DNA of 17,028 nucleotides, taken from the IMG/VR virus record IMGVR_UViG_3300023174_000135, one strand, 5' to 3'. This document shows, piece by piece, positions 1-17,028 of this stretch. The stretch's first letter is position 1; each line of letters opens with the position of its first letter. Made by a program: the position numbers and the translations under genes. The stretch is from a virus. Lineage: Duplodnaviria; Heunggongvirae; Uroviricota; Caudoviricetes. Under the pieces are notes generated by a model. That model made no database searches, was not told the origin of the DNA, and was given only the letters and a program-made list of their open reading frames with translations.

Positions 1-2
1 AA

Positions 3-362
3 CTTTCCCGATTAGTGGAACAAATTTATGTAATTGTTAAAAAAGATAAATTACATACATTTAAAACAAATAAAGAAATTTCAAAAATAAACGAAAAAAC
101 AGGACAAAAATTTTATAAAAATTATACGAATTTTGTTGAAGCAAAAAATAACGATGGAATTAAATGTGAGTTAAAGGCGTCATATTCAACCGATTTAGTA
201 TCAAAATTAATTGATATTTATTTTCCCAAAAATTCATTAATTTTTGATCCATTTTTAGGAATAGGAACCACAGCAGTTGCTTGTAAACAAAATGGATTAA
301 ATTATATTGGTTCCGAAATAAATGAAGAATTTTATAAAATAGGACAAAATAGATTAAAATAA
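3..362 (+). CDS. C-terminal part of an N4-cytosine/N6-adenine DNA methyltransferase (beta-type motif order), 5'-truncated by the window edge
   Basis: Frame is open from base 3 (LSRLVEQIY...). SAM-binding motif IFDPFLGIGTTAVA followed by YIGSEINEEF is typical of the C-terminus of N6_N4_Mtase proteins. The catalytic (D/S)PPY motif would lie upstream, outside the window. Confidence 0.8.
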   Translation, partial: LSRLVEQIYVIVKKDKLHTFKTNKEISKINEKTGQKFYKNYTNFVEAKNNDGIKCELKASYSTDLVSKLIDIYFPKNSLIFDPFLGIGTTAVACKQNGLNYIGSEINEEFYKIGQNRLK

Positions 363-379
363 ACTTAAATATATAATAT

Positions 380-583
380 ATGGGACATCAAATAATTTCT
401 TCGGACAATCCTGAAACTTTTATTAAAGAGGTATATTCTAAATTAGAAAAAGGATTTAAAATTTCTAGCAATATAGAAACTACTAAAAGAGAAAATAAAA
501 CTATAACTAGTGTTATTATGTATAAAAGTAGTGATACTAAACATAAAACAACTGAAGAAATACATGCTTCCTGGAATTTATAA
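380..583 (+). CDS. hypothetical protein (67 aa)
   Basis: ATG-started ORF fills the gap between neighbours and is preceded by AAATATATAATAT. No family recognised. Confidence 0.6.
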   Translation: MGHQIISSDNPETFIKEVYSKLEKGFKISSNIETTKRENKTITSVIMYKSSDTKHKTTEEIHASWNL

Positions 584-601
584 TTTTTAGCTTATATTCT
601 A

Positions 602-610
602 TAATATATA
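602..610 (+). promoter_or_regulatory. TAATATATA motif (putative phage late-type promoter)
   Basis: Exact TAATATATA 4 nt before ATG 615. The same 9-mer precedes five other starts in the window. Confidence 0.5.
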
Positions 611-614
611 AGTT

Positions 615-962
615 ATGAATATATTAGGCATTTTTTTTAATGTAAAATCTTGTATTAAACCAGAAGATTTTACATTATCCAGATTTAATTCTTTACTAAC
701 ACATCACACCAAAAAAAGAGATTATTTTTATTACTTTGAAGAATCTGCTTTAGATGATATAAATGATTTAATCTTAATTTTATTTCCTAAACGAATACCT
801 AAAAAAATAAAATTAAAATTAATTAATTGTGTAATTACTTACATGATATATGTAATTGTTAATTTCGAACATTATCCAGGTAAGAAAAAATTAAAAAATG
901 ATTATAATAGGATAATAAAAACTAATTTTGAAAAAATAGCAAGAGGCTTAAATAATACTTGA
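615..962 (+). CDS. hypothetical protein (115 aa)
   Basis: ORF bracketed by a TAATATATA motif and a terminator-like hairpin. No family recognised. Confidence 0.65.
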   Translation: MNILGIFFNVKSCIKPEDFTLSRFNSLLTHHTKKRDYFYYFEESALDDINDLILILFPKRIPKKIKLKLINCVITYMIYVIVNFEHYPGKKKLKNDYNRIIKTNFEKIARGLNNT

Positions 963-990
963 AAGCAACCATTAATGGTTGCTTTTTTTA
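962..990 (+). terminator. Rho-independent terminator
   Basis: AAAGCAACC-ATTAAT-GGTTGCTTT (a perfect 24-bp palindrome, 962-985) running into a T7 tract directly after the TGA stop. Confidence 0.8.
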
Positions 991-1031
991 TTTTAATATA
1001 AACAAAGGAGTAAAAACTTAATAAATATGGT

Positions 1032-1355
1032 ATGAAAGTTTATTTGATATCTTCGGAACTAAATAATCATACTTTATATAAAATAGGTATAACAAAACGA
1101 GCTGTCACAGATAGATTGAAAGAATTAAAAACTGGTAATGCAGCTACATTAAATATAGTTAATGTATTTGAATCACAATGGGCTTCTAAAATAGAATCGA
1201 ATCTTCACAAAAGATATAAAAATATCTCAGGTGAATGGTTTGATTTAACCGAAGATGAACTTAATAATTTCTTAAATGTGTGTAATATGGTTCATAATAA
1301 TTTTGAACTATTATCAAAAAATAATACATGGATTATTGATAAGAAAATATTGTGA
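1032..1355 (+). CDS. T5orf172/MUG113-type GIY-YIG superfamily protein (107 aa)
   Basis: Motifs VYLI...YKIGITKR...RLKELKTGN...IESNLHKRY...GEWFDL match the T5orf172/MUG113 pattern. Confidence 0.8.
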   Translation: MKVYLISSELNNHTLYKIGITKRAVTDRLKELKTGNAATLNIVNVFESQWASKIESNLHKRYKNISGEWFDLTEDELNNFLNVCNMVHNNFELLSKNNTWIIDKKIL

Positions 1356-2571
1356 TATATTTTATTTTATTTGGTAAATTTTCATCAAATTCAAAATTTT
1401 TATATCTTTTTATAAATTCTAAATATTGTTCTACATTATTATTTTTCTTTCCATATAATTTATGAAATAACTTATGCAATTCTTTATTAATAACTGCATA
1501 TTTGCATGATTTATGTAATTCATATAATTTATTTTTCATCAACATTAATTCATTTTCCGTATAATCGCATATTTTTGGATTTATTTTAATATTTAATTGT
1601 TTGAGCATATTTTCAAATAAAATATGAAAATTATCAATATGGTGAACAACAAGTTGACAATTAATTCCAGTAATTTCACATCTAAAACCACTTTCAACTA
1701 ATTTTTCTTTTTTCCAAGTATCTAATTTTCCTCTCATATTTTTTATTAATGGAGTTATACCTCCTTTCCATGTTGGACTATTTTTACCACATCTTTCAGC
1801 ACATAATTTGCAAGAGTTTTTAAGCATTTTTAAATTATTAAATGTTGTAAATTGGATCGTATTTTTATCACAATCACAAACAAAAGGTAATTTTTCGTGT
1901 GCATTAAAATTTGGATCTTTTTTTTCAAAAAGTGGTATTAAATTTCTTTTTTCAAAATAATTATAAATTTTTTCAGACATTTTAACATTATTTGACTTTG
2001 CTTTACAAATTCTGCAAGGAAATTTACATTTGGTTAAATTTAGTATAGTTGTTTTTCCTATAAAATCGTGTGTTTTACATTTAAATTTCAATTTTGATTT
2101 GTTCGAAGAATATTCACTAGGATTAAATAACGGTTCAATATTTTTTTCACTAAATAAATTATAAATATAATCTATACCTAACCTGTTTGTAATACCAGAT
2201 AGTTTAGCGGAATCATAATTATAATTAATATTATATCGTTTACTACCCCTTTGTGTATTTGCTGAGTTTTTATGGCCACAATCTATACATATATCTTTTC
2301 CATTATTTTTTTCTCTATCTCTTAAAAAATTATTATATTTTTTTAATACAATTTTTTTTAACCCATTTTCCAAACAATTATCACAATAAACTTCAATTTT
2401 TTGATCTGAACCATTTTTTAACATATTGACATTAATGGTTATTTTTTTACCATAATCAATAATTTCTTTTCCGTTTTTTATTATTTTCGGTATATTTAAA
2501 TTTTTAAATTTCAAATAGTGACCAATATTTCTTACAGTTAATATAACTTCTATATTTTCATCTTTAATCAT
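1333..2571 (-). CDS. free-standing HNH homing endonuclease with multiple Cys-based zinc-binding modules (~412 aa)
   Basis: C-terminal CEITG...VHHI...LHKLFHKLYG HNH-like core, WKGG motif, and CxxC pairs (CDNC, CIDC, CRIC, CKLC). Start moved to ATG 2571 (MIKDE) because the longer TTG start overlaps the TTTTAATATATA motif. Confidence 0.75.
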   Translation of the reverse strand: MIKDENIEVILTVRNIGHYLKFKNLNIPKIIKNGKEIIDYGKKITINVNMLKNGSDQKIEVYCDNCLENGLKKIVLKKYNNFLRDREKNNGKDICIDCGHKNSANTQRGSKRYNINYNYDSAKLSGITNRLGIDYIYNLFSEKNIEPLFNPSEYSSNKSKLKFKCKTHDFIGKTTILNLTKCKFPCRICKAKSNNVKMSEKIYNYFEKRNLIPLFEKKDPNFNAHEKLPFVCDCDKNTIQFTTFNNLKMLKNSCKLCAERCGKNSPTWKGGITPLIKNMRGKLDTWKKEKLVESGFRCEITGINCQLVVHHIDNFHILFENMLKQLNIKINPKICDYTENELMLMKNKLYELHKSCKYAVINKELHKLFHKLYGKKNNNVEQYLEFIKRYKNFEFDENLPNKIKYITIFSYQ

Positions 2572-2575
2572 ATAA

Positions 2576-2587
2576 TATATATTAAAA
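2576..2587 (-). promoter_or_regulatory. TTTTAATATATA motif upstream of the HNH gene
   Basis: Reverse-strand TTTTAATATATA, 4 nt before ATG 2571. Confidence 0.5.
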
Positions 2588-2664
2588 CCCAAATATGTAA
2601 TTTTATTAAAACTTCTGGTGAGAGGTTTGAATAAAAGTTATATATAATTAAATTATTTTAATAT

Positions 2665-2928
2665 ATGTATTATTCATTAAAAGAACAAGCAATCCGTGAT
2701 TATTTAATCAAAATTAATTTCAAAAATGATTGGAATTATAAAGTAATTGAAGAAGATATGAGAAAATTTCTTGGAGAAAGACCTTCATTAGAACCAACTT
2801 ATAAAAAAGATGTAATCTTAAATGAGGTTATGGGCGAAGCACAAGAAATTAAAAAGTTAGAAAAAATTGCTGTAATTTTTACAGATACGGATGATTCCAT
2901 CAAACGAATAGAATTTTTAATTGATTAA
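2665..2928 (+). CDS. hypothetical protein (87 aa)
   Basis: ORF preceded by TTATATATAA (2638-2647) and TTTTAATAT-ATG, and abutting the next gene. Confidence 0.7.
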   Translation: MYYSLKEQAIRDYLIKINFKNDWNYKVIEEDMRKFLGERPSLEPTYKKDVILNEVMGEAQEIKKLEKIAVIFTDTDDSIKRIEFLID

Positions 2929-3195
2929 ATGGAATTTTCTGTTTCTATATTAGATTATTTAGGAAAACTAAATAATGGAGTATTGGTATTATTATCAATA
3001 ATGTATAAAGAAAAATATTTTGAATCTACTTTTTTTTATACTAAAACCGATATTTTATTAACTTTATCCGAACAATTAGAAGCTGAAATAGGATATAACA
3101 TAGAAGAACATCCTGATTATATAAATTTATTAAGAGAAATTTTGAAAAAAATATCTCCTTATGATGAAGTATATAATCAACTTAAAGTGTTATAA
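2929..3195 (+). CDS. hypothetical protein (88 aa)
   Basis: ATG immediately follows the previous TAA, suggesting coupling. No family recognised. Confidence 0.7.
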   Translation: MEFSVSILDYLGKLNNGVLVLLSIMYKEKYFESTFFYTKTDILLTLSEQLEAEIGYNIEEHPDYINLLREILKKISPYDEVYNQLKVL

Positions 3196-3218
3196 CTTTG
3201 TTAAAACAAAAAAACTTT

Positions 3219-3248
3219 TTTGTTTTTTGAATTTTTTTTGTAATTTTG
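3219..3248 (+). promoter_or_regulatory. Bacteroidota-type housekeeping-sigma promoter
   Basis: TTTG(3219-3222)-N18-TAATTTTG(3241-3248) fits the -33 TTTG / -7 TAnnTTTG consensus, 15 nt before ATG 3264. Confidence 0.65.
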
Positions 3249-3263
3249 TGTAAAATTAATTCT

Positions 3264-5006
3264 ATGCGAAGTTATAATCAAGGCAGCAAATGCCAAGAAC
3301 ATTTTGGCGACTGGACACAGGCACAATTAGATGCCATGAATCCTAAACAACTTATTAATATAATTAAGAACTTTCAGAAAGTTGATAATTTAATTATCAT
3401 GACTGATAGTTATAAAATGACACACCATCTGGCTTTACCAGATAATCTACAAGAATCTTATGCTTATCTTGAAGCAAGAGGTGGTGAAATGCCTTATACA
3501 ACACTTGCTTTACTTCAATACTATATTAAACGGTATTTAGCAGGAGTTCGTATTACCCCTGAAAAAATTGAAGAGGCACGACAAAAAAATATTGCACATT
3601 TTGGTTTTGATTGTTTCAATTCTGATATGTGGTATTATATTTGGGAAAATCATGGTGGAAAACTTCCACTTGAAATTAAAGCAGTTCCAGAAGGCACACC
3701 AGTTGCGATTAAGAATGTTTTAATGACAATTAAAAATACAGATACAACTACTGATAAATGTGCGCCACTTGTAAATATAATTGAAACTTTACTTCTTAAA
3801 GTATGGGCTCCTAATACGGTAGCAACCTACTCAAGAGTTGTTCGCACATTAATCTTTAAATATCACCAATTATCTTCTGAAGCTCCATTATACTTAATTA
3901 ATTTTATGCATCATGATTTTGGTTATCGTGGTGTTAGTTCAGAAGAAACAGCACGTATTCTTGGAGCAGCTGCACTTTCATCTGGGTTTGTTGGCACAGA
4001 TACAATGGGTGCTTTAGTTTTAGCAAACGACTATTATAATGAACCAATGGCTGGATTTAGCGTAATAGCAACAGAACATAGTGTTGTTTGTTCTTATGGC
4101 GCAAGAGAAAAAGAGCTTGATGCTTATTTAACTATTATTGAAAAAGTTAAAAAACATTGCGCCAATGTCAATCCATTATCAGGTGTAATTATCTTATCAT
4201 TAGTTAGTGATACTTATAACATATATAATGTATGTAAAAGAATACTTCCTCAATTAAGAGAACATTTTATTGATTGGAGAAACAACAATGGCATTCCAAT
4301 TAAAATTGTAATTCGTCCTGATTCTGGTGATCCAGCAACCGTTTTATTTGGTTATAATCATTCTGGATATCATGCTTATGATTTAAAAACTTTAGAAACT
4401 ATTAATAGAATTGCATTAGATATGAATATAGCTGATGTTGAGGCTGGAGAATTAGTTAATAAAGGAATTTTTAAAATTCTTTTTGATGAATTTGGCTATA
4501 CAACCAATGGAAAAGGATTTAAAGTTTTTCATCCACAAATAGGTGTTTTACAAGGTGATGGTGTTCATTACAATATGATGAAAAACATGTATGATATTAT
4601 GATCAGACAAAAATTAGATATCATGAATTTAGTTTTTGGTTCTGGTGGTAAATATCTTCAAACACACGACAGAGATGAACAAGGTTATGCTACAAAGGTT
4701 ATACATGTTATTATTGATAACGAGAGTATATGTGTACAGAAAAATCCAATAACTGATGCAGCTAAAAAATCTAAAAAAGGTTATTTAAAACTTGTTCGCA
4801 CTGGACCTACTTGGAAAGATTTCATCACACTTCAATCTGATGATCCTGGTTTTGATGAAGCTGAAGATTTCTTACAAACTGTATTCTTAAACGGTGAATT
4901 GGTTCTTGAATATGATTTTTCTGATTTAAGAAAAAATTCAGAAATCTTACCAGAAGAATATGCTTTATTACCTGAAGAAATTGAAAAATTTGAATTTCAG
5001 GATTAA
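3264..5006 (+). CDS. nadV: nicotinamide phosphoribosyltransferase family protein (Nampt/NadV, ~580 aa)
   Basis: Contains TDSYK, HDFGYRGVSS, GTDT, ATEHS (phospho-His), SDTY, IRPDSGDP, QGDGV, FGSGG, DRD and KSKKG. Asp of GTDT (equivalent to human D219) favours nicotinamide. Start moved to ATG 3264 because TTG 3246 lies inside the -7 promoter box. Confidence 0.92.
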   Translation: MRSYNQGSKCQEHFGDWTQAQLDAMNPKQLINIIKNFQKVDNLIIMTDSYKMTHHLALPDNLQESYAYLEARGGEMPYTTLALLQYYIKRYLAGVRITPEKIEEARQKNIAHFGFDCFNSDMWYYIWENHGGKLPLEIKAVPEGTPVAIKNVLMTIKNTDTTTDKCAPLVNIIETLLLKVWAPNTVATYSRVVRTLIFKYHQLSSEAPLYLINFMHHDFGYRGVSSEETARILGAAALSSGFVGTDTMGALVLANDYYNEPMAGFSVIATEHSVVCSYGAREKELDAYLTIIEKVKKHCANVNPLSGVIILSLVSDTYNIYNVCKRILPQLREHFIDWRNNNGIPIKIVIRPDSGDPATVLFGYNHSGYHAYDLKTLETINRIALDMNIADVEAGELVNKGIFKILFDEFGYTTNGKGFKVFHPQIGVLQGDGVHYNMMKNMYDIMIRQKLDIMNLVFGSGGKYLQTHDRDEQGYATKVIHVIIDNESICVQKNPITDAAKKSKKGYLKLVRTGPTWKDFITLQSDDPGFDEAEDFLQTVFLNGELVLEYDFSDLRKNSEILPEEYALLPEEIEKFEFQD

Positions 5007-5015
5007 AAAATAACT

Positions 5016-5048
5016 TTTAGCCCTATATAACAGTTATATAGGGCTAAA
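5016..5048. repeat. 33-bp inverted repeat (16-bp perfect arms, 1-nt spacer), terminator or operator
   Basis: TTTAGCCCTATATAAC-A-GTTATATAGGGCTAAA between the nadV stop and ATG 5055, without a clean T-tract. Confidence 0.85.
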
Positions 5049-5054
5049 TTTCTT

Positions 5055-5270
5055 ATGAAAGCAGTTTTTATAGATGAAGTAAATTATATGGGTTCTGGCA
5101 ACCAATTTTTTACCTTACATAAAATCTATGATGTTGAACAATCAGATATATTAGATAACTTATATAAGGTTGAAAATGATAAAGGATTTTATGTAAATGT
5201 CAAAAAAACAAGATTTATGCCTTTGTATGAATGGCGAAATAATCAAATTGACGAAATTTTAAAAGATTAA
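5055..5270 (+). CDS. hypothetical protein (71 aa)
   Basis: ATG ORF ending 2 nt before apt, with C-terminal EWRNNQIDEILKD. No family confidently recognised. Confidence 0.7.
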   Translation: MKAVFIDEVNYMGSGNQFFTLHKIYDVEQSDILDNLYKVENDKGFYVNVKKTRFMPLYEWRNNQIDEILKD

Positions 5271-5272
5271 CA

Positions 5273-5809
5273 ATGGAATTATCACAATACCAATTAGAAC
5301 TATTTGAATCTTTAACAGAAAAATATCCTGATTTCCCAATAAAAGGAATTACATTTAAAGACCTTTCATTATTATATACATCAACTGAAGCTTTATCACA
5401 TCTTGAAATACTCATATTGCGTGATTTAGGTCCACTTTATCCCGATTGTGTAATAGGATGTGATGCCAGAGGGTTTATATTAGGAACAATTGTTGCTCGT
5501 TGTTTGGATATACCATTAGTTTTAGCAAGGAAATCTGGTAAATTACCAGGTGTTTTATTATCTAAAAAATATGGTTTAGAATATGGTTCAGCAGAATTAC
5601 AAATGCATAAACATATTATTACTAAATATAAATCACCTATAATTGCGGATGATGTATTAGCAACTGGCGGAACAGTTTTAGCAATAACAGATATGTTAAA
5701 AGAGGTTAATATTATACCAAATTCATTTTTCTTTTTGTCAGAAATTATGGATTTAAATGCAAGGGAAAAATTAGAACAAATTGCACCTGTATTTTCGATC
5801 TTAAAATAA
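5273..5809 (+). CDS. apt: adenine phosphoribosyltransferase
   Basis: YPDFPIKGITFKD, DARGF, RKSGKLPG, YGLEYG and the PRPP-binding loop ADDVLATGGT are the Apt signature set. Confidence 0.92.
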   Translation: MELSQYQLELFESLTEKYPDFPIKGITFKDLSLLYTSTEALSHLEILILRDLGPLYPDCVIGCDARGFILGTIVARCLDIPLVLARKSGKLPGVLLSKKYGLEYGSAELQMHKHIITKYKSPIIADDVLATGGTVLAITDMLKEVNIIPNSFFFLSEIMDLNAREKLEQIAPVFSILK

Positions 5810-5820
5810 TTGAAGGAAAA

Positions 5821-5829
5821 TAATATATA
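5821..5829 (+). promoter_or_regulatory. TAATATATA motif
   Basis: Exact motif 5 nt before ATG 5835. Confidence 0.5.
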
Positions 5830-5834
5830 CTTTT

Positions 5835-6407
5835 ATGAAGTATTTAAAGTTTTTCGAAAATTACGATTTTAATGATTTATTAGCTGTTAATTTATCTAAC
5901 AATAAAATTAAAGATTTAATAGACACTAGATTTTTAAATGAAGAATTTAAATCGGTATATGGTGCAACCAATTATCCAGAAATGGATGTAAATGAAACTA
6001 TAATTGAAAGAAAAAAAGATAATAAAGTTCCATATTTACAAATTGGAATTGGTTTAGAATCTCTTTTTGAGTTTGAAAAATCTCCAAAAGGTTTAGAAGA
6101 ATTAAAAAAACATTTACTTGGTGGTAAAATTTTAAAACCAAAAAAAAATGGAGATGATAAAAATAAAAATAGAATTTTTCCATCTTTAACAATTGATATA
6201 CTTTTAACAATACATAATGAACAATTATTTTGTATGATTGATGGTGATTTCACACTTTTTGTAGGTGATTTTCCTTTGATAAACCATAGTGTCGAAAAAA
6301 AGAAATATGTTAAATTTAACACCGATGTTGAAATGCTTTTAATAGATGTTTTAAATAATTTAAACATTTATACCATATACGAAATTCAAGAATTAAACAA
6401 AGATTAA
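5835..6407 (+). CDS. hypothetical protein with MKYLKFFENY N-terminal tag (190 aa)
   Basis: Full ORF between apt and rpe. The N-terminus resembles other tagged proteins in the window, and there is an internal FLNE. Confidence 0.75.
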   Translation: MKYLKFFENYDFNDLLAVNLSNNKIKDLIDTRFLNEEFKSVYGATNYPEMDVNETIIERKKDNKVPYLQIGIGLESLFEFEKSPKGLEELKKHLLGGKILKPKKNGDDKNKNRIFPSLTIDILLTIHNEQLFCMIDGDFTLFVGDFPLINHSVEKKKYVKFNTDVEMLLIDVLNNLNIYTIYEIQELNKD

Positions 6408-6408
6408 T

Positions 6409-7041
6409 ATGATTATCGCCCCATCTTTATTATCCGCTAATTTTCTTAATTTAGCAGATGATATAAAAATGATTAACGATTCACAAGCTGAATGGGTCCA
6501 CTTAGATGTAATTGATGGACAATTTGCACCAAATATAACATTTGGCATTCCTGTAATAGAAGCAGTTAGAAAAGCAACTGATAAATTTTTAGATGCACAT
6601 TTAATGATTAATAATCCAGAAAATATGATAGATGCTTTCATAAAAGCTGGAGTTGATTCAATTACGGTTCATTATGAAGCTTGTACACATTTACATCGTG
6701 TTATTCAACAAATAAAATCATATGGCATTAAAGCAGCTGTGGCTTTAAATCCTCATACATCAGTGCAATCATTAGAGAATATTATTGATGATGTTGATAT
6801 GGTATTACTTATGAGTGTGAATCCAGGATTTTCAGGTCAAAAGTTTATTGATTTTACCTATGAGAAATTATTAAAATTAAGAAAAATATCACATCATACT
6901 TTAATTCAAATTGATGGTGGTGTATCATTAGATAATATAGAAAAATTAAAGTTATATGGCGCTAATTGCGTTGTAGCTGGAAATGCAGTATTTAAATCAC
7001 AAAATCCTTTAGAAACTATTAATAAAATGGCTTCATTATGA
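6409..7041 (+). CDS. rpe: ribulose-phosphate 3-epimerase
   Basis: IAPSLLSANF, HLDVIDG, PNITFG, DAHLMI, HYEACTHLHR, LMSVNPGF.GQKF, QIDGG and VAGNAVF, with metal ligands His/Asp/His/Asp present. HYEACTHLHR resembles Bacteroidota Rpe as I recall it. Confidence 0.95.
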   Translation: MIIAPSLLSANFLNLADDIKMINDSQAEWVHLDVIDGQFAPNITFGIPVIEAVRKATDKFLDAHLMINNPENMIDAFIKAGVDSITVHYEACTHLHRVIQQIKSYGIKAAVALNPHTSVQSLENIIDDVDMVLLMSVNPGFSGQKFIDFTYEKLLKLRKISHHTLIQIDGGVSLDNIEKLKLYGANCVVAGNAVFKSQNPLETINKMASL

Positions 7042-7445
7042 GTTATAATCTTTTTTTAGACGACAATTTTACACCTGAACAAATTGCTAATTTACCAAAA
7101 ACTCCTGTTGCAAATAAATCAAAATATAGGAATTTTAATTGGTTAATAACCAAAACATATGACGAATTTGTTAAAATAATTACCGAAAATGGACTACCAG
7201 AATATGTTTCATTTGATCATGATTTATCACCAGAACATTATGAAATGTTATTAAATGATGAAAATTGGAATAAATCAGATGATGAAATTGAAATTGATTA
7301 TTCTTTATTTCAAGAAAAAACTGGCTGGCATGCAGCTAAATGGTTAATTAAATATTGCAATAAAGAAAAACAAGAATTACCAATATGCTTGGTTCATTCT
7401 CAAAATTCAGTCGGACATAAAAATATAATTAATCTTCTTTTTTAG
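7038..7445 (+). CDS. cyclic-phosphate processing receiver-like domain protein (135 aa)
   Basis: LFLDD...TYDEF..I...GLP.YVSFDHDL...KTGW.AAKWL...VHSQNSVG..NI matches the stand-alone receiver family with DHDL. ATGA overlap with the rpe stop. Confidence 0.75.
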   Translation: MSYNLFLDDNFTPEQIANLPKTPVANKSKYRNFNWLITKTYDEFVKIITENGLPEYVSFDHDLSPEHYEMLLNDENWNKSDDEIEIDYSLFQEKTGWHAAKWLIKYCNKEKQELPICLVHSQNSVGHKNIINLLF

Positions 7446-7617
7446 TTTCTGGTAATCTAACTTCATTACCAACAAAACTAATTCCATGCATTTCTTTTGC
7501 ATTAAAAACTGGAGCAGCTTCTTTTTTAGTTGGCTGCGGCATTAAATCATCAGTTTTAATGTTTAATTCTTCGGAATTAAGAGATTTATATTGATCATAT
7601 GTTTTTAATCTTTGCAT
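7429..7617 (-). CDS. hypothetical protein with MQRLKTYDQY N-terminal tag (62 aa)
   Basis: ATG start with TTAATATATA 23 nt upstream and a tag-like N-terminus. 17-nt convergent overlap with the receiver gene. Confidence 0.6.
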   Translation of the reverse strand: MQRLKTYDQYKSLNSEELNIKTDDLMPQPTKKEAAPVFNAKEMHGISFVGNEVRLPETKKED

Positions 7618-7640
7618 AATAAAAATAATTTTTAATAAAC

Positions 7641-7650
7641 TATATATTAA
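7641..7650 (-). promoter_or_regulatory. TTAATATATA motif
   Basis: Reverse-strand exact motif in the divergent gap, oriented towards ORF 7617. Confidence 0.45.
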
Positions 7651-7651
7651 A

Positions 7652-8059
7652 ATGGAAAAGGACGAACTTTTAATGAATCAAATTCTGTTTTACAGAAAAA
7701 AATATTCAGAAAAATTGGAAGAATTAAATAAAGATTTAAATAAAAATCATATTACTTCTTATGATTTTAAATGTGCTAAAAATGGTTTACTTGGTAGAAT
7801 TAGTACACTTAACTCATTAATAGATTTAAATGACAAAACAAAAATAATAGATTTAATTTTTGATAAATTTAATGTATTTAACAATAGTTTAAAAACATTA
7901 AAAATTAATTTCTTGGATAAAAATGATAAAAATTTGGATATATTCCATTTATTACATGGATCGTGTATAGTATTACTTCTTTTAATGACGGTTTCCGACA
8001 ATCCTTTATCTTGTTGTCCTGAAAACAAAAAATTCTTTGATATAAAAAAGGTTGCTTAA
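7652..8059 (+). CDS. hypothetical protein (135 aa)
   Basis: ATG ORF whose TAA lies in the central part of the 8040-8075 hairpin. Confidence 0.65.
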   Translation: MEKDELLMNQILFYRKKYSEKLEELNKDLNKNHITSYDFKCAKNGLLGRISTLNSLIDLNDKTKIIDLIFDKFNVFNNSLKTLKINFLDKNDKNLDIFHLLHGSCIVLLLLMTVSDNPLSCCPENKKFFDIKKVA

Positions 8060-8075
8060 GCAACCTTTTTTATAT
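8040..8075. terminator. bidirectional Rho-independent terminator (perfect 36-bp palindrome)
   Basis: ATATAAAAAAGGTTGCTT|AAGCAACCTTTTTTATAT between convergent genes, with a T6 tract on both strands. Both stop codons fall inside it. Confidence 0.85.
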
Positions 8076-8324
8076 AAATAAAATTGTAAAATTTTCATAT
8101 CGGAAATTCAATGTTTCGTTTACATATTTCCTAAAAGCTTCTGGATTCATTTTAAAATTTGATTCATCAAATTCGTTTGATTCGCAAATAGCGATATTAC
8201 CTTGTTGTAATGCAATATCAAATGATATACCATCTATAAATTTTGATAATTCTTCCGATAATAAACTAAAAATGCGAGCGTTTTTATCACCTTTAATTGA
8301 AGTTTCTTTAATTAATAGTTTCAT
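8070..8324 (-). CDS. hypothetical protein (84 aa)
   Basis: ATG ORF ending in the palindromic terminator, with AATATATATA upstream (overlapping the previous stop). Confidence 0.65.
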   Translation of the reverse strand: MKLLIKETSIKGDKNARIFSLLSEELSKFIDGISFDIALQQGNIAICESNEFDESNFKMNPEAFRKYVNETLNFRYENFTILFI

Positions 8325-8339
8325 ATAATAATTTTTTAT

Positions 8340-8531
8340 TTATATATATTTTTTCAAATAATCATATATACAATGAGTTCTATCATCATTGTTTACTATT
8401 GTAATAGTATTTTCGACAAAAATATTACCATCTTTGATTTCTAATTTATCGGACATGATTAAATTCTTAAATGATTCCTTATCATCTTCGGATAATTGTA
8501 AATAATTTTCTACCATTTTAAATATATTCAT
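8340..8531 (-). CDS. hypothetical protein (63 aa)
   Basis: ATG ORF co-oriented with neighbours, with upstream GATATATA and a lone TAATTTTG (8572-8579, minus). Confidence 0.6.
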   Translation of the reverse strand: MNIFKMVENYLQLSEDDKESFKNLIMSDKLEIKDGNIFVENTITIVNNDDRTHCIYDYLKKYI

Positions 8532-8593
8532 ATAATAATTTTTCTTTTATATATCTTTTATATTAACATCCCAAAATTATAATAATCTATTAT

Positions 8594-9304
8594 CTATCTA
8601 TCTAATGTTTCGTTCAATCGTAAATTAGTAATTTCTAATTCAATATATTCAATAAACCTATTCAAATACCTATTTAATATATTTAAATCTAAATTAATTT
8701 CACGATTTAAAAATGGTGCTAAATCAGGATAATTTTTAATTATTCCATTTTTGGTATATGAATCAGAATCAAAACCATCAACTAAAGAAAATACTTGCCC
8801 ATATTGAAAAGCATTTACCTTGTAGATGTCCTCAATCTTTTCTTTTTTACCAACAAAATCGGTCATAATTGTATAATCAATTTTCTTTAAAACAGCTAAT
8901 CTTTTATATAAATCTCCTTTTAATGCTGGTTTAATTTCTTGTCGTAAATAGGTTCTTGAATAAAAAGTAATAATAAATCTAGCAACTCTTAAAATCTTCT
9001 CATTTAAATCTCTTTCAACAGGAGTTAGAATTGGATTAGGAAATTTTTGCTCATGTAGATGATATGTATAATAAAGACAATTGTTTAACTCATCAATAGT
9101 TCCTTTGTGACAATCTATTATTTGGTTATTATTTATAGTAATAAGATTAGAATTAATTTCTTTATCAGGATATATTAATTGTAATTCAATATTAAAGTTT
9201 TTACATAAAGCATGTGCCTTATCTATATCATTTGGTATAGAATCATATTCAACTAATATATCATAATCTTGGCTATTTTCCGAGCCAAATAAATAATAAC
9301 GCAT
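8594..9304 (-). CDS. putative Pol-beta superfamily nucleotidyltransferase-like protein (~236 aa)
   Basis: N-terminal YLFGSENSQDYDILV fits hG[GS]...Dh[DE]h, with an unusually short GS-to-DxD spacer, followed by a largely helical C-terminal region. Start set at ATG 9304 (MRYY) because the TTG-started extension runs through a promoter. Confidence 0.6.
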   Translation of the reverse strand: MRYYLFGSENSQDYDILVEYDSIPNDIDKAHALCKNFNIELQLIYPDKEINSNLITINNNQIIDCHKGTIDELNNCLYYTYHLHEQKFPNPILTPVERDLNEKILRVARFIITFYSRTYLRQEIKPALKGDLYKRLAVLKKIDYTIMTDFVGKKEKIEDIYKVNAFQYGQVFSLVDGFDSDSYTKNGIIKNYPDLAPFLNREINLDLNILNRYLNRFIEYIELEITNLRLNETLDR

Positions 9305-9307
9305 AAG

Positions 9308-9338
9308 CAAAATTACAAAAAAATTTGTTAAAATCAAA
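9308..9338 (-). promoter_or_regulatory. Bacteroidota-type promoter for the nucleotidyltransferase gene
   Basis: Minus strand TTTG(9338-9335)-N19-TAATTTTG(9315-9308), then CTT-ATG. Confidence 0.65.
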
Positions 9339-9355
9339 AAAAATAATTACTTTTG
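9324..9355 (+). promoter_or_regulatory. Bacteroidota-type promoter for the RNA ligase gene
   Basis: TTTG(9324-9327)-N20-TACTTTTG(9348-9355), 21 nt before ATG 9377. Confidence 0.65.
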
Positions 9356-9376
9356 CTGATATAAAATTTTAATAAA

Positions 9377-10015
9377 ATGTCTAAATACCCCAAAACTTAC
9401 CATTTACCTTGGTCTAAAGGACTTCTTAACGAAGATAGAATGTGTCAAGATATATCTAGATTTATTGGTGTTCCGATTGTTATTACCGAAAAAATGGACG
9501 GAGAAAACAATGCTATGACAAATAAAGGCGTATATGCTCGCTCACATGCTGATTTTACGAATTCGCCATGGTCTGCTAAGATAAGAGAATTACATTCAGT
9601 TATTAAATCTGGTATATCTGATGATTTATTTATATTTGGTGAAGGCATGTCCGCTTTGCATTCAATAAAATATGATAATTTAACATCTCATTTTTATATG
9701 TTTGGCGCAAGATTTAATGGTATTTGGTCATCTTGGGATGAAGTAGAAGATTATGCTTTTTTATTAGATTTACCAACTGTTCCTGTTTTATTTAAAGGTA
9801 TAGTTAATTCCGAAAAAGAATTACAAAGTTTAACCGAAAAATTAAGTGCAGAAACATCATTTTTTGGAGGCGCAAGAGAAGGTATTGTATGTAGAATTCA
9901 AAGCGAGTTTAAAGAAGAAGATTTTGAATTTTGTGTCGCTAAAATTGTGAGGGCTAATCATATAGGCACAGACGAACATTGGCAAAAAAATTGGAAATGG
10001 GCAAATATAAAATAG
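9377..10015 (+). CDS. ATP-dependent RNA ligase family protein (nucleotidyltransferase domain only, 212 aa)
   Basis: KYPKTYHLPWS N-terminus, motif I TEKMDGEN (Lys at 9491), ARSH, motif III FGE, IIIa FYMF, IV REGIV and V AKIVR, plus NH..TDEHW tail. Confidence 0.85.
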   Translation: MSKYPKTYHLPWSKGLLNEDRMCQDISRFIGVPIVITEKMDGENNAMTNKGVYARSHADFTNSPWSAKIRELHSVIKSGISDDLFIFGEGMSALHSIKYDNLTSHFYMFGARFNGIWSSWDEVEDYAFLLDLPTVPVLFKGIVNSEKELQSLTEKLSAETSFFGGAREGIVCRIQSEFKEEDFEFCVAKIVRANHIGTDEHWQKNWKWANIK

Positions 10016-10040
10016 TAATCCAATGATAAAGGGTTTATAA

Positions 10041-10051
10041 TTTTATATATA
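10041..10051 (+). promoter_or_regulatory. TTTTATATATA motif variant
   Basis: 4 nt before ATG 10056. The same variant precedes the other GIY-YIG gene. Confidence 0.4.
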
Positions 10052-10055
10052 GTAT

Positions 10056-10664
10056 ATGGAAAAAATATACTATACTGTTTATAAAACAATTAACTTAATT
10101 AATGGTAATTATTATATTGGAGTTCACAAGACTAAAAATCTTAATGATTCATATCTCGGTTCCGGTAAAATATTGAAACAAGCCATAAAAAAATATGGAT
10201 CATCTAATTTTATTAAAGAAATACTTTTTATTTTTGATAATCCAGAGGAAGCGTATAACAAAGAAAGGGAAATAGTAAATTCTGATTTTGTCAAAGAAAC
10301 AAATACATATAATGTAGCAATTGGTGGAATACCAACTACAGATTTCTACCCACATAGAATATATTTATCCGGTGATAAACATCCTATGTGGGGCAAAAAA
10401 CATTCAGAAGAATCAAATAAAAAAAGAGCCAAAAAACTTCTTGGTAAAAAAATGTCAGATGCAGCTAGAGCAAATATGTCAAAAAGTCAAAAGGGTCATA
10501 AATCTTGGAATAAAGGAAAATCTCTTTCAGATAAAGATAAACAAGCTAAATCAATAGCGGCACTAAAGTTAGTAAAATTAGAATGTCCATATTGTAAAAA
10601 ATTAACAGATCCAGGTAATAGTAAACAATGGCATTTTGAGAATTGTAAAATGAAAAATAATTAA
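10056..10664 (+). CDS. free-standing GIY-YIG (Seg-like) homing endonuclease with NUMOD3-like repeats (202 aa)
   Basis: YTVYKTINLINGNYYIGVH...YLGSG..LK.AIKKYG..NF.KEIL...E catalytic module. MWGKKHSEES, GKKMSD and WNKGKSLS NUMOD3-like repeats, and a C-terminal CPYC...HFENC. Confidence 0.88.
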   Translation: MEKIYYTVYKTINLINGNYYIGVHKTKNLNDSYLGSGKILKQAIKKYGSSNFIKEILFIFDNPEEAYNKEREIVNSDFVKETNTYNVAIGGIPTTDFYPHRIYLSGDKHPMWGKKHSEESNKKRAKKLLGKKMSDAARANMSKSQKGHKSWNKGKSLSDKDKQAKSIAALKLVKLECPYCKKLTDPGNSKQWHFENCKMKNN

Positions 10665-10684
10665 TACCCAAAAACATTTATAAA

Positions 10685-10903
10685 ATGGCACTTAAAAAAT
10701 TTGAACAATTTGAAACAGATAATAATAAATTAAAAGAAATCATTAATACATATGATGATTTTGATGAGCAAAATTATGAATTTGCTAAATGGATATTTAC
10801 ACAAGAAGAAGGTAGAGAAGCTGATATGGATACTGTTAAAGATATGAATTGTGTGGCAATGCTTGAAGTAGGTGTTAGATATGCTAGAAATTATAATAAA
10901 TAA
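10685..10903 (+). CDS. hypothetical acidic protein with MALKKFEQF N-terminal tag (72 aa)
   Basis: ATG ORF with a TAATG stop/start overlap with the GT25 gene. Confidence 0.7.
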   Translation: MALKKFEQFETDNNKLKEIINTYDDFDEQNYEFAKWIFTQEEGREADMDTVKDMNCVAMLEVGVRYARNYNK

Positions 10904-11592
10904 TGTTTGATAAAATATACTGCCTTTCTTTAAGAAAGGATAAAGAAAGACGAAAAAAAGTTAGTAATAGATTAAATCAAATTGGTTTAAATTATGAATT
11001 TTTTGATGCTTATGATGGTAGTTTATTTCATCATATTTGGCAAAAATTAGATAATCCTATTTTTACAAACCAAAACTATGTTGCCTGCACTCTTTCACAT
11101 TTGGCAATTTATAAAGATGCCATAGAAAATGGATTTAATCGTATTTTAATTTTAGAAGATGATGTTATACCTCATTATGGATTTAACAAATTGATGATAG
11201 GTAATATACCAGATAATTATGATTTACTTTATTTAGGGTTTATTCCTTTATCAGATGATTGTGTTTTTTGGACTTATAATATAATTAATGATAGATTTGT
11301 TAAAAACAATTTATTTTTGGCAAAAAATTTATGGGGACTTTATGCTTATTCTCCTTCAACAGAAATAATGAAAGAAGCTATTGAAAAATATTCAGATGGT
11401 TTTCCAATGGAATTAGATAGATGGTTTGTTGAAGATGTACAAAGAAGAGAAAGGAGTTATGGTATAACTCCTCAACCTTTTTGTCATGATATATCATATT
11501 CAAATAATACAGGTCATGTAGATGGTACATCTTTAACTAAATCAATAGATAGGAGATTTGCAACAGATGAAAATTATATTATTAATGTATAG
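10903..11592 (+). CDS. glycosyltransferase family 25 protein (229 aa)
   Basis: IYCLSL..DKERR, FFDAYDG, ACTLSH and ILILEDD are GT25 (Lex2B/LgtB-like) signatures. Confidence 0.85.
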   Translation: MFDKIYCLSLRKDKERRKKVSNRLNQIGLNYEFFDAYDGSLFHHIWQKLDNPIFTNQNYVACTLSHLAIYKDAIENGFNRILILEDDVIPHYGFNKLMIGNIPDNYDLLYLGFIPLSDDCVFWTYNIINDRFVKNNLFLAKNLWGLYAYSPSTEIMKEAIEKYSDGFPMELDRWFVEDVQRRERSYGITPQPFCHDISYSNNTGHVDGTSLTKSIDRRFATDENYIINV

Positions 11593-11609
11593 TAATAGTA
11601 TTTATTATA

Positions 11610-11996
11610 TCATGATGTTGCCGATCTTTCTGAAGATTCGTTTGGATAACGAATCATAGCTCCTACATATAATCTATTATTATTTTTTATAAACCCAAAA
11701 TTAGAATAAAAATCTTTTAATTTTAATATATCTGAACCAAATTTACTGCTTGGAGTTAAGTTAATAATTAAATTATAATTATCAGCAAAAGTAATCATAT
11801 CTTGCATGAATTTTTTTGCGTATCCTTGTCCTTTTAATTCATTAGGAACTTCTAACATTGATAGATAAATAGAATTACCAAAACGAGGATATAAATCAAT
11901 AGTTAAACCTAATTTTCGATAAGGTTTTATTAGATTTGATATCCTCGATTGTAAAAATCTATGTTCGTATTCTTCAAATAATTTAATATACTTCAT
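11610..11996 (-). CDS. GNAT-family acetyltransferase with MKYIKLFEEY N-terminal tag (128 aa)
   Basis: LSMLEVPNELKGQGYAKKFM is the acetyl-CoA-binding (R/Q)xxGxA motif A, and LKDFYSNFGF is motif B. Confidence 0.8.
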   Translation of the reverse strand: MKYIKLFEEYEHRFLQSRISNLIKPYRKLGLTIDLYPRFGNSIYLSMLEVPNELKGQGYAKKFMQDMITFADNYNLIINLTPSSKFGSDILKLKDFYSNFGFIKNNNRLYVGAMIRYPNESSERSATS

Positions 11997-12580
11997 TATT
12001 CTTCATCATCGGTGTCATCCGAGTCAATTTTCTTTGCTTTTGGTGGTTTTCTATTTTTTAATTTATCTTCTATCATACTGAAAGCTTTATCATAATCTTC
12101 TTTTGTAATTTCTTTATCTTTCAACTTTAATTTATCGAAAATACTCATAGCCCACATACCAATTTTAGTATAAATTGGTGCTTCAAAATCATCTTTTTCA
12201 TCTTGTGTTAAATATTGAGACCCATTAGCCATATGTTCTAATTTATCAGCAAATTTGTGTTCTTTACCTTCGTTAACAACACTTTCGTCAAATAATCCAA
12301 AACCTTCATCTTCTAACATTTCTTGTGCTGTTTCTTTTGCATGCTCAAAAGCTTCTTCATACATACCATCATTTAAATATTCTTCTATAGTATCTAAACC
12401 ATTAGCATAAATAGCGGTATCAGGCAAATCACTGGCTGATATAAATCCTAAATATTTATCGACTAATTTGATTGCTACTTTTCTTGCTCCAAGTTTTTCA
12501 ATTAATTCGCTAATTTTTGCATACTTTTCAGTATTGTTAGATTCAGTTATAAATGTTGTATAATTTTTAATTATTTTCAT
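11996..12580 (-). CDS. hypothetical acidic protein with MKIIKNYTTFITE N-terminal tag (194 aa)
   Basis: ATG ORF coupled to the GNAT gene by a 1-nt overlap, with internal SVVNE and an acidic tail DSDDTDDEE. Confidence 0.75.
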   Translation of the reverse strand: MKIIKNYTTFITESNNTEKYAKISELIEKLGARKVAIKLVDKYLGFISASDLPDTAIYANGLDTIEEYLNDGMYEEAFEHAKETAQEMLEDEGFGLFDESVVNEGKEHKFADKLEHMANGSQYLTQDEKDDFEAPIYTKIGMWAMSIFDKLKLKDKEITKEDYDKAFSMIEDKLKNRKPPKAKKIDSDDTDDEE

Positions 12581-12596
12581 ATTTTATATTTTTATT

Positions 12597-12607
12597 TATA
12601 TATTAAA
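12597..12607 (-). promoter_or_regulatory. TTTAATATATA motif
   Basis: Reverse-strand exact motif 16 nt before ATG 12580, just after the GIY-YIG stop. Confidence 0.5.
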
Positions 12608-12614
12608 TTTTTTT

Positions 12615-13712
12615 CTAAAATTCTTCACCTGAAAATCTATATGTGAATCCTTTAACTATTAAAGGTTTTCCTGTTTTTTGATTATACTTTTGATGACAGC
12701 ATCTTGATATATTTGCACCAGTTTCGCTTATTCCCGCTTCTATACAAGCTCTTTTTATTGAATCAAATTCTTCTATAAATATACCATCTAATGTATATTT
12801 AGAAACTTTTCTACTTGTTTTTTGTATATATTGATTATATGGCACATAATCAAATAAATCACCTTCATATCTAAAAGTAGTATCATTAACCGTATAATAA
12901 CTTTTATTTTTACAACAATTATTAATCAAATGTGGATGACATCCAGTTTTTTTAGATGCTTGTATAATGCCAATATATTTTCCCAATATATTTCCATATA
13001 AATCATAGTGAATATAATTTTTTTGTGGCTTTCTATTTTTAATTTTTTCTTCTTTAATTTTTGCCTGTTTATCAATAGTTTTTTGCTTCCTTTTCGTAGG
13101 CAATTTTTCTACTTGATTGGCATCTAAAATTTTTTGTATCTCTTCCATATTTGTAATTTTTTTTGCATAACCACATGTGAAAAATTGATCACTATATCTA
13201 AAATAGTATCCTTTAAATGTTGGAATTTCATCTTTACAACATCGAACTACAGATCTCCTGTTAAAAACAGGATGATTATCCAATTCTTTTGAAGATTCAA
13301 ATTTTTGTATAAAATTATTATTAAAATCAAATTGAAGTATAATTTTTCTAAATGGATGGTTATATTTCATTCTTTTTACCGATTCTTCTTCATGTTTTCT
13401 TCCAGTCCAATCATAACCATCTCCACCATCAGTATCATTAGTTAAATCAGGGATTAATTCTCTATATTTTTTAATATATTCTATTTCATAATTATTAACT
13501 TCTTCTTTTGTAGTTTCCAAAAGAGTTTGTATTTGTGGAGTTAAATGATTATCTAATAAACTCTTTATCCATTGATTTTTTGGAGTCCAAAACCCATGTT
13601 TTTTACAATCACCAATATGTTTTTTAAGTCTATTTTTAAGATTATTGGTTTTTCCAATATATCTAATTCTATTATCAGTTGGATCAATTAATGCATAAAT
13701 ATAATATGTCAT
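12615..13712 (-). CDS. free-standing GIY-YIG homing endonuclease with NUMOD3- and three NUMOD1-like modules (365 aa)
   Basis: YIYALIDP...RYIGKT...RLKKH...EIEYI catalytic domain and GRKHEEES. Repeats ILQFDFNNNFIQKFES, IHYDLYGNILGKYIG and VSKYTLDGIFIEEFDS, each followed by ..CC..and Y(Y/T)FRY-like ends. Confidence 0.88.
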   Translation of the reverse strand: MTYYIYALIDPTDNRIRYIGKTNNLKNRLKKHIGDCKKHGFWTPKNQWIKSLLDNHLTPQIQTLLETTKEEVNNYEIEYIKKYRELIPDLTNDTDGGDGYDWTGRKHEEESVKRMKYNHPFRKIILQFDFNNNFIQKFESSKELDNHPVFNRRSVVRCCKDEIPTFKGYYFRYSDQFFTCGYAKKITNMEEIQKILDANQVEKLPTKRKQKTIDKQAKIKEEKIKNRKPQKNYIHYDLYGNILGKYIGIIQASKKTGCHPHLINNCCKNKSYYTVNDTTFRYEGDLFDYVPYNQYIQKTSRKVSKYTLDGIFIEEFDSIKRACIEAGISETGANISRCCHQKYNQKTGKPLIVKGFTYRFSGEEF

Positions 13713-13729
13713 ATTTTAAGTTTTTATTT

Positions 13730-13740
13730 TATATATAAAA
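13730..13740 (-). promoter_or_regulatory. TTTTATATATA motif variant
   Basis: 17 nt before ATG 13712, and part of the palindrome TTTTATATATAAAA (13727-13740). Confidence 0.4.
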
Positions 13741-13780
13741 ACAATATATCTCCCTTGTGTATTTTTTGAAAATTTTTTAT

Positions 13781-13788
13781 TATCTTTG
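13781..13788 (+). promoter_or_regulatory. Bacteroidota-type -7 box upstream of gltX
   Basis: TATCTTTG 28 nt before ATG 13817. The -33 element is imperfectly spaced (TTG at 13755, 23 nt away). Confidence 0.5.
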
Positions 13789-13816
13789 TGCTAATTAAAA
13801 ATTTAAATTAAAGGAA

Positions 13817-15331
13817 ATGACTAATAAAATAAATAAAAAAGTGGTGACTCGTGTCGCTCCAAGCCCAACAAGTCCTTATGGCTTACACGTTGGCAACATT
13901 CGAACTATGTTATTTAATTATTTATTTGCTAAACAAAATGGTGGAACATTTTATTTGCGAATAGAAGATACAGATCAAGATCGTTTTTGCGAAGGTTCAG
14001 AAGAATTAATTAAAAAAACTCTTGATTGGTTAGGCATAGAAGCTGATTTTGCACCTTGGACTGATAATAAACCTTTTGGCGCAATGCGTCAATCTGAAAG
14101 AGATTATACACATTATGTTAAGTATCTTTTAGATAATGGTTATGCTTATTATGCTTTTGATACAAAAGAAGAATTAGATGCTTTAAGAGCTAATCAACAA
14201 AATTTTTCATATGGACATACAAATCGTATGACATTAAAAAATTCATTGGCTTTATCTTCCGAAGAAGTTAATAAACTTTTAGAAGCAAATACACCATATA
14301 CAATTAGGTTTAAAGTTGATGCTAATCAAGATATAACTTTTACTGATATAATTCGTGGTGAAGTTACATTCAACACAAATCAAATGGATGATAAAGTTTT
14401 AGTTAAAACTAATAAAATTCCAACTTATCATTTAGCTAACATTTGTGATGATCATGATATGGGAACTACACATACTATTCGTGGTGAAGAATGGCTTTCT
14501 TCTACTCCTTTACATGTTTTAATTTATAAAGCATTTGGTTGGGAAATGCCTGAATTTGCGCATTTACCATTAGTGTTAAATCCACCGCCATTAAAAGGCA
14601 AATTATCTAAAAGAAATGCTGTTAAATTAGGATTTCCAATTTTCCCATTTGGTGGTAATTCAGAAGAAGGTTATTTAAAAGGGTTTGTTGATGAAGGTTA
14701 TGACCCAGCAGCCGTAATAAACTTTCTTTTATTATTGGGTTGGACACCACATGGTATGAAAGATGGTGATGAAATTTTATCATTAGAAGATGGTATTAAG
14801 TTATTTGATTTACATTCAGTGCATAAAGCAGGTGCAAGATATGATATTGATAAATTAAAATTTTTCAATGGATATTATTTGCAACATAAAACTACAGATG
14901 AAGAATTGTTTAAATATGTAAATTTTGGTAATTCTAATTATTCTGATTCACAAAAATTAGAAATTTTAGATATGGCTAAAAAACGTTCACATTTTAAGCA
15001 TGAAATGCAACATGTGGTTGATTTATTTATTGATTCTGTTAAATTAGATGAAAAACAATTATCTACAATTACAGAATTACATAATGAAACATTTGTGCAG
15101 TTTTTGAAATTGGCTGAAACAATTGAATGGAATCATGATTCTATTAAGCAAACTATAAACGATGCTTGTAATTTAACAGGAATTAAAATGGGTAAATTTA
15201 TGCCTATTGTTAGAACAATTCTTGCAGGTGGTATTACAGGACCAGATATGGTTAGTTTTATGACAATCATCGGAAAAGAAGAAGTTAGAAAGCGTGTTAA
15301 TACGGTTTCAATGAAGTATAATTTGATTTAA
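13817..15331 (+). CDS. gltX: glutamate--tRNA ligase (class I)
   Basis: TRVAPSPT, HIGH-equivalent HVGN (13886-13897), LRIEDTDQ.R, RQSER, PTYHLANICDDH, HTIRGEEW, FAHLPL, KMSKS-equivalent KLSKR (14600-14614), LGW, and an anticodon-binding helical C-terminus. The KLGFPIFP segment after KLSKR resembles Bacteroidota GluRS. Confidence 0.95.
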   Translation: MTNKINKKVVTRVAPSPTSPYGLHVGNIRTMLFNYLFAKQNGGTFYLRIEDTDQDRFCEGSEELIKKTLDWLGIEADFAPWTDNKPFGAMRQSERDYTHYVKYLLDNGYAYYAFDTKEELDALRANQQNFSYGHTNRMTLKNSLALSSEEVNKLLEANTPYTIRFKVDANQDITFTDIIRGEVTFNTNQMDDKVLVKTNKIPTYHLANICDDHDMGTTHTIRGEEWLSSTPLHVLIYKAFGWEMPEFAHLPLVLNPPPLKGKLSKRNAVKLGFPIFPFGGNSEEGYLKGFVDEGYDPAAVINFLLLLGWTPHGMKDGDEILSLEDGIKLFDLHSVHKAGARYDIDKLKFFNGYYLQHKTTDEELFKYVNFGNSNYSDSQKLEILDMAKKRSHFKHEMQHVVDLFIDSVKLDEKQLSTITELHNETFVQFLKLAETIEWNHDSIKQTINDACNLTGIKMGKFMPIVRTILAGGITGPDMVSFMTIIGKEEVRKRVNTVSMKYNLI

Positions 15332-15332
15332 T

Positions 15333-15836
15333 ATGTTTCAAGAAGATAATAGTGGTTATATTTTTTTCCCGAATGGTAATCATAAAATAACATCAATTGA
15401 TACGGGTAAAACTCTTGTGTATTTAGTTGTATTTGATCCAATTAAGAAAAAGATAAAAGATTCTAAATTAGAAAATGTTAATTTATTTTCACCAGGAGTT
15501 TTTGTATCAGATGACGTAATGGCTCGTCCTCCTATTAAAATACAGGATGATTCATTAGATGGATTTATTGAATCACATAAAGAACAACAAGAATATGATG
15601 CTTTATATTTCCCTCATTTTGAATCTGAAGAAGATTTGAAGCGGCAAATGTCTATTAATTTAGTAAGTGCAATTTGTATTGGTTGGTCAAATTATTCATT
15701 TGAATATAGACATAGCATTCGTTATTGGAATGCTTCATTTCGTGATTTAACGCCAGAAGGACGCAATCTTTATTATAGTATCAAAAAGTTGCATAATAAT
15801 AAAGAAGTAAGGATTTTAACTTTTTCGACAAATTAG
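15333..15836 (+). CDS. hypothetical protein (167 aa)
   Basis: ATG 1 nt after the gltX stop, suggesting coupling. No family recognised. Confidence 0.75.
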   Translation: MFQEDNSGYIFFPNGNHKITSIDTGKTLVYLVVFDPIKKKIKDSKLENVNLFSPGVFVSDDVMARPPIKIQDDSLDGFIESHKEQQEYDALYFPHFESEEDLKRQMSINLVSAICIGWSNYSFEYRHSIRYWNASFRDLTPEGRNLYYSIKKLHNNKEVRILTFSTN

Positions 15837-15873
15837 AAAAAAAAGTTAAAAAAGTTGATTTTTTGGTATTTTA

Positions 15874-15885
15874 TTTTAATATATA
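15874..15885 (+). promoter_or_regulatory. TTTTAATATATA motif
   Basis: Exact motif 26 nt before ATG 15912. Confidence 0.5.
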
Positions 15886-15911
15886 ATTTAACAAACAAAA
15901 AAATATATTAT

Positions 15912-16307
15912 ATGAAATACATTTTAAATCATCCACTTACTGAACAATCTATCCATGCATTAGACAATCCAGCTGAAACTCATGGTGAAAGAGACGTGAC
16001 TCATACACACCAAGATGTTGAACATTATGCAGGAGCTGGCGAAACTCGCAAAACTCAAAAAGATGCTGAACATCTTCTTTCACAGGCAACTTTTATAGAT
16101 GCTAAATCTAAATCAATTGCAGGACAAAATGATGTTGCTGATGATCCAAATGGACATCGTTTATCTGATATTGCGGAAACTCCAGCTAATGCGCCAGCAA
16201 TTAATACTTTGCATAATGCACCATCTGATGATGCGGCACGTTTAGCAGAAGGTAATGAAGAAGTAAGATCTAAAATCATTAGATTTGCTGATTTCCAAAA
16301 TAAATAA
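15912..16307 (+). CDS. low-complexity, probably disordered protein (131 aa) with tag-like termini
   Basis: Start moved to ATG 15912 (MKYILNHPLTE) because the TTG extension overlaps the promoter motif. Rich in A/D/E/H/T, ends KIIRFADFQNK, and is followed by a terminator. Confidence 0.75.
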   Translation: MKYILNHPLTEQSIHALDNPAETHGERDVTHTHQDVEHYAGAGETRKTQKDAEHLLSQATFIDAKSKSIAGQNDVADDPNGHRLSDIAETPANAPAINTLHNAPSDDAARLAEGNEEVRSKIIRFADFQNK

Positions 16308-16328
16308 TTAATTTTTTTTACCAATATA

Positions 16329-16360
16329 AAAAACCCAATCTTTTGAAAGATTGGGTTTTT
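16329..16360. terminator. Rho-independent terminator, probably bidirectional
   Basis: AAAAACCCAATCTTT-TG-AAAGATTGGGTTTTT: 15-bp arms with A/T tracts on both sides, 21 nt after the stop at 16307. Confidence 0.85.
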
Positions 16361-16387
16361 ATTTAAGAAAAAAAAATATGATAAAGT

Positions 16388-16419
16388 TTTGTTAAAGTCA
16401 TTTTTAAGTATTATATTTG
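16388..16419 (+). promoter_or_regulatory. Bacteroidota-type promoter
   Basis: TTTG(16388-16391)-N20-TATATTTG(16412-16419), 28 nt before ATG 16448. Confidence 0.65.
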
Positions 16420-16447
16420 TAAAATAGAATTAAAGTTAAAAAAAAAT

Positions 16448-17028
16448 ATGGCTTACGTTAGAAAAACAAAAGATGTCCACATCTCTCCAAAATTATTAGA
16501 AGTTTTAAACAGAATTGCAAATAAATCCGAAATTGCAAAAAAATTATTAAAAACAAAAATTTCAAAAGAAGATTTAGTTGATGAACCAGTAGATTATTTG
16601 ACTATCTCTAAAAAAGATCCGTCTAAAATTTCTTATGCTTATCCGGAAAAATTAGCAAAAATTGAAAATCCAGATGACTACTGGACATTTAAAGGCAGAG
16701 TTGAAGCAAAGCCAGCTTCAGCTATTAAAAAGGTTTTAAAAGATGTAACAGAAAAAGAATTGGATATTTTCACATCTGCTTTTAAAGCAGCTACTGCTCA
16801 AAAAGATTTTTATTTTGATGTAGTAGAAGGAACTGATATTAAAAAATACTATAATCAAGAAACGTATGCATATGATAAATATGGAAGTTTAACTAATTCA
16901 TGTATGAAATATGGAAATTGTGAAAATTATTTCCCTATATATACAGACAATCCAGAAATTTGTAAAATGTTAGTTATGTTTGATAACGATAAACGAATTC
17001 TTGGTAGAGCTATTTTATGGAATAAAGC
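16448..17028 (+). CDS. hypothetical protein, 3'-truncated by the window edge (>193 aa), absent from the supplied ORF track
   Basis: Manual translation MAYVRKTKDVHISPKLLEVL...GSLTNSCMKYGNCENYFPIYTDNPEICKMLV...ILGRAILWNK is open to the window end and has its own promoter after a terminator. Confidence 0.85.
   Translation, partial: MAYVRKTKDVHISPKLLEVLNRIANKSEIAKKLLKTKISKEDLVDEPVDYLTISKKDPSKISYAYPEKLAKIENPDDYWTFKGRVEAKPASAIKKVLKDVTEKELDIFTSAFKAATAQKDFYFDVVEGTDIKKYYNQETYAYDKYGSLTNSCMKYGNCENYFPIYTDNPEICKMLVMFDNDKRILGRAILWNK

What the first reader, a model, noticed from the sequence alone, without database searches (positions are those of the whole stretch)
5835..16307. Family of unrelated proteins sharing an N-terminal MKxIKx(F/Y)Ex(F/Y) tag, like a capsid-targeting sequence
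Seen: MKYLKFFENY (5835+), MQRLKTYDQY (7617-), MALKKFEQF (10685+), MKYIKLFEEY (11996-), MKIIKNYTTFITE (12580-) and more loosely MKYILNHPLTE (15912+) start proteins with otherwise unrelated bodies. Four have the TAATATATA motif directly upstream and the other two follow genes that have it or its variant. Known: T4 internal proteins carry a ~10-residue capsid-targeting sequence (MKTYQEFIAE), removed by the gp21 protease after (I/L)xE. FITE and PLTE fit that rule, while internal FLNE and VVNE only resemble it. Inference: a modular packaging tag that loads diverse late-made cargo into the head for ejection at the next infection.
Basis: partly seen in the sequence, partly recalled or inferred. Interest (0 to 1): 0.75.

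Follow-up and report, generated by a model that had tools for sequence, protein, structure and literature searches.

The report
T4-like head-loading tag on huge-phage proteins
Five otherwise unrelated late genes in this huge-phage fragment start with the same 10-13-residue peptide, a longer version of the tag phage T4 uses to load proteins into its head, so they are probably carried in the virus particle, though nothing here proves that.

Summary
15912+ is not a member. The core motif occurs four times in all six frames of the window, each time at residues 3-4 of a real ORF.

The tag is not special to this genome. Huge-phage relatives (LR756504, LR745206) carry 18-19 strict copies each, against 0 for a reversed control. 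301 Bacteroidota-phylum genomes show only control-level counts.

In LR756504, the tag goes with the (A/T)ATATATA box (30/43 tagged against 123/866 untagged genes). That box also precedes the portal and major capsid genes, so it is probably the late promoter.

These relatives have a T4-type portal, a fused gp21-gp22-like protease-scaffold, and a gp23-like capsid gene. The scaffold carries 11 repeats of aromatic-x-x-aromatic-[ILV]-x-E. This is the pattern of T4's MKTYQEFIAE and of the extended tag.

Best reading (about 0.55): a capsid-targeting leader that docks cargo on the prohead scaffold.

Weak points: no virion data, the window's own head genes were not available, and only one window tag ends in a T4-type cleavage site.

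This scan has reported the same kind of tag on other huge-phage DNA at least a dozen times.

The parts
5835..6407 (+). Tagged gene, 190 aa (MKYLKFFENY). The body is a confident alpha+beta fold with no clear structural relative.
   Evidence: Matrix score 19.3. All 7 orthologues keep MKYLKxFE. AF2 pLDDT 85.6, with residues 1-7 below 50. Best Foldseek TM is only 0.33-0.39, to CapZ/YbjN-like folds.
5821..5829 (+). TAATATATA box 5 nt before the ATG of 5835; putative late promoter
7429..7617 (-). Tagged gene, 62 aa (MQRLKTYDQY), a conservative variant of the tag
   Evidence: Matrix score 6.1, above all internal controls. Called as a gene on an independent contig.
7641..7649 (-). TAATATATA box 23 nt upstream of 7617-
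10685..10903 (+). Tagged gene, 72 aa (MALKKFEQFE), with the tag one residue shorter. It has no box of its own and lies 20 nt after 10056-10664, which has TTATATATA at 10043-10051.
   Evidence: Matrix score 15.8 at offset -1.
11610..11996 (-). Tagged minimal GNAT-like protein, 128 aa (MKYIKLFEEY). Its start overlaps the stop of 12580-.
   Evidence: Matrix score 23.7. Pfam GNAT matches are below the curated cut-offs. HMMER finds 1,673 relatives. The same body also occurs with this tag plus a zinc ribbon, with another leader, and inside polyvalent proteins.
11996..12580 (-). Tagged two-domain helical protein, 194 aa (MKIIKNYTTFITE). It is the only window tag that ends in aromatic-x-x-aromatic-I-x-E.
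   Evidence: The alignment shows tag+A+B against tag+B homologues. In the AF2 model the tag (residues 1-15) and the linker (95-104) have pLDDT below 50.
12269..12280 (-). Internal VVNE (residues 101-104) in the flexible linker. It aligns with the end of the tag in short homologues, so it is a possible second processing site.
12597..12605 (-). TAATATATA box 16 nt upstream of 12580-. It probably serves the 12580/11996 pair.
15912..16307 (+). It does have the box, at 15877-15885.
   Evidence: Matrix score -24.1, within background.
8340..8531 (-). Borderline extra candidate, 63 aa (MNIFKMVENY)
   Evidence: Score 0.2, equal to the best internal control.

Best explanation
The shared N-terminus is a capsid-targeting leader of the T4 type, three residues longer than T4's. 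It is used by a large clade of uncultured T4-superfamily phages, among them this huge Bacteroidota-type phage.

Proposed mechanism:
1. Tagged genes are transcribed late from the (T)AATATATA box, together with the head genes.
2. The leader is a flexible, amphipathic N-terminal segment. Its two aromatic residues three apart (F7 and F/Y10) correspond to T4 residues 4 and 7, and they dock it onto the prohead core.
3. The docking partner is probably the repeat region of the fused gp21-gp22-like protease-scaffold, because the leader copies that region's own repeat unit (aromatic-x-x-aromatic-[ILV]-x-E).
4. Where the leader ends in [ILV]-x-E (12580- here), the S77 protease removes it. Where it does not (the four others), the cargo may be loaded uncut or cut elsewhere.
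5. The cargo then sits in the head and may enter the next cell with the DNA.

Shown here: the tag's reality, position, spread, phage specificity and modularity; its link to the box; and the T4-type head module with scaffold repeats in relatives. Inferred: docking, cleavage, packaging and ejection.
For: 1. Position and chance. All 4 six-frame occurrences of the core motif are at ORF starts. Five window N-termini beat every one of 2,687 internal-Met controls.

2. Protein-level selection and spread. LR756504 and LR745206 hold 18 and 19 strict copies with varied synonymous codons, against 0 for the reversed pattern. In LR756504, 58 of 909 N-termini exceed the 99.9th percentile of the controls.

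3. Phage-specific. 301 genomes of a Bacteroidota-type phylum sample gave about 198 hits in about 1 Gb, of the same order as the reversed control and without the MK[YH] signature.

4. Unrelated bodies. 189 tagged proteins fall into 148 body clusters. AF2 leaves the tag disordered on two different folds.

5. Modularity.
- The GNAT body occurs with this tag, with this tag plus an inserted zinc ribbon, and with a different leader (M..I..KIL.EA). That second leader recurs on an unrelated neighbouring gene.
- The same GNAT body also occurs inside polyvalent proteins with ART-PolyVal, MuF_C and PBECR3 domains.
- Homologues of 12580- exist as tag+A+B and as tag+B.
- Distant homologues of 12580- keep [IL]-x-E directly before domain A.

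6. Likeness to T4. In T4's MKTYQEFIAE, residues 4 and 7 carry targeting and residues 8 and 10 carry processing (PMC9026906; sequence confirmed). The tag has the same aromatic-x-x-aromatic-[ILV]-x-E pattern.

7. Head machinery in relatives. They have a T4 portal, Gp23 and an S77 protease domain in a 690-770-aa fusion with a scaffold. 10 of 22 large tag-bearing contigs carry the S77 domain.

8. Scaffold mimicry. In LR756504 the heptad occurs 92 times. 23 are at N-termini (2.3 against 0.38 per 1,000 positions). 11 are in the protease-scaffold protein, as 14-residue repeats.

9. Late class. The box lies upstream of 30/43 tagged against 123/866 untagged genes (odds ratio 14, p = 2.6e-15). It also precedes the portal, protease-scaffold and capsid genes. 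The box class includes Portal_T4, Gp23, SLT and UvsW. The host-type TAnnTTTG class holds RNA/DNA ligases, GluRS, ClpP and a sigma factor.
Against: - There are no virion proteomic or N-terminal data for any phage carrying this tag.
- The window's own genome is not held, so its protease, scaffold and capsid genes were not seen. All head-module evidence comes from relatives that share only 47% identity in GluRS.
- Four of the five window tags, and all 18 strict tags of LR756504, lack [ILV]-x-E at positions 11-13. The T4 processing rule is therefore mostly unmet in this clade.
- About 6% of all genes would be head cargo, far more than in T4.
- 71% of tagged proteins are acidic.
- The S77 matches in the closest relatives fall below Pfam's cut-off.
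- In the window the box also drives homing-endonuclease and other untagged genes.
- Across mixed IMG/VR loci, enrichment of the box before tagged genes is only two-fold.
Confidence: 0.55

Rival explanations
1. The leader is a real, portable address tag, but for another destination or partner. Candidates are a phage chaperone or assembly hub, another virion compartment, or a recognition tag for the phage-encoded Clp-type protease. The head interior would not be the target.
For: - Most tags in this clade lack the T4 cleavage site.
- The tagged set is very large, 58 of 909 genes in LR756504.
- The tagged set is mostly acidic.
- LR756504 encodes ClpP and AAA+ proteins.
Against: - The determinants match those mapped for T4 capsid targeting.
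- The one protein with many internal copies of the heptad is the head protease-scaffold.
- The tag goes with the promoter class of the head genes.
- The GNAT cargo is also a module of polyvalent, MuF-linked proteins.
Confidence: 0.25
2. The conserved unit is a gene-start cassette, made of the promoter box plus the first ten codons. It would be kept because it gives efficient late expression or serves as microhomology for shuffling new genes into the genome. The peptide itself would have no sorting role.
For: - Box and tag co-occur, and the box often lies only 4-5 nt from the ATG.
- Tagged genes cluster in arrays of paralogues (L029, L053).
- Bacteroidota largely lack Shine-Dalgarno initiation (background knowledge).
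Against: - Synonymous codons vary freely while the residues are kept.
- The tag is kept without its own box in 11996- and 10685.
- 13 of 43 tagged genes in LR756504 have no box.
- Most box-driven genes are untagged.
- The residues conserved are the ones functional in T4.
Confidence: 0.12
3. The resemblance is a by-product of AT-rich codon usage at N-termini (K, I, Y, F, N, E).
For: The window has 21-30% GC. All tag residues except E use A/T-only codons.
Against: - Reversed-pattern controls give 0 in 636 kb.
- No internal-Met window in LR756504 scores as high as the five window tags.
- All six-frame hits lie at ORF starts.
- Orthologues conserve the tag.
Confidence: 0.02

Closest known systems
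Capsid targeting sequence (CTS) of phage T4 internal proteins IPI, IPII, IPIII (MKTYQEFIAE), removed by the gp21 prohead protease after L/I-x-E
   Same: - An extreme N-terminal leader of about 10-13 residues beginning MK.
- Two aromatic residues three apart, which are the mapped targeting positions in T4.
- In the wider family, [ILV]-x-E directly after them.
- Carried by otherwise unrelated proteins.
- The phage lineage has a T4-type portal, capsid protein and S77 protease.
- Tagged genes belong to the presumed late class.
   Different: - Three residues longer, with an (I/L)-K-x insert, so the aromatics sit at positions 7 and 10 instead of 4 and 7.
- In this window's clade the cleavage tripeptide is usually missing.
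- Present on about 5-6% of genes, not 3-5 proteins.
- The protease is fused to the scaffold.
- No experimental evidence of packaging.
T4 scaffold core (gp22, gp67, gp68), cut into peptides by gp21
   Same: The relatives' scaffold region has many repeated [ILV]-A-E sites. This fits a core that is cut into small pieces.
   Different: Here the scaffold is fused to the protease, and its repeat unit has the same heptad as the cargo leader. I know of no such relation described for T4.
Polyvalent proteins of phages and conjugative elements (MuF-linked multi-effector proteins)
   Same: The GNAT body of 11610-11996 also occurs inside such proteins, next to ART-PolyVal, MuF_C and PBECR3 domains. It is therefore a recurrent module of proteins thought to travel with the DNA.
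   Different: Here the module stands alone behind a short leader and is not fused into a giant protein.
T4 late promoter TATAAATA (gp55-dependent)
   Same: A single A/T-rich box close to the gene start, found before the head genes and the tagged genes.
   Different: The sequence is (T)AATATATA. It often lies only 4-5 nt from the ATG. No gp55 homologue was sought here.

Membership tests
T4-type capsid targeting sequence | Leader at the extreme N-terminus, about 10-19 residues | tested here: met
   All six-frame motif hits lie at residues 3-4 of ORFs; matrix scores.
T4-type capsid targeting sequence | Targeting residues: two aromatic positions three apart (T4 residues 4 and 7; PMC9026906) | tested here: met
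   F/Y at positions 7 and 10 in all five window tags (6 and 9 in 10685). F7 in 146 of 158 and F/Y10 in 158 of 158 family members, although the search pattern forced F/Y at both positions. The register is shifted by three residues relative to T4.
T4-type capsid targeting sequence | Ends in the gp21 site L/I-x-E | tested here: inconclusive
   Present in 12580- (FITE) and in 53 of 158 family members. Absent in the other four window tags and in the 18 strict tags of LR756504.
T4-type capsid targeting sequence | Carried by proteins with unrelated mature parts | tested here: met
   148 body clusters among 189 tagged proteins; different predicted folds.
T4-type capsid targeting sequence | The genome encodes a gp21-type (S77) prohead protease and a scaffold core | tested here: inconclusive
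   Found in relatives LR756504, LR745206 and LR756501 (below Pfam's cut-off, but 26-47% tblastn identity to T4-like gp21+gp22) and in 10 of 22 large tag-bearing contigs. The window's own genome is not held.
T4-type capsid targeting sequence | Late expression together with the head genes | tested here: inconclusive
   Inferred only from the shared promoter box. No expression data.
T4-type capsid targeting sequence | Tagged proteins are present in virions, with the leader removed; the leader alone is enough to package a foreign protein | not testable with these tools
   No cultured phage with this tag was found. The complex prediction gave no verdict.
GNAT acetyltransferase (for 11610-11996) | Match to GNAT profiles over the acetyl-CoA-binding core | tested here: inconclusive
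   PF14542 scores 21.1 bits (cut-off 30) and PF13673 scores 20.7 bits (cut-off 23.6). A 97%-identical protein carries a precomputed PF13673 hit. 1,673 HMMER relatives.

The most novel reading that the evidence does not exclude
Huge T4-superfamily phages load some 40-60 different proteins (about 6% of their genes) into the head. Each would carry a leader that imitates one repeat unit of the phage's own protease-scaffold fusion, so that cargo co-assembles with the scaffold. If so, the leader is a sequence label for mining a large, unexplored set of injected host-takeover and anti-defence proteins directly from metagenomes.
Probability: 0.4. Interest if true: 0.8.

Novelty: new variant of a known kind. 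Interest (0 to 1): 0.6.

Why it matters
T4's capsid-targeting sequence marks the few proteins that the phage injects to disarm host defences. If this longer tag does the same job, it flags dozens of candidate injected proteins per genome in uncultured huge phages. That would turn a pool of genes of unknown function into a defined, testable class. It would also offer a packaging tag for phages of Bacteroidota.

The match between the leader and the scaffold repeat suggests a concrete docking mechanism that could also be tested in T4.

I found no paper that describes this tag or its expansion in huge phages. This scan, however, has met the same phenomenon repeatedly on other genomes.

Tried and rejected
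- Whole genome of the window: not held. The independent contig that carries the region cannot be searched whole.
- Exact window DNA in IMG/VR and megablast against phages: no match.
- The search for related loci with the 5835 family in IMG/VR: none.
- Homologue of the 12580 protein in the three huge-phage relatives: none.
- Pfam and PHROGs on the tagged proteins: only weak GNAT hits.
- Foldseek on the 5835 model against PDB and AFDB clusters: only weak CapZ/YbjN-like rows, TM 0.33-0.39, not used.
- Complex prediction on the first 60 residues of a tagged protein plus the protease-scaffold of the same IMG/VR contig: no verdict. This is not evidence either way.
- Literature string searches for the tag: nothing.
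- Cultured close relatives with virion proteomes: none nearer than ordinary T4-like phages. A cyanophage proteome paper was too shallow to be worth mapping.
- 15912+ as a member: rejected.
- FLNE in the 5835 protein as a cleavage site: rejected. It is helical in the model and its E is not conserved.
- A few hits of the DNA pattern are unrelated families whose own N-terminal motifs happen to fit (Dcm-type methylase, NUMOD4/HNH endonucleases).
Full report
WHAT THE WINDOW IS

The window has 21-30% GC. It encodes GluRS, Nampt, an adenine-type phosphoribosyltransferase, ribulose-phosphate epimerase, an RNA ligase, a GT25 glycosyltransferase, GIY-YIG endonucleases and many small ORFs without Pfam hits.

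The best matches to its GluRS are 634-735-kb 'uncultured phage' genomes: LR756504 and LR745206 at 47% identity, then LR756502 and LR756501. No whole genome is held for the window. A 100%-identical protein lies on a 291,723-bp contig. An independent 78-kb ENA contig carries the same gene order, with all the small ORFs called as genes.

THE OBSERVATION

The six N-termini are as described. The core motif [LIVM]K.[FY][EDQ].[FY] occurs four times in the whole six-frame translation. Each occurrence is at residues 3-4 of a real ORF: 5835+, 7617-, 10685+, 11996-.

I trained a position matrix on independent IMG/VR tags and scored all 28 window N-termini. Five scored above every one of 2,687 internal-Met control windows from a related genome: 11996- (23.7), 5835+ (19.3), 10685+ (15.8), 7617- (6.1) and 12580- (5.3). 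8531- ties the best control at 0.2. 15912+ scores -24.1, which is background. So five of the six listed genes are members.

The promoter statement is right. TAATATATA lies 5, 23, 16 and 26 nt upstream of 5835, 7617-, 12580- and 15912. 11996- overlaps the stop of 12580-. 10685 follows 10056, which has TTATATATA.

THE TAG IS WIDESPREAD, SELECTED AS A PEPTIDE, AND PHAGE-SPECIFIC

Nearly all are ORF starts, with a median ORF of 132 aa. Several contigs carry 3-6 tagged genes within 10 kb.
- The consensus is M-K-[HY]-[IL]-K-[LT]-F-E-x-F-[ILV]-x-E. 53 of 158 tags have [ILVM]-x-E at positions 11-13.
- LR756504 and LR745206 have 18 and 19 strict matches, against 0 for the reversed pattern. Synonymous codons vary freely. 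All 18 matches in LR756504 are real ORFs of 72-354 aa.
- In the full LR756504 sequence (909 ORFs), 58 N-termini exceed the 99.9th percentile of internal controls.
- In 301 genomes sampled from the phylum of a Bacteroidetes MAG, the pattern gave about 198 hits in about 1 Gb. That is the same order as the reversed control, and the hits lack the MK[YH] signature.

UNRELATED BODIES AND MODULARITY

With the first 15 residues removed, 189 tagged proteins form 148 clusters at BLASTP E <= 1e-5, of which 124 are singletons.

AF2 models of two window proteins leave the tag unstructured in front of different folds:
- The 5835 protein has pLDDT 85.6, with residues 1-7 below 50.
- The 12580 protein is two helical domains. 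Residues 1-15 and the linker 95-104 are below 50.

All seven orthologues of 5835 keep the tag.

The GNAT-like body of 11996- has 1,673 HMMER relatives. They occur in four settings:
- with this same tag;
- with this tag plus an inserted zinc ribbon (P0072; L031, L090, L094);
- with a different leader, M..I..KIL.EA (P0009, P0011, P0016 and others). On one contig that leader also heads an unrelated neighbouring gene;
- inside polyvalent proteins with ART-PolyVal, MuF_C, PBECR3 and GH108 domains.

The 12580 protein reads as tag + domain A + 'FDESVVNE' + domain B. Short homologues are tag (MKIIKNFGEFINE) + domain B alone. Distant homologues have other N-terminal regions but keep [IL]-x-E directly before domain A. 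This looks like a conserved processing junction, and it makes the internal VVNE a plausible second site.

LINK TO T4 HEAD ASSEMBLY

In T4, leaders of 10-19 residues send internal proteins to the prohead core. In MKTYQEFIAE, residues 4 and 7 carry targeting and residues 8 and 10 carry processing. An Asp at position 10 blocks cleavage but not targeting. gp21 cuts after L/I-x-E (PMC9026906; the sequence was confirmed). The present tag has the same aromatic-x-x-aromatic-[ILV]-x-E pattern, three residues further from the Met.

The relatives have the genes in T4 order: portal (Portal_T4, E = 1.5e-66), then a 690-770-aa protein with an S77 protease domain followed by a scaffold-like repeat region, then a Gp23 capsid protein. 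The fusion protein aligns with both gp21 and gp22 of cultured T4-like phages. 10 of 22 large tag-bearing IMG/VR contigs carry the S77 domain, always in such a long frame.

In LR756504 the heptad occurs 92 times:
- 23 are at N-termini, 2.3 per 1,000 positions against 0.38 per 1,000 internally.
- 11 are in the protease-scaffold protein, as 14-residue repeats such as YSEYIAE.
- No other protein has more than three copies.

The cargo leader therefore resembles one repeat unit of the scaffold.

THE BOX IS PROBABLY THE LATE PROMOTER

Genome-wide in LR756504, the most enriched upstream 8-mers fall into two classes: ATATATA(C/G)/AATATATA, and a Bacteroidota-type TAnnTTTG.

- The box lies within 60 nt upstream of 30/43 tagged against 123/866 untagged genes (odds ratio 14, p = 2.6e-15).
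- The host-type element lies before 3/43 tagged against 112/866 untagged genes.
- The box precedes the portal, protease-scaffold and capsid genes.
- The largest box-class genes include Portal_T4, Gp23, SLT and UvsW, and are otherwise mostly without Pfam hits. The host-type class holds RNA and DNA ligases, GluRS, ClpP, a poly(A)-polymerase-type enzyme and a sigma factor.
- The window shows the same split. TAnnTTTG lies before the Nampt, nucleotidyltransferase, RNA ligase, GluRS and 16448 genes. The box lies before the tagged units and also before several untagged genes.
- Across mixed IMG/VR loci the enrichment is only two-fold.

WEIGHING THE EVIDENCE

The tag's reality, modularity and phage specificity are firm. 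The capsid-targeting reading rests on four things: likeness to T4 in the functionally mapped residues, the scaffold repeats, the late-class promoter, and the company the GNAT module keeps.

Against that reading:
- There are no particle data.
- The head-module evidence comes from relatives, not from this genome.
- Most tags in this clade lack the cleavage tripeptide.
- The number of tagged genes is very large.

My odds are about 0.55 for capsid targeting, 0.25 for another sorting or partner role, 0.12 for a gene-start cassette, and about 0.02 for chance.

The phenomenon is a variant of a known mechanism. I found no published description of it. This scan has reported similar tags on at least a dozen other huge-phage windows. 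I treated those notes as leads only.

Noticed in passing
window 367-382, 602-610, 2576-2584(-), 5821-5829, 10043-10051: In five genes the (A/T)ATATATA box ends only 4-5 nt before the ATG (380, 615, 2571-, 5835, 10056). In others it lies 16-26 nt away. The same two distance classes appear in IMG/VR loci and in LR756504. The short class would give leaderless or nearly leaderless mRNAs.
   Followed up: partly
window 3230-3263, 9305-9376, 13780-13816, 16410-16447: Bacteroidota-type TAnnTTTG elements precede the Nampt, nucleotidyltransferase, RNA ligase, GluRS and 16448 genes. The window therefore mixes two promoter classes, probably early (host-type) and late (box).
   Followed up: partly
window 11996-12580 (-): This gene looks like a fusion of two formerly separate tagged genes. 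Short homologues (P0164, P0167) are tag + domain B alone, and the internal 'GFGLFDESVVNE' resembles their tag 'DFGSFVNE'.
   Followed up: partly
LR756504 185342-187636 (-), loci L124/L152: Prohead protease (S77) fused to a scaffold with eleven 14-residue repeats (..I.YSEY[IVL]AE.LDK..). The capsid protein's N-terminal region contains a similar WMSEYAE(Y/F).
   Followed up: partly
L220 685-1056 and 1600-2022: A second leader type, M..I..KIL.EA, with a perfect L-x-E-A site. On a small phage-like contig it heads both a GNAT homologue and an unrelated 140-aa protein.
   Followed up: partly
window 15912-16307: A box-driven gene for a 131-aa protein rich in H, A, D and E, with higher GC than its surroundings and no homologue-based annotation. 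It looks disordered from its sequence; no model was made. It is not a tag member.
   Followed up: no
window 2571-1333 (-): The listed TTG start at 2592 is probably wrong. The ATG at 2571 (MIKDENIEV) has the box 4 nt upstream.
   Followed up: partly
LR756504 tagged genes (loci L130, L136-L138, L140, L144): Many tagged proteins continue straight into long acidic runs, for example SEDWDDEEEEE. 71% of all tagged proteins collected are net acidic.
   Followed up: no

Follow-up and report, generated by a model that had tools for sequence, protein, structure and literature searches.

What does a putative nucleotidyltransferase (NTase) of 236 amino acids do beside an RNA ligase gene in a freshwater huge phage? 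The question is raised by a stretch of 17,028 nucleotides (the window) from the Caudoviricetes record IMGVR_UViG_3300023174_000135, in which the original prediction saw the two genes as a non-canonical RNA-end-repair pair diverging from interlocked promoters. The features of interest are the following:

7038 to 7445, plus strand: protein with a cREC (cyclic-phosphate processing receiver) domain (PF20274 at 1.3e-18)
8070 to 8531, minus strand: two small open reading frames (ORFs) of 62 and 83 aa, 3' of the NTase gene and in the same orientation (ORF list)
8594 to 9304, minus strand: NTase-like protein of 236 aa with the signature GSxxSxDxD (translation, family conservation, AF2 model and structural matches)
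9308 to 9338, minus strand: match to a Bacteroidota-type promoter, TTTG-N19-TAATTTTG, directed toward the NTase gene (motif scan)
9324 to 9355, plus strand: match to a Bacteroidota-type promoter, TTTG-N20-TACTTTTG, directed toward the RNA ligase gene (motif scan)
9377 to 10015, plus strand: ATP-dependent RNA ligase of 212 aa, Rnl2/PF09414 type (Pfam and PHROG RNA ligase families)

The head-to-head layout across 72 bp (9305 to 9376) was confirmed by the ORFs and by the match of the intact ligase to PF09414 (3.4e-22, profile positions 2 to 170 of 171). Likewise, the pattern scanned for promoters, TTTG-N19-21-TAnnTTTG, matched at exactly the coordinates where two overlapping Bacteroidota promoters had been proposed, the two opposed matches sharing 15 bp. 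The whole window contained four matches against 1.08 expected, a number reached in 2 of 200 shuffles, and the putative promoters are therefore real as motifs, modestly above chance. The -7 box on the minus strand stops 3 nt short of the NTase ATG, which implies that the mRNA would be leaderless or nearly so, and the same arrangement is repeated in a relative (L012). A scan for sigma-70 promoters was uninformative (25 found versus 21.9 expected) and a terminator scan found none. An alternative, longer NTase frame starting at a TTG at 9337 is unlikely since homologs share the Met start.

The ligase displays motif I (KxDGxN, with K39 within EKMDGEN) and consists of the adenylyltransferase domain only, its 212 aa being too short to include the C-terminal domain of T4 Rnl2; homologs occur in huge and jumbo phages. 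The cREC gene lies 1.2 kb from the NTase gene and is syntenic in L012 and in another relative, L013. Involvement of cREC domains in cyclic-phosphate processing is itself a prediction (PMC7824862), and the protein is here a candidate 2',3'-cyclic-phosphate end-healing enzyme. No 5'-kinase was found in the window. The 62- and 83-aa ORFs, which had no family matches in Pfam or PHROG, are possibly co-transcribed with the NTase gene. At the nucleotide level, megablast of the whole window against phage records gave no match; the DNA runs listed as matching the sequence are lake or freshwater metagenomes, one of which may be the source sample, and no RNA run is among those listed.

At the sequence level, the 236-aa protein matched none of the Pfam, NCBIfam, PHROG or PADLOC models, and a profile search of PDB sequences returned one spurious match only (E 1.7). 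Its protein language-model neighbours are annotated NTP_transf_2/Polbeta. The AlphaFold (AF2) model (pLDDT 94.4) displayed a two-domain nucleotidyltransferase architecture, composed of an N-terminal alpha/beta NTase domain (approximately residues 1-95) and a helical C-terminal domain with many conserved Lys/Arg. The best 25 PDB matches to this model by VIA were all NTases, as were the best nine of a wider VIA comparison, with Z from 5 to 8.2 over the two sets. HalB obtained the best score (Z 8.2), followed by ANT(3'')(9)/AadA/ANT(9) (Z 7.4-8.0), and the HalB and AadA/ANT alignments covered 168-177 residues each and spanned both domains; MntA reached a Z of about 5. A Z of about 8 is middling on VIA's own calibration and Foldseek alone was weak (best E 0.026). 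The model thus agrees with the Pol-beta-type alpha/beta core fold that had been proposed, which we consider the predicted fold of the protein.

The N-terminus (MRYYLFGSENSQDYDILV in the ORF translation) carries G7 S8 and D13 x D15, i.e. a gap of only four residues between GS and DxD, as had been noticed from the sequence; this short turn replaces the usual helix of 9-13 residues. Residues G7, S8, S11, D13 and D15 were kept in at least 141 of 143 representatives sharing less than 50% identity (D13 in 142, D15 in 141), F6-G7-S8, the hG[GS] motif at the end of beta1, in 143-144 of 144, and GS and DxD were invariant among 150 diverse representatives, so that the proposed DxD is indeed a family trait. 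Both aspartates are located on model strand 13-19 and correspond to the metal-binding pair of beta2. On beta3 (residues 49-58), the usual strand of the third carboxylate, N51 (126 of 148) and N53 (143 of 148) were encountered and no conserved acidic residue. The canonical third-carboxylate position thus appears to be occupied by Asn, the D15-N53 spacing of 38 being equal to the D49-E87 spacing of AadA. Given these asparagines, a canonical two-metal, general-base mechanism is not assured. The sole other invariant acidic residues of the NTase domain are D71 and E72, located after beta4 and kept in 142 and 148 of 150 representatives, respectively.

The protein belongs to a large family, for which clustering at 50% identity gave at least 580 clusters; it displays the GSxxSxDxD signature throughout and is distributed among Bacteroidota, Bacillota, huge phages, Klosneuvirus-type giant viruses and amoebae. 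This family was previously uncurated, being absent from Pfam, NCBIfam and PHROGs, and no description of it was found in the literature searched, which did not include the survey of Burroughs & Aravind 2016 (NAR 44:8525). In no fewer than 146 clusters, whose members measure about 390 aa, the NTase domain is followed in the same chain by a HAD_PNKP 3'-phosphatase at the C-terminus, and a P-loop kinase is encoded two genes from the fusion. A search for longer homologs yielded one protein of 426 aa, and a structure search uncovered multi-domain forms in giant viruses and amoebae. The fusion recalls T4 Pnkp, where the same HAD_PNKP phosphatase follows the kinase. Yet, the T4 kinase is of the P-loop type, in contrast to the NTase fold found here, the fusion comes with a P-loop kinase encoded separately, and the window NTase has no HAD domain, unlike T4 Pnkp. 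The NTase domain as a stand-in for the Pnkp 5'-kinase was rejected, P-loop kinases being present in the same operons.

An Rnl1-type ligase (PF09511) occurred inside the 7-kb flanks of 37 of 59 bacterial NTase loci, on the same strand and mostly directly downstream (median distance 98 bp). These operons also carry a T4-like Pnkp (AAA_33 kinase with HAD_PNKP), Hen1_N, PNKP_ligase and RlaP, together with RNase_T, TatD and Ro60/TROVE genes. Their order varies between Flavobacterium, Kordia, Taibaiella and Saprospirales, and Eubacteriales (Bacillota) display the order [kinase-HD][Rnl1-like][NTase]. The predicted linkage of homologs to RNA ligases was therefore strong in bacteria and extended to end-healing enzymes; as judged from these gene contexts, the family is firmly tied to RNA repair. 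Part of this gene set (Hen1_N, PNKP_ligase, kinase-phosphatase and ligase) is that of the bacterial Pnkp1-Rnl-Hen1 and Pnkp/Hen1 systems (PMC4411300). An NTase is not known to have formed part of any of these systems as reconstituted.

The situation was different in phages. The flanks of nine IMG/VR phage loci and of the NTase genes of phages G and SCTP-2 contained nothing related to the Rnl2-like ligase of the window, and the PF09414 genes of those phages were located at least 24 kb from the NTase gene in the records searched. Other combinations were recorded: at locus L011 the NTase gene is preceded at about 0.6 kb by an Rnl1-type ligase gene ([Rnl1-like]..[NTase][kinase-like]), three loci (L004, L007 and L009) encode a P-loop kinase-like protein at a distance of 1.2-3.6 kb, and L086 has a PF09414 ligase 4.4 kb away. 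Even the closest long relative (74% identity) has a ligase gene with a frameshift near codon 12, and between that gene and the NTase gene lies an ORF of 81 aa. Most phage loci thus do not keep NTase and ligase adjacent, and the conserved bacterial partner is of the Rnl1 type versus the Rnl2 type in the window. Consequently, the original prediction fared unevenly: a non-RlaP NTase acting in RNA-end repair is supported by comparative genomics, whereas a pair on interlocked promoters finds no support as a conserved unit.

The obvious point of comparison is RlaP, which adds one or two NMP to RNA 3'-OH ends (PMC12776372). Both families share an N-terminal NTase domain followed by a helical C-terminal domain, and both occur in RNA ligase/Pnkp/Hen1 repair operons and in jumbo phages. 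The two differ as follows: GS and DxD are about 11 residues apart in RlaP instead of four, the YG/WG helix is missing from the new family, in line with the lack of an RlaP-type loop noted earlier, and Asn appears to stand at the expected third-carboxylate position. PF10127 (RlaP), like every other Pfam family, gave nothing at E <= 1 with the window protein, and hhalign of the family against the operon RlaP sequences found no significant profile-profile similarity (probability <=5%). On sequence grounds the family is thus distinct from RlaP. Moreover, separate PF10127 genes are present alongside it, in operons as well as in phage genomes, and since true RlaP co-occurs in this way, the family is no replacement for it. 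This coexistence of two separate lineages suggests a different substrate or nucleotide specificity.

Because the family sits in bacterial RNA-repair operons, the window NTase most likely contributes, in the infected cell, to repairing tRNA or RNA with broken ends and, by analogy with RlaP, would most likely add nucleotides to healed RNA 3' ends. We hold with moderate confidence that this is a Pol-beta-fold family dedicated to the repair of RNA breaks, along the following lines. A host ribotoxin would cut tRNA or rRNA, and a phosphoesterase would then clear the 3' end to a 3'-OH; this could be the cREC protein here and a PNKP-type HAD phosphatase elsewhere, the latter often fused to the NTase domain itself. 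The NTase, holding an NTP via its GS loop and the metal-binding D13 and D15, would restore one or a few nucleotides removed by the toxin, and an ATP-dependent RNA ligase (divergent Rnl2-type here, Rnl1-type in bacteria) would seal the ends. The phage copy was probably acquired from Bacteroidota hosts and may be read from a host-type promoter. The apparent Asn in place of the third carboxylate, together with the 3'-phosphatase fusion, leaves some room for a repair chemistry new to Pol-beta NTases, either nucleotidylation or another activation of terminal phosphates or the ligase-coupled restoration of a specific lost nucleotide, an idea that we regard as unlikely.

The best surviving alternative takes up the first of these chemistries. 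The NTase would be an end-activating enzyme placing NMP onto a terminal phosphate, with formation of 5'-App-RNA or RNA(3')pp(5')N, or else an adduct remover, and it would feed or bypass the ligase's own adenylylation step. The Asn apparently at the third catalytic position fits this proposal, since no general base is required when the nucleophile is a phosphate, and the phosphatase fusion and kinase neighbours place the domain where terminal phosphates are made and removed; the operons also include a PNKP_ligase-type module beside a separate ligase. However, D71/E72 could serve as base, a phosphatase fused upstream of a phosphate-requiring enzyme is counter-intuitive, and we know of no precedent for such chemistry in the Pol-beta fold. 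These considerations render end activation distinctly unlikely.

MNT antitoxins AMPylate HepT toxins, and the NTase could in the same manner be a protein NMPylase neutralising a ribotoxin such as a HEPN anticodon nuclease. The SUKH-type immunity proteins found in Flavobacterium operons are consistent with this role, but no HEPN gene was found beside the NTase among the annotated neighbourhoods examined, and neither the PNKP-type phosphatase fusion nor the tight ligase linkage would be explained. Structure argues in the same direction: the MNT of HEPN-MNT is minimal (about 100-140 aa) and adjacent to HEPN, in contrast to the 236 aa and own helical domain of the window protein, whose best matches are the two-domain ANT and HalB rather than minimal MNTs. 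Protein NMPylation is thus improbable.

Those same structural matches, to HalB, an oligo-dA synthase, and to aminoglycoside NTases, would favour an enzyme that either makes a nucleotide or oligonucleotide for signalling, in the manner of HalB or a CD-NTase, or acts on small molecules as ANTs do, and that lies near the ligase in this phage by coincidence, as would the lineage-specific ligase adjacency in phages and the many members that stand alone in several other phyla, in unrelated gene contexts. HalB, the Hailong oligodeoxyadenylate synthase, is of similar size and two-domain layout and also starts directly at beta1. Yet, it is unrelated in sequence and pairs with the effector HalA in defence, whereas no conserved effector or sensor partner accompanies the NTase family. 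AadA/ANT(3'')(9), ANT(9) and ANT(4'), among the best full-length matches over both domains, display 9-12% identity, have an extra N-terminal helix, a GS helix and a catalytic Glu on beta3, unlike the NTase, and belong to a resistance context instead of RNA repair. Recurrence of RNA-repair contexts in Bacteroidota, Bacillota and phages despite reshuffled gene order, as well as the HAD_PNKP fusion, makes a signalling or small-molecule role very improbable. Hardly more credible is an altered or inactive NTase-fold protein serving as RNA-binding scaffold of a repair complex, perhaps with Flavobacterium paralogs forming heterodimers with one active partner: the two paralogs found in tandem at 19 of 59 bacterial loci and the apparently non-canonical third carboxylate speak for it, but both copies, like the family at large, keep GS and DxD invariant, arguing that nucleotide and metal binding were retained, and phages hold a single copy.

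RNA-repair pathways allow both cells and phages to withstand toxins that cut tRNA and rRNA as well as the nucleases of abortive infection, and to our knowledge RlaP, since late 2025, is the only repair-dedicated NTase with biochemistry. The family described here would be a second repair-dedicated one, unrelated to RlaP in sequence, often present alongside it and displaying an unusual active-site layout. Its characterisation would reveal RNA damage that needs two different end-rebuilding enzymes and could yield a new tool for RNA 3'-end modification. If the new chemistry were true, it would represent a fourth 'healing' activity common to bacteria, huge phages, giant viruses and amoebae.

The nucleotidyltransferase (NTase) gene, the divergent Rnl2-like RNA ligase gene and the 72 bp separating their start codons were confirmed by translation and a Pfam match. 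The two overlapping Bacteroidota promoters of the original prediction were recovered as matches to TTTG-N19-21-TAnnTTTG at exactly the predicted positions:

8594-9304, minus strand: NTase gene, 236 aa, N-terminus MRYYLFGSENSQDYDILV (translation)
9308-9338, minus strand: Bacteroidota promoter match directed toward the NTase gene
9324-9355, plus strand: Bacteroidota promoter match directed toward the ligase gene
9377-10015, plus strand: ligase gene, 212 aa, PF09414 (RNA_ligase) at 3.4e-22 over nearly the full profile

PHROG RNA-ligase families also matched the ligase, whose motif I lysine lies within EKMDGEN. An upstream TTG was rejected as the NTase start because homologs begin at the same Met. 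The promoter matches overlap by 15 bp, and the pattern occurs four times in the whole window against 1.08 expected (four or more in 2 of 200 shuffles). Another exact match, at 16388-16419, lies 29 bp 5' of an ORF starting at 16448. The -7 box facing the NTase gene ends 3 nt 5' of its ATG, as it does in L012, one of the two nearest long phage relatives, a spacing that would imply a leaderless or near-leaderless mRNA.

The NTase matched no Pfam, NCBIfam, PHROG or PADLOC model and no PDB sequence. Its AlphaFold2 model (30-sequence alignment; pLDDT 94.4, pTM 0.87) displayed the order beta1 (3-6), short turn, beta2 (13-19), helix, beta3 (49-58), beta4 (61-65), helix and helical domain. Foldseek alone was weak against the PDB (best E 0.026, ANT(9)); the top 25 rows of alignment-based structure searches were all Pol-beta-type NTases. 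Z scores, for which about 8 is middling by the search tool's own warning, were 8.2 for HalB, 8.0 for ANT(3'')(9) and 7.4-7.8 for both AadA and ANT(9), with alignments of 168-177 residues spanning both domains; they were lower for ANT(4') (5.2-5.6) and MntA antitoxins (about 5). Since the matches were uniformly NTases, GS and DxD are invariant and language-model neighbours carry NTP_transf_2/Polbeta, membership of the Pol-beta-type superfamily, as originally proposed, is likely. In contrast to canonical members, the NTase lacks the usual helix between GS and DxD and displays an Asn (N51/N53) on the strand usually bearing the third carboxylate. The D15-N53 spacing is 38, the same as between D49 and E87 in AadA; E87 is named in the titles of matched PDB entries. 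D71 and E72 are alternative candidates for the third catalytic residue.

A full HMMER scan yielded 580 family representatives (50% clustering) at E <= 1e-3 and 416 at E <= 1e-10. In a set of 150 representatives the signature G7-S8-x-x-S11-x-D13-x-D15 was near-invariant, including the DxD on which the proposed assignment turned, as were N51/N53, K67-G68, D71-E72, N74-N75, T80, H84 and Q86 and, in the C-terminal half, the basic residues R98, K103, R106, R109, R117, R121, K125, K162, K185 and R201. Homologs from deposited phages were confined to very large genomes (an uncultured 636-kb phage, Bacillus phage G gp208, Lak megaphages and Salicola phage SCTP-2 gp171). Structure searches added multi-domain homologs in Klosneuvirus (1039 aa), Terrestrivirus, Indivirus, Acanthamoeba, Naegleria and Thecamonas. 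An N-terminal extension of 12-20 aa (MKYIKxFxxF or MILKYxxF), present in 70 of the 120 closest homologs and absent from the window NTase itself, behaves as a putative portable N-terminal signal in the huge-phage clade, perhaps one for targeting or packaging.

The claim that this enzyme is not RlaP was borne out: the PF10127 profile left it unmatched, hhalign of the family against operon RlaPs gave probabilities of at most 5%, and separate PF10127-type matches occurred alongside the NTase in phage G, three other phage records and bacterial operons (among the phages, above the family cut-off only in phage G and one IMG/VR record). The two families are distinct and presumably non-redundant. RlaP has been shown to extend RNA 3'-OH ends by one or two NMPs, with a preference for damaged tRNA mimics (PMC12776372). 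The sections of a jumbo-phage survey covering RlaP, cREC and ligases (PMC7824862) do not describe the NTase family.

Gene neighbourhoods in bacteria connect the family with RNA-end repair. Scanning one genome per prokaryotic species gave 59 loci, mostly chromosomal in Flavobacterium, with others in Kordia, Taibaiella, Saprospirales, Chitinophagales, Cytophagales, Eubacteriales, Sericytochromatia and elsewhere. The ligase co-occurrence sought in homolog neighbourhoods was found in 37 of them: neighbour clustering placed a 338-aa protein, an Rnl1-type RNA ligase (PF09511), within 7 kb, on the same strand and a median of 98 bp downstream. These operons also comprised T4-like Pnkp (AAA_33 kinase plus HAD_PNKP, 3.9e-51), Hen1_N, PNKP_ligase, RlaP (PF10127, 8.8e-67), RNase_T, TatD, DUF434-DUF5616, an R2K ATP-grasp protein and Ro60/TROVE. 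The NTase-ligase-Pnkp linkage persisted despite differing gene order in Flavobacterium, Kordia, Taibaiella and Saprospirales, and Eubacteriales MAGs (Bacillota) displayed the order kinase-HD, Rnl1-like, NTase. In several other phyla the gene stood alone in unrelated contexts. Tandem paralogs, both with GS..DxD, occurred in 19 of the 59 loci (thirteen from Flavobacterium). In L023, L025 and other Flavobacterium repair loci these tandems were preceded by a 746-aa conserved protein of no clear family (weak Prok-RING_4 match) and by a SUKH/SMI1-type protein.

Three of the longer representatives carried a C-terminal HAD_PNKP phosphatase, and a dedicated search recovered this fusion (about 390 aa) in at least 146 clusters, on bacterial contigs of up to 2.2 Mb. 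Such physical coupling suggests that the NTase and the 3'-phosphatase work one after the other on a shared 3' end. One fusion operon held a HAD_SAK_2 phosphatase upstream and a P-loop AAA_33 kinase two genes downstream, so the NTase is not a kinase substitute.

Among phages, linkage to a ligase was mostly absent. Relatives of the window's ligase were found neither in the 10-kb flanks of nine IMG/VR NTase loci nor within 6 kb of the gene in phages G and SCTP-2; in the records searched, PF09414 genes of these phages lay at least 24 kb away. Neither of the two phage genomes carrying the closest ligase homologs was among the NTase matches. In the nearest long relatives, L012 (225-kb contig) and L013 (47-kb contig), which show 74% identity and synteny with the window and are two independent assemblies, the ligase is frameshifted near codon 12 and the NTase promoter motif is kept:

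L012:8962-9948 and L013:5344-6357: frameshifted ligase region, gene-caller ORFs of 131, 35 and 81 (L012) or 90 (L013) aa, the last a separate ORF between ligase and NTase gene

Elsewhere, phage locus L011 displayed an Rnl1-like gene followed at some distance by adjacent NTase and kinase-like genes, a P-loop kinase-like gene lay 1.2-3.6 kb from the NTase gene in three further loci, and a PF09414 ligase lay 4.4 kb away in one more. Hence the head-to-head arrangement is peculiar to the window's lineage. The original interpretation is partly supported: the bacterial operons tie the NTase to RNA-end repair, but its pairing with the window ligase is not a conserved module. Judged by gene neighbourhoods, the family would be an RNA-repair family even without that pairing.

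The remaining window content looks huge-phage-like, with a DNA methylase, a GT25 glycosyltransferase and the following:

1032-1355, 10056-10664 and 12615-13712 (minus strand): T5orf172 protein and two GIY-YIG/NUMOD homing endonucleases
3246-7445: NAMPT (586 aa), PRTase-domain protein (178 aa), 190-aa unknown protein, ribulose-phosphate 3-epimerase and cREC
7038-7445: the cREC domain protein (PF20274)
13817-15331: phage-encoded GluRS

The homing-endonuclease and T5orf172 genes interrupt the region and one lies directly 3' of the ligase, which may be why local gene order varies among relatives. The NAMPT-to-cREC cluster, syntenic in L012 and L013, resembles the phage sets for NAD+ salvage or reconstitution and cyclic-phosphate processing outlined in PMC7824862. 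Aminoacyl-tRNA synthetase genes also occurred near other family loci (class I, tRNA-synt_1/1g, in L016; ArgRS- and AlaRS-like fragments in L086).

A maximum-likelihood tree built from 52 members placed the window NTase with huge-phage copies, in a clade that shares a wider group with the ligase-adjacent paralog of Bacteroidota. The copies of phage G and L011 clustered with those of Bacillota (support 100/99). Exchange between phage and host copies has thus happened more than once. Tree placement and promoter type together point to a probable Bacteroidota host; sequencing runs with matching DNA were lake or freshwater metagenomes. Overall, the NTase is a non-RlaP, non-canonical Pol-beta-fold enzyme tied to RNA-end repair, and the reading we favour, as somewhat more probable than not, is that it would add nucleotides to healed RNA 3'-OH ends.
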